The notes under the pieces: generated by a model
What the model saw: only the letters and a program-made list of their open reading frames with translations
Databases searched by the model: none
What the model was told of the DNA's origin: nothing
Shown: piece by piece, positions 1 to 64,000 of the stretch
Position numbering within the stretch: the first letter of the stretch is position 1
How the letters are laid out: every line of letters starts with the position of its first letter
NCBI GenBank assembly: GCA_963739305.1
Contig: CAVTZU010000011.1
Coordinates: forward strand, 64,001-128,000
Direction: 5' to 3'
Length of the DNA stretch: 64,000 nucleotides
DNA from: Candidatus Bathyarchaeota archaeon
GTDB taxonomy: Archaea > Thermoproteota > Bathyarchaeia > Bathyarchaeales > Bathycorpusculaceae
Made by a program: the position numbers and the translations under genes

Positions 1-121
1 ATGGAGTAGCCATGCATCACTTGAAACTCCTGGCAGCTGATGGAATTGTTGATCACAGGGATCACAGACCACGCATCTGGTCGCTAACGGGCAAGGGACA
101 GAAACGTCTCGTCGCTCCACG

Positions 122-409
122 CTAAAAGGTGCATTGACAGGGCGAGTGACCGCACTTAAGACATCGGTTAGGGTACTTCGCGAGAGCCGCCTCTTCAAGA
201 TCTATTCCTGTGAGGTTTGCGAGGGAAGCTAGCCATGCAATCACGTCCGCAAATTCCTCCTCCAGCTCTGCACGATTGGTCGAGTTCAACGCTTCACCCA
301 ACTCTCTCAATTCATCAGTTAGCCACTCGTAGGTTCCTATTTTGCCCCGCTCAGAATCTCTGTGGAAGTATAAGCGGCGCATCATCTCTTGGAATTCATG
401 GATGTGCAT
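122..409 (-). CDS. MazG-like nucleotide pyrophosphohydrolase
   Basis: ELxELxEA...EEEFADVIAWLASLAN MazG motif; C-terminal CxxC-x3-PCxC. Confidence 0.85.
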   Translation of the reverse strand: MHIHEFQEMMRRLYFHRDSERGKIGTYEWLTDELRELGEALNSTNRAELEEEFADVIAWLASLANLTGIDLEEAALAKYPNRCLKCGHSPCQCTF

Positions 410-461
410 AGTGCGTTCACTCCATCTTCCTCGGCAAGTGTTGTGTGTCTTCGTTGAAAAA

Positions 462-1778
462 TCAGCGGATTTTGATGTACTTGTACGCTTCGGTCGCGTT
501 CTCGAAGCAGTAATGCACCTTCTGGTAGTCTTTTCTGAACTCTGTGACGTCTGTCCTCACTTTGTCCAAGGAATCCTTCTGCAGTATCACGCGTTTGATA
601 AAGTCGGCTATCTGTTGCATTTCTGGTTCCTTCATGCCCAGTCGTGTGACTTCGGAGACGCCTAGCCTTATCCCTCCGGGGTGCATGAAGTGTCTTCCTT
701 CCTTGATGTCCCAAGGGAGTAAGTTCCTGTTTATGATTACGTTTGCCTTCTCCAAGGTTTCCTCGATCGTGCCGCCGTCACCATGCTTGGTTATGTCAAT
801 GAGGATGACGTGCGATTGCGTGAATCCCTTGTGTTGAGCCAGCACATCAAAGCCCCTCTCGTAGAGTGCCTGGCCGAGAGCCTTTGCGTTCCTGACTATT
901 TGGGTTGCGTATTCTTTGCCGAACTCTAACATTTCCGAGCATGCAATGGCAAGTCCTGCCACGGAGTGTAGGTGGTGGTTACTTACCATTCCTGGAAAAG
1001 TTGCCTTCTTTATTTTGTCAGCATACTTGTCCCAGGAAAGGATGCCGCCGTGCTGGGGACCAAAAAACGTCTTGTGCGTGCTTAGGCTCACGACGTCGGC
1101 GCCTTCCTTTATTGGGTCTTGAAACTGTCCACCTGCAATCAACCCAGCTACGTGGGCCGCGTCGTAGCCGACCGTTGCTCCTGTCGAACGAATGGTCTCT
1201 GCCAACTCCTTGACTGGGTGTGGAAAGGGGAAGACGCTTGCGCCGAACATGACGAACTTTGGAGGTTTCCCTTTTGCTGCAAGCTCTTTGATCTTAATCT
1301 TTGCTTTGTCGACGTCTATGTTGAGCTCCTTGTAGTCCAACGGTAGATATTCAACGTTTAGTCCTTTGACGGCGCCTGCCGTTCCGCCGAGTTCCTTCTT
1401 GCCCGAGGTGATGTGTCCTCCGCTCGGGATCGAAAGCGCCAAAAGAGTGTCTCCTGGTTCCGTGAAAGCCGTGTAGACTGCTAGGTTGGCAACGACGCCT
1501 GAGATCGGTCGAACATCAACAAACTCTGCTCGGTAGAGCTGCTTCATGAGGTCGATACACTTGAATTCCACCTGATCAATGTACTTGCAACCGGCGTAGA
1601 CGCGTTCTCCTGGCCAACCTTCCGCGTAACGATTTCCAAAGTCGGTTATGATTGCCTCGCGAACAGCTGGGCTTGGAACGTTTTCGCTGGCGATAAGTGG
1701 AATGCTTTCTTGGAACCATTTGTGATGTTGCTGAAGAAGATCAAACACGTGATCATACTCATCTTTCGGACTAGCCAT
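462..1778 (-). CDS. glyA: Serine hydroxymethyltransferase
   Basis: LIASEN, RYAEGWPGERVY, YDAAH and STHKTFFGPQ PLP-lysine motifs; ATG at 1778 preferred over GTG at 1802. Confidence 0.97.
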   Translation of the reverse strand: MASPKDEYDHVFDLLQQHHKWFQESIPLIASENVPSPAVREAIITDFGNRYAEGWPGERVYAGCKYIDQVEFKCIDLMKQLYRAEFVDVRPISGVVANLAVYTAFTEPGDTLLALSIPSGGHITSGKKELGGTAGAVKGLNVEYLPLDYKELNIDVDKAKIKIKELAAKGKPPKFVMFGASVFPFPHPVKELAETIRSTGATVGYDAAHVAGLIAGGQFQDPIKEGADVVSLSTHKTFFGPQHGGILSWDKYADKIKKATFPGMVSNHHLHSVAGLAIACSEMLEFGKEYATQIVRNAKALGQALYERGFDVLAQHKGFTQSHVILIDITKHGDGGTIEETLEKANVIINRNLLPWDIKEGRHFMHPGGIRLGVSEVTRLGMKEPEMQQIADFIKRVILQKDSLDKVRTDVTEFRKDYQKVHYCFENATEAYKYIKIR

Positions 1779-1901
1779 TTGAGAGCATCCTTCGTATGAC
1801 ACTCTAAACTTTGTTCGGAAATAAAAACTCTTAGCTAAGCGTAACGTTAATAATGCGCGTGCTTAATGAAGTTATTAGTTATCAAGGATTAGGCGTCAAA
1901 T

Positions 1902-2075
1902 ATGAGTACCCGAAGGAAAAAGGGAGAAAAGAAGTCTCCGATGCCCGCTGCAAGCGCAGGGTTACTCAGGTTTTTTGAAGAAGAAACCGAAGGCGTAAAG
2001 ATTCGGCCAGAACTCCTGATGGGCGCGGCGGTGGCTTTGATAGTTGTCTGCGTCTTGGCAGACATATTCTTCTAA
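1902..2075 (+). CDS. secG: Protein translocase subunit Sec61beta (57 aa, absent from ORF track)
   Basis: Hand translation MSTRRKKGEKKSPMPAASAGLLRFFEEETEGVKIRPELLMGAAVALIVVCVLADIFF; the AGLLRFF..E...KI.P motif plus C-terminal TM helix is typical of archaeal Sec61beta. Confidence 0.92.
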   Translation: MSTRRKKGEKKSPMPAASAGLLRFFEEETEGVKIRPELLMGAAVALIVVCVLADIFF

Positions 2076-2084
2076 GATCAGGTT

Positions 2085-2372
2085 CTAACGACGCGAAGGC
2101 ACATGCAACACTTCTATTCGTTGCACTGAGTCTAAGTGGAGAAATATCTCGCTTGCCTCCTCTCTGCTTGCAACTTGTGGAATTGGTTGGGCGATGGTTG
2201 CCCGCAAGATAATTGCTTCTGCGTCAGAAAGCCAAATGCCCGCGGGTTCACGGGTGATGGCGACCAAGGTTCCTTCAAATCCGTAGGCAGGGTCCAAGAT
2301 CACGCGTACCTTGTTTCCAACGTTCTTCTCAAGCATATGGAATATTGTTGGCGGGAGACTCTGCTCCGGCAT
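2085..2372 (-). CDS. Sm/LSm-like small protein
   Basis: LEKNVGNKVRVIL...FEGTLV...IWLSDAE resembles Sm1; IFLHLDSVQRI resembles Sm2. Confidence 0.55.
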   Translation of the reverse strand: MPEQSLPPTIFHMLEKNVGNKVRVILDPAYGFEGTLVAITREPAGIWLSDAEAIILRATIAQPIPQVASREEASEIFLHLDSVQRIEVLHVPSRR

Positions 2373-2634
2373 AGTGCTCGCAAAACTCCGTGTTTCGGTT
2401 AATTGATACTAGACTACTGGTGGAACACAGTTATATACTGTACTAATGGTCTCGCGTCCACACACCTGTCTCAGCATGCGTTCCTCTAGACTAGTTTATG
2501 TTAAGGACAGCAAGCTCCAGGAGCAGGAAATTGCGAGGGTTCATTCAATCAGAATCTTCGTTCGCTGCTTGACGACGCGACACTTTAATATGGACGCGCT
2601 CCTCTTCTAGGAGACTCAAAATTGGCGATCATCG

Positions 2635-4461
2635 GTGTCCGTTGAAGACTCGCTGAGACAGTCTATGGAAAAAGCAAAAAAGCGTTATTCATCACTGTTC
2701 AGACTACCATCAGATCGGAAAATCCTCCTAGGATTGGCCTTTGTCTGCATCGTTTGTGGCCTGCTACCCACGTTATTAGTCATTCCCTCATATGCGGGGG
2801 TAGTCGGAGGGCTACTTCTAGGTCTGATCGTCTTCTTTGCAGGTTTGGTTGCGGATTTCGTCATCCACATGCTCATTATGACCAAGGACGCCATCTATAA
2901 TCTAAGGCGGACGATGGCGATTTCGCTCTTCTCTTGGGGGCTTTGGTTCTTCTTCATCCTGTTGGGAATCGTCTTAACAGCACTTACGGGTTTTCAGAAC
3001 TGGTGGTTTCGGCTTTGCCTCATGGGTTTCGCCGCAGTGATAATCCTGCGGTTGGTGGTCCTGTCGTCTACAACGACTATGAGCAGAATCAGGGTTCTTG
3101 CTGGGTCGCTTCTCGAACCTTTCCTATGTGTGTTTCCATTTCTTGCTGTTTGGACTGCTGCTGGGAACTCCTTGACTTTGTATGTTCCTCTTTTCTTCGT
3201 CTTTGCAGTTGCCGTGGGGATTGTTTCAAGCTATGCTTTTCTTTATCCTTTGGATCGTATCGGCAGACGCCTGTTAGGCATGCGTTCGTTGTTGCTTTTC
3301 AGGGCGTTCATGTTCAATTGGGTTCTGGGCCTCAATGCCCCGTTTGAAGAGTTGCTTGAAGAGTTGGGCGAGAAAAAGAACGTTGAGGCTTCTCTTTTGA
3401 ATTTCGTGTCAGCGAAGTCCAGAACGGTCATTGTCGTACCTTCAATTCATCCAGGCCCATTCAAGAACATCGGCAGTAGCCTTCTGCCCTCTCTTCTCAA
3501 GGGAGCTCTCGAAAGAGAATTCAGCTGCACTGCCTGCGTACCTCATGGTTTGCTTGGTCACGAATATGACCTCGCTTCTCAACGGCAGAACCAGAAAGTT
3601 ATTGACAGTGTCATTTCGACCATTCGCGACCTGAAAGCTTCAGGTGCCACAGCTTCTCCTTTCGTGAAAGAAACAAATGGCCTTGCGACAGCATGCTGCC
3701 AAGTTTTCGGTAAGTCCGCAATAATCTCCTTTACGCTCGCACCCAAGACCATCGAAGATTTGCCCGAGGAACTAGGCCTGCTGGTTCATGAGGAGGCCGA
3801 ACGGAACGGTTTGAATCTCTGCGCAATAGTGAACGCGCACAACAGCATGGATGGGGACGCGGAGGTGGCAGATGCAATAGCTTCTCTGAAGGACGTCGCG
3901 AATAAATGCTTGAAGAAAGCCGTGGCGTTGAATCAATTACCTTTCGAAATCGGCGCAGCAACCATCCTGCCCAAGGAATTCAGTCTAGAGGATGGAATGG
4001 GAACTGGGGGCATCACGGTGATTGTCATCCAGACGGGAAAACAGAGGTCTGCGTATGTCGTCATCGATGGGAACAACATGGTTTCAGGCTTGCGTGAGGA
4101 GATTCTAGCATCGTTGAAGCAGATGGGTGTCGATGATGGTGAAGTCTTCACGACAGACACGCATTCGGTCAGTGCCTTGATACTTGGCGACCAAGGTTAT
4201 CATCCGGTTGGAGAGGCGATGGACAGGGAAAGACTGGTTGCATACATCGACCAAGCGACTTCCGCTGCGACTGCAAAATTGGAGCCTGTTCAGGGATCGT
4301 GCAGAAGCATCACGGTAAACGATGTTACGGTTCTGGGTGAGAAGCAACTTGAAACGTTATGTGTTCTCATAGACAAGAGTCTTCGGACAGCCAAGCGCAT
4401 TGCTCTCCCTGTGTTCTTGGTCGCCGGACTGGTGTTGATGTCGTTTTTGCTGTTTCTATGA
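2635..4461 (+). CDS. DUF2070-family membrane protein
   Basis: N-terminal TM bundle; HPGPF, HG, NAHN, DGNN and TTDTH motifs; C-terminal TM helix. Confidence 0.8.
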   Translation: MSVEDSLRQSMEKAKKRYSSLFRLPSDRKILLGLAFVCIVCGLLPTLLVIPSYAGVVGGLLLGLIVFFAGLVADFVIHMLIMTKDAIYNLRRTMAISLFSWGLWFFFILLGIVLTALTGFQNWWFRLCLMGFAAVIILRLVVLSSTTTMSRIRVLAGSLLEPFLCVFPFLAVWTAAGNSLTLYVPLFFVFAVAVGIVSSYAFLYPLDRIGRRLLGMRSLLLFRAFMFNWVLGLNAPFEELLEELGEKKNVEASLLNFVSAKSRTVIVVPSIHPGPFKNIGSSLLPSLLKGALEREFSCTACVPHGLLGHEYDLASQRQNQKVIDSVISTIRDLKASGATASPFVKETNGLATACCQVFGKSAIISFTLAPKTIEDLPEELGLLVHEEAERNGLNLCAIVNAHNSMDGDAEVADAIASLKDVANKCLKKAVALNQLPFEIGAATILPKEFSLEDGMGTGGITVIVIQTGKQRSAYVVIDGNNMVSGLREEILASLKQMGVDDGEVFTTDTHSVSALILGDQGYHPVGEAMDRERLVAYIDQATSAATAKLEPVQGSCRSITVNDVTVLGEKQLETLCVLIDKSLRTAKRIALPVFLVAGLVLMSFLLFL

Positions 4462-4520
4462 GCTAACACTAATAAGGTTGAAATTTCCCAACGTTAACTT
4501 CCCGGTAGAAGGGAGAATTC

Positions 4521-5090
4521 TTGTTGAGAGAAGTCCGAATTCATGGTCGTGGAGGCCAAGGAAGCGTAATGGCTGCAGAGGTTCTGGCTCACGCTGCTTT
4601 TCTCGAGGGCAAAGCGGTCCAAGCTTTCCCGTATTTTGGAGCCGAACGAAGAGGCGCTCCCGTCAAAGCCTTCGCGAGAATAAGTGATGAACCAATACTT
4701 ATTCACAGCCAAGTTTACAGCCCCGACTACGTGATAGTGCTTGATCCCTATATCTACAAAGTCGTCGACGTCGCTGAAGGCTTGAACAAAAACGGAATTA
4801 TCGTGATGAACACGACGAAGAAACCTGAGGAGCTTGGTTTGGGTGATTGCAGGGTCGCCACAGTTGATGCAACACGGATAGCTCTTGAGCTCAACTTGCT
4901 CGTTGCAGGCTTGCCTGTTGTCAACACTTCGATTCTAGGAGCGTTCGCTAAGGGAACTGGTGAAGTGAAACTGGAAAGTGTCTTGAAAGCCGTGCGAGAC
5001 ACGTGGTCAGGCGCTGCAGGAGAGAAGAATGCTCGCGCGACAGAGCTTGCGTATGAGCGTTCGAAAAAATGGTGGAATGGTGATGCATAA
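4521..5090 (+). CDS. porC: 2-oxoacid (pyruvate):ferredoxin oxidoreductase gamma subunit
   Basis: EVRIHGRGGQG, FGAERRGAPV. Confidence 0.93.
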   Translation: MLREVRIHGRGGQGSVMAAEVLAHAAFLEGKAVQAFPYFGAERRGAPVKAFARISDEPILIHSQVYSPDYVIVLDPYIYKVVDVAEGLNKNGIIVMNTTKKPEELGLGDCRVATVDATRIALELNLLVAGLPVVNTSILGAFAKGTGEVKLESVLKAVRDTWSGAAGEKNARATELAYERSKKWWNGDA

Positions 5091-5371
5091 TGAGCACAGC
5101 AAAACGCCGCAAAGAAATGCCCGTTACTCCACTTTCCTCGCCGACCGAGGGGAGCATGGGGAAAACGGGATCATGGAGAACCTTCCGACCCGAAGTTGAC
5201 TACGGCAAATGTACACATTGTACTTTTTGCTGGATCTACTGTCCAGATTCAGCTATTACTCGACAGGAGGACGATTCTCCGAAAATAGATTATGATTACT
5301 GCAAAGGTTGCGGTATATGCGCGAACGAGTGCCCAACCAAGGCGATAACGATGAAGCGTGAGGAAGAATAG
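5090..5371 (+). CDS. porD: 2-oxoacid:ferredoxin oxidoreductase delta subunit (2x[4Fe-4S])
   Basis: KTGSWR, CTHCTFCWIYCP, YDYCKGCGICANECP. Confidence 0.93.
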   Translation: MSTAKRRKEMPVTPLSSPTEGSMGKTGSWRTFRPEVDYGKCTHCTFCWIYCPDSAITRQEDDSPKIDYDYCKGCGICANECPTKAITMKREEE

Positions 5372-5372
5372 A

Positions 5373-6551
5373 ATGACACAGATGATAGTTGACACAGCCA
5401 ATCACCTAGCAGGTTACGCTGCAAAAGCTGCCAGAGTCAAGGTTGTCGCAGCCTACCCAATAACACCACAGACGACGATAGTCGAGAAGATAGCGGATTT
5501 CGTGGAGAGCGGAGAAATGGACGCAGAGTACATCCGCGTAGAATCTGAGCACAGCGCAATGGTCGCGTGCATTGCTGCGGCTTCAGCTGGCGTCAGAACG
5601 TTCACTGCAACTTCGTCGCATGGTTTGGCCCTCATGCATGAAGCCTTGCACTGGGCATCGGGCTCGCGCCTGCCAATCGTGATGGCAGTCGTCAACCGTG
5701 CCATGGGAGCTCCATGGAGCATTTGGCCCGACTTCAGTGATTCACTCTCTCAACGGGACACGGGGTGGATACAATTCTACTGTGCTGACAATCAAGAGGT
5801 TTTTGACACCATAATCCAGGCCTACAAGCTGTGCGAGAATGAAAAAGTGTTCTTGCCCGCGATGATCTGTCTTGAGGGTTTCATCTTATCCCACACCTAC
5901 GCAGCGTCAAACGTTCCTGATCAGAACAAGATCGACGAGTTCTTACCCGAGTATAAGTGTGGTTGGACAATGGACGTTGACCATCCTTATTCGCATGCAA
6001 ACCTTGTAGCGCCCGAGTATTACATGGAATTCCGATACATGATCCAAGAAGCAATGGAAAACGCCAAAAAGCTCATTCCGCAGGTTGACCAGGAGTATGG
6101 GAAGCATTTTGGCAGAGAATGCGGTGGACTAGTGGAGAAATACAAGTGCGAAGACGCCGACCTCGTGATGCTTACGATGGGGACAATGGCGGGCGACGCA
6201 AAGTTAGCCGCCGATAAGATGCGCAAGGAAGGGTTGAAGGTAGGTTCGGCCAGGGTTCGCGTTTATCGTCCCTACCCCGTTGAAGAGATCGTGAAACTAG
6301 CCAAGGGCGTTCAAATGATTTCGACGATAGATCGCCACATATCCTTTGGAATGGAAGGGTTTCTTGCCTCAGAAACGAAAGCCTCGTTGTTTGATCAGAA
6401 AGACAAGCCGCTTGTAGCCGGCTTCATCGCGGGGCTCGGAGGACGAGACGTGACAGCTGGTACGATTGAACGCATGGCAAAGAAGTCTCTTAAGTGGATG
6501 CATGCTGGTAAGATCGAAAAAGGAACGGAATGGGTTGATTTGAAGGAGTGA
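5373..6551 (+). CDS. porA: 2-oxoacid:ferredoxin oxidoreductase alpha subunit
   Basis: AAYPITPQT, VESEHSA, TATSSHGL, GLGGRD. Confidence 0.95.
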   Translation: MTQMIVDTANHLAGYAAKAARVKVVAAYPITPQTTIVEKIADFVESGEMDAEYIRVESEHSAMVACIAAASAGVRTFTATSSHGLALMHEALHWASGSRLPIVMAVVNRAMGAPWSIWPDFSDSLSQRDTGWIQFYCADNQEVFDTIIQAYKLCENEKVFLPAMICLEGFILSHTYAASNVPDQNKIDEFLPEYKCGWTMDVDHPYSHANLVAPEYYMEFRYMIQEAMENAKKLIPQVDQEYGKHFGRECGGLVEKYKCEDADLVMLTMGTMAGDAKLAADKMRKEGLKVGSARVRVYRPYPVEEIVKLAKGVQMISTIDRHISFGMEGFLASETKASLFDQKDKPLVAGFIAGLGGRDVTAGTIERMAKKSLKWMHAGKIEKGTEWVDLKE

Positions 6552-6556
6552 CAGGA

Positions 6557-7477
6557 ATGGTTACAATAAAGGAGCTTCCGAAAGAAGAGTATCTGCTCAA
6601 AGGTCATGCAGCCTGCGCCGGTTGCGGTCCCGCTATCTCACTACGTCTACTTTTAAAAGCGTTAGGCAACAAAGTCATGCTAGTCGTTCCTGCGTGCTGC
6701 ACAACGGTGATTCAAGGGCCATATCCATTCACTTCATCTGCCGTTCCTCTTCAAAACATCTTGTTTGAATCGACGGGGGCTGCGGCTTCCGGAATTGTTG
6801 CAGCTTTGAAGGCTCGGAAGCTTCAGGGCATCACCGTAGTTGGATGGGCTGGAGACGGCGGCACAGCAGACATAGGAATTCAAGCTTTGTCGGGAGCGGC
6901 TGAAAGAGGAACCAATTTCATCTATGTATGCTACGACAACGAAGCATACGGCAACACGGGTATGCAGAGAAGTGGGTTGACACCTTACGGCGCGTGGACG
7001 ACTACCACTCCCAGTGGAAAGAAAGAGAGCAAGAAAGACATGCCCATGATCATGGCTGCTCACAGAATTCCATACGTCGCAACTGCCAGCACAGGGTACC
7101 CGTTGGATTTCGTAAACAAGCTCAGAAAAGCAAAGGATATCGAAGGGACAAAGTACATTCATCTCCTTGCACCATGCCCCACCGGCTGGCGATGTGACAC
7201 AAGCAAAACCATTGAGCTGGGCAGACTCGCGGTTCTCACTGGTATATGGGCTCTGTACGAGATTGAAAATGGGAAGTTTAAGCTCAATTCTCCGAGCGAC
7301 CGACTCGTCGACAAAACAAAACGGAAGTCTATCACAGAATACTTCTCATTGCAAGGTCGATTTCGCGGTCTGAAAGAACCGGATCTTCAACGAATCCAGA
7401 TAGGGATTGACGAGGACTGGGAACGATATCGCAAGCTGGCTTCGACAGAAGCTTCTGAGCCTGCGGTTACGGCATAG
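6557..7477 (+). CDS. porB: 2-oxoacid:ferredoxin oxidoreductase beta subunit
   Basis: GHAACAGC, TPP motif GDGG...YDNEAYGNTG, APCPTGW. Confidence 0.95.
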   Translation: MVTIKELPKEEYLLKGHAACAGCGPAISLRLLLKALGNKVMLVVPACCTTVIQGPYPFTSSAVPLQNILFESTGAAASGIVAALKARKLQGITVVGWAGDGGTADIGIQALSGAAERGTNFIYVCYDNEAYGNTGMQRSGLTPYGAWTTTTPSGKKESKKDMPMIMAAHRIPYVATASTGYPLDFVNKLRKAKDIEGTKYIHLLAPCPTGWRCDTSKTIELGRLAVLTGIWALYEIENGKFKLNSPSDRLVDKTKRKSITEYFSLQGRFRGLKEPDLQRIQIGIDEDWERYRKLASTEASEPAVTA

Positions 7478-7613
7478 AGTTGAATCCACGCAGACAAAAA
7501 CATCGTTAACTTCTAGCTGGCAACTCGCTTCTTGCGGTGCTTTTCGCGGAAGGGTCAGAGATAATTATATAAAAGTGGCTTCCCAAACCTCTAGTTCCGA
7601 TGGGTGATTGAGA

Positions 7614-8951
7614 ATGAGCACTTACCCTAAGATTGTCGTTACGCCTCCAGGTCCGAAAGCGAGAGAGTGGGTCAAGAAAGACGAGACTTTGATCTCACCA
7701 TCCTACGGCCGATTCTACCCGCTCGTCGTCGAATCAGCAAAAGGCTGCATCGTCAAAGACGTAGACGGAAACGAGTTCATCGACTTCAACTCTGCATTGG
7801 TATGCATGAATGTGGGTCACAACCATCCGAAGGTTGTCGCAGCCATAAAGAGTCAAACTGACCGCTTTCTGCACTATTCGAACACGGACTTTTTCTACAG
7901 AGAGGTCATCGAGCTTGCTGACAAGCTCGCGCACATCACGCCAGGAAGCCCCGAAAAGAAATCATATTTTGGAAACAGCGGCGCCGAGGCAATAGAGGCC
8001 GCGATCAAACTTGCCAAATGGCACACTCGGAAACAGCTCTTTCTGGCCTTCATAAGCGCGTTTCACGGACGCACGATAGGAGCCTTATCTCTTACGGCTA
8101 GCAAACCAACACAGAGACGTCACTTCTCTCCGTTAATGCCTGGAGTGACTCACGTACCCTATGGGTATTGTTACCGTTGTCCTTTCAAAATGTCTTTTCC
8201 TGAATGCGGTTATTGGTGCGTTGATTTTATCGACGAATACGTTCTGCAGAAGTATGTGCCGGCTGAGGACGTGGCCGCAATAGTAGTCGAGCCAATACAA
8301 GGTGAGGGTGGATACGTCGTGCCGCCGCCGGAGTACTTCCAGCGAATCAAGAAACTAGCTGACAAATACGGTTTCCTCTTCATAGATGATGAAGTTCAAT
8401 CCGGGATGGGCAGGACTGGGAAGTGGTTTGCCATTGAACACTGGGGCGTCGAACCAGACATAGTAACCTCCTCCAAGGCTTTAGCGTCGGGGCTTCCCTT
8501 GGGGGCAGCCGTTGCAAAAGCCAAGATCATGGATTGGGTTCCAGGGTCACACGCGAGCACTTTCGGTGGCAATCCTCTTTCATGTGTGGCTGCATCAGCC
8601 GTGATAGACGCGATAAAAGAGGAGAAGCTTCTTGAGAACGCAACCAAACAGGGCGCATACATCATGAAAAGGCTGACAGAACTGATGGAAAAAAGCGAAA
8701 TCGTAGGCGACGTTCGAGGCAAGGGGTTGATGATTGGAATGGAGATCGTTGAAGACAAGGAAAGCAAGAAGCCCGCGCCCCAGAAGGTAAGTGAAATAAT
8801 GACGCGCTCTTGGAAACGCGGTGTGAACGTAATAACATGCGGGGCGTCAACAATCAGAATTGCGCCACCGCTGATCATCACTAGAGAACTCATAGATGCG
8901 TCATTAGACATCATTGAAGACGTCATGAAAGAAGTTGAAAAAGGGAAGTAA
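7614..8951 (+). CDS. Class III PLP aminotransferase (4-aminobutyrate/acetylornithine type)
   Basis: NSGAEA, FHGRT, EPIQGEGG, DEVQSGMGRTG, STFGGNP. Confidence 0.92.
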   Translation: MSTYPKIVVTPPGPKAREWVKKDETLISPSYGRFYPLVVESAKGCIVKDVDGNEFIDFNSALVCMNVGHNHPKVVAAIKSQTDRFLHYSNTDFFYREVIELADKLAHITPGSPEKKSYFGNSGAEAIEAAIKLAKWHTRKQLFLAFISAFHGRTIGALSLTASKPTQRRHFSPLMPGVTHVPYGYCYRCPFKMSFPECGYWCVDFIDEYVLQKYVPAEDVAAIVVEPIQGEGGYVVPPPEYFQRIKKLADKYGFLFIDDEVQSGMGRTGKWFAIEHWGVEPDIVTSSKALASGLPLGAAVAKAKIMDWVPGSHASTFGGNPLSCVAASAVIDAIKEEKLLENATKQGAYIMKRLTELMEKSEIVGDVRGKGLMIGMEIVEDKESKKPAPQKVSEIMTRSWKRGVNVITCGASTIRIAPPLIITRELIDASLDIIEDVMKEVEKGK

Positions 8952-9067
8952 ACGTCCACTCACGCGCCGAGAAAGGCTGACGGCAGCTGACCATAACGGA
9001 GAATTGCCCAGCAGGCACTCGGGTCTTTCTTCGCTGCATATAATGCACTTCATGCAAGGTTGAGACT

Positions 9068-9652
9068 CTAAAAGTCCCGCGGTTTTGCGATTACTTCCCT
9101 GATTTTCAATTCGAAGAATTTGGCGGAATTGGCAGGACGTATCAGCAAAGCTGTGTCTGCGCCTCGGCCAGTTCCAGCAATAGCTATGACGTCTCTGTCA
9201 ACCGGAATCATGCCCGCATCAGCGGCCATCAGAGTTATCTCGACGCAGACTTTCGTGCCTTCCCCCATGCGTCTGAGTACGTTTGCGATTAACTCTAATG
9301 ATTGTATCGTGCCGAAGTTCTCGCGAACTGCCCTTTCTGCGCTGCTGAGGGCGTGAGTTCCAACAAAGATCTTGGCGGCGCTCGCAGTCATGACATTCTC
9401 GTACCGCTCTTCCATCTCGTTCTTTCCAGGTTCTTTGAAGCCAAAGGCATGAGCAACGACCACAACGTTGAAACCTTTGAACATTTGAGTTGTTTCAGCC
9501 CCAGTCTGACCGGTGGTCGATGCGACCACGATGTCCCTAATGCCTTCTCTTTCAGCATACTCTTTTACGGTTTTCAGCAGACCCGCAGTGTTTGAGTTGC
9601 CTGCCTCTTCGAAATATGTGACCTTCCTCTCAACGGAATTCATGGTACTCAC
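9068..9652 (-). CDS. Pyruvate kinase C-terminal-like domain protein (MTH1675-like)
   Basis: YFEEAG..NT, IVVASTTGQTG, GTKVCVEITLMAADAG, AGTGRGADTA. Confidence 0.85.
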   Translation of the reverse strand: MSTMNSVERKVTYFEEAGNSNTAGLLKTVKEYAEREGIRDIVVASTTGQTGAETTQMFKGFNVVVVAHAFGFKEPGKNEMEERYENVMTASAAKIFVGTHALSSAERAVRENFGTIQSLELIANVLRRMGEGTKVCVEITLMAADAGMIPVDRDVIAIAGTGRGADTALLIRPANSAKFFELKIREVIAKPRDF

Positions 9653-9695
9653 ATCGGTTAGCTGCTACAACCCTGCGTTTTTTATAGTTTTTGAA

Positions 9696-10250
9696 CTACC
9701 GAGGCTGTCCTTCAGATTCTCTTCTCAGCGGTTTACGCTTCAGATCCGTTCCGCAAACCTCGCACTGGGAAGATTTGTAGTCTGTGGGATACGTCTTGCG
9801 GCATGCAGGGCAGTAGCGCAGCCATTCCAAACGACGACGAATGCCAAACGTGGTCAGCGGAGCAAACTCGATCTCCAGTTGCTTCGCGACGTTCTGTATA
9901 GAATAATCATCCGTTGCGATCAGCGGACAGTAGCCTCGGTTTTTGAGTTCAATCGCAAGCGCTAGGAGTTGAAGGTCGGTTTCAGAAAGAAAGTAAGTGT
10001 CACCCACCGTCGAAGCAGATTTCCTGGCTTCTTCCAGGCTCTGGGCGTTTGGGGTTTCAACTCTTATTTTACCGTTCTCTTCTGCCGTCTTGAACCTGAA
10101 GTTCAGAACAGAATCTTCCGGAATCTCGCTTCTGACCGAAGGAACGGTGTATTGTTCTTCACTTATAGAGAAAGGGTCGAGCCCGGCTACAAAAGCCGAT
10201 GTATCCAGAACTACAACTCTCTTGCCGGCTGGGTGGCCTAAAGTCTTCAC
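9696..10250 (-). CDS. nob1: Nob1 rRNA-processing endonuclease (PIN + Zn ribbon)
   Basis: VLDTSAF, LSETD, TDDYSIQN, CPAC...CEVCG; GTG at 10250 overlaps the nadK stop. Confidence 0.9.
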   Translation of the reverse strand: MKTLGHPAGKRVVVLDTSAFVAGLDPFSISEEQYTVPSVRSEIPEDSVLNFRFKTAEENGKIRVETPNAQSLEEARKSASTVGDTYFLSETDLQLLALAIELKNRGYCPLIATDDYSIQNVAKQLEIEFAPLTTFGIRRRLEWLRYCPACRKTYPTDYKSSQCEVCGTDLKRKPLRRESEGQPR

Positions 10251-11116
10251 CTCATTCCCTTGAAGACGAGTCTGGTTCTCAAACGTGGATAAAAGTTCTC
10301 CGTGAACCTTATGAATGAAGTGGCGTTCTTCGACCTTGTGATCGTAAGGGACGGAAGCCTGGAAGTTACTCGCTTCTTGTAATGTCCGTCGATCAGCACC
10401 TGCGTGCTCCTCGGCTTGTTGACTTCGATCCTGAGTGTCGTGTCTGCAGGGAAAACTATCGGGCGGAAAATGCTTAAGGGGCACACTGGGGTGAGAACGA
10501 ACGCGTCGATGCACGGATCCAATACAGGTCCTCCCGCAGAGAGCGAGTAACCCGTGGATCCTGTCTGCGTTGCTACCATCAAGCCATCAGATTGGCACAC
10601 GACGATTGGTTCATCGTTCCTGAAAATCTTCGTGTAGAGTAGTTTGCCTGGTTCATCAGGAGAAACCACAACTTCATTCAAAGCGTCAGGAAACTGCGAG
10701 CTGTCAGCATTGATGGCAAGCTTCATACATTCTTCAATCCTAAACTTGCCTGCAAGTATTCTGTCGACCTTTGCCAAGGCATCTTCCGGTTCGACTTCAG
10801 TCAGAAAACCCCTGACTCCCATGTTCACACCGAGCAACGGTGGCTCGGGTTTGGGCAAAGAAATGCATGTCCTGAGTATTGTTCCGTCTCCGCCTATCGT
10901 TATGACAAAATCAGCCTTCATGCGGTCAAGTGGAACGAATGTTACATCGCCACTGACTTTCTTGGACAAAGTGTCTTCGACATAGACTTCCAGTCCCCGT
11001 GCTCTGAGGTGTTTGGCAAGATCTTCGGCGAGCGTGATCGCACGTTTCCTGTCGTAGCGAGCGACCAAGCCGACATTCTTGAACACGGTTTTCACCCTTG
11101 AGCCTAGTTCCGACAC
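10247..11116 (-). CDS. nadK: NAD kinase
   Basis: GGDGTIL, LNEV, DGLMVATQTGSTGYSLSAGGP. Confidence 0.95.
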   Translation of the reverse strand: MSELGSRVKTVFKNVGLVARYDRKRAITLAEDLAKHLRARGLEVYVEDTLSKKVSGDVTFVPLDRMKADFVITIGGDGTILRTCISLPKPEPPLLGVNMGVRGFLTEVEPEDALAKVDRILAGKFRIEECMKLAINADSSQFPDALNEVVVSPDEPGKLLYTKIFRNDEPIVVCQSDGLMVATQTGSTGYSLSAGGPVLDPCIDAFVLTPVCPLSIFRPIVFPADTTLRIEVNKPRSTQVLIDGHYKKRVTSRLPSLTITRSKNATSFIRFTENFYPRLRTRLVFKGMR

Positions 11117-11119
11117 TCT

Positions 11120-11147
11120 AATCTATATATGGGTGCTGTTTAAAATT
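11120..11147 (+). repeat. Direct repeat copy 1 (AATCTATATATGGGTGCTGTTTAAAATT)
   Basis: 27/28 identical to 15707-15734. Confidence 0.9.
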
Positions 11148-11172
11148 TGCGCGCGGTAAGAAACTGGGAGCC

Positions 11173-11298
11173 TTGCTTGAAAGGAAGAAAGGAGAGAAGG
11201 AAGACGTATTCTACTTAGATGAATTGCTCGATTTGATTCGTGAAGCATCTTTAGAAGACGAAACTGAAGCAAAGATGAGAAGGGTCACAGAGTCGTAG
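11173..11298 (+). CDS. Putative 41-aa charged microprotein
   Basis: TTG start after GGGAG; (M)LERKKGEKEDVFYLDELLDLIREASLEDETEAKMRRVTES. Confidence 0.4.
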   Translation: MLERKKGEKEDVFYLDELLDLIREASLEDETEAKMRRVTES

Positions 11299-11440
11299 CG
11301 CGCGCCACTTCATACACCAACCGACTTATTAACGCAGCAAGTGGTTCTTTACGCAGGGGTTAATCGTCTCACCTGTTTCCACCACGCCTAGTTAAGAAAA
11401 ACTGATATACCCACAGAACCAAGTCAGGATGAGCGATAAC

Positions 11441-12235
11441 ATGAGAAACTTGAATGGGAACAATCTGAGAATTGGTTTGCTGGCAATTCTTGTGTTAGCA
11501 GTATTTGCTCCCACAATGGTTCATGCCAAAGATTACACAGTTGGAGTCAAAGCTGGAGACTGGGTCAAGTATGGCCAAATCACGGTCAGCTGGACTGGAA
11601 ACGGAACCGAGCCTTCATACGTCGCAGAGACAAGGAAGATTGACTGGACGAGAATAGACGTCCTAAGCGTTGCGGGTACAACAGCCAGCTTGAACCAAAC
11701 TGTTCACTTCAACAACGGTACGCAAACGTCCCAAAGCTTGGACACAGACGTCCAAAGCAGTAACTCACCCGGAGCGTCATACCTCATCGCGTCCAACTTG
11801 ACAGCTGGAGACCCGATCAGGCCACAAACACCCGGAACCACCATAAATCAAACTGTGACCGGGCTGTACGCAGGAGGAAACAGAAACGTCAACATAATAG
11901 ACTTCAAAGGTAACCTGCCAGGAATGGGGGCGAACAACACGTTCGAATACAAGACATACTGGGACCAAAGCACCGGCGTCATGGTTGAACTATACATAAA
12001 CGCGACAGACATTACCAATTCTGGCGGGTACGAAGAAATCTCGTTCAAGGCAATTGAGACAAACCTGTGGTCAGCAAATACTCTTGACATTATACAGAAC
12101 AATTTAATCTATATCATTGCTGGAATAGCCGTCATAATAGTCATCGCGGCGGCAACTATCGTCCTCCGAAGAAGAAAACCCTCAACTTCCCAACAAGCTC
12201 CACCTCCTCCGACGCTTCCACCCCCGCCGCCATAA
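11441..12235 (+). CDS. Secreted, C-terminally anchored surface protein with Pro-rich tail (paralog A)
   Basis: Signal peptide (VHA-KD), GVKAGDWVKY, YWDQ.TGVMVE, TM helix, RRRK, poly-Pro tail; ATG at 11441 aligns with the paralog start at 56522. Confidence 0.85.
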   Translation: MRNLNGNNLRIGLLAILVLAVFAPTMVHAKDYTVGVKAGDWVKYGQITVSWTGNGTEPSYVAETRKIDWTRIDVLSVAGTTASLNQTVHFNNGTQTSQSLDTDVQSSNSPGASYLIASNLTAGDPIRPQTPGTTINQTVTGLYAGGNRNVNIIDFKGNLPGMGANNTFEYKTYWDQSTGVMVELYINATDITNSGGYEEISFKAIETNLWSANTLDIIQNNLIYIIAGIAVIIVIAAATIVLRRRKPSTSQQAPPPPTLPPPPP

Positions 12236-12548
12236 GACAGCAAAGCGCGCGTCTGATGACTTTGGGCGATGCTTCCGTATACAACTAACTCCAAGTATCA
12301 CAAGAAATACCACCGCCGAGCTGAATTGCCGCTCTCTTTCGTCAACTGATTCTAGTTTTCAGAGATAACTCGCTTTTCAGTGCGCGATTCAACCGCGCGC
12401 GTATGCTCAACGCGGTAATCCCCAGATGCACTTGTTACGTTATCAAGATCAAAAGAGCTTCAGAGCCCACTGTTCGTTTTTTGGTACAATGATGTTCTAA
12501 GGCTTAGCATTAAGCACTTCAGTGTTCTCATTGTTTTAGGGTGAAAAA

Positions 12549-13262
12549 ATGAAGAGACGAATGAAACTGGAACTAGTTTTGGCCATATTGATGACTCTTG
12601 CAATTGCGTCCCTGGCGATCTATGCGAGCCTGCCGAAAAATCCAGATAGAACCGTGCTGTACATTCAGTCAATTCGCAGCTATGGTTCGTCATCTTTTCA
12701 AGGCACGTCCACTCAACAAGTCATCACCGAGAACATTCAAGGTGAATTGAGAAAAGGGGAATTTGAGACCACAGTTGAAGGATTAAAGAATCTTACCTTG
12801 GTTTATGGTGGAAGAATCCCTAGTCTGCATATGGCCTATGACAATGAGTTATGGAGCGGAACACTGGAATGCAAATTGCCTACAGACAATGTTACATGGT
12901 TCACTTTTGAAGTCAGAAGACTCATCAACGCCCACGGAAAAGTCACGCACATCCTAATAGACGTGAATGAAGTTGAAGTGAACCAGACCCAGACGCCAGA
13001 AATACCACTCTCGGATATCAGCATCTACCTTCAAGAATACGTGGAAGGCTCATCACCTTTCATGAACCAACTTGGCGCAGTCGTTCCTCTGTTGACCACA
13101 GGTCTGCTTTGGATTGCCGAAGGACTCATCATCGCAGTGCCGCTATGCTTCGCGTGCCTCGGAGTCGTCCTAATTGTGAGCCGTGGAATACTTCCGGTCT
13201 GGAAGAGACAGTTCAGAAACAAAATCCCGGCAAAAGAAGTAGCACAAAAGGTCAGCAAGTAG
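12549..13262 (+). CDS. Membrane protein, DUF4349-like
   Basis: N-terminal TM helix, ferredoxin-like core (YGG.I...SGTLECKLP...GKV), ISIYLQE, then C-terminal TM region. Confidence 0.5.
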   Translation: MKRRMKLELVLAILMTLAIASLAIYASLPKNPDRTVLYIQSIRSYGSSSFQGTSTQQVITENIQGELRKGEFETTVEGLKNLTLVYGGRIPSLHMAYDNELWSGTLECKLPTDNVTWFTFEVRRLINAHGKVTHILIDVNEVEVNQTQTPEIPLSDISIYLQEYVEGSSPFMNQLGAVVPLLTTGLLWIAEGLIIAVPLCFACLGVVLIVSRGILPVWKRQFRNKIPAKEVAQKVSK

Positions 13263-13319
13263 CGCGCGCGCTCTATTCTATATTGGAACTTCCAGCTTTA
13301 TTTAAGGTCTGGATACACT

Positions 13320-13619
13320 ATGGTTGAGAAGAGGTTCAAATTATCTGCACGCATAAGTAGTGATAATTCATCAGCGATCAAGCCGGTGCTTGAACGAATC
13401 ATAGACAATGAAGGAACCATCAAGCCCACGGGCGAAGGATTTGAAGTCAACGCAGAGCTCAATGGAGAAAGCGCCAGGGACCTAAACCGCATGCTACTCT
13501 CAGAGATGCGTAAGGCCGAGAAGAAGACCAGAATCCGCGCAGAATGGACCTCGGGCAACACGATCGAAAGGTTCTTCGATTACGTGCCAAAGGCTAGCGC
13601 GCGCTGCGCAAAAACTTAA
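13320..13619 (+). CDS. Hypothetical protein
   Basis: 99-aa ORF with globular composition; TTTATTTAA box upstream. Confidence 0.65.
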   Translation: MVEKRFKLSARISSDNSSAIKPVLERIIDNEGTIKPTGEGFEVNAELNGESARDLNRMLLSEMRKAEKKTRIRAEWTSGNTIERFFDYVPKASARCAKT

Positions 13620-13654
13620 TTCCCTATTCTGACTATCTGAGTGTGGTGATTGCG

Positions 13655-13747
13655 TTGAGCACTGGAAGCACTAAGAAGAAACCAATGACTAAAAAGGAAA
13701 GAGAAGAGAAAAGAAGAAAGCACAAAGAGAAACGCTTGAAGAAGTAG
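13655..13747 (+). CDS. Putative 30-aa highly basic microprotein
   Basis: GGTGA Shine-Dalgarno 5 nt before TTG; (M)STGSTKKKPMTKKEREEKRRKHKEKRLKK. Confidence 0.45.
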   Translation: MSTGSTKKKPMTKKEREEKRRKHKEKRLKK

Positions 13748-13949
13748 GCTCAATCGTTGGGCATTGTTCATTCTTAGCAACCTTTTTGATCTCACGAATC
13801 CGCCTTTTTGCAAACTTTATAGTTCTTTGGGGCCTTTCTGCCGAAGAAATCACGAGTTGCTCTTCTAATAGACGAAAGGAATTAATCGCTTGGTTTTCTT
13901 CACGCAGTCGCGCTATTCTCGTGCGTGCGAAGACAATAGGGCGAGGTTT

Positions 13950-14507
13950 CTATTCGTAGAATATGAGGTTTTGTTCCTCCAATCTTTCGTGAAGCTTATG
14001 CACTGCGTCATAAACGTCCTGTTCTCTCTTCGCTCCAGTGCAAACAAGGTTCCCGCTTGCGAATATCAATATGACCACCTTAGGCTCGTCCATCCTGTAG
14101 ATCAATCCTGGAAACTGCTCCGGCTCATACATGGTTTTTCCAAGCGTGCTCGCCTCTTCCAACTCTATCCTTCCGCCCAAACTTGCTGAGGAAACTATGT
14201 TCTGAATCTTTGACTCGGGCTTGCTGATGATGATTATTCCGCCTTTTTTCAACTCTTTGACAACTGTCATAATAGCCCTGCGCGCCAATTTTTCCGATTT
14301 CGCTCCTGTGCAAACCATTTTTCCAGAGTTGAAAATCAGTGTAGCCGTCTTCGGTTTCTTAAGCCTAAACACAAGTCCCGGGAACTGTTCGGGACGATAT
14401 TCTGCGCTTGGATAACTCTTCACAATAGCGTTTAAGTCAATTTTCTGGTTTAGAGTGGCAGTGGCAACAACGTTCTGAATGATTACTATAGCTTTGGTCT
14501 TCGGCAT
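13950..14507 (-). CDS. tbp: TATA-box binding protein
   Basis: Two repeats of IQNxV...Y.PEQFPGL...LIF.SG..VCTGAK. Confidence 0.97.
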   Translation of the reverse strand: MPKTKAIVIIQNVVATATLNQKIDLNAIVKSYPSAEYRPEQFPGLVFRLKKPKTATLIFNSGKMVCTGAKSEKLARRAIMTVVKELKKGGIIIISKPESKIQNIVSSASLGGRIELEEASTLGKTMYEPEQFPGLIYRMDEPKVVILIFASGNLVCTGAKREQDVYDAVHKLHERLEEQNLIFYE

Positions 14508-14520
14508 TAGAAACCACTTC

Positions 14521-15198
14521 TTATGGTGCGCGCGTGCATTCGATGACGCTTAAGCTTCCGCTTCTCCCCAGTCGCAACTGCCTTTCACCTCTGAACCAGG
14601 TTACTTTGCCGTTCTTGACGTCAATTGCGTCGCCCTTGTGTACCATGCTGATCTGGTGGTTCCATAAACTCATTTTCATTGAACCTGTTTCGTCTTTGAT
14701 AAGTGCGTTTGATATACACGCAGTCGTTCCATATCTCGTGTAGACCATTTTAGATTCTGGAATCTCGAGCACCTCTGCTTTGAGGCTGACCTTTTTCATT
14801 CCAACTTTCAAGTTCCCAATCTTGGATGTTACACCCTCGAAATTCTTGACTGAGGAAGTTCTGGCCAAAATTGTTTCCGTGTAGCCTTCGAGCTGATTCT
14901 TTCCTCGCAAGATGGCAATCGATATAGGAAATTGAGCTACAACCTTTCGCGCGCGCTTTCGACCCTTGGTAAAGAGAAAAATCGCTGAATTTTTCGTCCT
15001 CTTACGACACTTTATAGCCAACGGCTTACATTCTGACCTGCCGTGATTCCAGGCTTCCACAATGCGATTGAAGAATTCACTAGCATCAACCTTATGCAAA
15101 ATCGCTATTTTAGCAAGGTTCTCCAGAATCCTTCTATCTTTGTATGAAAACATGCTGTCAAGAGGCCTGCCTCTACCTCTCCAAATTTGCTTAGCCAT
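14521..15198 (-). CDS. Unknown N-terminal domain fused to a crenarchaeal SSB-like OB fold
   Basis: C-terminal KIGNLKVGMKKV...IKDETGSMKMSLW...GDAIDVKNG.VTWFRGERQL resembles Sulfolobus-type SSB. Confidence 0.75.
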   Translation of the reverse strand: MAKQIWRGRGRPLDSMFSYKDRRILENLAKIAILHKVDASEFFNRIVEAWNHGRSECKPLAIKCRKRTKNSAIFLFTKGRKRARKVVAQFPISIAILRGKNQLEGYTETILARTSSVKNFEGVTSKIGNLKVGMKKVSLKAEVLEIPESKMVYTRYGTTACISNALIKDETGSMKMSLWNHQISMVHKGDAIDVKNGKVTWFRGERQLRLGRSGSLSVIECTRAP

Positions 15199-15706
15199 CT
15201 AACTTGTTTCCACTCTGTTGTTTTTGACTCGACAAATCCATCGCCAAAATAATAGATCTGACGCGCACATCTCAATATTCAACATCACATATATAGCTTG
15301 GGTGCTAGGCGCGAGGCATAAGTCAAGTCTTGTACTCGGACGCGCTACACACGCAGGTCTAGCGTTCTACTACAACTTAATTTTTCGCAATTTGCCAAGA
15401 CGGGCCTTAAGCCAGACCCGATCACTATCTCGGCCAATAACACTACGACCATGGCACGAATTGACAGAATAATCAAGTGAAGGTCGGTTTGGGGGAGTAG
15501 CATCGCTCCCGACTCCCCCTTCGCTCCGTGTAGTCGCTCCCCTATTGTCTCTAGGGAAAAGGTATGATGTTTTGTTTCGATCATGAAGTCGTTTGGCTCT
15601 CGCCAAACTCCCATCGATGCGAGTGACGCCGTTTGCTGACGGAAAACCTCGTGCGCTCAGAAGCCTTGGACGTCGACAATGTAAAGGTGCCGAAAAGTAA
15701 GTGCTA

Positions 15707-15734
15707 AATCTATATATGGGTGTTGTTTAAAATT
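15707..15734 (+). repeat. Direct repeat copy 2; overlaps the probable eIF5A promoter
   Basis: AATCTATATATGGGTGTTGTTTAAAATT, one mismatch against 11120-11147; contains TTTAAA. Confidence 0.9.
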
Positions 15735-15769
15735 GCTGTGGGTAGAGGTTATTTTAGGTTGGTGCAGGA

Positions 15770-16162
15770 ATGAGCAAACCTGTTGATGTGGGGAGCCTCA
15801 GAGTGGGAGGCTACATGATTATTGACGGTGAACCGTGTCACATAGTCGACATAACGAAGTCAAAACCTGGCAAACATGGTTCTGCCAAGTTTAGAATAGT
15901 GGCCATCGGCGTGTTTGACGGTCAAAAACGACAGTTTGTCAAGCCTGTGGATTTGGGCGCGGAGGTCCCGATTATTGACAAACGGATGGGTCAAGTGTAT
16001 GCTGTCACTCCAAGCGGTGTTCAGATAATGGATTTAGAGACGTATGAGTATTTTGACGCTCCATATCCACAAGAGGAAGAGCTTAAAGGTAAGCTTACCC
16101 AGGGCGCAGAAATCGAGTACTGGAAGATTCTGGGCAGAACGAAGATAATGCGCATAAAGTAG
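15770..16162 (+). CDS. eif5a: Translation factor aIF5A/eIF5A
   Basis: Hypusine motif SKPGKHGSAK. Confidence 0.97.
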   Translation: MSKPVDVGSLRVGGYMIIDGEPCHIVDITKSKPGKHGSAKFRIVAIGVFDGQKRQFVKPVDLGAEVPIIDKRMGQVYAVTPSGVQIMDLETYEYFDAPYPQEEELKGKLTQGAEIEYWKILGRTKIMRIK

Positions 16163-16181
16163 GCTGTTCACCGTTTAGGGT

Positions 16182-16412
16182 TTAGCTTTTTCCAGTGTAT
16201 TCCGTTCTCTTCTCAGTCCACCAATCCCAATGAAGCTTCAGAAAACTCACGTAAAGAACCAAGAGTATCGTCCCCCAGCTCAACGCAATTCCTGCTATTA
16301 CCAGTATTAGAGTTCCGCTAAGGTACGCGTAGCTCACCCAAGCACTGACGCTACACAAGCCAATGAGGATGAGTATGAATATCCCGAAATGGATGGCCCG
16401 TTCGCCTGGCAA
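16182..16412 (-). CDS. Small membrane protein (2 TM)
   Basis: Two hydrophobic helices. Confidence 0.55.
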   Translation of the reverse strand: MPGERAIHFGIFILILIGLCSVSAWVSYAYLSGTLILVIAGIALSWGTILLVLYVSFLKLHWDWWTEKRTEYTGKS

Positions 16413-16503
16413 CTATCTTCGCCTATTTCTAGAGATTAGCTCAGCTCTGTCGATAAAACATTTTCCGTCAAAGCTTATTTGACCCATTCACAACTTGTCT
16501 GCT

Positions 16504-16560
16504 AGCCGATGATGAAAAGAAGAGCCGTCTGATTCGTGACGACAATCAAGTGCTGAGGCT
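16504..16560 (+). ncRNA. C/D-box methylation guide sRNA
   Basis: AGCC stem, C box ATGATGA (16509-15), 13-nt guide, D' CTGA (16529-32), C' GTGACGA (16536-42), 10-nt guide, D CTGA (16553-56), GGCT stem; intergenic. Confidence 0.88.
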
Positions 16561-16586
16561 TTGTTAATTCTGTCGTAGACTTTATC

Positions 16587-17015
16587 CTAGTGCTTTCGTG
16601 GTAAGTGAATCTCTAATAACCTCTTCTTGTAGTGGACGCCTATCTTATCCATATTGACTGGAACCGGGATGTGCATATAGCTGTGATATTTCTGGAATTC
16701 CCCCGTGCAATGTGTTACTCCGAGCTCATGCAGCTTTATGACGCGGTTCATTTTTGCGGATATTTCAAGCGTGTTTTTACCTGCAGGTTTGACCTTCACT
16801 GTGCCTTTGCTCGTAAACGGCAAGTCGACGGTAATGAGAACTTCAGTTGGGGTGATCACAGTTTCGCGCAAGGGTTCTAATGAACAGTCCCGAAGGTCCC
16901 AGCTTGGTCTTTCAGCAAGAGGTCCTCCGAATTCCTCAACCCACTGATCAATGTTCTGGAAATACTCATCTATCATCTCAGAGAATGAACGTCTCTTTCT
17001 AATACTCATGTGCAT
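16587..17015 (-). CDS. Small heat shock protein (Hsp20-like)
   Basis: EPL...EVLITVDLP...LEISA...IPVPV...YKKRLLEIHLP alpha-crystallin pattern. Confidence 0.75.
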   Translation of the reverse strand: MHMSIRKRRSFSEMIDEYFQNIDQWVEEFGGPLAERPSWDLRDCSLEPLRETVITPTEVLITVDLPFTSKGTVKVKPAGKNTLEISAKMNRVIKLHELGVTHCTGEFQKYHSYMHIPVPVNMDKIGVHYKKRLLEIHLPRKH

Positions 17016-17023
17016 CCTTCTCC

Positions 17024-17770
17024 TTACGAAACGTACATCGGAATGTCTAGTTCTTGGCCCTTCTTCATTTTGCCCATTTCTTCCTGCGTTCTCTTCATCA
17101 CGTCTCTGGCTCTCAATCGGATTTCCTCGCCTTTCTCTAACAACTTTGTAACGTCCACTTTCACGTCGACTATTTTTCCCAAGCTCTTGAGAACTTCCGC
17201 GGCTGCTTCAGGGTCTGGATAATTATAGAAGCATTGAGACAACAGCGCCAAAGCAGGTGTTTCCGTGTTTGCGGCGCGTTGTAGCATGATGGCTTGAGGG
17301 CCGACTATGTATCCTTCTGTCAAAGGTTCGACGTTTTTGTCTTCAACTAGTTTCAGTGCTTCTGGGCTTGAGGCTGCCGCAAAGGATTTCAGCTCTGTTG
17401 CGTCCTGTCTGTCTTGGAGAGGAATTCCGCCGAGAGAGATCATCATTTTGACGTTCTTGCTCTTGCCCCACTCTATCAGGGCATCCATCACTGGGTACAC
17501 GATGTCAACCGGTATAGGTACTTCGGAAATTGTCAGGAGGATTTTTTCATCTCCAAAGATTCTGATTGAGGAATGGGGTAACCCGTTATGGAGGACAACG
17601 AGAGGCGGAAGAATTTTAGACTCTAAGTAGGCGACTTCCGACAAGTTCAGTTCTTCAACCAGATATGAGGCGGCGATCACTCCAACCAATCCAACGTCGG
17701 GAAACCCGAAAATCAACGTAGCTCCGGATGGAACTTTGCCCTTCTCGATTATTTCTACTCTTTCGCTCAA
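17024..17770 (-). CDS. Proteasome assembly chaperone (PAC2 family)
   Basis: GFPDVGLVGVIA, ISLGG, PDPEAAA. Confidence 0.88.
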   Translation of the reverse strand: MSERVEIIEKGKVPSGATLIFGFPDVGLVGVIAASYLVEELNLSEVAYLESKILPPLVVLHNGLPHSSIRIFGDEKILLTISEVPIPVDIVYPVMDALIEWGKSKNVKMMISLGGIPLQDRQDATELKSFAAASSPEALKLVEDKNVEPLTEGYIVGPQAIMLQRAANTETPALALLSQCFYNYPDPEAAAEVLKSLGKIVDVKVDVTKLLEKGEEIRLRARDVMKRTQEEMGKMKKGQELDIPMYVS

Positions 17771-17887
17771 GTTTTTCCCTCAGGTCATTCTATGAGTTTT
17801 GTGAAATGTAAAAGGTTTATGGAATCTCCTCCTTTGGGAACGATATAGCTATTAAAGACTTGAAAGTCTCTAGAACTGGAATAGGCC

Positions 17888-19225
17888 ATGTCTCTTGAAA
17901 AACTAGGCTCCTCACTTTACGATGCTTTAAGGAAAGTTTTCAAGGCATCTGTGGTTGACGAGGCAACCGTCAAAGAGCTTGTCCGTGACATTCAAAGAGC
18001 CTTGCTACAGGCCGACGTGAACGTTCAGCTTGTCCTTGATATCTCCAAACGAATAGAAGATCGCGCACTGAAGGAAAAAGTTCCCCCAGGGGTTTCGAGA
18101 CGCGAACACGTAATAAAAGTCGTCTATGAGGAAATGACCCGTTTTCTAGGTGAAAAAGCCATTCCGATGAAAGTAGAACCTGGCAAAAGAAAGACAGTGA
18201 TGCTTGTAGGCATCCAAGGTTCAGGTAAGACGACCGTAGCTGCAAAGCTGGCACGATACTTCCAGAAGAGAGGGCTAAAGCCCGCGCTAGTTTGCGGAGA
18301 CACTTTCCGTCCGGGCGCCTACGCTCAGCTTCAACAATTGGCCGCCAGGATTAACGTCCCCTTGTACGGCGACGTAAAGGCAAAGGACGCCGTCAAAGTA
18401 GTGTCCGAAGGCTTGAAACAATTTGGAGACAAAGACGTCGTGATAGTTGACACTTCTGGACGCCACAAAGAGGAACAAGAACTGATAAAGGAAATGAAGA
18501 TGCTCGAAAAAAGCATCAAACCCGATGAAGTGATGCTAGTAATTGACGGAACAATCGGACAGCAAGCCTTGGCACAAGCCAAAGCATTCAACCAAGCAAC
18601 CCCCATTGGCTCGATTCTTGTCACCAAACTGGATGGGTCTGCTAGGGGAGGCGGAGCTTTGTCAGCTGTCGCAGGGACAGGTGCGCCGATAAAATTCATA
18701 GGAACCGGCGAGAAAATCGAGGACATTGAAGCTTTCGTTCCTTCACGTTTCGTAGGCCGACTGTTGGGAATGGGCGACCTAGAAACCCTGCTCGACAAAG
18801 TGAAGGAAGCCGAAATTGCTGTCCCAGAGAAAAAGGCCAAGGCCATACTCAGCGGAAAGTTCACCTTGACAGACATGTATGAACAGTTCGAAGCCATGAA
18901 AGGCATGGGCACGTTCAAGAAGCTTATGAAGATGATTCCAGGGATGTCCTACAACATTCCTGATGAAATGCTCAGTTCGGCCGAAGGTCGTTTGGAAAAG
19001 TGGCGAATAATGATTCAATCGATGACCCCTGAAGAGAGAGACAACCCGAAAATTTTCAACGCATCGAGAATGAAACGTGTCGCTAGAGGCTCCGGCACCA
19101 ACGACAAAGAAGTGAAAGAACTCCTAAAACAGTACGTTATGATGCGGCGAATGCTGAAGACGATGCGCCGGAGAAAAGGCAAGTTTCCATTCTTTGGAAA
19201 GGGTCTGCCGCTTGACATGAAGTAA
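17888..19225 (+). CDS. srp54: Signal recognition particle protein SRP54
   Basis: GIQGSGKTT, DTSGRH, TKLDGSARGGG, Met-rich M domain. Confidence 0.97.
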   Translation: MSLEKLGSSLYDALRKVFKASVVDEATVKELVRDIQRALLQADVNVQLVLDISKRIEDRALKEKVPPGVSRREHVIKVVYEEMTRFLGEKAIPMKVEPGKRKTVMLVGIQGSGKTTVAAKLARYFQKRGLKPALVCGDTFRPGAYAQLQQLAARINVPLYGDVKAKDAVKVVSEGLKQFGDKDVVIVDTSGRHKEEQELIKEMKMLEKSIKPDEVMLVIDGTIGQQALAQAKAFNQATPIGSILVTKLDGSARGGGALSAVAGTGAPIKFIGTGEKIEDIEAFVPSRFVGRLLGMGDLETLLDKVKEAEIAVPEKKAKAILSGKFTLTDMYEQFEAMKGMGTFKKLMKMIPGMSYNIPDEMLSSAEGRLEKWRIMIQSMTPEERDNPKIFNASRMKRVARGSGTNDKEVKELLKQYVMMRRMLKTMRRRKGKFPFFGKGLPLDMK

Positions 19226-19234
19226 GATTTTCCG

Positions 19235-20602
19235 ATGAGGGTAGCTGGGATGGACATTTCGAACGATGCCTTTGACATGTTAGCAAAGCATGCACTTTGC
19301 GATCATTGTCTGGGAAGGCAGTTTGCCCTGCTCGGTCATGGAATGGAAAATGAAGAGAGGGGAAAAGCCCTCAAGCTTGTTCTAACTCTCAAGGCTCATG
19401 TCATGGCCCTCTCAGAGGACAAAAAAGGCATCAAGTGTCTGAAGGTATTGGCCACAAATGGCTTCTTCGCGGCAGCAAACGAACTGCTCCAGGAAATGGG
19501 AAAGCCTGTTCCTCAGAAGAGTTTTCTTTCAGAATGCTATTTGTGCGCAAACACGTTCAAACTTGAAACCGACTTGGCGGGGAAGGCCATTGAACTTCTA
19601 AAAGAGTTCGAGTACAACAATTTTCTAGTGGGTACTGAACTGCCTTCGAAGATTGCAGAACGCGAAGATGAATTCAGGGCCGAGTTTAACGTACAACATG
19701 GCGAAAACATGCGCAATGAGTTCGGACGGCTAGTTGGTAAAAAAATCGCTGAGCAGACAAAGAAAGATGTTGAGTTCAAACGCCCCGAAATGGTAGTGCT
19801 CATCAAACCTTTCGAGCAGAGTGTCCAGCTTCAACCAAACCCGCTTTTCGTTTCCGGGAGATATCGCAAACTGGTCCGAGACATACCTCAGTCGAAATGG
19901 TTCTGTTCAACATGCCACGGGCATGGCTGCGAGAAATGTGGCTGGACTGGGAAAATGTATCAAGAGTCTGTCCAGGAAATAATAGAAAAACCATTTCTGG
20001 AAGCAACAGGCGGTCTGAAAGCCTCTTTCCACGCTTCAGGCAGGGAAGACATCGATGCACGCATGCTTGGCAGAGGCAGACCTTTCGTCATCGAGATCAC
20101 GAAACCGAAGAAACGTTTCTTGGATCTTGAACGAGTTAAGAAAGAAGTGAACGCCTCAGGGAAAGGCAAGGTTCAAGTTTCAAGAATGATAATGGCAGAC
20201 AAATTGGTCGTCCAAAGATTGAAGAAAGGCGAATCAACGCAAAAGGAGTATCGTGTACTAATCGAGTTTGAGAGGCGAATAACTGACAAGGACCTGCTTA
20301 ATGTCGAGAAAACGCTGACGAACGTGACTATCAAGCAACAAACGCCATTAAGGGTCGTTCACCGCCGTGCAGATTTGACTCGGGAAAAGTACATATACGA
20401 GGTGAACGTTAAGAAGTTGTCACCAAAAAAAGCTGAAATGAAAGTACGATGCCAAGGAGGACTGTACGTTAAAGAATTGGTGACCGGAGATGAAGGAAGA
20501 ACGGTTCCTAACGTGTCAGCAATTCTCAACAATAGGGCGAAGCCACAGAAACTCGACGTTCTGAACGTGGCGATGGAAGATCAAGAGTTGATGGGAAAAT
20601 GA
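19235..20602 (+). CDS. pus10: tRNA pseudouridine(54/55) synthase Pus10
   Basis: CDHCLGRQF, GREDIDARMLG, QTPLRVVHRR, GGLYVKELV. Confidence 0.95.
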   Translation: MRVAGMDISNDAFDMLAKHALCDHCLGRQFALLGHGMENEERGKALKLVLTLKAHVMALSEDKKGIKCLKVLATNGFFAAANELLQEMGKPVPQKSFLSECYLCANTFKLETDLAGKAIELLKEFEYNNFLVGTELPSKIAEREDEFRAEFNVQHGENMRNEFGRLVGKKIAEQTKKDVEFKRPEMVVLIKPFEQSVQLQPNPLFVSGRYRKLVRDIPQSKWFCSTCHGHGCEKCGWTGKMYQESVQEIIEKPFLEATGGLKASFHASGREDIDARMLGRGRPFVIEITKPKKRFLDLERVKKEVNASGKGKVQVSRMIMADKLVVQRLKKGESTQKEYRVLIEFERRITDKDLLNVEKTLTNVTIKQQTPLRVVHRRADLTREKYIYEVNVKKLSPKKAEMKVRCQGGLYVKELVTGDEGRTVPNVSAILNNRAKPQKLDVLNVAMEDQELMGK

Positions 20603-20895
20603 GGAAATCGAAAGGTTTTCGTTCTGGAGCAAGGCGTCTTCTGACGAAAGAGCCTAGGGAGCGAGGCAAAATGAGGCTGAGCAAGTTGCTCTACGAGTAT
20701 CACCCGGGAAATCAGGTTGTTGTCAAAATAGATTCGGCTGTCCACAAAGGAATGCCCCATAAACGTTACCACGGAAGAGTTGGGACAATCCTGAACAAGC
20801 GAGGAAGAAGCTACGTCGTGTCCGTTTCGCAAGGGGACGCGTTGAGGGAAATAATCGTTAGACCTGAGCATCTAGAACCCTACAAGAGCGATTAG
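20599..20895 (+). CDS. rpl21e: 50S ribosomal protein L21e
   Basis: HKGMPHKRYHGRVG, RPEHL. Confidence 0.96.
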   Translation: MRKSKGFRSGARRLLTKEPRERGKMRLSKLLYEYHPGNQVVVKIDSAVHKGMPHKRYHGRVGTILNKRGRSYVVSVSQGDALREIIVRPEHLEPYKSD

Positions 20896-20896
20896 A

Positions 20897-21232
20897 ATGT
20901 CAAAAGAAAGTTTGACTGAAAAAAAACTTACTCTACCACAGGTCAAAAAGATAATGGAGGATATAGGCGAGGAAAACCTTGACCAACTTCAACGCCGAAC
21001 CTTCGACTATATTTCGAAGTTTGCAAAGAGCGATCTAGAATCAAGCGAGAAACTTGTGCAAAAACTCCAAGCAGATTTCGGCGTGGACGAGATAGAAGCG
21101 GTAGAAATAGTTAACTGTATGCCAAAAAGCGTTGAAGAACTGCGAGTCTTTCTGGCTGGTGGCCGCAAAATAATTGAAACCTCCAAATTACAAGCCATGG
21201 TCAACCTTCTAGACGAACATCGAAAACTCTAA
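20897..21232 (+). CDS. rpo4: RNA polymerase subunit Rpo4 (F)
   Basis: QRRTFDY..KF, IVNCMPKSVEELR; conserved position after rpl21e. Confidence 0.88.
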   Translation: MSKESLTEKKLTLPQVKKIMEDIGEENLDQLQRRTFDYISKFAKSDLESSEKLVQKLQADFGVDEIEAVEIVNCMPKSVEELRVFLAGGRKIIETSKLQAMVNLLDEHRKL

Positions 21233-21291
21233 CGGGAAAACTCAAACACCCCAACTGTTTTTAAACAAAGACAGACTAAGTATAGGCGAAT

Positions 21292-21867
21292 ATGACCATG
21301 ATGGAGAAGCGGTACGAAGAGTACGCTTACATACTTGACTTTCTGCCTCACGGCAGACCCGGTGTACACGTCTCAGGCCGAGCCGGATACAGAGCGGGAG
21401 CGCTGGTCCAATTGGTAGGAGAAGAATTCTTCACCCTATTGGAGGCCCTCGTAAAAGAAGGCGTAACGCTCAAACCACACGACAGGGTCTTCGTCGGCAA
21501 AGAAGCCCGCGATGAAATCACCTACATTATCGGTCGAATAGGATATGAAGAATTGACTACGGCTGCAAGAAATGAGCTTTCTGCCGTAATCAGCAGAATA
21601 GTATTGAACAGAGAAAAATGGTTCGTGCAATTCTTCAACACCGCGAGAGCCGTCACGCCTCGAATGCACGCATTAGAATTGATTCCAGGTATTGGCAAGA
21701 AATACATGTGGCAAGTCATAAACGAACGCGAAAGAAAACCTTTTGAAAGCTTCGATGATTTACAGAAGCGCACTGAACTCCCCAACCCAGTCAAGTTGAT
21801 CACGAAACGAGTCATGGAAGAGTTAAGCGGTGACAGCAAGTATCGATTGTTCACGCGAGCCCAATAG
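21292..21867 (+). CDS. DUF655 putative RNA-binding protein
   Basis: EEYAYILDFLPHG, FFTLLE, RMHALELIPGIGKK; conserved operon position. Confidence 0.9.
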   Translation: MTMMEKRYEEYAYILDFLPHGRPGVHVSGRAGYRAGALVQLVGEEFFTLLEALVKEGVTLKPHDRVFVGKEARDEITYIIGRIGYEELTTAARNELSAVISRIVLNREKWFVQFFNTARAVTPRMHALELIPGIGKKYMWQVINERERKPFESFDDLQKRTELPNPVKLITKRVMEELSGDSKYRLFTRAQ

Positions 21868-21894
21868 CAAAGATCGATCGTTAGACGGTCTGAC

Positions 21895-22716
21895 ATGAGC
21901 CTAACGCAAAAAACAAAGTCACTACTTCGAATGTATAGAATTCTGCCGAAGAAGAGTCTTGGACAAAACTTCACCATCAAACCTTGGATTTTAGAACGCA
22001 TGATTTACTATGGATCGTTGAACTCGAACGATACGGCGTTGGATATTGGAGCTGGCTTGGGTTTTCTGACGCGTCTCATGGCTAAGCAGTGTAAAACGGT
22101 AATAGCGGTCGAGGCACAGGCTGAGCTCGTTGAGGTGCTTCGCGCAAATCTTGCAGATGTGCCAAACGTAAACGTAATATGTGGAAATATCCTAAGGCTC
22201 AACGTTCCAGGATTCAACAAGGTAGTTTCAATTCCTCCATACGGATTGTCTTCACACTTGTTACCGTGGCTTTTCGAACGGACCTTCGATTCCGCCGTAT
22301 TGGTTTTTCAGAAAGAATTTGCGGACCGTCTCACAGCTCAGGTCGGAAGCAAGGACTATGGATGGTTGTCCGTCTTGACTTACTATCGCGCACAGATCGA
22401 GCCTATGGACGTGGTGCCCAGCTCAAGCTTCTATCCGCAACCCAAAATTGACTCAAAAATAATTCGCCTCACTCCAAAGAAGCCTCCTCCTTTCAAGCTG
22501 AAAAACGAGAGGCTGTTCAACCAGTTGACCCGCTCTCTCTTCACGCAGCGCAACAAGAAAGTGCGGAGTGCCGCCTTGTCATTTTTCAGAAATTCGAGGA
22601 ACATGCAAAAAGACGATGCTGCTAAAGCCGCTGATGAGCTCCCCCTGTCTGACAAGAGAGTCAGAGAATTGGCTCCTGAAGATTTCGGAGTTCTGGCAAA
22701 TGTCATCGATGAATAA
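21895..22716 (+). CDS. ksgA: 16S rRNA adenine dimethyltransferase KsgA/Dim1
   Basis: KKSLGQNF, DIGAGLG, PPY, QKEFA, FYPQPKIDS. Confidence 0.92.
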   Translation: MSLTQKTKSLLRMYRILPKKSLGQNFTIKPWILERMIYYGSLNSNDTALDIGAGLGFLTRLMAKQCKTVIAVEAQAELVEVLRANLADVPNVNVICGNILRLNVPGFNKVVSIPPYGLSSHLLPWLFERTFDSAVLVFQKEFADRLTAQVGSKDYGWLSVLTYYRAQIEPMDVVPSSSFYPQPKIDSKIIRLTPKKPPPFKLKNERLFNQLTRSLFTQRNKKVRSAALSFFRNSRNMQKDDAAKAADELPLSDKRVRELAPEDFGVLANVIDE

Positions 22717-23326
22717 GAAAGTGTGCTTTGAAGACTACACCTTTCTTGTAGACGAAAACGTTTACGAACCCGCTGAAGACTCTTTTCTTTTCGCCGAAAA
22801 CCTGCCGACTGAGGAAACTCACAAAGTAATAGACATGGGAGCCGGATGCGGCATTTTGGGTGTAATTGGAGCAAAAAGAGCTAACGAAGTCCTTGCAGTC
22901 GACGTGAACCCTTACGCAGTGCGTTGTGCAAAGCAAAACGCAAGACTGAATGGCGTGTTCGACAAATTCGTCTTCATTCAAGGAGATCTGTTTTGCTCTG
23001 TCGCCCAAGGAGCCAAGTTTGATTTGATACTCTTCAACGCACCTTATCTGCCTCTGGAAAATGAGGATGCTTCTTGGGTTGGACGCTCTTGGGCAGGCGG
23101 CAAGACTGGAAGAGAGGTAATTGACCGTTTCATCGATCAAGCGCCGGGACATCTAAGTTCGAACGGTCAGATTCTTTTGATGCAGTCTTCCTTGTCCAAT
23201 ATCGATCAGACATTGCGGAGATACGCGAGCAGAGGCTTGAATGCGAATGTAGTCGCGAGTCGGGTCCAGCCCTTCTTTGAAACAATATTGCTTACAAGCG
23301 CTAAGCAGTCAGTAACATCGAAATAG
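22709..23326 (+). CDS. HemK2/PrmC-family methyltransferase
   Basis: VYEPAEDSFL, DMGAGCG, FNAPYLP, GG..G; ATG overlaps the ksgA end. Confidence 0.9.
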   Translation: MNKKVCFEDYTFLVDENVYEPAEDSFLFAENLPTEETHKVIDMGAGCGILGVIGAKRANEVLAVDVNPYAVRCAKQNARLNGVFDKFVFIQGDLFCSVAQGAKFDLILFNAPYLPLENEDASWVGRSWAGGKTGREVIDRFIDQAPGHLSSNGQILLMQSSLSNIDQTLRRYASRGLNANVVASRVQPFFETILLTSAKQSVTSK

Positions 23327-23499
23327 TTTACTCTCTTGGGAAGAATGGAAGCACTCGACTTACATAATTAACTGTCTAGAATTGCCTTCGGAACAAACTT
23401 AAAGCTTCGTGAAACGCAATCAATCGCCAACTGTCAAAAAGCTATAAAATGTAGATTAATATTTTTAGTTCCCTGAAACATGATAGTTAGGGATGAGAT

Positions 23500-24534
23500 T
23501 TGAGATCCTCAAGGATTGTATACCTGGTAACGAGGGCTCACGGACTTAGGCGTCATCTACTAAGGGCTGAAGACTACATTCGACTGTTGAAAGTAGAAAG
23601 TGTACTGGGAATAGTCGATTTCCTGTCACACGGAGACTATTCATCCGATCTGAACAGGCTTCCTCCAAAAGAAGTGGATGCTTATCTTCTGGAGAAGATC
23701 GTCTATCGAAGACTTTCAGGTCGTTTTTCTTCGTTACTCGAGATAGCGAGTGGAAAGATAGGGGACGCATTGAAACAGTACTACATGAAGCTTGAAGTCG
23801 AGAATCTAAAGAGAATAGTAAGGGCCGAACATGAAAATTTTCAATTGAACGAAAACCAGCTAATCCCTATAGCCCGAAAGTATCAGACGGTCAATTTTCC
23901 TGCACTACTGGAAGCTCGTAACATAAACGAAATGGTCTATTTCCTGAGTGAGACCCCTTACGATGTGCTAAAAGAAAAACTCGATCTCTATACGAAATAC
24001 AATAACCCCTTGATCCTCGAAGCCACCATAGAGAGTGTTTACTATCAAAACCTCTGGAAGAAAATCGGAAATCTCCCCGAAAAAAACGAAATCGAACAAC
24101 TTGTGGGAACTGAGATGGATCTCAGAAATCTTCTACTAGTTTTCTCATCTAAACAGAAGAATATGGAGCGCGGTCTTCTCGATGAGATGATTTTGAGTTC
24201 TCATTATAGACTGCAAAAAGGAGTGATTGATGCAATGAGTGATGCACCGTATGGAGCGATACCCGAACTACTGGCTAGGCAGGCTTATGTTGATTTGGCA
24301 AGAGAAGCTGTTGATCTGTTTCAAGAAGGAAAGTTTACGGAGATAGAGAACTCGTTCTCGCGGTACGTTTATTCGAATGCCGAGAGAGCTATGACTAGAA
24401 AACCCAACAGCTCGGTGTTTGTTTTCGCCTATCTTGATCTTTGCTTCAGAGAAGCCAAAAACTTAACGACTTTAGCTATTGGCAAACAGATGAAGTTAAG
24501 CGAAGAAGAGATTCGAAAATTGATCTTTATCTAG
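23500..24534 (+). CDS. atpC: A/V-type ATP synthase subunit C
   Basis: YLVTRAHGL...LL, EVENLKRI, ETPY, EMDLRNL, EAKNLT. Confidence 0.85.
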   Translation: MRSSRIVYLVTRAHGLRRHLLRAEDYIRLLKVESVLGIVDFLSHGDYSSDLNRLPPKEVDAYLLEKIVYRRLSGRFSSLLEIASGKIGDALKQYYMKLEVENLKRIVRAEHENFQLNENQLIPIARKYQTVNFPALLEARNINEMVYFLSETPYDVLKEKLDLYTKYNNPLILEATIESVYYQNLWKKIGNLPEKNEIEQLVGTEMDLRNLLLVFSSKQKNMERGLLDEMILSSHYRLQKGVIDAMSDAPYGAIPELLARQAYVDLAREAVDLFQEGKFTEIENSFSRYVYSNAERAMTRKPNSSVFVFAYLDLCFREAKNLTTLAIGKQMKLSEEEIRKLIFI

Positions 24535-24938
24535 CCAACGGAAGGCAATTTGCCCATAATCAATATTGCGATAAGAAGGCCATAGATTGCGACACCTTCT
24601 CCCAGACCGGCCAGTATCAAGACCCAAATCGATGTTTCTGGTCTCTCCACGATAGCTGCCATTCCAGCGCTAGCAGCTCCAGATATAGCTATTCCGGCGC
24701 CTAGGCATGATCCGGCCACGGCTATAGCTGCCCCAAGCAGTGCCAGTCCGTATTGGCTGTAGAATTCAGTTGGAATCGTGCTTTGACTCTGTTGAACAAA
24801 ACCAAAAGCTAGATTGCGTGCAAGAACAGCAAACAAAATGGTTGGCACGGCGACACCAAACAGTAACGCGAAGATGAAAGTTCGCTTTCGCATTATGGAT
24901 TTTGCGGGATTCCGGCTCTTACGTTCTTCTATGCCCAT
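24531..24938 (-). CDS. atpK: A/V-type ATP synthase proteolipid K (c)
   Basis: GAGIA...AIVERPE...GLGEGVAIYG with the ion-binding Glu; GGAGGG RBS before ATG 24938. Confidence 0.9.
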   Translation of the reverse strand: MGIEERKSRNPAKSIMRKRTFIFALLFGVAVPTILFAVLARNLAFGFVQQSQSTIPTEFYSQYGLALLGAAIAVAGSCLGAGIAISGAASAGMAAIVERPETSIWVLILAGLGEGVAIYGLLIAILIMGKLPSVG

Positions 24939-24975
24939 CTTGCTTTTCCCTCCATAAGAAAATGGGCTTTCAAAT

Positions 24976-26917
24976 TTAAGTCTTTGCTTCAAACTTTGTC
25001 TTGAACGGTCTGTACGAAATTCCTTTTCCTATAAAGAATTTGGTGGAAAACTCGTAATACATCAGTCTCGTCGACTGTATGAAAGCTGCAAATCCCTCTA
25101 TCAGGAAGACGATGACGTTCATGATGAGAAGGCTGGGTATGTTTCCGATCGTTCCCCCGAAGACCGTTGCGGCGTAAGCCAATGCCCCGTGTGCAATAGC
25201 AAAAGCTGCCAAACGGATGTAAGAAACAGAGTTTGTCAAATAGGACAAGAAAATCTCAAACCCCTCGCCGAATCCCATCACTATTTGGTCAAAAAGCATG
25301 CCTTTCTTTCGTTCGATTCTCGATTCAATCAGAGGAAAGAAGAAGATCAGAACCAGAGCAGCCAACGCGATTACGGAGAAAACGATCGTGTCTTGTTGTA
25401 GGAAAACACTGAAATCCATTCTTCTTAGGTAAGTGACCGCGAGGACTATTCCTGTCAAGTAGAAAACTAATCCAGTGATCCCACGTCCGCTCAAGATTGC
25501 CAATGATAGTTCACGTCTTCTTAGTCTGTTGATAATATTCAGAATCAAACCTAAGGTTATCTGAACGGCGCCGAAGATGAGTGCAATAGTTATTATTTGA
25601 GAGAAATTCTGCAATGGGTTGAGGATTGACGTAGGCAATATTTCCATTAGGAAGAACTCGTTGTAAAGAAAACCGAAGAAGATGGCTGAAATGCCGCAGC
25701 AAATTATTATCTGTCCCAGCCTTCGCGTTGTATTCTGAGAGAAACTGAATAAGCCCGTCTTCTTGCGGGTCAACAGGTAACCCAAGAGCACGAAAATCGC
25801 CCCTTCACCCATGTCTCCAAACATTAATCCGAACATTGTGATGAAGAGGGCCGCGTAAATGGGGGTTGGATTCAGCTCAAAGTACCCTGGAGTACCTTGG
25901 ATGTTCACGAAGAGGGAAAAGGGTCCGAGAATGCCTCTGTTCTCAAAACGTGAAGGCACTTTGTCTTCGGATTTTGGGTCTTCAAGTTTCAAATAGACAT
26001 TTTCTCTGGGAACTATTCCTTCAATACCCTGTTTTAGGGCATTTACCTTGTTTAGTAGGGATCCATCCTTCAATCAGACTGTTTTTCTTGGTTCGAAGTA
26101 TGGAGTTCTTCGTTGTTTCTATTTGAAGAGTTCCAAAGGCACATGGCTCGTATGACTCGAATTTCTCCTTTGTTCTGAGCAGCTGGCTTGTAATGCTTTG
26201 AATTTCTTCTCTTTTTCGTTGTAAGGCTTTCTCTGTTTCGTCCAACGCTTTTTTAGGTTCCGGGCTTATGTTTTGCGGAAAGTTCAATTCTTGAAAGTTG
26301 AGCAACTTCAGGGTCGTTTCCATGAAAGGTTCATCTTCAACGGAACCAGTTATAGCAACAAAACTCTCTCTGTCCTTTCCTGGCTTTGTTGCATAGACAA
26401 TGCTGGTTCCTGCAGTGTATCCGTTCAGTCTGCTCAATCTGAGGTTATTTAGGAAGCCTGCCTTCACAAAAATGTGTTTGAAGTTTCCTATTGAGTCAAC
26501 CCTGAGCCCAGACGAATCAAGGAATTTCAGGTGCTCTTTCAGTTTTTGCAGATTGCCATTTTCAGTTTCTGCCGCATTCAATTTTTTAGTTATTTCGTCG
26601 AGTTCTTTCTCAATCTCCGTCATAAAGAGACTAATCTGCTCCAAGTTGGTTTGCGGTTCTTCCTCAGCACTTTGAAGAAGTTCTTCGGTTCTAACTTCCG
26701 GCAGAAGACTGTGGATTCTGTCACGAAGTCTAGTGAACCTTGTTTGGATTTCTGCTGAATCTCGCCTAGGGCCATGTTCTTCTACTGCCTCCCTTACGAA
26801 TTGAACCGTTCCGAGTTCACCGATTTTTCGAAGAGCCCCCTCTTCATATTCTGAGGGTACTGCCATCCAAAAGCGTTTCATCGGAGTTGCTCTTAACATA
26901 CTTTTTTTGACTCTCAA
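24976..26917 (-). CDS. atpI: A/V-type ATP synthase subunit I (a), with one apparent +1 frameshift near 26052
   Basis: N-part ends IEGWIP; C-part has PGYFELNPTP, FGLMFGD, SYIRLAAFAIAH, RLMYYEF. Confidence 0.88.
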
Positions 26918-27023
26918 TTTCAGTTTATGTGGTTATCAGCAGGTATTTCCTAATTTGTCATTCGGTCTGCGATTGTGGCGGGCGGAACGATTGAACACAA
27001 AGGGGCAAAGACGTTTGAAGGAG

Positions 27024-29438
27024 CTACACACTTGTCTTCTCTATTTCTTCTAACGTCGGAACCTTTCGCTTGCCACGGAATACCACGTATGCTATGACGA
27101 CCAAGGACACAGCACTGATCGCATAAGCGATCGTCTGCATGAGGCCACCTTCTCTTGCCACGAGTATAAGTAGCGGAGCAATGAGCAATGAGACCAAATT
27201 AACGACCTTGATCATTGGGTTCAGAGCGGGGCCGGCTGTGTCTTTAAGCGGGTCTCCCACGGTGTCTCCGATGACACTTGCTTTGTGGCGTTCTGAACCT
27301 TTGCCGAGGTTCTCCAGTGGGGCGCTTCTCTCGCTTTCTATCTCCTTCTTAGCGTTATCCCAGGCTCCTCCTGAGTTTGCCATGAACACGGCAAGCAACT
27401 GTCCGGTCACTATTACACCTGCTAGGAATCCGCCGAGGACGAGTTCGCCCATAAGGAAACCGATTACTATGGGCATCAGAACAGCTAGCAATGCTACGTT
27501 GATCAGTTCACTTTGTGCGGCATTCGTGCATATACGCACAACCTTCGCATAGTCTGGTTTAGTTGTGCCTTCCATGACGCCTGGGATTCGGAATTGTTTT
27601 CGTACTTCTTCTACGATGAGTGAGGCTGCTCTTTGAACGGCACGCAGCAACACTGAACTGAACAGAAATGGTAGAGCTCCGCCGATCAGTATGCCGATGA
27701 ACACGCGGGGGTCAGCAATGTCAAGCTTGATAGGAGTGGCCACGCCGAGAGTCTCCACGAAGGCGCTGAACAAGCTTACTGCAGCGATGACAGCTGAGGC
27801 GATAGCGATGCCCTTGGTAATAGCTTTAGTCGTGTTGCCTGTGGCGTCTAAATCAGCAAGTGTGGCCTGGCCTTCTGGACTTTGGAAATCTTCTTTGCAT
27901 ATCTCCGCAATACCGCTTGCATTGTCGGAAATCGGACCGAATGCGTCCATGGCCAAGTTGTTTCCGGTGTGTGAAAGCATTCCTATGCCGGTGAGCGCCA
28001 CGGAATAGAATATGAAAAGTGATTGATTGCTGTCAGGGACTTTGAAGCTACTGACGATTACTCCAAGCACCACTACGGCCATTGCTCCGAAGACCCCAAT
28101 TTCTATCTTTTTGCTTCGCCTAGCCAACAGATATCCTATTATTATGGCTGCTACTACTGCCCCTACTATTATCATAGGGCCCATCTGAACCGGTACGGTG
28201 AAAGAGTATATCGAAATTGCCAGGACGATTGACATGACGATTATCAGGAGAGCCCAAACCGTGCTTTCGTAACCTATGGCGATTCCGGATATTATTACGA
28301 TGGCTGCACCGGTTTTGGCGGACTTTACTATTTCCTTGACTGATCCTGTGTTTCGTTGAGTGAACGCTCCGGTGTATTTGTTGAAAGCTATGGCCAGCAA
28401 TATTCCGGTCGCTGTTGCCGCGAAAAGCCGCAAATCCTGAACATAGAAGTAGGCGATAAAGAAAAAGGCCGTCGTAGATATGATTGACGATAGGTCATAG
28501 GATAAATCCATCGCTCGAAATGCGTCACCTTTGGTTGGCCACCACCCGACTGCGTAAGTACCGATGATCGAGCTAAACACGCCGATAGCTCGAACTAGCA
28601 AGGGGAATATGATCCATTTCAGACTGTGAGTCGGATCAATTACCGATACGGCCAGACCCAAGATCAAGGCAGAAACCATCGTAACCTCATATGACTCGAA
28701 TACATCCTCAGCCATCCCGCTGAAGTCACCTACGTTATCACCGACTAGGTCAGCGATGACTGCTGCGTTACGTGGATCGTCCTCAGGAATGCCTTTCTCG
28801 ACTTTGCCAACCAGGTCCGCTCCGACGTCTGCGGCTTTGGTATAAATGCCACCTCCAACTCGCATAAACATGGCTAGTAGGGTACCACCGAAACCGAAAC
28901 CCAGTAACACTTCGGGGGCATGTGTGCCATACAAAATGAATATTGTCGTACCTCCAAGCAGTCCCAGCCCGTCGGCCAACATTCCAGCAATGGTCCCTGA
29001 TCGATAAGCAACGCGCAAGGCTCCTTGGAAGGAGCCAATCCGAGCTTGTTGGGCTACTCTGACGTTGGCTCGTGTTCCAATTATTCTGAGTCCAATCTGT
29101 CCTATCGCCAACGAGCAGGCAGCTCCAAACAGTAGCGCAATCCCACGTCCTATGTAGATTTCTACGGGTGATCTTGCAAAATAGGCCGTCAAAGCTAGGG
29201 CCAAAGCAAGAATGAACGCAATTGGGACAACTACTTCCATCTGGCGGTTAAGGTAAGCCACGGCTCCTTTGCGGATCGAGTTCGAAATATCCTGCATCTT
29301 GGGGGTGCCAGGGTCATATTTTAGCACCCTTCGAGACAACCAAAAAGCGTAGATAAGTGCGGCTATACCGGTGCCGAGGACAAGGAACAAAGCTGTTTGC
29401 TCAAACTGGGATATGCCGCTAGTCAGAATTGAGTCCAT
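27024..29438 (-). CDS. hppA: Membrane H+-translocating pyrophosphatase, K+-independent type
   Basis: [29 protein letters not shown] (Lys = K+-independent), [19 protein letters not shown]. Confidence 0.96.
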
Positions 29439-29663
29439 CTTATATGGCTCCTTTCACACCACTTGAATTGGTTCAAAATAAAAACTTTTTCCCAACTGGA
29501 ACTAGATTCAAATGTCCCTGAGGGGAATGGAAATCTTCCGCATATCCATTCTTTCTATCATATCAAAAGGCAGTTCGCTGACTGTTGGATAAACAAGAAA
29601 GCAGAATTTGCTTCATTGGTTCATTTCAAGAGAAATGTTGTGGTGTGCTTTCGTTGGACCAGT

Positions 29664-31151
29664 TTAGGCCAGAACTGAGGTTAAGAGACGGGTTATCAGG
29701 TCTGGGAAAATTCCGATGAGGAGTGATATGAAGGCTAGTGCGAAGAGCGGGGCAACCATGGAAATCGGTGCCTCTTTGACCTTATCCATTGACTGTGGGA
29801 GTTCTCCGAAGAACATTCTGACTGCCGGCCAGAAGGTGTAGGCGACGGTTAGAAAAGTCGCCAAAATCCCTATGACTGCCAGGGCTAAACCAAACGTGCC
29901 ACCGAGTATCCCTTGCTTGAAGACGCCTGTAAATAACATCCACTCCGCCTGAAAGCCACTGAGCGGAGGGATCGCAGAGAGAATCATGGAACCGAGAAGA
30001 CATACCGTTGCTGTCAGAGGCATTTTTCGTGCCAGCCCTCCCATCTTACTTATGCTTCTCGTTCCCGTTTGAGAAAGCATGATGCCTGCAACCGAGAAGA
30101 GAATACACTTGCCGAGCATGTGGCTTATGAAATAGTAAACACCGCCGACAACACCGATGGTTGTCATACTCGCGATTCCCAGGATTGAATAGGCGGTTTG
30201 GCTTATTGTCGAGCAGGCGTACAGTCGTTTGACATCATCTTGTGCCATCGTAAGAAATGCTCCGTAAATGATTGTGACAACCGCGAGAATCGACAGCGGA
30301 ATCTGGAACAATTGAAAAGTGGTGAGCATATTTCCGAAAAGCAGACGTGCAAACACGTAGTTTCCAAGACCGACAATTGTTGCAATGATCGCGGCGATTG
30401 ATGTTGGGTGTTCACCGTGAGCGTAGGGTAGCCAGACGTGGAAGCCGAAGGTTGCCATTTTGAATAGCCAACCGACGACCATGAACAAGCATACCCAGAG
30501 TCCAAGCGATGTATTGTCAATCAATGAGAGGGCAGTGATTTCAAAACTGCCCGTTCCGGCGTAGGCTAAGACGATTCCTATTAGAAAGAGTGCGGCTCCA
30601 ACGTGATTCCAGATGAAGTACATCATGGCGATGCGATGCCTGTCCACGTATCCAAAAAGATCAATCATTATGTAGGAAGGTATCAGCGCTAACTCCACGA
30701 AAAGGTACATTGCGATGAGGTTTGTGGAGAGCGCTACGCCGGTAAGGCCAACTGAGAACAAAAGGTAGATTGAGTAGTAGACTCTGTACATTCCTGTCGA
30801 TTCTTTTCCATACAACTCCTCTATTCTGTGCTGCATATAGCGGATCGAATAGACGGCGCATGCAGTGCAAACGAGGTTCATTACCAGGGCTACCGGCAGG
30901 CTTAAACCGTCTGCTCGGAATCCAAATTTCAGATTTGGAATAGTGGCGCTCCAATTGTACTGCTCAAAAACCTGCCCCCCGTTGTAGAATATGTCTAGAC
31001 CCGCGTACAATAGCAGAAGAGACGTGTACAGGAGGACGCCGAAAACGATCCAGCCTAGACGTTTACCTATGCGTTTTCCTAGAAGTGCTACGACTAATGA
31101 AGAGACAATTGGGACGATGATGACTTGGAGTAGCAGGTAAGGAATCTGCAT
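29664..31151 (-). CDS. NuoM/MrpD-like antiporter subunit
   Basis: About 14 TM helices, E(LALIP), K...FHVWLP.AH, GFQAEW. Confidence 0.9.
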   Translation of the reverse strand: MQIPYLLLQVIIVPIVSSLVVALLGKRIGKRLGWIVFGVLLYTSLLLLYAGLDIFYNGGQVFEQYNWSATIPNLKFGFRADGLSLPVALVMNLVCTACAVYSIRYMQHRIEELYGKESTGMYRVYYSIYLLFSVGLTGVALSTNLIAMYLFVELALIPSYIMIDLFGYVDRHRIAMMYFIWNHVGAALFLIGIVLAYAGTGSFEITALSLIDNTSLGLWVCLFMVVGWLFKMATFGFHVWLPYAHGEHPTSIAAIIATIVGLGNYVFARLLFGNMLTTFQLFQIPLSILAVVTIIYGAFLTMAQDDVKRLYACSTISQTAYSILGIASMTTIGVVGGVYYFISHMLGKCILFSVAGIMLSQTGTRSISKMGGLARKMPLTATVCLLGSMILSAIPPLSGFQAEWMLFTGVFKQGILGGTFGLALAVIGILATFLTVAYTFWPAVRMFFGELPQSMDKVKEAPISMVAPLFALAFISLLIGIFPDLITRLLTSVLA

Positions 31152-33206
31152 CTAGAAGACCCCCAGCCCGCGTAGGCCGATTAGTATGGCGGCGATGAGC
31201 AGGATGAAGTAAAGCAAGTTCACTGATAGTATCCCCGTCTGGATTTTCTTTGCGCTTCTGTGAACTCCGGCGAAGAATGCTGGGACTTCGACGTTGAGGA
31301 GGCGGTCAAGTGGGTTTTCGATGAAACGTACGGCTCCTTCTTTCATTGCGAGAGCGGTCTTCACGAATGCTGCGTTGTAGAAGGCTTCCATGTACCACCG
31401 GTTCCAGAGGAACCGATGTATCCGTCTAAGGCCCGTGTGCTTGGACAGGAGGCTTTCGGCGTCAGCTTTGTGGGATATGAAGAATCGGTAGGCAGGCACC
31501 ATGCCTATTGCTATCATTGCGATTGAGCTTAGCGCGATTGAAATCTCGAGAAACACAGTGTTTGACCCGATGTTCGTTGCGGTTGTATTGGCGATGTTGA
31601 CCAGCCCGAGAGAATCTGTTACATATCTCTTGAAGACGTCGGTTAGGAACTCGTTGACCCAGGGTCCTGCCAGTCCGATCGCGACAGTGAGCGCCGACAA
31701 TATGCCGAGTGGTGCAAGCATCAGGTTGCTGGTTTCTTTCTTGTGTTCCGCATTTGTTTCTTCTGGTTGTTTCTTGTTGAAGATCATACCCATGATTCGC
31801 ACGGCGTAGAGTGATGTCAATATGACTGTTATCAGGCTCACGGCAAACAGGCCGTACTGGCCGCTTTGCCAGCAGGTCAGGAGGACTGCGTCTTTGCTCC
31901 AGAAGCCGGAGAGAGGGGGGAAGCCTATTAGTGAGAGAGCTGCGATCCACATGAAAAGCCAGGTCAGGTTCATTTTTCGGCGTGATAGTTTCATGTCGGG
32001 CATGTAGATTGAACCTGAAACGTGGATGATTATGCCAGCGCACAGGAACAGGGCTGCTTTGAAGATGCCGTGGTTTATTAGGAAGAATATTCCAGCGGAC
32101 ATTCCTTCGGCGAGTGTACCCGAGCTCAGTCCGGAGACGCCGAGTGCGAGCATCATGTAGCCTATGGTGCTCATCGTGGAGTAGGCCAGCGCCTTTTTGA
32201 GTTCCTGGGCCACTAGCGCTTGGGATGCTCCCAAGAAAAGTGTGAAGCCGCCGATGGCTGCTACGAGGACGAAGAAGATCGAAGCTTCTGGAAGATTTAG
32301 CATCCAGTAGCCGACGAAGAATATCGGCAGGATTCGGGCGACTAAGTAGACTCCTGCCTTCACCATCGTGGCAGCATGAATGAGGGCTGAAACGGGTGTG
32401 GGTCCCGCCATCGCTTCCGGTAGCCATTCTTGAAAGGGAAACTGCGCGGACTTGGCAAGAGGTCCGGCGAGGATAAGGATCGCTGTGAGGGTTAGGACTC
32501 CGGGGCTTGCGGCCATCGCGGCTAACCAACCGCCGCCTGCTGCTTGTGCGGTTTGCAGGAGCTGCATGAAGTTGAAGGTGCCTGAGTACAGGTAGATCAC
32601 GATGATGCCTGCGAGCAGCGAGATGTCGCCGACGGAGGTGACTAAGAGGGCTTTCAGGCCGGCTCTTGACGGTTTCCAGAACGGTGTAGGCGGTGGTCCT
32701 CCTATCCAGTGTTCTTTTTCATCGTTGTAGTAGTAGCCTATCAGGGCGAAGCTGCATAGACCCACAATTTTCCAGCCGACAAAGAAAAGTATGAAGTTGT
32801 CGGCCATCACCAAAAGGAGCATGCCGCTCATGAAGAGTGACATCAAGAACCAGTAGCGGCCAGAGTTGGGGTCGTCTTCTACGTACTTCAGAGAGTAGAC
32901 GAGTATGAGGAGCCCGAGGAAGGCGACTATGTTTGCCAAGATGATGCTTAATGCATCTACGAGCATTCCGACGTGTAAGCCTGTGCCAAATGGAAGGCTG
33001 AACCAGAACAACTGTTTATCAAGGATGCTTGAAGTGAAAAGGTCTGGAATCATGAAAGCTGCCATGAGCCAGCCTAGGAACGAGAAGACGACAACGGTGA
33101 CGCCTCTGACTGTTCTCCCGGCTCTCGCCAAGACCAATGAGAGTATGGCTCCGATCGCGGGGAAGATCCATATGAGCCATGGGACAATGTCAGGGTTCCA
33201 GATCAT
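31152..33206 (-). CDS. NuoL-like antiporter subunit
   Basis: KSAQFPFQEWLPEAMAGPTPVSALIHAATMVKAG, GFWSKD, C-terminal lateral helix. Confidence 0.92.
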   Translation of the reverse strand: MIWNPDIVPWLIWIFPAIGAILSLVLARAGRTVRGVTVVVFSFLGWLMAAFMIPDLFTSSILDKQLFWFSLPFGTGLHVGMLVDALSIILANIVAFLGLLILVYSLKYVEDDPNSGRYWFLMSLFMSGMLLLVMADNFILFFVGWKIVGLCSFALIGYYYNDEKEHWIGGPPPTPFWKPSRAGLKALLVTSVGDISLLAGIIVIYLYSGTFNFMQLLQTAQAAGGGWLAAMAASPGVLTLTAILILAGPLAKSAQFPFQEWLPEAMAGPTPVSALIHAATMVKAGVYLVARILPIFFVGYWMLNLPEASIFFVLVAAIGGFTLFLGASQALVAQELKKALAYSTMSTIGYMMLALGVSGLSSGTLAEGMSAGIFFLINHGIFKAALFLCAGIIIHVSGSIYMPDMKLSRRKMNLTWLFMWIAALSLIGFPPLSGFWSKDAVLLTCWQSGQYGLFAVSLITVILTSLYAVRIMGMIFNKKQPEETNAEHKKETSNLMLAPLGILSALTVAIGLAGPWVNEFLTDVFKRYVTDSLGLVNIANTTATNIGSNTVFLEISIALSSIAMIAIGMVPAYRFFISHKADAESLLSKHTGLRRIHRFLWNRWYMEAFYNAAFVKTALAMKEGAVRFIENPLDRLLNVEVPAFFAGVHRSAKKIQTGILSVNLLYFILLIAAILIGLRGLGVF

Positions 33207-33211
33207 TCATG

Positions 33212-34687
33212 TCACCTGCCGGTCAGCGCGGGCAGCAATCCCGCGACTGCTTGTTGAGCGAGTTTTATTACTGGCTCAGGGTAGATTCCGAATATGATTA
33301 TGAGGGCGGTCATGACGCCAATTGGGATAAGCATGAGAATCGGTGCTTCTTTTGCTTTTTCAGCGGCGTTGGACAATGTAGGTTGTATGAGTGCCTTGAG
33401 TACTCTGAGATAGAATGCCGCTGAGAGTATGCTGTTGAGTACTATGGCGACTCCGAGCCACGCGACATTTGCAGTTGTCGCTGCTGTTAGCAGCGTCAAT
33501 TCGCTTATGAAGCCGTTAAGGGGAGGCATGCCTATCAGCGCGAAAAGGGAAACAGCGAAGAATATTGTTGTGATGGGCATTTTGCGGCCGACTCCAGAGA
33601 ACTCTTTTAGGCTTCTTGTTTCCAAGCGGAAGATGATGGCGCCGGCGCACAAGAAGGCCGCGCCTTTCATCAAGGAGTGGTTAAAGATGTGCAGGAGCGT
33701 GCCGGTCAGACCTAGCTGTGTTCCCACGGCAAGTCCGACAAGCATGTAGCCGACGTGTCCGATGCTTGAGTACGCGAGCAGTCTTTTGACGTCGTCTTGC
33801 AGCAAGGCCGTGACGTTTCCCAGTGTCATTGTTAGAATGCTTAGAATTGCGAGGATGCTGAACCATTGTTGCTGAACAGAAAAGAACGCGGTGAAGAAGG
33901 TGCGGAGTAACGCGTAAACGCCGGTTTCGATTACGACGCCAGAGAGCATTGCCGAGATAGGTGTTGGAGCTGCTGAGTGCGCGTCAGGCAGCCAAGTGTG
34001 TAGGGGGACGATTGCGGCCTTGACGCCGAACCCGACGAGGATGAACAGGAAGGCGATGTAGAACCAGACGGTTGACGGTGCTTGATTGAACGCTGCGTAT
34101 AATCCTTGAAAGTTGAGGGTTCCGGCCATTCCATACAGGAAGGAGATGCCGAGGAGGATCGTTGCCGAGCCTGCGGCGCTCATTACTAGGTACTTGAAGC
34201 CTGCTTCTACTGGTTCCCATGTTTCTCTCCTGAAAGCTACGAGTACGTAGGATGAAATTGACATGAGTTCCCAGAAAACGTATAGAGTGAAGAGGTCTCC
34301 TGCGAAGACTGTTCCGATCATGCCGCTTATCATTGCGAGTAGTAAAGTGAAGTAGAGCGGTTTGCCGCTGTCTTTCTCCATGTACTTGATCGAGTAGACG
34401 GCCGCAGCGAGACCTATGCCGATGAATATGCCTGTCATGAAAATGCTTAGCATGTCCGTTCTTACTATTGCAGAGAACAATCCGCTGCCTGTTGCAGGCG
34501 TTGGGTTTGATGAGAAGTTCGTGTACATGATGTACAGGCTTATTCCGGCGGCGATGAGTCCGATTGAAGCGTAGACTCCGGTGAAACTTCGTTTGCGCAT
34601 TCTTGAAGCGAGCGCTCCGACCAGCGGCGCAGTGACGGTGAACAGCAGGAGTGTGTCGAGGACGAGGTTGAACAAGCTATTGATCAT
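33212..34687 (-). CDS. NuoN/MrpD-like antiporter subunit
   Basis: WELMS, EAGFKY, KAAIVPLHTWLPDAH, KRLLAYSSI. Confidence 0.92.
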   Translation of the reverse strand: MINSLFNLVLDTLLLFTVTAPLVGALASRMRKRSFTGVYASIGLIAAGISLYIMYTNFSSNPTPATGSGLFSAIVRTDMLSIFMTGIFIGIGLAAAVYSIKYMEKDSGKPLYFTLLLAMISGMIGTVFAGDLFTLYVFWELMSISSYVLVAFRRETWEPVEAGFKYLVMSAAGSATILLGISFLYGMAGTLNFQGLYAAFNQAPSTVWFYIAFLFILVGFGVKAAIVPLHTWLPDAHSAAPTPISAMLSGVVIETGVYALLRTFFTAFFSVQQQWFSILAILSILTMTLGNVTALLQDDVKRLLAYSSIGHVGYMLVGLAVGTQLGLTGTLLHIFNHSLMKGAAFLCAGAIIFRLETRSLKEFSGVGRKMPITTIFFAVSLFALIGMPPLNGFISELTLLTAATTANVAWLGVAIVLNSILSAAFYLRVLKALIQPTLSNAAEKAKEAPILMLIPIGVMTALIIIFGIYPEPVIKLAQQAVAGLLPALTGR

Positions 34688-34998
34688 CCTCTGAGTCGTC
34701 TTATTTCTCTAACGTCCAGGGTGCCGAAGTGTTTGTAGACGTAAACGACGAGTATCAGTGCAACGGCGCTCACGGAGCCGGATATGCCTATCGAAATGAT
34801 GGCCATCGAGTGTGATAACGGATCTACGAAGCCTGGCAATGCGTAAGCTCCGAAAGCGATGAAGCTGACGTTTGCTGCGTTCAGGAGGATTTCTATTCCT
34901 AGGATGAGCCTGATCATGTTTCGTTTTGTTGCAAGGCAGTACATTCCAATCAAATAGAGGCCGAGTGCGAAGATTATATAGTATGAAAGGTCAATCAT
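34684..34998 (-). CDS. NuoK-like subunit
   Basis: KRNMIRLILGIEILLNAAN; 3 TM helices. Confidence 0.88.
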   Translation of the reverse strand: MIDLSYYIIFALGLYLIGMYCLATKRNMIRLILGIEILLNAANVSFIAFGAYALPGFVDPLSHSMAIISIGISGSVSAVALILVVYVYKHFGTLDVREIRRLRG

Positions 34999-35275
34999 TC
35001 GCGTCTTCCTCTTTGTGCGTTGTCCTTAGGATGGCAAGAGATCCTGCTGCTGCGGCGAATATGACGAAGGCTTGGGCAACTAAGTCTAGCGTACGGTCGG
35101 TCCACATGAAAACGCTGTCCTTGGCTCCGATGTCTTGCGTAACGTTTATGAATCGATCGGAGCTGGAGGCAAATTTGAATATTGGGAAAGGCGACTGAAT
35201 TACTATCAACGCGAAAAGTGCTATTGTTAATAATGCTGCGAGAGAACCTGCGATCGTTATTCTATCGGGATTCAA
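34991..35275 (-). CDS. Small membrane subunit (NuoJ C-terminal/MnhB-like)
   Basis: FMW..R.LDL..QAFVIFAAA; operon position. Confidence 0.7.
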   Translation of the reverse strand: MNPDRITIAGSLAALLTIALFALIVIQSPFPIFKFASSSDRFINVTQDIGAKDSVFMWTDRTLDLVAQAFVIFAAAAGSLAILRTTHKEEDAND

Positions 35276-35527
35276 CTACCTCAGTTTCTCCTTCTGAGAA
35301 GTCAGCATGATTGCGGCCAGGAATATCGTTACGACAGCGCCCGCGTATATGAGAAGCTGGAAGACGGCCACATAAGGCGCATTCAAGATCCAAAAAAGGG
35401 CTCCGATCGCGATACACATGCCAGAGAACGAGATGACGGCATAAAGTATCTTCTTTAGCTCGACCGTAAGAAACGCCAGAATCAGTGCGGCAAACATCAA
35501 AATCAGTTGAAGAACCTCGGTTAGCAC
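35276..35527 (-). CDS. NuoJ N-terminal-like subunit
   Basis: LNAPYVAVFQLLIYAGAV; AGGAGG before GTG 35527. Confidence 0.85.
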   Translation of the reverse strand: MLTEVLQLILMFAALILAFLTVELKKILYAVISFSGMCIAIGALFWILNAPYVAVFQLLIYAGAVVTIFLAAIMLTSQKEKLR

Positions 35528-35564
35528 CCCACGTTTCCTCCTTGATTTTGGCGATTTGTTTAAC

Positions 35565-35596
35565 AAAAGCTTTAAAGGTTCTTTTAAAAGCTTTTT
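35565..35596. promoter_or_regulatory. Back-to-back BRE/TATA elements of the divergent hydrogenase operons
   Basis: AAAAGCTTTAAAG-GTT-CTTTTAAAAGCTTTTT imperfect inverted repeat in an 88-bp gap. Confidence 0.6.
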
Positions 35597-35615
35597 ACTT
35601 GGTCGAGGGACTTTA

Positions 35616-35948
35616 ATGGAGCAGATTTATCTTCTTCCCGCAGTGTTTGGTGTCTCTCTCCTGTTGGCCGCGGCGATTTACTTAGTCGGCGGAAGAATGC
35701 AGCCTAGGAAAACGTCGCAAGACGTGAGAAAAACCGAGTCTTACGCTTGTGGAGAAAACCTGCCCATCGAGGATCTAAGGGTGGACATGGAGAGGTTTCT
35801 TATGTTTGCTGTGTACTTTCTCATTTTTGACGTGCTTGCCTTCACTTTGGCGACGTCATTCTTCACATTAGGTCTGGTTCCGACAGCTTACGCTTTAATC
35901 GTGTTAACGGCAGTTGCAATGCTTGTTATTGCGAGGAGGCATCAGTAA
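35616..35948 (+). CDS. NuoA-like subunit
   Basis: KTESYACGE, FAVYFLIFDV; 3 TM helices. Confidence 0.85.
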   Translation: MEQIYLLPAVFGVSLLLAAAIYLVGGRMQPRKTSQDVRKTESYACGENLPIEDLRVDMERFLMFAVYFLIFDVLAFTLATSFFTLGLVPTAYALIVLTAVAMLVIARRHQ

Positions 35949-35949
35949 G

Positions 35950-36369
35950 ATGAGTATACGTAATTGGGCACGCGCGAAATCGCCCTGGCTGCTGCATTTC
36001 AACACGGGCGGATGCAACGGATGCGACATAGAGTTGGTTGCGGCGTTGACTCCAACGTTTGACGTTGAACGTTTCGGCATTAAGCTGCAGGGAAGCCCCA
36101 GGCACGCGGACATACTAGCGGTAACAGGACCCGTGACAGTTCAAATAAAAGATCGCTTGATGCGGGTTTATGAACAGGTGCCTGAGCCGAAGAAAGTCGT
36201 GGCTATAGGCGCCTGTGCCATTAGTGGGGCGCCGTTCAAGGACTGCTACAACGTTCACGGTGGGATTGACACTTTACTCCACGTCGACGCTTATGTTCCT
36301 GGATGTCCGCCCAAGCCTGAAGCTATCATCGACGGCTTAGCGAAGTTGATTTCGAAGAAGAAAGAGTGA
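35950..36369 (+). CDS. Group 4 hydrogenase small subunit (NuoB-like)
   Basis: GGCNGCDIE, SPRHAD, GACA, PGCPP. Confidence 0.93.
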   Translation: MSIRNWARAKSPWLLHFNTGGCNGCDIELVAALTPTFDVERFGIKLQGSPRHADILAVTGPVTVQIKDRLMRVYEQVPEPKKVVAIGACAISGAPFKDCYNVHGGIDTLLHVDAYVPGCPPKPEAIIDGLAKLISKKKE

Positions 36370-36848
36370 TGCTGATGGAGCGAGAGAACGAGATTACCAA
36401 GAATCTGCAGCTGATTTTCGGCGAGAAGCTAATCGAAATCAAGAATCCAAGGATGAGAAGGATCTTTGCGCGCGTAGAGGCGGATTCATTCAAGGCAGCG
36501 TTACCTCGCCTAATCAACGACGTGAAGCTGAATCATCTTGTGACGATCACGGGCATAGATCTGGGTCAAGAAATCGAGTTGCTTTATCACTTCACTCACG
36601 ATGGCTCAACAGTGGTTACGGTTGGGTTTAAGATCCCCAAAGATAGTCCGACGGTCAAGACTATTACAGACTTGGTTCCAGGCGCCGTTCTTTATGAGCG
36701 TGAAATTCACGAAATATTGGGCGTAAACTTTGAGGGGCATCCCAACCTTGCGCCTCTGATTCTGCCTGAGGAATGGCCTGAAGGTATTTACCCGCTTAGG
36801 AAAGATCGCAAGTTTGAAGAACTTCGGGAGATAGGTTCCAAAAAGTAA
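36369..36848 (+). CDS. NuoC-like subunit
   Basis: TITGID, YEREIHEILGVNFEGHP, YPLRKD. Confidence 0.92.
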   Translation: MLMERENEITKNLQLIFGEKLIEIKNPRMRRIFARVEADSFKAALPRLINDVKLNHLVTITGIDLGQEIELLYHFTHDGSTVVTVGFKIPKDSPTVKTITDLVPGAVLYEREIHEILGVNFEGHPNLAPLILPEEWPEGIYPLRKDRKFEELREIGSKK

Positions 36849-36861
36849 GGAGATATGGAAA

Positions 36862-38028
36862 ATGGGTTATGCGTCAACGATAAGAGTTCCCTTTGGTCCA
36901 CAACACCCAGCTTTGAAGGAGCCTGAAAACTTCATTTTTGAAGTTGACGGCGACATCGTCGTAGGCGTGACTCCACGTCTGGGTTACGTTCATCGAGGGG
37001 CGGAAAAGGCATTTGAAATTCGGACATACGTACAGAATATATACTTGGCAGAAAGAGTCTGCGGCATTTGTAGTCATGCTCACACTACCTGTTATGTGCA
37101 AGCTGTCGAAGACATTTTAGGTGCTCAAGTTCCACCAAGGGCAAAGTACATTCGGACCATAATCGCCGAGTTGGAAAGGCTTCACAGCCATTCTCTATGG
37201 GTTGGCATAGCTGCACACGAAGTAGGTTTCGACACGCTGTTCATGTACACTTGGAGGGACCGTGAAGCCATAATGGGTCTTCTTGAGGAGCTTTCAGGAA
37301 ACCGCGTCCACTACGCTATGAACACGATTGGAGGAGTGCGCCGAGACATAACGTCTGAAGGTGCATCAAAAACAAGAAGTACTCTCGACTCTTTCGAAAA
37401 GAGAACAAAAGATTACGCGAAGATTATGAAGACGGAAAGGACTTTCCAGAAGAGGGCACAAGGTGTGGGCATCTTAAAGAAGCAAGATGCCATCGACTTG
37501 GGCGCGGTAGGACCTACATTGCGTGGCAGCGGAGTGAAGAATGACGTTCGTGCTGACGACCCCTATGCGGCCTATGACGAGATACCCTTTGAGGTGATTT
37601 CTCATGAAGGATGCGATGTTCTCTGCAGGACGATTGTCAGGTGTGAGGAGATGCTGCAAAGCATAAACATGGTTCGTTTTGCACTGGATCACATGCCAAC
37701 TGGAGAGTTGCGGGTCAAAGTTCCTCCGGCTGTCCCAGCAGGCGAAGCGGTTTCAAGGGTTGAAGCCCCAAGAGGAGAACTGATGCATTATGCAAAATCG
37801 AATGGTACCACGAAGGCTGAAAGGTACAAAATTAGAAGCCCAACTCTCGCCAACATCCCAGCGTTGTGCAAAACGCTGATAGGCAGTCACATAGCTGACA
37901 TACCGTTGATCTTGGCTGGAATCGACCCGTGCTTCTCATGCATGGATCGGATGGCTTTCATCGATTCGAAAACGAGTAAAAGATGGATCTGGTCGATGGA
38001 GGAGCTGAGAAGGAAAACTTTGAAATGA
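36862..38028 (+). CDS. Group 4 [NiFe] hydrogenase large subunit
   Basis: L1 ERVCGICSHAH and L2 DPCFSCMDR give all four Ni-Cys ligands; C-terminal extension follows. Confidence 0.93.
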   Translation: MGYASTIRVPFGPQHPALKEPENFIFEVDGDIVVGVTPRLGYVHRGAEKAFEIRTYVQNIYLAERVCGICSHAHTTCYVQAVEDILGAQVPPRAKYIRTIIAELERLHSHSLWVGIAAHEVGFDTLFMYTWRDREAIMGLLEELSGNRVHYAMNTIGGVRRDITSEGASKTRSTLDSFEKRTKDYAKIMKTERTFQKRAQGVGILKKQDAIDLGAVGPTLRGSGVKNDVRADDPYAAYDEIPFEVISHEGCDVLCRTIVRCEEMLQSINMVRFALDHMPTGELRVKVPPAVPAGEAVSRVEAPRGELMHYAKSNGTTKAERYKIRSPTLANIPALCKTLIGSHIADIPLILAGIDPCFSCMDRMAFIDSKTSKRWIWSMEELRRKTLK

Positions 38029-38981
38029 CGCCTTATGAAGTGTTCCAGCTCCTCGTGTTTCCGGGGCTTATGCTGCTCGTCGTCCTAGCCTTCTTTTACG
38101 AATGGATAGACAGGAAGTTCTTTGCGAGACTTCAGAACAGGTATGGCCCACTGTACACGGGGCCTCTTGGTCTGTTTCAGCCGGTTGCGGATTTTATTAA
38201 ACTCCTCGGAAAGGAGGACATCGTGCCGTTGGCTTGCGATAAGCTTGTTTTCGCCTTGACGCCTATTCTTTATTTCGCGTTGCCTTTGACCGCCCTGTTT
38301 GTCGTTCCGATATCCGAGTCGACCGGCCTCATCGCTTTTGAAGGAGATCTTATTTTTGTCATGTTCATTTTCACTATGTTGGTCGTGACCGTTTTCTTGG
38401 CGGGCTGGAGTTCGGCAAATCGATTCGGCATAATAGGAGGGGTACGGGCGGCGCTTCAGATGCTGAGCTACGAGATTCCGTTGGGATTGGCAATGGTCGG
38501 TCCTGCTATTGCTGCTGGCAGTCTATCGATAAGCGCTATTGCCAATTGGCAGGCCAGCCATTTGGTTTGGTCGATATTTCTTCAGCCTATCGGTTTCGCG
38601 GTGTTGATCATCGGTTTGCTTGCGGAGCTCGAGTTTGTTCCATTTGACATTCCGGAAGCTGATACTGAAATCGTTGCAGGTTGGCGAACTGAGTTCAGCG
38701 GTAGAAAGCTTGCTCTGTTCAAGGTTGGGAGAGACTTAGAGTTGGTTCTCGCTTCCGCGATTGTGGCAGCGCTATATCTAGGTGGAGCTCAAGTGTTGGG
38801 TCCGGTACCCGCTATAGTTAGCTTCTTGATCAAGACCGTGATTGTTGTTCTTCTTCTCTCGTTCTTAAGGGCGGTTTTTGCGCGTTTCAGAATAGACCAG
38901 ATGACCGCTGGCATGTGGAAGTACCTGCTTCCTGTCGCGATCTTCCAGATAGTGCTTATACAGTTCGGGATCGGTAGATGA
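38025..38981 (+). CDS. NuoH-like membrane subunit
   Basis: DRKFFARLQNRYGP, QPVADFIKL, PFDIPEA, RFRIDQ. Confidence 0.93.
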   Translation: MTPYEVFQLLVFPGLMLLVVLAFFYEWIDRKFFARLQNRYGPLYTGPLGLFQPVADFIKLLGKEDIVPLACDKLVFALTPILYFALPLTALFVVPISESTGLIAFEGDLIFVMFIFTMLVVTVFLAGWSSANRFGIIGGVRAALQMLSYEIPLGLAMVGPAIAAGSLSISAIANWQASHLVWSIFLQPIGFAVLIIGLLAELEFVPFDIPEADTEIVAGWRTEFSGRKLALFKVGRDLELVLASAIVAALYLGGAQVLGPVPAIVSFLIKTVIVVLLLSFLRAVFARFRIDQMTAGMWKYLLPVAIFQIVLIQFGIGR

Positions 38982-38985
38982 TAAG

Positions 38986-39342
38986 ATGAGCGTCGTAAGA
39001 GAAGCGCTGAGGCAGATCGGTCGAAAACCAGCCACCCGGCAATATCCATTTGAGAAAGCAAAGGTGCCAAGCGGCTTCAGAGGTCGACCTGTGTGGGATA
39101 TGAAGAAATGCATAGGCTGCCTTCTATGTCAGAGTACGTGTCCGTCGGGCGCGATAGAGATAGTTGGAAAAGGGTTGGCGTGTGAGATTAAGTATTATCT
39201 GGATCGTTGTATCTTTTGTGCGCAGTGTGCCGAGATTTGTCCTGTGAAGGCAATTGCGATGAGTGAAGAGTTTGAGCTTGCTGGGTTTGATCGTTCAAAA
39301 ATGCTTTACTGGTACAAGAGGGAACCTCAACCAAAGCCATAG
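38986..39342 (+). CDS. NuoI-like 2x[4Fe-4S] subunit
   Basis: CIGCLLCQSTCP, CIFCAQCAEICP. Confidence 0.92.
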   Translation: MSVVREALRQIGRKPATRQYPFEKAKVPSGFRGRPVWDMKKCIGCLLCQSTCPSGAIEIVGKGLACEIKYYLDRCIFCAQCAEICPVKAIAMSEEFELAGFDRSKMLYWYKREPQPKP

Positions 39343-39559
39343 CAGAGTGACGCAGAGATCTGCACAGTCAGCTCACTCGTTCTTCGTGTTAACCTGACCT
39401 CTCTATGATAGAACATGGGCATAGCGGCCGAATCGGAAAATCAGGGAAGTCCTTTTCTTGGAATCATCGTCTTGAAGGATCGTGGTAAACCTATTTTCTC
39501 TGGATAAACGTTTATGTCCAGAATGGGAATTAAGGCTTGAAGTCGAGGCGGAGTTGAAG

Positions 39560-40627
39560 TTGACCAGTAAAGGCGGGCACATCACAATGCTACACGGAGC
39601 TGGCGGAACTGTGATGCACAGTCTCGTCAAGAATTACGTCGTGAAATATTTTGGCGGAGCTAGCAATGCGGAGGTTCCGCTTGAAGCAATGGATGACGCT
39701 GCAGTCGTCGATGGCATAGCTCTGAAAACTGACTCACACGTGGTCAAGCCCATTTTCTTTCCAGGCGGAGACATCGGTCGTCTAGCAGTGTCGGGCACAG
39801 TGAACGATCTTTCATGTGTCGGTGCTGAACCATACGCTCTGGCCTGCGGCTTCGTGCTGGAAGAAGGTCTAGCTATTGATGATTTCGAGAAAATATTGGC
39901 CAGCATGCAAAAGACGTGCAGTGAAGCAGGAGTGAGCATAGTCACGGGAGACACAAAGGTCGTGGAGAAGGGCGCCCTTGGTGGCTGCATAATTAACACA
40001 TCTGGAATCGGGAGGAGAACAAATGCTTTGGATGAGAATTTCAAAGTCGTCAAAGCCTGCAAACACGGGATCAAGGCACGGTGGACTCTTGACTCGAACC
40101 TCGATGTCGGCGACAAGATAATCATATCTGGAACAATCGGAGATCATGGACTAGCTGTCTTGTCCGCTCAAGAGGGTCTAAAGTTTGGAAGTGAAATACG
40201 GTCCGACGTTAAACCGTTGAATCGCCTCGTACAGCGCTTACTCGGAGAAACAGGCGGAATTGTGTCGATAAAAGATCCTACTCGTGGTGGTTTGGCTGAT
40301 GCACTCAATGAATTCAGTGAAAAATCAAGAGTCGGCATTCTACTATACGAGGACAAGATTCCGATTAGAAAAGGCGTGCGGGCAGCTTGCGAAATGCTCG
40401 GCTTAGACCCTCTTGAAGTTGGCAACGAAGGAAAACTCATTCTAGGCGTGGTAAAGCAAAAAGCGAACGATCTCTTGAATCTCCTGAGAACAACTGAAGA
40501 AGGAAGAGATGCGGAAATCATTGGCGAAACAACAAAGGAGTTCAAAGGAGTTGCCATGCAAACAGTCGTAGGTGGAAAGAGAATAATCTCCAGACCCATT
40601 GGCGACCCAGTGCCCCGAATTTGTTGA
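39560..40627 (+). CDS. hypE: Hydrogenase maturation protein HypE
   Basis: HGAGG, GGDIGRLAVSGTVND, DPTRGG, terminal PRIC; start approximate. Confidence 0.96.
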   Translation: MTSKGGHITMLHGAGGTVMHSLVKNYVVKYFGGASNAEVPLEAMDDAAVVDGIALKTDSHVVKPIFFPGGDIGRLAVSGTVNDLSCVGAEPYALACGFVLEEGLAIDDFEKILASMQKTCSEAGVSIVTGDTKVVEKGALGGCIINTSGIGRRTNALDENFKVVKACKHGIKARWTLDSNLDVGDKIIISGTIGDHGLAVLSAQEGLKFGSEIRSDVKPLNRLVQRLLGETGGIVSIKDPTRGGLADALNEFSEKSRVGILLYEDKIPIRKGVRAACEMLGLDPLEVGNEGKLILGVVKQKANDLLNLLRTTEEGRDAEIIGETTKEFKGVAMQTVVGGKRIISRPIGDPVPRIC

Positions 40628-43457
40628 TTGGAGAATAACATGTCAAAACCCTACTGTGCGATGAGCCCTGACGAAGTATTGCAGGCTTTGAATACCAGCG
40701 AGACCGGGCTAAGCGAAGCGGAAGCCAAGAAGCGTTTCGCTGAAAACGGACCGAACGAACTGCGCAAAGAAAAGCGTGCTTCTCCGATAAAGATGTTCCT
40801 TGCACAGTTCACCGATATTCTCATGATTATTCTGTTGATTGCCATCGGTTTGTCAGTGGCAATCGGCGAGATTACTGACGCAATCGTTATACTCGCCATC
40901 GTGTTGGCGACTGCGGTGCTTGGCTTCGTTCAGGAGTTTCGTTCTGGAAAGGCCGTTGAGGCTTTGAAGAAGATGGTTGCGCCAACTGCAATTGTTATGC
41001 GTGATGGCAAAGAAGTAAAGATTCCAGCAGCCGAGATCGTGCCTGGCGACGTTGTTCTCCTGTACACCGGAGATAAAGTCCCTGCTGACGCACGTCTGCT
41101 GAAAGCTATCAACCTCAAAGTGGATGAAGCCTCACTGACCGGCGAGTCTTCTCCAGCAAAGAAGAGTATTGATGTGTGCGCAGAAGACGCTTCGCTGAAC
41201 GATCGCCAAGATATGGTTTTTACAGGAACAATCGTTGTTTATGGTCGTGGCGTGGCGGTTGCCACTTCAACAGGGATGAACACTGAATTTGGGAAAATAG
41301 CAAAGATGGTGCAGACAGCCAGGGAAGAGGAGACTCCTCTCGAAAAAAGAACCAAGTCCATCGGAAAATGGATCGGCCTGCTGTCTGTAGGTATTTGTTT
41401 TGGCGTAGCAATCGTGGGGATCGTTCAGGGGCTCAAGATCGTCGATATGCTTTTGTGGGGAATCAGCTTAGCAGTGGCAGCTGTTCCCGAAGCATTGCCA
41501 GCCATCGTTACAGGCGCCCTTGCGGTAGGCATGTACCGAATGGCCAAGGTCAGTACCATCGTGAAAAAACTGCCTGCAGTCGAAACATTGGGTTGCGCGA
41601 GCGTTATTTGTTCAGACAAGACGGGGACGATGACAAAAGGCGAAATGACTATTCAGAGAATATGCTTAGGTGATCAAGTCATAAAAGTCACAGGTGTAGG
41701 ATATGAACCAGAAGGGCAGTTTCTCGTCGAGGATCGGAAGATTGACCAGAAGAACGAACAACTCTGCAAGCTTTTGACTGCCGGAGTGCTCTGCAATGAC
41801 GCAAAGCTAGAAAAGGACACTGCCACGGAAAGATGGGTTGTCAAGGGTGACCCAACCGAGGGCGCGCTAATAGTTGCGGCGGCAAAAGCCGACCTTTGGA
41901 AAGAGGACTTGGAGAAGCAGAAGCCTCGAATTGCTGAAATTCCGTTTTCGTCAGAAACAAAGCGCATGACAACAGTGCATATCTCTTCGGACGGCAAAAA
42001 AGTGGCTTATATGAAGGGAGCGCCCGAGATAGTTCTCGGTAAGTGCACGAAGATAATGTCAAATGGAAAGATTGTCAGAATAACTGAAGGCGAACGCGCA
42101 GAAATACTCAAGATGAACGAGGTCATGGCGAAGCAAGCCCTGAGGAATTTGGGACTTGCTTTCAGAGAATTGCCCGAAACCGTGAACACGTTTGATGAGA
42201 GTATTGAGAAGGACTTTGTGTTTCTTGGCATTACTGGTATGATTGACCCGCCCAGAGAAGAAGTCAAGCAAGCAATTGACATCTGCCGAAAGGCAGGAAT
42301 CAGAGTTGTGATGGTGACGGGTGACCATAGACTTACTGCTGTGGCGGTCGCCAGAGAACTCAACTTGCTTGGTGAGAACGAAGTTGAGGGCAAAGTACTG
42401 ACTGGCGAGGACCTGCAAAAGTTGAGTGATGAACAACTCAACAAAATAGTGCAAAACATCGTCATCTACGCACGTGTTTCTCCTGAGCACAAATTGAGAA
42501 TCGTGAAGGCTTGGAAAGCCAATGGACAAGTAGTTGCTATGACCGGGGACGGAGTCAATGATGCTCCCGCACTGAAGGCATCAGACATAGGTGTAGCAAT
42601 GGGCATAACAGGCACTGAAGTGACTAAAGAAGCTGCAGACATGGTGCTTACAGATGATAACTTTGCTTCTATCGTGAAGGCAACTCGAGAGGGCCGCGAA
42701 ATCTACGACAACATCAAGAAATACCTCACATACCTTATGCGCTGCAACATAATGGAGATTCTGGTCATTTTTATCGCGGTGGTCTCTGTTCCCTTTTTGG
42801 CGAGAACATACGGCGCGACCGACGCGGCGATTGTGAGCAGCGCAACTGTGGCATTAACCGCTGCTCAGCTGTTGTGGGTCAACTTAACCACTGACGGTTT
42901 GCCTGCGATAGCTTTAGGCATTGATCCGGGTGACCCTGACATAATGGAGAGAAAGCCGCGAGATCCAAATGAAAGCATCTTCACTCGGGACGTCAAAACC
43001 TACCTATCTCTTGTCCCCATATTGATGACGGGATTGCTTCTGTTTGGATACTTCTACTATCAACCATGGATGCCCCCAACCTTGAACGCGGCTGGCAAAG
43101 TTATATACGACCCATTACTTGAAGCGCGAACACAATTGTTGACTTCCATGGTTCTCATGGAATTGGCCAACGCATTATCTGCACGATCATTGAAGTATCC
43201 ATTGTGGAAAGTAGGCGTGTTCAAGAACAAATTTCTCTGGTACGCTATCGGATCTTCATTCATCCTTCAGCTCTTCATATCTGTACACACCAGGGATCAA
43301 CGCAGCCTTCGCTGTGACTGCACCTGAACCTTTGGATTGGGCATTTGCGATATTGTTCACTGCCATAACCTTCACCACGCTAGAGAGCGCAAAGTGGCTT
43401 ATGAGCAGAAGACGAATGGAGAAAACGGCTCAGAAAGCCTTATATGACCAACGCTGA
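40628..43457 (+). CDS. P-type (IIA, Ca2+-like) ATPase, with a +1 frameshift near 43280
   Basis: TGES, PEAL, DKTGT, GDGVND; the last TM region ([10 protein letters not shown]...LDW...LESAKW) continues in the shifted frame to TGA 43457. Confidence 0.9.
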
Positions 43458-43500
43458 GAACATGACTTTTCAAAGTCAAAATAGGAAGGTTCGAAACGAA

Positions 43501-44068
43501 ATGACTGAAAGCAAGCTTGCTAATCCGGCGCCGCTTGGACTATTAGGTTTCGGGCTAACGACAGTACTTCTGAACCTTGCCAACGCTGGATACTTCGGTG
43601 TCAACAGCATGATTCTCGCGATGGGACTGGCGTACGGGGGACTCGCTCAGGTGATCGCAGGCGCGATGGAATTCAAGAAAGGCAACACATTCGGAATGGT
43701 GGCCTTTTCGTCATACGGTCTATTCTGGTGGTCCTTGGTAATTCTGGTCGTGTTTCCAAGTTTTCACGCCATTTGCAACAGACGCTTCAGGAATGGCAGC
43801 ATACTTCGTCATGTGGGGCCTATTCACCTTCGCAATGTTCTTCGGCACGCTAAAGGCAAACAGAGGACTGCAATTCGTGTTTGGTTCTCTTACCATTCTC
43901 TTCTTCCTCCTGGCGGCTCACGAACTGACTGGCAACGCGACCCTGCTCACAATCACGGGTTACGAAGGTATAATCTGCGGCCTAAGCGCGTTTTACTTGG
44001 GTATTGCTCATGTGCTCAACGAAGTTCATGGAAAAAACGTGCTACCGATCGGTCCAATTATCCTCTGA
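43501..44068 (+). CDS. satP: Acetate uptake transporter SatP/YaaH (GPR1/FUN34), with a +1 frameshift near 43762
   Basis: [21 protein letters not shown]...YG.FW; C-terminal half in ORF 43793-44068. Confidence 0.9.
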
Positions 44069-44156
44069 GCCTACCTTCCCCTTTTTGTTTTCGACCTAAA
44101 AAAGTTTATATTGACGTAAGAAGGTCTTTCCACAAAGTTTCATTGAAGGTTATAGA

Positions 44157-46097
44157 ATGTCAGAGACAAGCTTACCTTTCAACGAGAAGATCTACCCGGG
44201 AAGAATCCTTAAGGACGAATGGGAGAGGTCAATCAAGAACCCGCAAGAGTTTTGGGCTGAAAAAGCAAAGGCCATCGACTGGTTCAAAACGTGGGACAAA
44301 GTATTGGACGATTCGAACAAACCCTTCTACAAATGGTTCTCGGGTGGCATTCTGAACATAAGCTACAACGCTCTCGACAGGCATTTGAAGACACCAAAGA
44401 AGAACATGCTTGCCTACATCTGGGAAGGCGAAGCCGGAGAAGTCCGGACTTACACTTACTATCAGCTTTACAGAGAAGTGAACAAACTCGCCAAGATTTT
44501 CAAGGACCTGGGGCTCAAGAAAGGAGATCGCGTCGCTGTCTATCTGCCAATGATTCCAGAGCTACCGATCACGCTACTTGCATGCTCTCGAATAGGCGCA
44601 GTTCATACGGTTGTATTCTCAGGCTTCAGTGCAGAGGCACTTGCAGATCGAGTTAACGACTGTGGAGCCAAGGTTCTGGTCACAGCTGACGGCGCCTATC
44701 GACGTGGAAAAACTGTCACATTGAAGGATACCGCCGATCGCGCACTGCAAAGTACACCTAACGTTAAGAATGTAGTCGTTGTAAAGCGAACTGGACAGAC
44801 CGTTCCTATGAAGGACGGTCGAGACATCTGGTACAACGAGGCCATGGGCAAAGTGGAACCAAATGTTTACGTCGAGCCTGAGCCGATGGAGTCCACTGAG
44901 CCGCTGTTCATACTTTACACGTCTGGAACAACTGGGAAGCCTAAAGGAATCCAGCACGGTACTGGCGGCTTTTTGGTGTGGGGTTACTGGACCCTCAAGT
45001 GGGGTTTCAACCCGGATGAAACGGACATTTGGTGGTGTACAGCTGACATTGGATGGATAACTGGCCATACATACAACGTCTATGCCCCGCTGGCTGTCGG
45101 AGTAACTTCGTTTATTTTCGAAGGGACACCCGATTATCCTGCACAAGACAGGTGGTGGGATATCATCGAACGACAAGGTGTAACGATACTTTACACGACG
45201 CCCACAGCGATCAGAATGTTCATGAAATTCGGCGAGCAATGGGTGACAAAGCACGATTTGAGTTCTCTGAGACTTCTGGGCACAGTCGGTGAGCCGATTA
45301 ACCCCGAAGCTTGGAAATGGTACTACCGCTTCGTAGGGAAAGAAAGACTCGCGATCATTGACACCTGGTGGCAGACTGAAACAGGAGGGTTCATGATAGC
45401 TCCCCTGTCGGGACTGGAGCTCGTTCCACTAAAACCAGGTTCAGCCACGAACCCGTTGCCGAGCGTAAACGCAGAGGTCTATGATGAAAAGGGGCAACAG
45501 GCACCTACGGGTACCAAAGGATTTCTCGTGATAAAAACACCTTGGCCTGGAATGCTGGAGACAATCTGGAAAGACCCTGAAAGATACAAGCAGACATATT
45601 TTGGAAGATGGCCAAACATTTACTACACCGGTGACTACGCGGTTAGGGATCCTGATGGATACTTCTGGCTTCTCGGAAGAGCAGATGAGGTATTGAAGGT
45701 CGCAGGTCACAGAATCGGCACAGTTGAACTCGAAAGCGCCCTCGTTTCGCACCCAGCAGTCTCGGAAGCCGCAGTCATGGGCAAAGAAGACGCTCTCAAA
45801 GGCGAGGTTCCCGTGGCTTTCGTGACGCTCAGAACCGGTTTCCAACCATCAGATGAACTTCGCGCTGAACTAGTGAAACACATAAGAAACACCATCGGTC
45901 CGATCGCAACACCCGACGCAATTGTGATCGTAAACAGGCTACCGAAAACGCGCAGCGGAAAGATCATGAGAAGACTGCTGAAAGCAGTGCTATCAGGCGC
46001 AGCCTTGGGCGACGTTTCCACTCTGGAAGATGAAGGCTCCGTCGACGACATAAAAGCCTCTTACGAGGAAATGCGAAAACAACTGGAAAAGAAGTAA
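44157..46097 (+). CDS. acs: AMP-forming acetyl-CoA synthetase
   Basis: [31 protein letters not shown]. Confidence 0.97.
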
Positions 46098-46206
46098 GCG
46101 CTGCCTCCTCCTTTCATCACTTTTTCTTTAGCAAAGCGAAGTGTGCACCTTCACGCGTGCACACGCATATATTCTTGAAATTCTGAATCTCAACTAGGTG
46201 TGAGTT

Positions 46207-46977
46207 ATGCCGCTTCCGCTCGTTGAACGATCACGAGAAGAAATTGCTGAAGCCATAAAAAAGAGGGTTCAAACTGTCAATGGGATCAAAGCTGTTAGGC
46301 AGCTAGACGTGCGCGTCAGCGGGAAAAGACTGGATGTGAACGTCACCCTTCTTGTAGATGATAACCTAACGTGGGAGAATGCTCACAGAGTTGCATTGAG
46401 TGCCGAGAGAGCAATCATTTCGGAGTATCCCGACGCCAGAGTTGTAGTCAACACGGAGCCTTTCGGGATTGGCGAAGAACACCTCTGGGCAATCGTTAGA
46501 GACGTTGCTGATGATGTACCTGGTTCAAGGGGTGTTCATAATATTCACGTTCAAAGAATTGACCACAACCTGTATGTCGATCTGCATTTGGAGGTCAGTG
46601 CCAACTTGACCGTGAAACAGGCTCACGAGATTGCCGATCAGGTTGAATCGAAGATAAAAATGGCTAATTCGAACATTTCGGAGGTCACTGTTCACATCGA
46701 ATCTGCTTCCGAACGTGTTTCAAGGGAGATGGCTAAAGTTGAGACTGAGTTGGAGTCATTCGTAGAACACATTGCGCAAAGTTTCCCCGATGTCAAAGAC
46801 ATTTGTAACGTCAAAGTTCGCAGAGTGGGAAACGCCACCCACCTGGTACTTCGCTGTCGCTTCGACCCAAACCTGAGCATTGAGAAGGCCCACAGAATCT
46901 CGAGCAAACTCGAGAGAGAGATCAGAGAGGCTTATCCTGACATCACTCGAATAGACATTCATGAAGAGCCAGTTTAG
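46207..46977 (+). CDS. Soluble protein made of three tandem CDF C-terminal (ZT_dimer) domains
   Basis: Three repeats with L(T/S)...AH.(V/I)...E...H.EP; no TM helix. Confidence 0.8.
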   Translation: MPLPLVERSREEIAEAIKKRVQTVNGIKAVRQLDVRVSGKRLDVNVTLLVDDNLTWENAHRVALSAERAIISEYPDARVVVNTEPFGIGEEHLWAIVRDVADDVPGSRGVHNIHVQRIDHNLYVDLHLEVSANLTVKQAHEIADQVESKIKMANSNISEVTVHIESASERVSREMAKVETELESFVEHIAQSFPDVKDICNVKVRRVGNATHLVLRCRFDPNLSIEKAHRISSKLEREIREAYPDITRIDIHEEPV

Positions 46978-47094
46978 AAAAAATCGCCCTGTGAATGGCC
47001 GGTCACCCCACAATACCTAAATACCACCGGTAGTGACTTAGTGAGACTCAACTACGTCTAGCACGAGGATCATACTTGAGGCGGATTCAAGAAC

Positions 47095-49671
47095 ACGGCG
47101 AAGGAAAAAGACGTCGCATCTCAAAAGGACTGCTGGTCAATTCAAACAGCAGATGTTTATCAACTAGCTGAAACTACTGATCGGGGCCTTTCTGGACAAG
47201 AAGCTGAAAGACGACTCAAAATCTACGGACGCAACGAACTACCAAGACACGCGTTCAGCACAACTCAGGTTGTTCTAAGACAGTTCAAGAACCCTATTTT
47301 CGCAATTCTAATCGCATGTGCAATAATAGCAGGTATCTACGAAGCGCCTGAACAGGCCATAATAATACTGTTGATGATCGCCATCAGCGTTGTCCTCGGG
47401 TTCTACAACGAATATAAAGCAGAAAGAATCGTCGAAAATCTCCGCCAAAATGTGGCCATCAAGGCAGTCGTCACCCGAGATGGCAAATCTTCCCAAATTG
47501 ACTCGAGACAGCTAGTTCCCGGAGATCTTGTGTCAGTCTACGTGGGGGACATCGCGCCGGCGGATATGAGAATCGTGAAGCATAATGACCTTCAGGCCGA
47601 CGAGGCGACCTTTACAGGTGAATCCTTCCCGGTTGAGAAGACTTCTGAACCCATCGTAATCGAGCGTCCAACACCTCAACAGCTCACGAACTACCTATTC
47701 ATGGGAACAGTTGTTGTGCACGGTTCTGGTCAGGGCGTCGTCGTTTCGACGGGAAAGACCACCCAGTTAGGGGCTATTTCAAGAAGTCTGGTGCGTTCCC
47801 ATCCAGAAACGGAATTTCAGCGTGGTATTCGCCAGTATGGGACTATGCTCATCATGCTGACTCTCGCATTGACAATCGCGATTTTTGGTTTGATGTCTGC
47901 TGTTGGCAAGCCGATAATCGATTCTTTGTTGTTTTCTCTGGCAGTTGCCGTCGGCTTAGTGCCCGAGCTGATGCCTGCCATCGTTACAATTAGTCTCGCG
48001 CGAGGCGCTAGCAGGATGGCGAAGGTGAAAGTCGTCGTGAAACGTCTTGTTTCAATTGAAGACTTCGGCAACATGAGTGTTTTCTGCACTGACAAGACGG
48101 GAACGCTGACTGAAGGGAAAGTTGCTCTCAACGACTGCCGTGGTCTGGGTGATAAAGAAGACGAAAGAGTGCTACCTTTTTCCATGTTGTGCAACTCAGC
48201 GGTTGTGGGAGATACCGTCGTCGGCAACCCTATGGACGCAGCGATCTGGGAGTACGCTATCAAGGCCGGTGTGCAAGATAGCGTTAAGTCTTACACAAAA
48301 ATCCACGAGATACCTTTCGACTATCAACGTCGGATAATGTCAGTCATCGTGAAAGAAGGCGACGACTATCTCTTGATCAGCAAAGGAGCTCCTGAATCGA
48401 TTTTCTCCCGATGCCAATACGCAGATATTAGCGGAGAAACAAAACCGATAAGCTCAGTTAAGGAAGCTATTGACGATAAGTTTTTCAGACTGTCAGAGCT
48501 GGGTTATCGAATTCTAGCGGTAGGAAGCCGACAGATAGAATACAGGTCTTCCTATTCTGTCGAGGATGAAAAGGACTTGACTCTGCTGGGTTTTCTGATA
48601 TTCACTGACCCGCCTAAGAAAGACGCTCATGAAGCCATTGAAAGACTCAAGCAGATGGGCGTTGAAGTGAAGATTTTGACCGGAGACAACGAGCTCGTTG
48701 CCAAAACAGTTTGCGACGAACTGAAAGTGCCTGTCAAAAAGATTATCGTCGGGTCAGACCTCACACTGATGAGTTGGACGGAAGTCAAAGAAGCAGTTGA
48801 AGAAACTACGATCTTTGCGCGGATAACGCCTGAGCAGAAGCTCGACGTAATCAAAGCGTTGAAGGAAAATGGTCACGTGGTCGGGTTTGGAGGAGACGGA
48901 GTGAACGATGCTCCCGCACTCTACGAGGCAGATGTAGGCGTATCCATGGACACAGGAGTTGACGTTGCAAAAGAAGCTGCAGACATCGTTTTGTTGGAGA
49001 AGGATTTGCTGGTCATGGCTGATGGAATAGGCGAAGGTCGCAGGATCTTCGGGAATACCATCAAGTACGTTTTGATGGGGACAAGCTCTAACTTTGGTAA
49101 CATGTTCAGCGTTGCCGCGGCAGCGGTGTTTTTGCCCTTCCTTCCCATGTTACCGATTCAAATTCTTTTCATGAACTTGCTTTATGACGTCGCCAACATG
49201 ACATTGCCCACAGATAATGTGGATGAAGAGTACATCAAGTCGCCGAGGCATTGGGACATAGGTTTCGTGAGGAAATATACCTTGTTTTTCGGTCCATTCA
49301 GTTCGTTATATGATTTCCTTACTTTTGGTATAATGCTCTTTATTTTCAATGCCGCGGCGGGCGCTGGAAATCCGGCGCTGTTCCAAAGCGGTTGGTTTGT
49401 TGAGTCTTTCTGGACTGAAGTTCTCGTGATGTTCGTTATTAGAACGAGGCGCATTCCTTTCTGGTCGAGTCGCCCAGGCAAATGGCTTTTAGTGCTGACT
49501 CTTTCTTGCGTGGCTTTTGGAACGATTCTTCCTTTCACTCTGATTGGTGGCTTTTTAGGGTTCACCGCTCTTCCGCCCAACTACTGGGCGCTCTTGATAC
49601 TTATGGTTGCTACTTATTTGGTGCTGGTAGATGCAGGGAAGGTGTTCTTCTATAAGATATGTGGGTTTTGA
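47095..49671 (+). CDS. mgtA: Mg2+-importing P-type ATPase; start uncertain (ACG at 47095)
   Basis: PELMP, DKTGT, SSNFGNMFS, FQSGWFVES, IRTRRIPF; the frame is open upstream of 47371 through GLSGQEAERRLKIYGRNE. Confidence 0.9.
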   Translation, partial: TAKEKDVASQKDCWSIQTADVYQLAETTDRGLSGQEAERRLKIYGRNELPRHAFSTTQVVLRQFKNPIFAILIACAIIAGIYEAPEQAIIILLMIAISVVLGFYNEYKAERIVENLRQNVAIKAVVTRDGKSSQIDSRQLVPGDLVSVYVGDIAPADMRIVKHNDLQADEATFTGESFPVEKTSEPIVIERPTPQQLTNYLFMGTVVVHGSGQGVVVSTGKTTQLGAISRSLVRSHPETEFQRGIRQYGTMLIMLTLALTIAIFGLMSAVGKPIIDSLLFSLAVAVGLVPELMPAIVTISLARGASRMAKVKVVVKRLVSIEDFGNMSVFCTDKTGTLTEGKVALNDCRGLGDKEDERVLPFSMLCNSAVVGDTVVGNPMDAAIWEYAIKAGVQDSVKSYTKIHEIPFDYQRRIMSVIVKEGDDYLLISKGAPESIFSRCQYADISGETKPISSVKEAIDDKFFRLSELGYRILAVGSRQIEYRSSYSVEDEKDLTLLGFLIFTDPPKKDAHEAIERLKQMGVEVKILTGDNELVAKTVCDELKVPVKKIIVGSDLTLMSWTEVKEAVEETTIFARITPEQKLDVIKALKENGHVVGFGGDGVNDAPALYEADVGVSMDTGVDVAKEAADIVLLEKDLLVMADGIGEGRRIFGNTIKYVLMGTSSNFGNMFSVAAAAVFLPFLPMLPIQILFMNLLYDVANMTLPTDNVDEEYIKSPRHWDIGFVRKYTLFFGPFSSLYDFLTFGIMLFIFNAAAGAGNPALFQSGWFVESFWTEVLVMFVIRTRRIPFWSSRPGKWLLVLTLSCVAFGTILPFTLIGGFLGFTALPPNYWALLILMVATYLVLVDAGKVFFYKICGF

Positions 49672-49685
49672 GGAGGCTGATATGC

Positions 49686-50003
49686 TTGGTAGGTGTTGAT
49701 CTATTTCAATGGTGGGCGGCAACCATCAGCGCAGGCAGCATTTTCCTTTCGCTGGTAGGGGTGTATCTCTATTTGAACAGTAGGAAAAGTAGGAACGCGC
49801 ACTACGTGAAGGGAACGAGGAGGTTGACGCGTTCACTTAAAGACTTCGTTTTCGTGTGGGTTCTGTTAGGTCTCCTGGTCTTCTACATTGTGTCAATAGA
49901 TATTGGCTCTGACTGGTTGTTTGCGGCCGGAAACATCTTTGTCGAATTAATGTTGCTTGTATATCTTCTAAGAAACAGAACAAGAGAGTCCAAGCAGGAG
50001 TAA
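49686..50003 (+). CDS. Small membrane protein (3 TM)
   Basis: AGGAGG before TTG 49686; hydrophobic helices. Confidence 0.6.
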   Translation: MVGVDLFQWWAATISAGSIFLSLVGVYLYLNSRKSRNAHYVKGTRRLTRSLKDFVFVWVLLGLLVFYIVSIDIGSDWLFAAGNIFVELMLLVYLLRNRTRESKQE

Positions 50004-50057
50004 TGCCCACTGTTTCAAGAGCAGAAGGGCTGTAGACCACCTAAACCGTCTTGTTTT

Positions 50058-51374
50058 TCACGGATAGAATCTTCTTGTTGTTCTCGGAAATGGAATTGCA
50101 TCAATAATGTTCTCCAGATCAAGCATCCACGTTAGGAGCCTTTCCAAGCCCATTCCGAAGCCCATGTGGGGAACTGTGCCATAACGCCGCAGATCAATGT
50201 ACCAATCATAATCCTTTTCGCTTAACCCTTGCTCTCTAATTCTTTCCACTAGTTGATCCTTGTCGTCTTCTCTCGCCCCGCCTGTCGACAGTTCGCCTAT
50301 TCTCGGCACTAACATGTCGGTCGACATCGCAATGTCCGGTTTGTCTCTGTACGTCTTGCAGTAGAACGCTTTGATCTTTTTCGGGTAATCGTAAACGAAG
50401 AAGGGTTTGCCAAAGTCTTCTGCTAATGCCTTTTCTTCCTCGTACCCGAGATCATCACCCCACTTTGTCTTGAAGCCCTTCGACTTGAGCCTCTCAACAG
50501 CCTCGGTATATGTTATTCTCGGAAAGGGCGGCTTGACGAGGAGTAGTTTCTTCATGTCCGCTCCCAACTCTTCAAACTCGCGTTTGCAGTTGTCAACTAC
50601 TCTCTTGCAGACGTAAGTGAGCAGTTCCTCTTCTAGACAAATCAAATCAGTCATATCTGCAAATGCTTGTTCAGCTTCTATATGCCAGTATTCGCTCAAA
50701 TGCCGTATGGTCCTGCTCTTCTCAGCTCTGAACGAAGGGGCGACGCAGTAGACTTTTTCCAAGGAGTAGATCAGTATTTCGAGGTAAAGCTGGGCGCTTT
50801 GAGTCAGGTACATGTTCTGATCGAAATACTTCAAACCGAAAAGTGTCGATCCGCCCTCGCAAGCACTCGTTATGAACATCGGAGGTGAAACCTGGGTGAA
50901 CGCGCGTTTATCAAAGAACTCGTTAACAAATCCAAGGATTTCGCTGCGCACCTTCATAACAACAGTCATTTCACGGCTGCGCAGCCACAGATGCCTGATG
51001 TTTCGGAGGAAATCCTCGCTGTCCTCTTCCCCCTTCTTCCCTGTCTTGTCTCTTCCCTTTGTAATGGGAAATGGAGAGTCAGCCAACCCCACTATGGTGA
51101 TTTCGTCGGTGAGCACTTCATAACCCCCTGGGGCACGCGCATCTTTCTTGACTTTTCCAGTGAGTATCGAGGAGGATTCGATTGTTATCTTTTCGGCTTC
51201 GCTCCATCCTAGGCTTTCTTTCTTAACTGGGCACTGGATGATCCCTGTGGAGTCTCGCATTACAAGAAAAATCATTTCTTTTCCTTCTCTCTTCCGATGT
51301 ATCCAGCCGCGGATTGCAACTTTCTTTTCTTCAAATTTCCCGTCTAGAATTTCACGAATGGAAACGTAGCTCAT
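50058..51374 (-). CDS. asnS: Asparagine-tRNA ligase
   Basis: EGGSTLF, TQSAQLYLE, FRAEKSRTIRHLSE, WYIDLRRYG, GMGLER; ATG 51374. Confidence 0.92.
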   Translation of the reverse strand: MSYVSIREILDGKFEEKKVAIRGWIHRKREGKEMIFLVMRDSTGIIQCPVKKESLGWSEAEKITIESSSILTGKVKKDARAPGGYEVLTDEITIVGLADSPFPITKGRDKTGKKGEEDSEDFLRNIRHLWLRSREMTVVMKVRSEILGFVNEFFDKRAFTQVSPPMFITSACEGGSTLFGLKYFDQNMYLTQSAQLYLEILIYSLEKVYCVAPSFRAEKSRTIRHLSEYWHIEAEQAFADMTDLICLEEELLTYVCKRVVDNCKREFEELGADMKKLLLVKPPFPRITYTEAVERLKSKGFKTKWGDDLGYEEEKALAEDFGKPFFVYDYPKKIKAFYCKTYRDKPDIAMSTDMLVPRIGELSTGGAREDDKDQLVERIREQGLSEKDYDWYIDLRRYGTVPHMGFGMGLERLLTWMLDLENIIDAIPFPRTTRRFYP

Positions 51375-51629
51375 GCGGATCAACCTTTTCCTCTCAATAT
51401 CGCTTTCAAAGCTAAATATGTATCTTGATTCGATTCTGGGATCAACAATAACGATTTCCAAAAGAAAGATCTGAAAGGCTTCGTCAAGACTCGCTGATAA
51501 GAGACCCTTTCTTGGCTGACACCAGAGGGATCGCAATCGTATAAGCCCGTGAGACTTATCGGAATTCTTGGTCATAATTCTTAAATCTCCGGCTTATGAG
51601 CTTAGTATCGCGGTTTGGTTTGAGAGACC

Positions 51630-52988
51630 TTGGAAAGTGATTATAAGCTTAGAACGCTGAAGCGTTCAACCGCTGCCATTGCGAGCGTCGTGATTGTTGA
51701 ACTTGCGTTGGGTCTGACAGTGAACAGTCTTGCGATTGTGAGCGATGGGCTGCATGCACTCCTCGATACTCTTACCACTCTCATGCTTTTTATCACAATG
51801 CGTATGTCTGTCAAGCCTCCTGATGAAGAGCATACGTACGGACATGAAAAGTTCGAATCAATTGGCGGCCTCATTGGTGGGATTTCGCTCATCGGCGTTG
51901 CAATATTGATAATCTATGAAGCGATTCTGAAAATCATGAACAACCAAACTGTGATCCTGGGATTAGAATACGTGGGTTTCATCGCTGTTGCTTACACCTT
52001 CTGCATAGATTTCTACAGAGTGGGGAGCTTCTTCCGAGCAAGAACAAGTGAAAGCGTTACGATGAAAGCTGGATTTTACCACGCCATCGCGGACCTGAGT
52101 TCCACGGTTATAGCTTTTGCCGGATTTGGAATGGCAACACTAGGGTTTGGCATGGGAGACTCTTTGGCGTCTATTGTGCTTGGCGCAATGTTAAGCTATT
52201 TTAGCGTAAGACTTGTTTGGAGCAGCGGTTTGGAGCTCACTGATACGGTTCCTAAAGAGGTAGCAGCAAAGGTCAGAGATGCGATCATTAACACAAAAGG
52301 CGTTTGCAGCCTGAAAGACTTCAGGATGAGAAAGGCTGGCAGCAAGTCATTTGTCAGAGCAACACTGCAGGTTCCTGATTACATGGGGCTTGAAGAAGCT
52401 CACGATTTGACTCTGAAGATAGAAACGATGATAAAGGACATCGTAGGTGACGTGGAAGTCTCTCTCCACACCGAACCTTGCGAATTGCACGTGCCGACCG
52501 AGAAGCTTGTGGAGCAGCTTTCAACCGAAGTCGAAGGAGTGAAAGATGTGCGAGACGTCAACGTGGTTTACACGGATGGTAGACTGTACATAACATTGCA
52601 CGTATTCGTTGATGCAAACATTTCGGTCGAACAGGCCCATGATATTGCAGAGCAGATTGAGAAGAAAATCGACCGCGAAGTGAAGGATGTCGAAGATGTG
52701 GCGGTTTCCGTTGCGCCTTTTAGTCGGAGGAGAAGAAAAGGCGCGTCGGTGGATGAAGGTGAGATTAGGTGGATTGTTCACGGGATAGCCGACTCCTATC
52801 AACGGGCTTTTCGCGTAAAAAGAATAGTTACTTATGTTGGCGGGAAGAAGCGTTACATCAACGTCGACTGCAGTTTCACGAAACAGATTTCAATTGAGGA
52901 AGCCTATAAGGTTGCGTCACAGATTGAAGAGAAGATTAAGGAACATTTTGTTGAGACGACTGTTACGGTGCACGTGGAGCCAAGTTGA
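51630..52988 (+). CDS. Cation diffusion facilitator with three tandem C-terminal domains
   Basis: SDGLHALLD, PPDEEHTYGHEKFE, HAIAD, then three CTD repeats. Confidence 0.92.
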   Translation: MESDYKLRTLKRSTAAIASVVIVELALGLTVNSLAIVSDGLHALLDTLTTLMLFITMRMSVKPPDEEHTYGHEKFESIGGLIGGISLIGVAILIIYEAILKIMNNQTVILGLEYVGFIAVAYTFCIDFYRVGSFFRARTSESVTMKAGFYHAIADLSSTVIAFAGFGMATLGFGMGDSLASIVLGAMLSYFSVRLVWSSGLELTDTVPKEVAAKVRDAIINTKGVCSLKDFRMRKAGSKSFVRATLQVPDYMGLEEAHDLTLKIETMIKDIVGDVEVSLHTEPCELHVPTEKLVEQLSTEVEGVKDVRDVNVVYTDGRLYITLHVFVDANISVEQAHDIAEQIEKKIDREVKDVEDVAVSVAPFSRRRRKGASVDEGEIRWIVHGIADSYQRAFRVKRIVTYVGGKKRYINVDCSFTKQISIEEAYKVASQIEEKIKEHFVETTVTVHVEPS

Positions 52989-53041
52989 CTTCCCTAAAAG
53001 TTGTAATCACGTTTTCAGAGTAGAAAAAGTGGGTGGAGGGA

Positions 53042-55055
53042 TCAGCTTATTTGGATCTCCTTGATCAACGACAGATCCTCTAGGTTGTTGAGCTGCACTT
53101 TTGCGTTAGATATGGTGTACAGCACATTTTCTATGTACAACGACCTTTGAACGTAGTAGTCTTGATTATAGATATCGATGCCGTTTTCCATGTGGCTTAT
53201 TTTGCCTTCGAGGGTGAAGCCTCCGTCTAGCGATATGTTGAAGACGTATGCTCCTTGCCAGACTGGTTGTCCATATGCGCCTGCAGGTACTTGTCCAGGC
53301 GGATACTGGCTCTGATCGACCTTTGCTTCGAGAACAGGTATTACTAGCAGGTTCTTTGACTTGTCGAATAGGAATGCTTTAGGGTCACTTAGTACGGGTG
53401 AGCTTGTTCCTCTGTCTCCGATGGTGTATTTGGCGATTTGCACAGGGTTGCTGACGTTGCTCACGTCGAATAGTGATATTTTTACTCCTTGGTACCATGC
53501 AAAGTACCCTTGTTCTGAAGCCGTGGTTTCTTTCCCAATGCCGATCAGATGGTTGTCGTCGTAGGGATGAAGATAATCCGAATATCCTGGAATAGTCAAG
53601 TTTCCGGATTCGCTTGGCTTAGCTGGGTTGCTGAGGTCAATTACGAACAATGGGTCGGTCATCATGAAGGTTACGAGATAGCATTTGTCGCCCATAAATC
53701 GCGCTGAGTGGAAGTTCTCTCCTTGTGAAAGGTTCTCAAGTCTTCCAACGATGCTCAGGTTCATGTTCAGCACGTAGACATTGCTCTGTTGTCCTCCGGA
53801 AATTGGGACTACCGTAACGGTGCCGTTTGAAGGTTTGATCGTTGGTGAGGTCGATGTGATGGGGCTACCCCATGTTGTGGTGACCACTCTGAAGTAATCG
53901 CCATATTCGTCCATCGAGTACTGGTTTAGGATTGATCCTGGAACTGTACCTTGTGCTTCGGGGGTGATCGTGTTGTTTTCGACGTGTATGCGATAGATTG
54001 ATGTCTGTGTTTGCCCGTAACCCGTTTGATCATACACGTTTTGTGTGACGTATATGTTGTCCAAGGACACGTACAATGTGCTCGTTCCCCCGATCAGGAG
54101 GGTCTTCGAGCTCGGGGTCTCGGTAACGTTTTCAATGTTCAATGCTGCGATGGTTGTGAAAGTGAAGTAATTGTCAGTAACATTCGAGTAATAGATGTCT
54201 GATGAAGACACGCCTGTTTCAGTCCCGTTCAACCCGATTTTGGGGAGGTTCACATCGTCAACGGTAATATTCGGAAGAACCTCGACTCTGTAGTACGCGA
54301 GTTGGCCTGCTACCAAATAGACGTAGTTGCCAATCATTCTTGAACTAAGATAATCTCCGCTTGTGCTGAACGTCTCAACTAGCTCCGGGTTCGTTCTGTT
54401 CGAGATGTCATATATCTTAACGAATGTTGTAACATCTTGAGTGTACATCGTCGTCGGATGAATAGGCACCTGGCCCTGTAATTCCTCGACTGAGGGGTGA
54501 GCCGTAGTAGGGTAGCGGAGTCATACTGTAATTGGACCCGAGTACTGCTAATTTGTTGCCGTTTACGAAGATCCCGGAAGGCGACATGTCCGTGAAAGTT
54601 ATCCTCGAAGTTACCTGTGCTTCTTCAGGCGGGTACGCTTTCAGAATTGTTATGTTATTGCCTACGAGCAAGAAAATGTATCCTTTGTTGTCGACTTTGA
54701 CGAAGTCTGCCTCGTCTACACCAGTGACCTGTATGTTCGTATCCGAATGTGTCAATTCTCCTGCGCCGAGAGAGTTTGTGATGCCTGGAAGGGCCTGTTT
54801 TTCCTGAGGACCACTGGCAGTGAAAACGCCACCATTATTTGTATAGTAAGGAGATGTGTACTGGTTCTGAGTCCTGGTTTTCAAGAAATCTTTGAGTTCG
54901 TTGTAAGAGGAGAACGTTGACATGAATGGAGAGGTTTTTGGCAGCTGAATTTGTGGTACGTACCCTAGTTGATAACACAATGAAACCAACACTGTTGCTA
55001 TGAGAATGCCTGCGATGCCGTATAGCCATGCGCGTTTTCTAATCTCTTTCTGCAA
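53042..55055 (-). CDS. Secreted beta-propeller domain protein (COG4880-like), with a +1 frameshift near 54495
   Basis: SDTNIQVTGVDEAD, LNQYSMDE, SARFMGD, DPLFVIDL, IPGYSDYLHP, KISLFDVS. Confidence 0.85.
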
Positions 55056-55127
55056 CTGAAATTCACCTGACTAGTAATGGGTTTGGCCGAATTTTATGCT
55101 AAGCCTTGGAACATGCGGTACTAGAAA

Positions 55128-55592
55128 CTAGAACGGTCTCATTTGCCATACTCTGACGGCTTCGTACCAGAAGATCGCGGTCACAATTGCTCCAAAAGAA
55201 GCGATGAAGAGGTTTTCCCTCGTCAGTCCATTCATCAAAAGAAGCAAGTAGGCTACGTAGAAAGTGGTTGAGAAAACAGCGTAGAAGAAGTATCTTGGGA
55301 ACAGCATTTTTCCCAATTTGACGAAATGTCTCAACACTCCAATCTTGACTTCGCTGACTAAAGAATAATTGCCTCCAACTTCCTGCTTAGTGACCAATCC
55401 GAGTTCACGCAATTGCTCAAGATGATGTTGCGCCACGCTTGGACTGCTGAAATGCAGGTTTCTTTGGACTTCCCGCACGCTCATGGGGTGACCGTTCCTT
55501 AGAAGAAGCCAATAGACCTTCCAGTCCTTGCCTCGGAGAGCATACTCCAAAGAGCTTTCTTCATCAGCGATCACGCGGCTGCACTCTTCCAA
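55128..55592 (-). CDS. Membrane-anchored winged-HTH transcription regulator
   Basis: VREVQRNL.FSSPSVA.HHLEQL..LGLV HTH followed by two TM helices. Confidence 0.8.
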   Translation of the reverse strand: MEECSRVIADEESSLEYALRGKDWKVYWLLLRNGHPMSVREVQRNLHFSSPSVAQHHLEQLRELGLVTKQEVGGNYSLVSEVKIGVLRHFVKLGKMLFPRYFFYAVFSTTFYVAYLLLLMNGLTRENLFIASFGAIVTAIFWYEAVRVWQMRPF

Positions 55593-55621
55593 GGTATGTA
55601 CTAGATATTGGTCCCTTATAA

Positions 55622-55652
55622 TTCCAATTTCTAGAACAGTATGTTCTTATAA
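55622..55652. promoter_or_regulatory. Candidate operator TTCCAATTTCTAGAACAGTATGTTCTTATAA
   Basis: Imperfect palindrome AGAACA-N3-TGTTCT upstream of the HTH gene; similar to 56659-56688. Confidence 0.45.
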
Positions 55653-55727
55653 TTCGTGTCCATGAGGAGTAATCGAACTTACCCTTTGGCAGGTAGTCTC
55701 CTCAAGCGTGGGCGACGGTTTGTCGTT

Positions 55728-56522
55728 TTATGATGGCGGTGGTGGAGGCGTGGAAGGAGGTGGAGGTAAAGGTTGTTGAGAAGTTGGGGTTTTTCTTCTT
55801 CGGAGGACGATAGTTGCTGCTACGATGGCTATTATGACGGCTATGCCTGCGATGATGTAGATTAGATCGTTCTGTATGAAGTCGAGGGGATTTGCTGACC
55901 ATAGATTCGTTTCGGTTGCTTTGAACGAGATTTCTTCGTATCCTCCGGATATGCCGACGAAGGTTTGGTTCGTGTAGAGTTCAACCATGACGCCGGTGTT
56001 TTGGTCCCAGTAGGTCCTGTATTCGTACGGGTAGTTTACTTGGGCCACTGTGTTGTTGCCTTTGTAGTCGAGTACGTTGACGTTTCTGTTTGCTCCCGCG
56101 TACATTCCTGTCACGGTTTGGTCTATGACGGCTTGTGTTTGTGGGTTTAGCGGGTCTCCAGCCGTCAGGTTGGAGGCGATGATGTATGAGGTTCCGACGA
56201 GGTTGCTTGTTTGGACGTCGTCTTCGAAGTTTTCGGAGAGTTGTGTGCCGTTGCTGTATTGTATGGTGAAGTTTAGGCTGGCTGCTGTTCCCGTGACGCT
56301 CAGGACGTCCATTCGAACCCAGTCTAGCTTTATCTCTTGAAGGTCTGATGGCTCGGTGCCGTTTCCGCCCCAGTTGACGACGAATTGGCCGTACTTGACC
56401 CAGTCTCCAGCTTTGACTCCGAGCGTGTAATCTTTGGCATGAACCAGTGTGGGAGCAAATACTGCCACCACAAGAATTACCAGCAAGCCAATTCTCAGAT
56501 TGTTCCCAATCAAGCTTCTCAT
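55728..56522 (-). CDS. Secreted, C-terminally anchored surface protein with Pro-rich tail (paralog B)
   Basis: Collinear with 11441-12235, with many identical blocks (GVKAGDWVKYGQ, IASNLTAGDP, GGYEEISFKA). Confidence 0.85.
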   Translation of the reverse strand: MRSLIGNNLRIGLLVILVVAVFAPTLVHAKDYTLGVKAGDWVKYGQFVVNWGGNGTEPSDLQEIKLDWVRMDVLSVTGTAASLNFTIQYSNGTQLSENFEDDVQTSNLVGTSYIIASNLTAGDPLNPQTQAVIDQTVTGMYAGANRNVNVLDYKGNNTVAQVNYPYEYRTYWDQNTGVMVELYTNQTFVGISGGYEEISFKATETNLWSANPLDFIQNDLIYIIAGIAVIIAIVAATIVLRRRKTPTSQQPLPPPPSTPPPPPS

Positions 56523-56668
56523 GTTATCGTCAGTCCTGACTTGGCTCTGTGGGTATATCAGTTTTTCTTAACTAGATGTTGCTAGATCGTTGTATCGTCG
56601 TCGGTCGTGGGCCACATGCTTGCTTGGGATGGTACGCGTCCGCGTGCGCTTCTAAATGTTCCAATTAG

Positions 56669-56684
56669 TAGAACATATGTTCTA
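56669..56684. promoter_or_regulatory. Perfect 16-bp palindrome TAGAACATATGTTCTA
   Basis: Self-complementary; lies in a divergent intergenic region. Confidence 0.55.
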
Positions 56685-56810
56685 ATAACTAGACTTATCT
56701 CCTAGTGTCGTCTGCTAACTCTTTCTTGACTGCTATTATCTATGCTCATCATAGCCTGTAATGTAGTCTTTAATACTAATTTACCCAATCTTGTCTTTTG
56801 GGTGTCAATA

Positions 56811-57287
56811 GTGGTTGACATTACTGAAATCTCTGCTATTGTTGCAGCAGCAGGTGTGCTAGTAGGTGTTGTCTACTATATTCTGGACATGAGACATCAG
56901 AGCATAGTGAGACAGACAGACCTTGTAATGGGACTATACTCAACTTTCAATAGTCTCGAATTCCAGAAGACATGGGAAGAAGTTTTGAACAGAGAAGCCA
57001 AGGACCTCAATGATTACGAGAAGAAGTATGGTCAGGCTGAAATATTAGCCGTTGGCATGTTCTTCGAAGGAATAGGCATTCTTCTAAAAAGAAAACTCAT
57101 AGACATAGAGTTAGTTGATGACATGTTCACAACGCCTGTCAAAAGAACATGGGAAAAGCTGAGGGATATCACACTAGAAGCCAGAAAAGTCAAAAATGAA
57201 CCAACGGATTTTGAGTGGTTTGAGTATCTCTACAATGAAATGAAAAAGAGAGAACAGCAACTTCAAAAAGGTGTCAAGAATGCTTGA
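56811..57287 (+). CDS. DUF4760-like protein
   Basis: N-terminal TM helix; FFEGIGILLKRKLIDIELV...FEWFEYL. Confidence 0.7.
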   Translation: MVDITEISAIVAAAGVLVGVVYYILDMRHQSIVRQTDLVMGLYSTFNSLEFQKTWEEVLNREAKDLNDYEKKYGQAEILAVGMFFEGIGILLKRKLIDIELVDDMFTTPVKRTWEKLRDITLEARKVKNEPTDFEWFEYLYNEMKKREQQLQKGVKNA

Positions 57288-57373
57288 AATCCCTGTTCCC
57301 GTAACTTTCATCAATCAGGCAAAATCCTAAACTGCCTCAGGGCTTGATCTTCTCTTGGGGAGTGTAGCTGCCT

Positions 57374-57853
57374 GTGTCTCTTTCATCTGAGGCAGTAAAC
57401 CAATCCATCTTTGTAGCTGCCTTGTTCTTGACATTGATCTCTGTGCCCAAACTCCTTGTTGTGACAGTGTGGTATGCTTACAAGGAGTGGGTGTTTTCAA
57501 ACCTTGAGAAAGCTCTGAGCAAAATTGAGGGACTCAACAAAGAGGGAACAGCAGAAATACTGACAAAAGGAGCAAGGGATCCTAGAGTCAGAATGGATTT
57601 GACGATTGAGACATTGGCTGATTTCAAGAAAGACATCAGAGATCCATTGATAGAAGCCTCAACAGCAGTAGCTATCTTGTTCTTTCTCATTCCTCTCCTT
57701 CCTTCCATAGAAACTTGGCTAATCGTAATCCTGATCGTGATCGTGGCTGTAGTGATTGGAGCTTTTGCCTTGACAGTAGTGTTATGGAGAAAGGGCAACA
57801 AGATGTTAAGAATGAAGTTATCAAGCAATCCTTCATTGAGTCTTGAACCATGA
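57374..57853 (+). CDS. Hypothetical membrane protein
   Basis: Three hydrophobic segments; CpG-poor DNA. Confidence 0.6.
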   Translation: MSLSSEAVNQSIFVAALFLTLISVPKLLVVTVWYAYKEWVFSNLEKALSKIEGLNKEGTAEILTKGARDPRVRMDLTIETLADFKKDIRDPLIEASTAVAILFFLIPLLPSIETWLIVILIVIVAVVIGAFALTVVLWRKGNKMLRMKLSSNPSLSLEP

Positions 57854-57932
57854 ACAAGGCGACACTGAGATTGTCTTTTATGTCTGTCCCACGCAGAGAC
57901 TGAGTGGGAGTGTGATCGCGCGCGCTAATCTT

Positions 57933-58532
57933 TCAATTTTTAGAACGATGAGACAGTGCGTTCGCTATCTCGTTTTCAACCTCTTCGACTGTTTTCCCTG
58001 CGTCTATGATTTGCCAATTATCCAAGCGGGCTAAACTGAGGGCTTTTTTCCTGATTTTTTTCAATTCGTTTAGGTTCTCAAACATCTCAAGTCTTATGCG
58101 GGTCAGCTTTATTCTTCGGACGGCTTCTTCTGGGGGAACGTCTAGAAAGAACATGAGGTTCGAGGTTGGCACAACGGATGCAAAGAACTGGTAGCTAATT
58201 CTGTCAAGAGGTGACGGAAGATATGCGGTTCCCATCAGATATCGAACAAAGATAGTGTAATTGTACTTCTGCCATGAATAGAGTAGGATAGAACGGACAA
58301 CGTCGAGCATGTAGAAAAAGGCGGATGCGAAATGTGCACTTTTTCCTCTCTTGTTCAAAAATCTTTTGGCCCTGACGCCGAAGAAATTGTCATCTGAGGG
58401 GTGAATGCGAAGAAGCACTGTTCTTGTGTTGTTGCTGAGCAGTTCGCAAAGGCTAGTGGCTTGGGTGCTCTTGCCGGAGGCGTCGAGGCCATCGATAACA
58501 ATCAACACCAATAGATCAGACGCCCCCACCAT
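57933..58532 (-). CDS. Thymidylate-kinase-like P-loop kinase
   Basis: IDGLDASGKST, FLDVPPEEAVRRI, E.FE; VRY replaces the canonical DRY. Confidence 0.8.
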   Translation of the reverse strand: MVGASDLLVLIVIDGLDASGKSTQATSLCELLSNNTRTVLLRIHPSDDNFFGVRAKRFLNKRGKSAHFASAFFYMLDVVRSILLYSWQKYNYTIFVRYLMGTAYLPSPLDRISYQFFASVVPTSNLMFFLDVPPEEAVRRIKLTRIRLEMFENLNELKKIRKKALSLARLDNWQIIDAGKTVEEVENEIANALSHRSKN

Positions 58533-59229
58533 AAAGCAGGAAAGTCAAAACGCTGAAGGCAGGCACTGTCAGATTGTCGAAGCCGAGTGGTGAGAAGCCT
58601 TCAACTAAGGTGCCGACTGCAGTTGCTCCAATGGCGGCAGGAATTCTTGAAAGGAACGAGAATCCATAAACCTGAGAGAAGAAGGCGAGACCACATAAAA
58701 GGGACATTGAACTCACCAGAAACATTGCTGCAGAGCCTTCAAAACTCTTTTTGGCGACTAGTTTGTACTTGTGTCGGCCGTACTTCTCCCCAAAGACTGA
58801 AGCGGCAGCGTCCCCATAGGCCATCGGCAAAATGCCAGCTGCTATCACGTAAGATTTTTGCGCAAACAGCAACGCCAAGCACGTGTAGGAGATGGCGTAA
58901 AAAACAAGCCCCCACTGGTGTCCTTCTTCTGTTATTTCAGACAATCCTTTGAGCTTCTTGTTTATTCTCTTCAACGGAGAATATGGGGTTGCGAGAAAAG
59001 TGACCAGAATGAATGGGGCGGCGACAAGAGCTGGAAAAATCGGTGACGAGAAAAAAGGAATTATGAACGGAAGATTGCCAATCATGACGTGTAGAAACTT
59101 TCGCGAGGTCTTCGGCGAAATGCTTTGAAACTTGTCCATTCTGCCAGAAACGAATATGACGATCAGAACATAGAGGTAGCAGCCGCACATAATGAGGACA
59201 TTCGTGAAAACCTCATTGGCAAGCATCAT
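58516..59229 (-). CDS. Phytol/dolichol-kinase family CTP-dependent membrane kinase
   Basis: SRKFLHV, YGDAAASVFG..YG, KSFEGS, GFDNLTVP. Confidence 0.88.
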   Translation of the reverse strand: MMLANEVFTNVLIMCGCYLYVLIVIFVSGRMDKFQSISPKTSRKFLHVMIGNLPFIIPFFSSPIFPALVAAPFILVTFLATPYSPLKRINKKLKGLSEITEEGHQWGLVFYAISYTCLALLFAQKSYVIAAGILPMAYGDAAASVFGEKYGRHKYKLVAKKSFEGSAAMFLVSSMSLLCGLAFFSQVYGFSFLSRIPAAIGATAVGTLVEGFSPLGFDNLTVPAFSVLTFLLYGGGV

Positions 59230-60092
59230 GGCCACCTAATCAGTCCAAGAATGAATGCCAATAGTCCGAAAACGAACCATAGAAGCACGGTGTTCTTGAT
59301 TTTTCTTGCCTTCTCTCTCGAATAGTCTCTCAGAAGCATGACCGATGAGGCAATCAGTCCGATATCCGTCACGGCAACGAATGGGACGAACCAAAAAGAG
59401 ACAATGCCTAGAAGCCACGGTATCGGGCTCAGAGTCACTGCAGATAGAAAGAATACGACTGCTGCCACAACTGCGCTTTTCTCGCCGAAACGCACAGCAA
59501 CAGTTTTGACGTTTTGTGTCCTGTCTCCTTCCACGTCGACTATACCTTTGGTTATCTCTCTGCCAGTGTTGGAGAGGAACGCCATCGAAGCAAAGAGTAG
59601 CACGTTCAGCTTCACTTCCGTGGCAATCGTCACGCTTCCAAAGATGAACGGTATTGCAACACACGCGCTGACCAGGAAATTGCCCGGTAATCCACTTCGC
59701 TTTCCCACCGTCGTGTACAGTGTGAAAATGCTCCAAGCAATCACCGCTACAAGCAGAGGCAGAGGATGAACGGTATTGGCTAAATATGCGGTCACGAAGC
59801 CCACGGTAGTGAGAACCGTCGCGAACACCAAAGCCTCTATTGGCCTGACAACGCCGCTTGGAATTGGTCGTTTCGGTTCGTTTATAGCGTCTATTTCACG
59901 ATCATAATAATCGTTAATTACCATAGACGCGGCGGTGAGCGCGAAACCTGTGATGAATCCGTAGACCAGGCTGACCCAGGCACTGCTCACGCCATCTAGA
60001 TTGGCAAGTGCTGCGCCAATTATGACTGCCACGCCCATCATTAGACAGTTGACGGGACGCGTTAGGCGTAGGTAGCTACCAAGCTTGCTCAT
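59226..60092 (-). CDS. Digeranylgeranylglyceryl phosphate synthase (UbiA family)
   Basis: LTRPVN, INDYYDREIDAINEPKRPIPSG, REITKGIVDVEGD; ATG 60092. Confidence 0.9.
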   Translation of the reverse strand: MSKLGSYLRLTRPVNCLMMGVAVIIGAALANLDGVSSAWVSLVYGFITGFALTAASMVINDYYDREIDAINEPKRPIPSGVVRPIEALVFATVLTTVGFVTAYLANTVHPLPLLVAVIAWSIFTLYTTVGKRSGLPGNFLVSACVAIPFIFGSVTIATEVKLNVLLFASMAFLSNTGREITKGIVDVEGDRTQNVKTVAVRFGEKSAVVAAVVFFLSAVTLSPIPWLLGIVSFWFVPFVAVTDIGLIASSVMLLRDYSREKARKIKNTVLLWFVFGLLAFILGLIRWP

Positions 60093-60131
60093 TCTTCTTC
60101 GATCCTTGTTTGACCTATAGCGTCTTCCTTC

Positions 60132-60155
60132 AACGTGAGTTATAAGATTCACGTT
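60132..60155. promoter_or_regulatory. Inverted repeat AACGTGA-N10-TCACGTT over the lipid-operon TATA box
   Basis: 7-bp arms around TTATAA, about 40-60 nt upstream of ATG 60092. Confidence 0.4.
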
Positions 60156-60437
60156 TCGACTCTGGAAATCAATAAACGCATGGTGATCAGGTGTGCACGT
60201 TGTTGGTTGAACAAGCCTAAAAGGGATCACGTGACCTTTCACTGGAAGTCGAGAGGGAGTAGCGAATTTGGAATGTTTATTGTTCCTTAGTTGATAAAAG
60301 GAAGATTCACGGAATTCCTGACTGTTGTGAAAACTAAAGCTTCCTTTGAGTTGTATTGATATCGTTTGCAGTGTTTGACTCGAAAGTTTAATACGTTTCA
60401 TGGAAATATCCTCATTGAAGTTCGCTGGTGGTTGAAT

Positions 60438-61709
60438 TTGAATGACACTTATGCAACCGATAGATTGAGGGTGATAATTCCTGTTGGCGGGAAAGCTACG
60501 CGGCTGCTTCCACTCACAGCTGAGACAAGCAAGGCTTGTATTCGGCTGCTGAACCGTCCGCTCATAGATTTTTCGCTTTTGCCTCTGGCGCGTCAAGGCA
60601 TAAGGAACTTTATTTTCGGCGTTAAGGGTTACACAAATTACAGAGACCTGCACGATTACTTTGAGTCTGGTTTCGGTTTTTCCGCAAGGTACGGAATTGA
60701 ACCGCGTGTTCATATAAAGTATCAGCCTAACATCGATGACTTGGGTAGCGCCGATTCGGCAAGCATTAACATGGAGTACTACAACGTCAAAGACCCGGTT
60801 TTTGCAGTGCAAGGTGACAACATCTTCGACGTGAATGTGAAGGAGCTTGTGGATTTCCATGAGAAGAAGGGGGCTGTGATGACTATTGCTCTGCGAGAGG
60901 TTGACAACGTAGAAGGGTACGGCATAGCTGACATAAACAAGGAAATGAAGATTTCTAGGTTTGTGGAGAAGCCGTCACCAAAGGAGGCCCCATCTGATCT
61001 CGCAAACACTGGTCTTTACATGGTTTCCCCTGAGATACGAAAGATATTCAGGGAGAAAGGTGTCAAACAGATCATTAGGGAACGACATCGTCTAGATTTT
61101 GGTTTTGACTTCATCCCCTATCTGATCAGCAGTGGGAGGCCCGTTTATGGCTACACTCTGAAAGGTAGCTGGTATGATGTGGGGACTCCGAAGCGTTATC
61201 TCGAAGCAATGCACGACATGCTTGAAGGGAAATTCGCATCATTGACGGATTTTGGAGGAAGGATAAGCGACGAATGTAGAGTCTGGGTTCAAGGCGAAAG
61301 CTCAGAATCAATGAAAAGAAGACACGAGATACTCAGGAAGATCAAGGCAGGGAAGATTGTTGTCGAAGGCTCTGTTCTCATTGGGAGACATTGCGAGATA
61401 AGTGATGGAGTCAGAATAGTTGATTCGTGCATAGACAATTATACCAAAATCGGCAAGGATGTTGAGATAGAAAACTCGGCGATTATGGACCGTGTCATAG
61501 TCGGGGACAAAGCCCAGATAAAAGAGAGCATTGTAGGACGGCATGTGACAGTTTCTTCAAGCTCTCGAAAACCAACAAAAATCGACTCAGTCTCGGTCAT
61601 AGCTGATGATGTCGTTCTCGAGCAAGGTTGTACGCTGTGGGCAACGAAGATTTATCCGCATCAATTCGTGAAAGGAGAATTCGAAAACCAAACACTAATG
61701 CCCAGTTAG
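60438..61709 (+). CDS. Sugar-phosphate nucleotidyltransferase (NDP-sugar synthase)
   Basis: GGKATRLLPLT...K, FVEKP, WYDVGTP, C-terminal left-handed beta-helix repeats. Confidence 0.9.
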   Translation: MNDTYATDRLRVIIPVGGKATRLLPLTAETSKACIRLLNRPLIDFSLLPLARQGIRNFIFGVKGYTNYRDLHDYFESGFGFSARYGIEPRVHIKYQPNIDDLGSADSASINMEYYNVKDPVFAVQGDNIFDVNVKELVDFHEKKGAVMTIALREVDNVEGYGIADINKEMKISRFVEKPSPKEAPSDLANTGLYMVSPEIRKIFREKGVKQIIRERHRLDFGFDFIPYLISSGRPVYGYTLKGSWYDVGTPKRYLEAMHDMLEGKFASLTDFGGRISDECRVWVQGESSESMKRRHEILRKIKAGKIVVEGSVLIGRHCEISDGVRIVDSCIDNYTKIGKDVEIENSAIMDRVIVGDKAQIKESIVGRHVTVSSSSRKPTKIDSVSVIADDVVLEQGCTLWATKIYPHQFVKGEFENQTLMPS

Positions 61710-61809
61710 GGAGTCTCTCGGTAACCTTTCTTTAATGCTTTTTCCACAAGACAACAGCAACTCTATCTGAGGATGGTGTTTCTATAATGTTCAGGATCGA
61801 GGAATAGAA

Positions 61810-62274
61810 GTGATTCTTTCGGAGATCAGAAGAAGAGCAGTCAAAGTGGATCAATACATTGACAGCCTAGAGGAACCTTTCAAGGATAGGTTCTTGGCGC
61901 GCATGCAAACGTATCAACTTCAGATGCAACTTGTAGATCAGTTGAAAAAGAGAGTCAATGATTTCATGATGCTTGTCTTCTCGGCATCATGGTGTAAAGA
62001 CTGTGCTCAGTACGTTCCTGTCTTGGCTTTGATTGCTGGACGCACGGGGTTGGAAGTTCGGGTTTTCGGAGGTCTTAGACGTGATCCGCTCAGTCACACT
62101 TCCAAGTGGAGAATTCCTCCGTCTCCATCCGAGGTATTAGCCTTTGGTGTCGACAAGATTCCTCTTATAATCGTTTTTGATCTTGATGGAAGAGAGATTG
62201 GCAGAATCGTTGAGTCTCCCAAACGATACCCGACCTTGGAACAAGAACTCTGCGAAATCATTAAATGCCTGTGA
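61810..62274 (+). CDS. Thioredoxin-family protein
   Basis: WCKDC, KIP, EIGRIVE.P. Confidence 0.85.
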   Translation: MILSEIRRRAVKVDQYIDSLEEPFKDRFLARMQTYQLQMQLVDQLKKRVNDFMMLVFSASWCKDCAQYVPVLALIAGRTGLEVRVFGGLRRDPLSHTSKWRIPPSPSEVLAFGVDKIPLIIVFDLDGREIGRIVESPKRYPTLEQELCEIIKCL

Positions 62275-62304
62275 CAGTCGCTTCTTCCATTGCGGCATCG
62301 TTCT

Positions 62305-62921
62305 ATGGGTTCATACGAGAAATTTGCAGAATTCTACGATCTGATCTACAAAGAAATCGTGAACTATGAAAGAGAAGCTGACGATCTAGAAAAGATCTTG
62401 ACCGAATTTGGCGAACACAGAACAAAACAGGTTCTGGACGTTGCCTGCGGTACAGGTTCTCATTCCCTCATCTTAGCAAAGCGCGGCTATGAAGTGACAG
62501 GTATAGACAGTTCAGAAATGATGGTAAAAGAGGCGAAGAAGAAAGCCTCGAAAGAGAATGTCAACGTCGAATTCTTCGTTCAGGACATGCGAAGCATCAA
62601 ACTGAACAAAAAGTTTGATTGTGCGATCTGCATGTTCGGTGATTGACGCTGTATCGCCTTTCAGAATCAAATTTCGACTCGCAGACCAACATCCTGACGA
62701 TAGACTTCCACTTCATCACGCTGTGGGCAAACAAGCCCGTAGAAACCTTTTCAGAAACACACAAGATACGGTGCTACACACTTGCCGAGATGAAACAACA
62801 CCTAGAGGACTGTGGCTTCGCCTTGGTTTCAGCAATTGCCTACGATGCCCAAGGCACGCAAAAGTTTGAAGAGCCCAGAAAAGAAACTTTTCGCATTCTA
62901 ACAGTTGCTCAAAGAAAGTGA
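62305..62921 (+). pseudogene. Class I SAM methyltransferase with an internal deletion and frameshift
   Basis: VLDVACGTG, QDMR, FDCAICMF, then a stop at 62646; C-terminal ETHKIRCYTLAEM..LE..GF lies in another frame; central core missing. Confidence 0.75.
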
Positions 62922-63079
62922 GGTTCACAACCTCTCTTCTGACATAGAAAACCCATCTCGACCGCTAAGAAGAAAGTTACAATTCAACATTACAAAAACC
63001 GTTACAAAAAAAAGCCTAGGACGGAAAATGTTCTTGAGCCGAAAACACTCAGGAACCCGTGCTAACCCCGTCCGTCAGT

Positions 63080-63640
63080 CTATGCTTTGAACCATTTGAA
63101 AATCAAATACCGCGTCTTTCCCTTTCTAGAATCAGGAACCGCGATGATGAACCGTTTCCGAACCGTCGTCGCAAGCCTCCCAGCCTTAACAATCTCCGTC
63201 GCCGTCATATCCGCATCAGCATCCTTCACCGAAACCATATACGGCGCATGCTCAACACCAGGTCCATGCCTGTAAACCGCAAAGTCACAGCCAAACTTGA
63301 TCCCAGGAGCCACAACCAACTCATTCTCCCTAAGATCACGATAAACAGCATACTTCTCATCAAACTCCTCGTACAACCGCTCCGCCATCTGCCGCAGCTT
63401 CTTCAGTCCCACCTTACCCCTCTCCGGCCCTTCGTAAACCGTTATCGCCCCCTTCTCAGCCAAATACAAACCCTCCATCAAATCAAGAATCAGCGGAACA
63501 TCAAACTCCGGAACCTTCGGCTTAGCAATCCCAAGAGGCTTCCCATAAAAACCAGTCCTGTAAAGCCGCGAACCCTCTTCAGGATTCCACACTACCAAGA
63601 AATTCTCAATCAACTCCACGCCTATCTTCTTAGGCATCAA
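63080..63640 (-). CDS. endA: tRNA-splicing endonuclease subunit
   Basis: L.LMEGLYL, YAVYRDLR, GIKFGCDFAVY, HAPY, RLATTVRK (Tyr/His/Lys triad). Confidence 0.93.
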   Translation of the reverse strand: MMPKKIGVELIENFLVVWNPEEGSRLYRTGFYGKPLGIAKPKVPEFDVPLILDLMEGLYLAEKGAITVYEGPERGKVGLKKLRQMAERLYEEFDEKYAVYRDLRENELVVAPGIKFGCDFAVYRHGPGVEHAPYMVSVKDADADMTATEIVKAGRLATTVRKRFIIAVPDSRKGKTRYLIFKWFKA

Positions 63641-63653
63641 CCTGCGCGTCCTT

Positions 63654-64000
63654 TCACATCATAAAAGAAAGAATCCGCGCCGCATCAGTCGCATCCTCAG
63701 CCTTATCAGCCGAATCCTCCAAAAGCTTCGTCACATCCCTTAACAACACCATCGCCGGAAAATCCATCTTACAACACAACAACTTGATCTCCAACTCCCG
63801 ATAAAACCCATCCACCTTCCGCTCCGCGATCTCAACATCCTTCGCCTTCTCCATCGTCTTCTGCGCACCATAATTCAAAACCATCATCGTCTCCCTAAGC
63901 TTCAACACCGTCTCAAAAACAGCCTCCGAAAGCCTCAACAAATCCTTCTTAACCTCCATCGGAACACTCCAACTGTGATTCGAAATCTCAATAAGCCGGA
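63654..64000 (-). CDS. DUF47/PhoU-like phosphate transport regulator, 5' end beyond the window
   Basis: AERKVDGFYR...LEDSADKAEDA. Confidence 0.7.
   Translation of the reverse strand, partial: RLIEISNHSWSVPMEVKKDLLRLSEAVFETVLKLRETMMVLNYGAQKTMEKAKDVEIAERKVDGFYRELEIKLLCCKMDFPAMVLLRDVTKLLEDSADKAEDATDAARILSFMM

Follow-up and report, generated by a model that had tools for sequence, protein, structure and literature searches.

The window, that is, the whole stretch of 64,000 nucleotides that was analysed, comes from the metagenome-assembled genome (MAG) of a peat Bathyarchaeon (G000; 36 contigs, 2,317,032 bases). Here the NAD kinase gene nadK (10247–11116, minus strand; Pfam PF01513 and PF20143) and the gene for aIF5A (15770–16162, plus strand; PF21485 and PF01287) are divergent, and an island of 4.6 kb (11148–15706) lies inside the promoter that they share. 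An earlier, sequence-only reading of this DNA had named nadK and eIF5A as the flanks, and Pfam agrees on both. Among members of the genus, aIF5A shows 90–95% identity. It had also placed a 28-bp direct repeat at the island's ends, and its positions and identity are borne out: AATCTATATATGGGTGCTGTTTAAAATT at 11120–11147 and AATCTATATATGGGTGTTGTTTAAAATT at 15707–15734 lie on the same strand and are identical at 27 of 28 positions. This pair is the sole long direct repeat between 11000 and 15900. When up to three mismatches were allowed, the 28-mer was found exactly twice in the whole genome, both times in the window, and is thus not a common promoter motif; two or more matches at this threshold did not occur in any of 100 dinucleotide-preserving shuffles of the window.

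Both copies of the repeat are promoter cores. The left, attL-like copy has C at position 17 and contains CTATATAT, the TATA box of nadK read on the minus strand, as well as TTTAAAAT, a spare aIF5A-type TATA box that now points into the island. The right, attR-like copy has the host-type T at position 17, and its TTTAAAAT is the TATA box of aIF5A. Alignments of nadK homologues begin at residues 4–13, and the spacing to the TATA box indicates that the true start is probably a GTG near 11095, which would make the mRNA leaderless or give it a short leader.

Directly at the left junction stands a GCGCGCG run (11149–11155), followed by a 41-codon ORF (11173–11298, plus strand) that ends in the TAG of a TAGCGCGCGC motif and is doubtful as a gene, its frame not being conserved in the related island of genome G005. 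The next cassette (11296–12251, plus strand; CDS 11429–12235), with TAGCGCGCGCC as its left and AAAGCGCGCGTC as its right border, encodes a secreted or anchored protein of 268 aa with a 71%-identical paralogue at about 55716–56575 of the window. This cassette is missing from the homologous backbone in G005, of which a segment at 12257–12288 is common to both islands (94% over 32 nt). A 237-aa membrane protein is encoded in the cassette at 12394–13271 (plus strand; CDS 12549–13262), where the stop codon TAG forms the first three bases of TAGCGCGCGCGC and the block 12402–13262 is 87% identical to contig C7 of G005. The cassette with a 99-aa ORF (13266–13610, plus strand; ORF 13320–13619) is 95% identical in G112, which belongs to another genus, and 92% identical in G001, and its homology in G001 and G010 breaks off exactly at the TAGCGCGCGC of G000. 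Overlapping its end is a multi-copy element of about 170 nt (13601–13778, plus strand) with a 30-codon micro-gene (13655–13747, TTG start) for a very basic peptide that has no Pfam match. The frame is intact in 20 of the 21 copies aligned, and substitution loads at the three codon positions are 0.026, 0.046 and 0.161.

The remaining cassette is a 1.37-kb unit (13943–15310, minus strand) that has a TATA box of its own, CATATATAG, at about 15288–15296 when written on the plus strand. It carries a gene for a TBP paralogue (13950–14507, minus strand) and, in tandem upstream of it on the same strand and 13 bp away, a gene for a 225-aa SSB-OB protein (14521–15198, minus strand; PF21473 and NCBIfam SSB models). 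The former is a TATA-binding protein by PF00352 (E 2e-60), with two TBP repeats covering the protein, but lies below every named NCBIfam subfamily cut-off (best equivalog 244 bits versus 270). TBP genes occupy five loci in G000, plus one fragment, and the island protein is 88%, 85%, 84% and 62% identical to the copies on contigs C14, C8, C17 and C15, respectively. The 225-aa protein has a C-terminal OB fold of the crenarchaeal SSB type (about residues 124–220; matches to PDB 1o7i, 2mna and 7wcg at about E 5e-14 over residues 125–214) and by its homology to Sulfolobus SSB belongs with the crenarchaeal single-OB proteins, from which an additional N-terminal domain of about 120 aa sets it apart. 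This domain (about residues 17–115) gave no fold match, the best Z being 4.3. With the same limits and 83–89% nucleotide identity the cassette recurs at other loci in G001 (twice), G002, G005, G008, G081 (twice), G086 (twice), G089, G103 and G039, with distinct flanks in at least six other contexts in other genomes. The cargo as a whole is a mosaic, since the TBP+SSB-OB, basic-peptide, 99-aa-ORF and two membrane- or secreted-protein cassettes are each found elsewhere in related genomes.

The sequence-only reading had described this cargo as a surface-protein paralogue, hypothetical and micro ORFs and an SSB fusion paired with a TBP, all of which Pfam and the sequence bear out. Its DUF4349-like gene is present as the 237-aa membrane ORF, but the DUF4349 label is weak (E 0.045; 13.5 bits against a cut-off of 27.7). 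It had also reported no integrase in the island, and likewise no ORF of the island matched PF00589 and tblastn with the integrase of another occupied genome, G012, reached a best E of 0.34. The G000 genome as a whole has about a dozen integrases. Pfam detected no transposase domain in the island, no inverted repeat pairs its two ends, which have no terminal inverted repeats, and ARAGORN found no tRNA gene in the window. An IS element or transposon with a target-site duplication was rejected as a candidate on the lack of terminal inverted repeats and transposase; the usual duplications of such elements are shorter than 28 bp. A casposon was rejected because both a Cas1 integrase and terminal inverted repeats are lacking, and an integron because no integrase lies in or beside the island.

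Empty and occupied sites in related genomes

In 15 of the 18 relatives fetched first, a single copy of CACCTTAATCTATATATGGGTGTTGTTTAAAATTGCTGTGG lies between head-to-head nadK and aIF5A genes, and eight of the nine congeners with a determinable site are compact. In a family sample of 101 genomes, the two genes lie on one contig in 85 and are always divergent there. The gap between them is at most 110 bp (median 84), around one core copy, in 67 of the 85, 111–300 bp in five, and 1.1–23 kb in 13, G000 included. The direct repeats that flank the insertion match the single copy at the empty site in relatives. A tree of three flanking proteins places G000 with its nearest relatives G003 and G004 (support 0.996), both of which are empty, and the occupied G005 with the empty G006 and G009 (support 1.0); the occupied G012 and G105 likewise have the empty congeners G093 and G044. 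The occupied genomes are spread over the host tree and do not form one clade.

It follows that the insertion into the nadK/aIF5A divergent promoter is real and lineage-specific, and that the flanking repeat doubles the promoter core, which leaves each gene with a TATA box. The sequence-only reading had suggested that cargo was inserted at a promoter and duplicated it, both host genes keeping one; the comparison of synteny that it called for found the empty site with one core copy. The promoter is, moreover, a family-wide integration hotspot that has received at least three kinds of insert. The cargo at the other occupied sites includes restriction-modification genes, NurA/HerA, TIR, PIN, PEP carboxylase, an IS element and an ABC transporter, and the nadK side of every occupied site opens with a TATA-like stretch. 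Among 85 sampled genomes of one Bathyarchaeia family, then, 13 have a large insert at a conserved, bidirectional TATA core that serves two core genes, and the promoter displaced by the incoming DNA appears to be restored by that same DNA.

Conserved arms, duplicated cores and the origin of the island

The island ends in a right arm of roughly 120 nt (15588–15706) that closes with ...GTGCTA beside the right repeat and contains a hairpin (GTTTGGC-TCTC-GCCAAAC, 15591–15608) and the motif GGTGCCGAAAAGT. This arm (GGTRCCGAAAA...TAAAKCTATATATG) was found in five of 332 family genomes searched (G000, G005, G072, G118 and G254), which represent three genera, and in all five it lies at the aIF5A promoter; G089 has a variant form. 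Between G000 and G005 the arm is 78% identical over 164 nt, and the upstream hairpin is also present in G005 and G118. The same site has been reused by elements with conserved arms. The left side gives a further comparison: the decayed left copy of G005 matches that of G000 at ATCT and CTGT, the C variant included, and the homology runs on through the adjoining sequence into the island; the right copy of G005 agrees with the relatives of that genome, at AAGCT and TTGT. From these two diagnostic bases and the adjoining homology, the left copy seems to have arrived with the inserted DNA. That G000 and G005 share both junctions would also be expected from one old insertion followed by losses.

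Of the 13 other occupied sites that were fetched in full, one has an integrase. The G012 insert, of 12.8 kb, has at its end a tyrosine integrase (PF00589, 7.5e-20) next to the aIF5A-side junction, and comparison with an empty congener gives an exact 14-bp att core, ACCTTAATCTATAT, within the same promoter; the core in G105 is the 15-bp ACCTTAATCTATATA. G067 retains 269 nt at 86.6% identity, comprising the last 200 nt of a G012-type integrase gene and the arm, which shows that an integrase can be lost while the arms are kept. No integrase was seen in the inserts with the G000 right arm, of which those of G089 and G072 are complete and those of G005, G118 and G254 are cut by contig ends. The duplicated length is 14–15 bp in G012, G105 and G067, about 22 bp in G020 and about 24 bp around the 130–160-bp inserts of G071 and G117; in G039, G072 and G076 a duplication is hardly detectable. 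Such a spread (about 10 to 28 bp) is not what one mechanism of fixed stagger would predict.

We regard the island as probably the remnant or satellite of a site-specific integrative element, now without an integrase and seated in a hotspot formed by the roughly 85-bp divergent core promoter of this peat/soil Bathyarchaeia family. The element would have entered by site-specific recombination, the att site being the bidirectional TATA core and the crossover falling within or beside ...CACCTTAA..., between the start of nadK and its TATA box. Its own attachment site would have borne a copy of the promoter core, leaving nadK on the element-borne left copy and aIF5A on the original right copy after integration. 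The recombinase gene would later have been lost, or always been supplied in trans, and the cargo would then have been rebuilt cassette by cassette. Because no integrase was seen in the G000 island or in the inserts that share its arm, the link to a recombinase is an analogy drawn from another family of inserts at the site, and it is on this analogy that we infer a tyrosine recombinase as the agent of the G000 insertion.

The spread of duplicated lengths would suit a different process, in which DNA is caught at staggered breaks in an open, much-used, AT-rich divergent promoter by end joining or microhomology with no dedicated recombinase, and in which only events that leave both genes a TATA box survive, making the promoter duplications a survivorship effect. 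The 12 of 13 other complete occupied sites without an integrase, their heterogeneous cargo and the small inserts of G071 and G117 with their about 24-bp duplications point the same way. However, one 14–15-bp core bounds inserts in three genera, one of them with an integrase, arms of about 120 nt are conserved across genera whose nadK proteins are only 55–65% identical, and the G000-type variants recur in the left copy of G005, so that we consider illegitimate insertion unlikely. Still less likely is vertical inheritance of one or a few old insertions, with cargo turnover in place and many losses through the direct repeats restoring the empty site. The junction regions common to G000 and G005 and the strongly decayed left copy of the latter fit an old event, and direct repeats could permit precise deletion; yet at least three precise losses would be required within the genus and many more to account for the same right arm in three of 70 genera sampled, most genomes being compact, and the G000 repeats are still identical at 27 of 28 positions.

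An idea raised by the sequence-only reading, that the island is a cassette targeted to promoters and serves to deliver a basal transcription factor of its own, is very improbable. The intact TBP gene with its own TATA box would agree with it, but tblastn found no TBP in the 13 other fully fetched occupied sites and the TBP+SSB pair is a separate cassette with the same limits in at least six unrelated contexts; delivery by design is thus not supported. One public-run contig that joins 13596 to 15705, with 32 nt on its shorter side, would be weak evidence of a variant island without this cassette. A chimeric join in the MAG is hardly credible. The estimated contamination of the MAG is 7.82%, and the multi-copy cassettes in the island could mislead an assembler, but the left junction is present in its integrated form in an independent metagenome contig (93.7% identical over 9303–12054) and is covered with zero differences by a 368-nt contig of run X2, and four further genomes have the right arm directly beside the aIF5A promoter. 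For an excised circle (attP) or a restored attB within the population, the data consist of short assembled contigs of four runs; no viral contig with the core was found, and the one metagenome match is to the integrated form.

Known integrative systems and the border palindrome

Archaeal tyrosine-recombinase elements are bounded by att direct repeats, mostly in tRNA genes, and a few of the attB sites are intergenic, such as that of prophage PsiM100, as passages of PMC8371274 describe. The present locus resembles such islands in that its repeats correspond to one copy at the empty site, the site is reused, a relative (G012) has an integrase and arms outlast the integrase in G067. It differs in its att site, where a bidirectional TATA core shared by two protein-coding genes takes the place of a tRNA gene or neutral spacer, in the lack of an integrase from the G000 island and in the presence of at least three kinds of arm on overlapping cores. 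Some elements that integrate into tRNA genes bring along a replacement gene end and so keep the target functional, again according to passages of PMC8371274. Here too the incoming DNA appears to restore what integration severs, namely the nadK TATA box, but it would be a promoter that is restored, not a gene end, if the left copy was indeed borne by the element. For an archaeal class without genetic tools, the locus provides an attB/attP pair that is concrete and can be tested, together with one intact integrase (G012).

Haloarchaea have extra TBP and TFB genes on replicons, and in G000, with its five TBP genes, a basal-factor paralogue likewise resides on accessory, mobile DNA; unlike the haloarchaeal genes, it lies directly downstream of an SSB-type OB gene on the same strand in a 1.37-kb Bathyarchaeia cassette. 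Basal transcription-factor paralogues are spread in these genomes as small cassettes. Integron gene cassettes have also been reported in archaeal MAGs, and the units described here are similarly small, mostly single-gene, arranged in arrays, found in varied contexts and bordered by a short sequence resembling a recombination site. Unlike in integrons, there is no IntI-type gene by the array, the border is a perfect palindrome of 10–12 bp and not an attC hairpin, and the cassettes appear to bear their own TATA-like sequences.

The palindrome TAGCGCGCGC is clade-specific and occurs at many cassette borders, and no described system is known to account for it. It is conceivable, and we suggest it tentatively, that the island is one outcome of an undescribed exchange of cassettes, that in this peat/soil Bathyarchaeia clade single genes and pairs move and duplicate as TAGCGCGCGC(TA)-bounded units, beside a promoter att site with replacement promoters, and that the palindrome would be a new recombination or targeting site and not a regulatory signal. 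The proposed palindrome-bounded units include paralogues of TBP, TFB, Alba, SSB, ribosomal protein L35Ae and the 30-aa basic peptide.

An insertion between nadK and aIF5A

The island between nadK (from 11116, running leftward) and aIF5A (from 15770, running rightward) occupies 11148–15706 and is bounded by a 28-bp direct repeat that the sequence-only reading had already located. The left copy, on the nadK side (11120–11147), and the right copy, on the aIF5A side (15707–15734), differ at one base, C at 11136 versus T at 15723. None of 100 shuffles of the window contained two matches to the 28-mer, and with up to three mismatches allowed the whole 2.32-Mb genome (G000) has no further copy. Between the host genes there are five clear ORFs. 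Three encode a signal/anchor protein of 268 aa, a membrane protein of 237 aa and a 99-aa product; the other two are on the minus strand and comprise the gene of an SSB-type OB protein (225 aa) and, 13 bp downstream of it, that of TBP. The island has a G+C content of 43–47%, versus ~50% on its left. As that reading had also stated, the island contains no integrase; no tRNA gene was found in the window. A transposon was ruled out because the island ends lack terminal inverted repeats.

Searches with the island contents returned little. Rfam gave no match within the island at E up to 1, none of the five proteins matched PHROGs, and for the 268-, 237- and 99-aa proteins Pfam at E up to 10 yielded sub-threshold matches only. 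The SSB-fusion protein was modelled on a 13-sequence alignment (mean pLDDT 53; confident only over residues ~20–115). A fold search of this model, all against representatives, reached a best Z of 4.3, which is within noise, and no fold was assigned; several PUR/PC4-type ssDNA binders appeared in the same search at Z 3.3–4.1.

Two observations concern the neighbourhood of the host genes. A candidate C/D-box sRNA lies at 16505–16558 (plus strand), between a 76-aa ORF and an Hsp20-like gene, with several Rfam C/D-box matches of 17–25 bits, all below gathering scores. On the other side, the PIN-domain ORF as listed (9696–10514, minus strand) overlaps the 3′ part of nadK (10247–11116, minus strand) by ~270 nt; because PIN homology in several relatives begins only near residue 87–100, the real PIN gene probably starts further downstream than listed.

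The nadK–aIF5A synteny in relatives provides the empty site that an insertion predicts. In 15 of the 18 relatives fetched first, the two genes stand head-to-head, 70–100 bp apart, around a single CACCTTAATCTATATATGGGTGTTGTTTAAAATTGCTGTGG, and this one-copy arrangement was seen across the genus, family and order of G000. Compared with the right copy of the window, the 28-mer of 19 empty sites differs at a median of three bases, and at none in G004 and G018. We read the element as two putative opposed TATA boxes: CTATATAT, read on the minus strand, precedes the nadK start of relatives by ~22 nt, and TTTAAAAT precedes the aIF5A ATG by ~40 nt.

The site was then surveyed in a family sample of 101 genomes, 91 of which had both genes detected. 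The genes shared a contig in 85, divergent every time, with a gap of at most 110 bp in 67 (median 84), of 111–300 bp in 5 and of 1.1–23 kb in 13, G000 among them. Beyond this sample two more occupied sites were found, in G005 (same genus) and G020 (same order). A host tree built with FastTree from three flanking proteins (orf194, nadK and aIF5A; 613 columns) grouped G000 with G003 and G004, both empty (support 0.996), and the occupied G005 with two other empty genomes, G006 and G009 (support 1.0); these genes adjoin the site, and recombination could affect the tree itself. Likewise, G012 and G105 are occupied and their respective congeners G093 and G044 compact. Occupancy is thus scattered over the host tree, and the island is an insertion at a hotspot. 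The core of the earlier proposal, insertion at the nadK/aIF5A promoter with its duplication, holds. The island is best classed as one that lacks an integrase and sits at a promoter-embedded attachment hotspot, a variant of a kind already known. Literature searches on Bathyarchaeia mobile elements and archaeal attB sites turned up no description of this hotspot or of the palindromic motif described below.

The inserts at this site differ widely in size. The largest (23 kb; L142/L143, G038:C5:62000-86500) carries an Eco57I/MmeI-type restriction-modification gene, two PIN-domain genes, a terminase large-subunit fragment, Lrp/AsnC regulators and an ABC transporter. The nadK/aIF5A spacers of G071 (L147) and G117 (L148) hold inserts of only ~130–160 bp flanked by a ~24-bp promoter duplication (CTTTAACGTATATATCTGT.TT). 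These may be what an island left behind on excision or deletion, or else small non-coding inserts.

Attachment sites, arms and entry of the island

On the aIF5A side, the 12.8-kb insert of G012 terminates in a tyrosine integrase of 426 aa (PF00589, E 7.5e-20). The same insert has an IS110 transposase and a weak primase-polymerase match (PF21686, 25.5 bits, under the 27.4-bit cut-off). Comparison with G093 gives base-exact attachment sites, with an identical 14 bp at both G012 junctions and attB reading ...GCGGT[ACCTTAATCTATAT]ATGGG.... A second pair, G105 and G044, gives a 15-bp core, ACCTTAATCTATATA, around an insert with a DNA methylase and a PLD-type nuclease. As judged from the G012 integrase and these junctions, a recombinase acts at the nadK/aIF5A site in relatives. 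The insert of G067 has no integrase and carries the same right arm (the conserved insert end next to the promoter core) as G012, with 269 nt at 86.6% identity that take in the final 200 nt of the G012 integrase gene. Because G067 keeps the arm and the integrase 3′ end, its sequence documents integrase loss with arms retained at this site.

Isolated tyrosine-integrase fragments also occur elsewhere in G000 (C13:152954-153181, C17:2725-2952, C1:45768-45989 and others). These match only the final ~80 residues of a tyrosine integrase and may mark decayed or split integrated elements. The genome also has a dozen or so tyrosine recombinases.

By its arm sequence, the island belongs to a second type, other than that of G012 and G067. 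Its right arm, the last ~120 nt (15588–15706), comprises a hairpin with a 7-bp stem and the motif GGTGCCGAAAAGT, and is common to G005 (78% over 164 nt), G072, G118 and G254, with a variant form in G089. The exact pattern was found in five of 332 family genomes, from three genera, always directly beside the aIF5A promoter. No integrase was seen in inserts of this arm type, those of G005, G118 and G254 ending at contig ends, and for this reason we only infer a recombinase step for the island of G000.

The junctions suggest how the promoter was duplicated. The left copy diverges from the nearest empty relatives directly after ...CAC, which would place the exchange point between the nadK start and its TATA box. 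Insertion there would separate nadK from its promoter unless the incoming DNA brought one, and the nadK-side end of every occupied site is a TATA-like stretch. The left side of the G005 insert shows a promoter copy in decay and, next to it, homology to window 11148–11294 and 12257–12288. This left copy has ATCT and CTGT, as in the left copy of G000, whereas the right copy of G005 has AAGCT and TTGT, as in its own relatives G006 and G009; the nadK-side copy therefore appears to travel with the island. The same logic applies to tRNA-gene-targeting elements, which, as outlined in PMC8371274, bring a replacement gene end.

A circular form of the island would have a junction consisting of the right arm, one core and TGCGCGCGG. 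The excision joint from 11147 to 15735 was absent from the contigs of four runs; these were short assembled contigs only, and the result bears neither way. Viral contigs yielded no degenerate core. The sole match in a metagenome scan, a 2.8-kb contig from a strain of 94% identity, has the left junction in its integrated form.

Mosaic cargo of the island

The cargo is a mosaic, every block of which also occurs independently at other loci. The TBP+SSB-OB unit (13943–15310) is 83–89% identical, with the same limits, at loci in G001, G081 and G086 (two copies each), G002, G005, G008, G089, G103 and G039, in at least six different flanking contexts. For the 99-aa ORF block the identity is 95% to G112 and 92% to G001, and for the 237-aa block it is 87% to G005:C7. 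The 268-aa block is ~80% identical in G002, G005 and G008, with a paralogue inside the window. Against the G005 island the 268-aa cassette is a clean indel bordered by TAGCGCGCGCC and AAAGCGCGCGTC.

The suggestion that the cassette delivers its own basal transcription factor was not supported by comparison with other inserts. TBP is absent from the 13 other complete occupied sites, which carry cargo typical of hotspots: restriction-modification, NurA/HerA/Mre11/Rad50-like, TIR, DUF1508 and PIN toxin genes, a terminase fragment, an IS element, ABC transporters and PEP carboxylase. TBP delivery is thus incidental to the site. G000 has five TBP genes, and that of the island is nearest to the C14 and C8 copies (88% and 85% amino acid identity).

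A multi-copy element of ~170 nt lies at 13601–13778, with further copies in G000 at C13:75500-75672 and C18:62385-62553, often within 0.2–4 kb of a TBP gene. It contains a micro-gene (13655–13747, plus strand) encoding a very basic 30-aa peptide, for which no family match was found. The frame is kept in 20 of 21 copies from many genera, and substitutions are skewed to the third codon position.

The island is covered by assembled contigs from four runs of peat or sediment. Over its TBP+SSB part the summed depth is 10–100-fold that in the flanks, which would be expected if many members of the community carry the cassette. In run X2, one contig joins 13596 to 15705, skipping 2108 bp (depth 16, 32 nt on the shorter side). 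Here, the TAGCGCGCGC site after the 99-aa ORF is joined directly onto the right promoter copy, with GCTA on both sides; this single weak record fits an island variant without the micro-gene, TBP, SSB and right arm.

A clade-specific palindrome at cassette borders

A short GC-alternating palindrome, written here as AGCGCGCGC, GCGCGCGC or TAGCGCGCGC, is concentrated in the island. AGCGCGCGC occurs seven times in the window versus 0.39 expected, six of these within the island, and alternating-GC runs of at least 7 number eight sites in the 4.56-kb island versus two in the other 59 kb. The positions recorded for the palindrome, (T)AGCGCGCGC(TA), are 11149, 11298, 12245, 12394, 13262, 13597, 14528 and 14948, and elsewhere in the window 36468 and 57917 only. 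Genome-wide, G000 has 359 copies of GCGCGCGC versus roughly 23 expected by base composition (~15-fold excess), clustered such that 149 of 292 sites fall in 29 of 216 ten-kb bins. All ten congeners are rich in TAGCGCGCGC (13–210 copies, versus 2–23 for a reversed-pattern control). It is nearly missing from 20 genomes in 19 other genera (0–3 copies), and again plentiful (71–177 copies) in the four other genera holding the TBP+SSB cassette.

An extended repeat around the palindrome was ruled out, as the flanks show no conservation past the T-A on either side. Only 21% of 327 sites fall inside predicted coding sequence, versus 83.5% of random positions, and 24% lie within 30 nt of an ORF 3′ end, versus 6.7%. 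Density per kb is 0.90 in convergent, 0.69 in tandem and 0.52 in divergent intergenic regions; a simple promoter element was rejected because the palindrome is densest between convergent genes. Ends of paralogous blocks in G000 lie within 10 nt of a motif in 3.3% of 1205 cases versus 0.46% at random, and in 7.4% versus 2.0% for intergenic ends alone. The association with block ends is real but partial. The motif may be a site of recombination or targeting, a signal that acts as a boundary or like a terminator, or an uptake-type tag. A full-text search for GCGCGCGC in archaeal intergenic DNA found only unrelated papers, and this clade-specific palindrome at cassette borders is the part of the system unexplained by any known one.

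Motif-dense regions hold paralogues of TBP, TFB, Alba, L35Ae, SSB-OB, thermosome, Hsp20 and a proteasome subunit, together with many small unknown ORFs. In one 15-kb region, C8:35001-50000, comparison with congeners showed a block end within 15 nt of six of nine motif sites (by simulation, P = 0.0026 when sites may fall anywhere and P = 0.024 when they are confined to intergenic DNA). This region of G000 (L164) is a cluster of information-processing paralogues, namely TBP, TFB (TFIIB), Alba, L35Ae and an SSB-OB fusion, and is split into blocks found at scattered loci in congeners.
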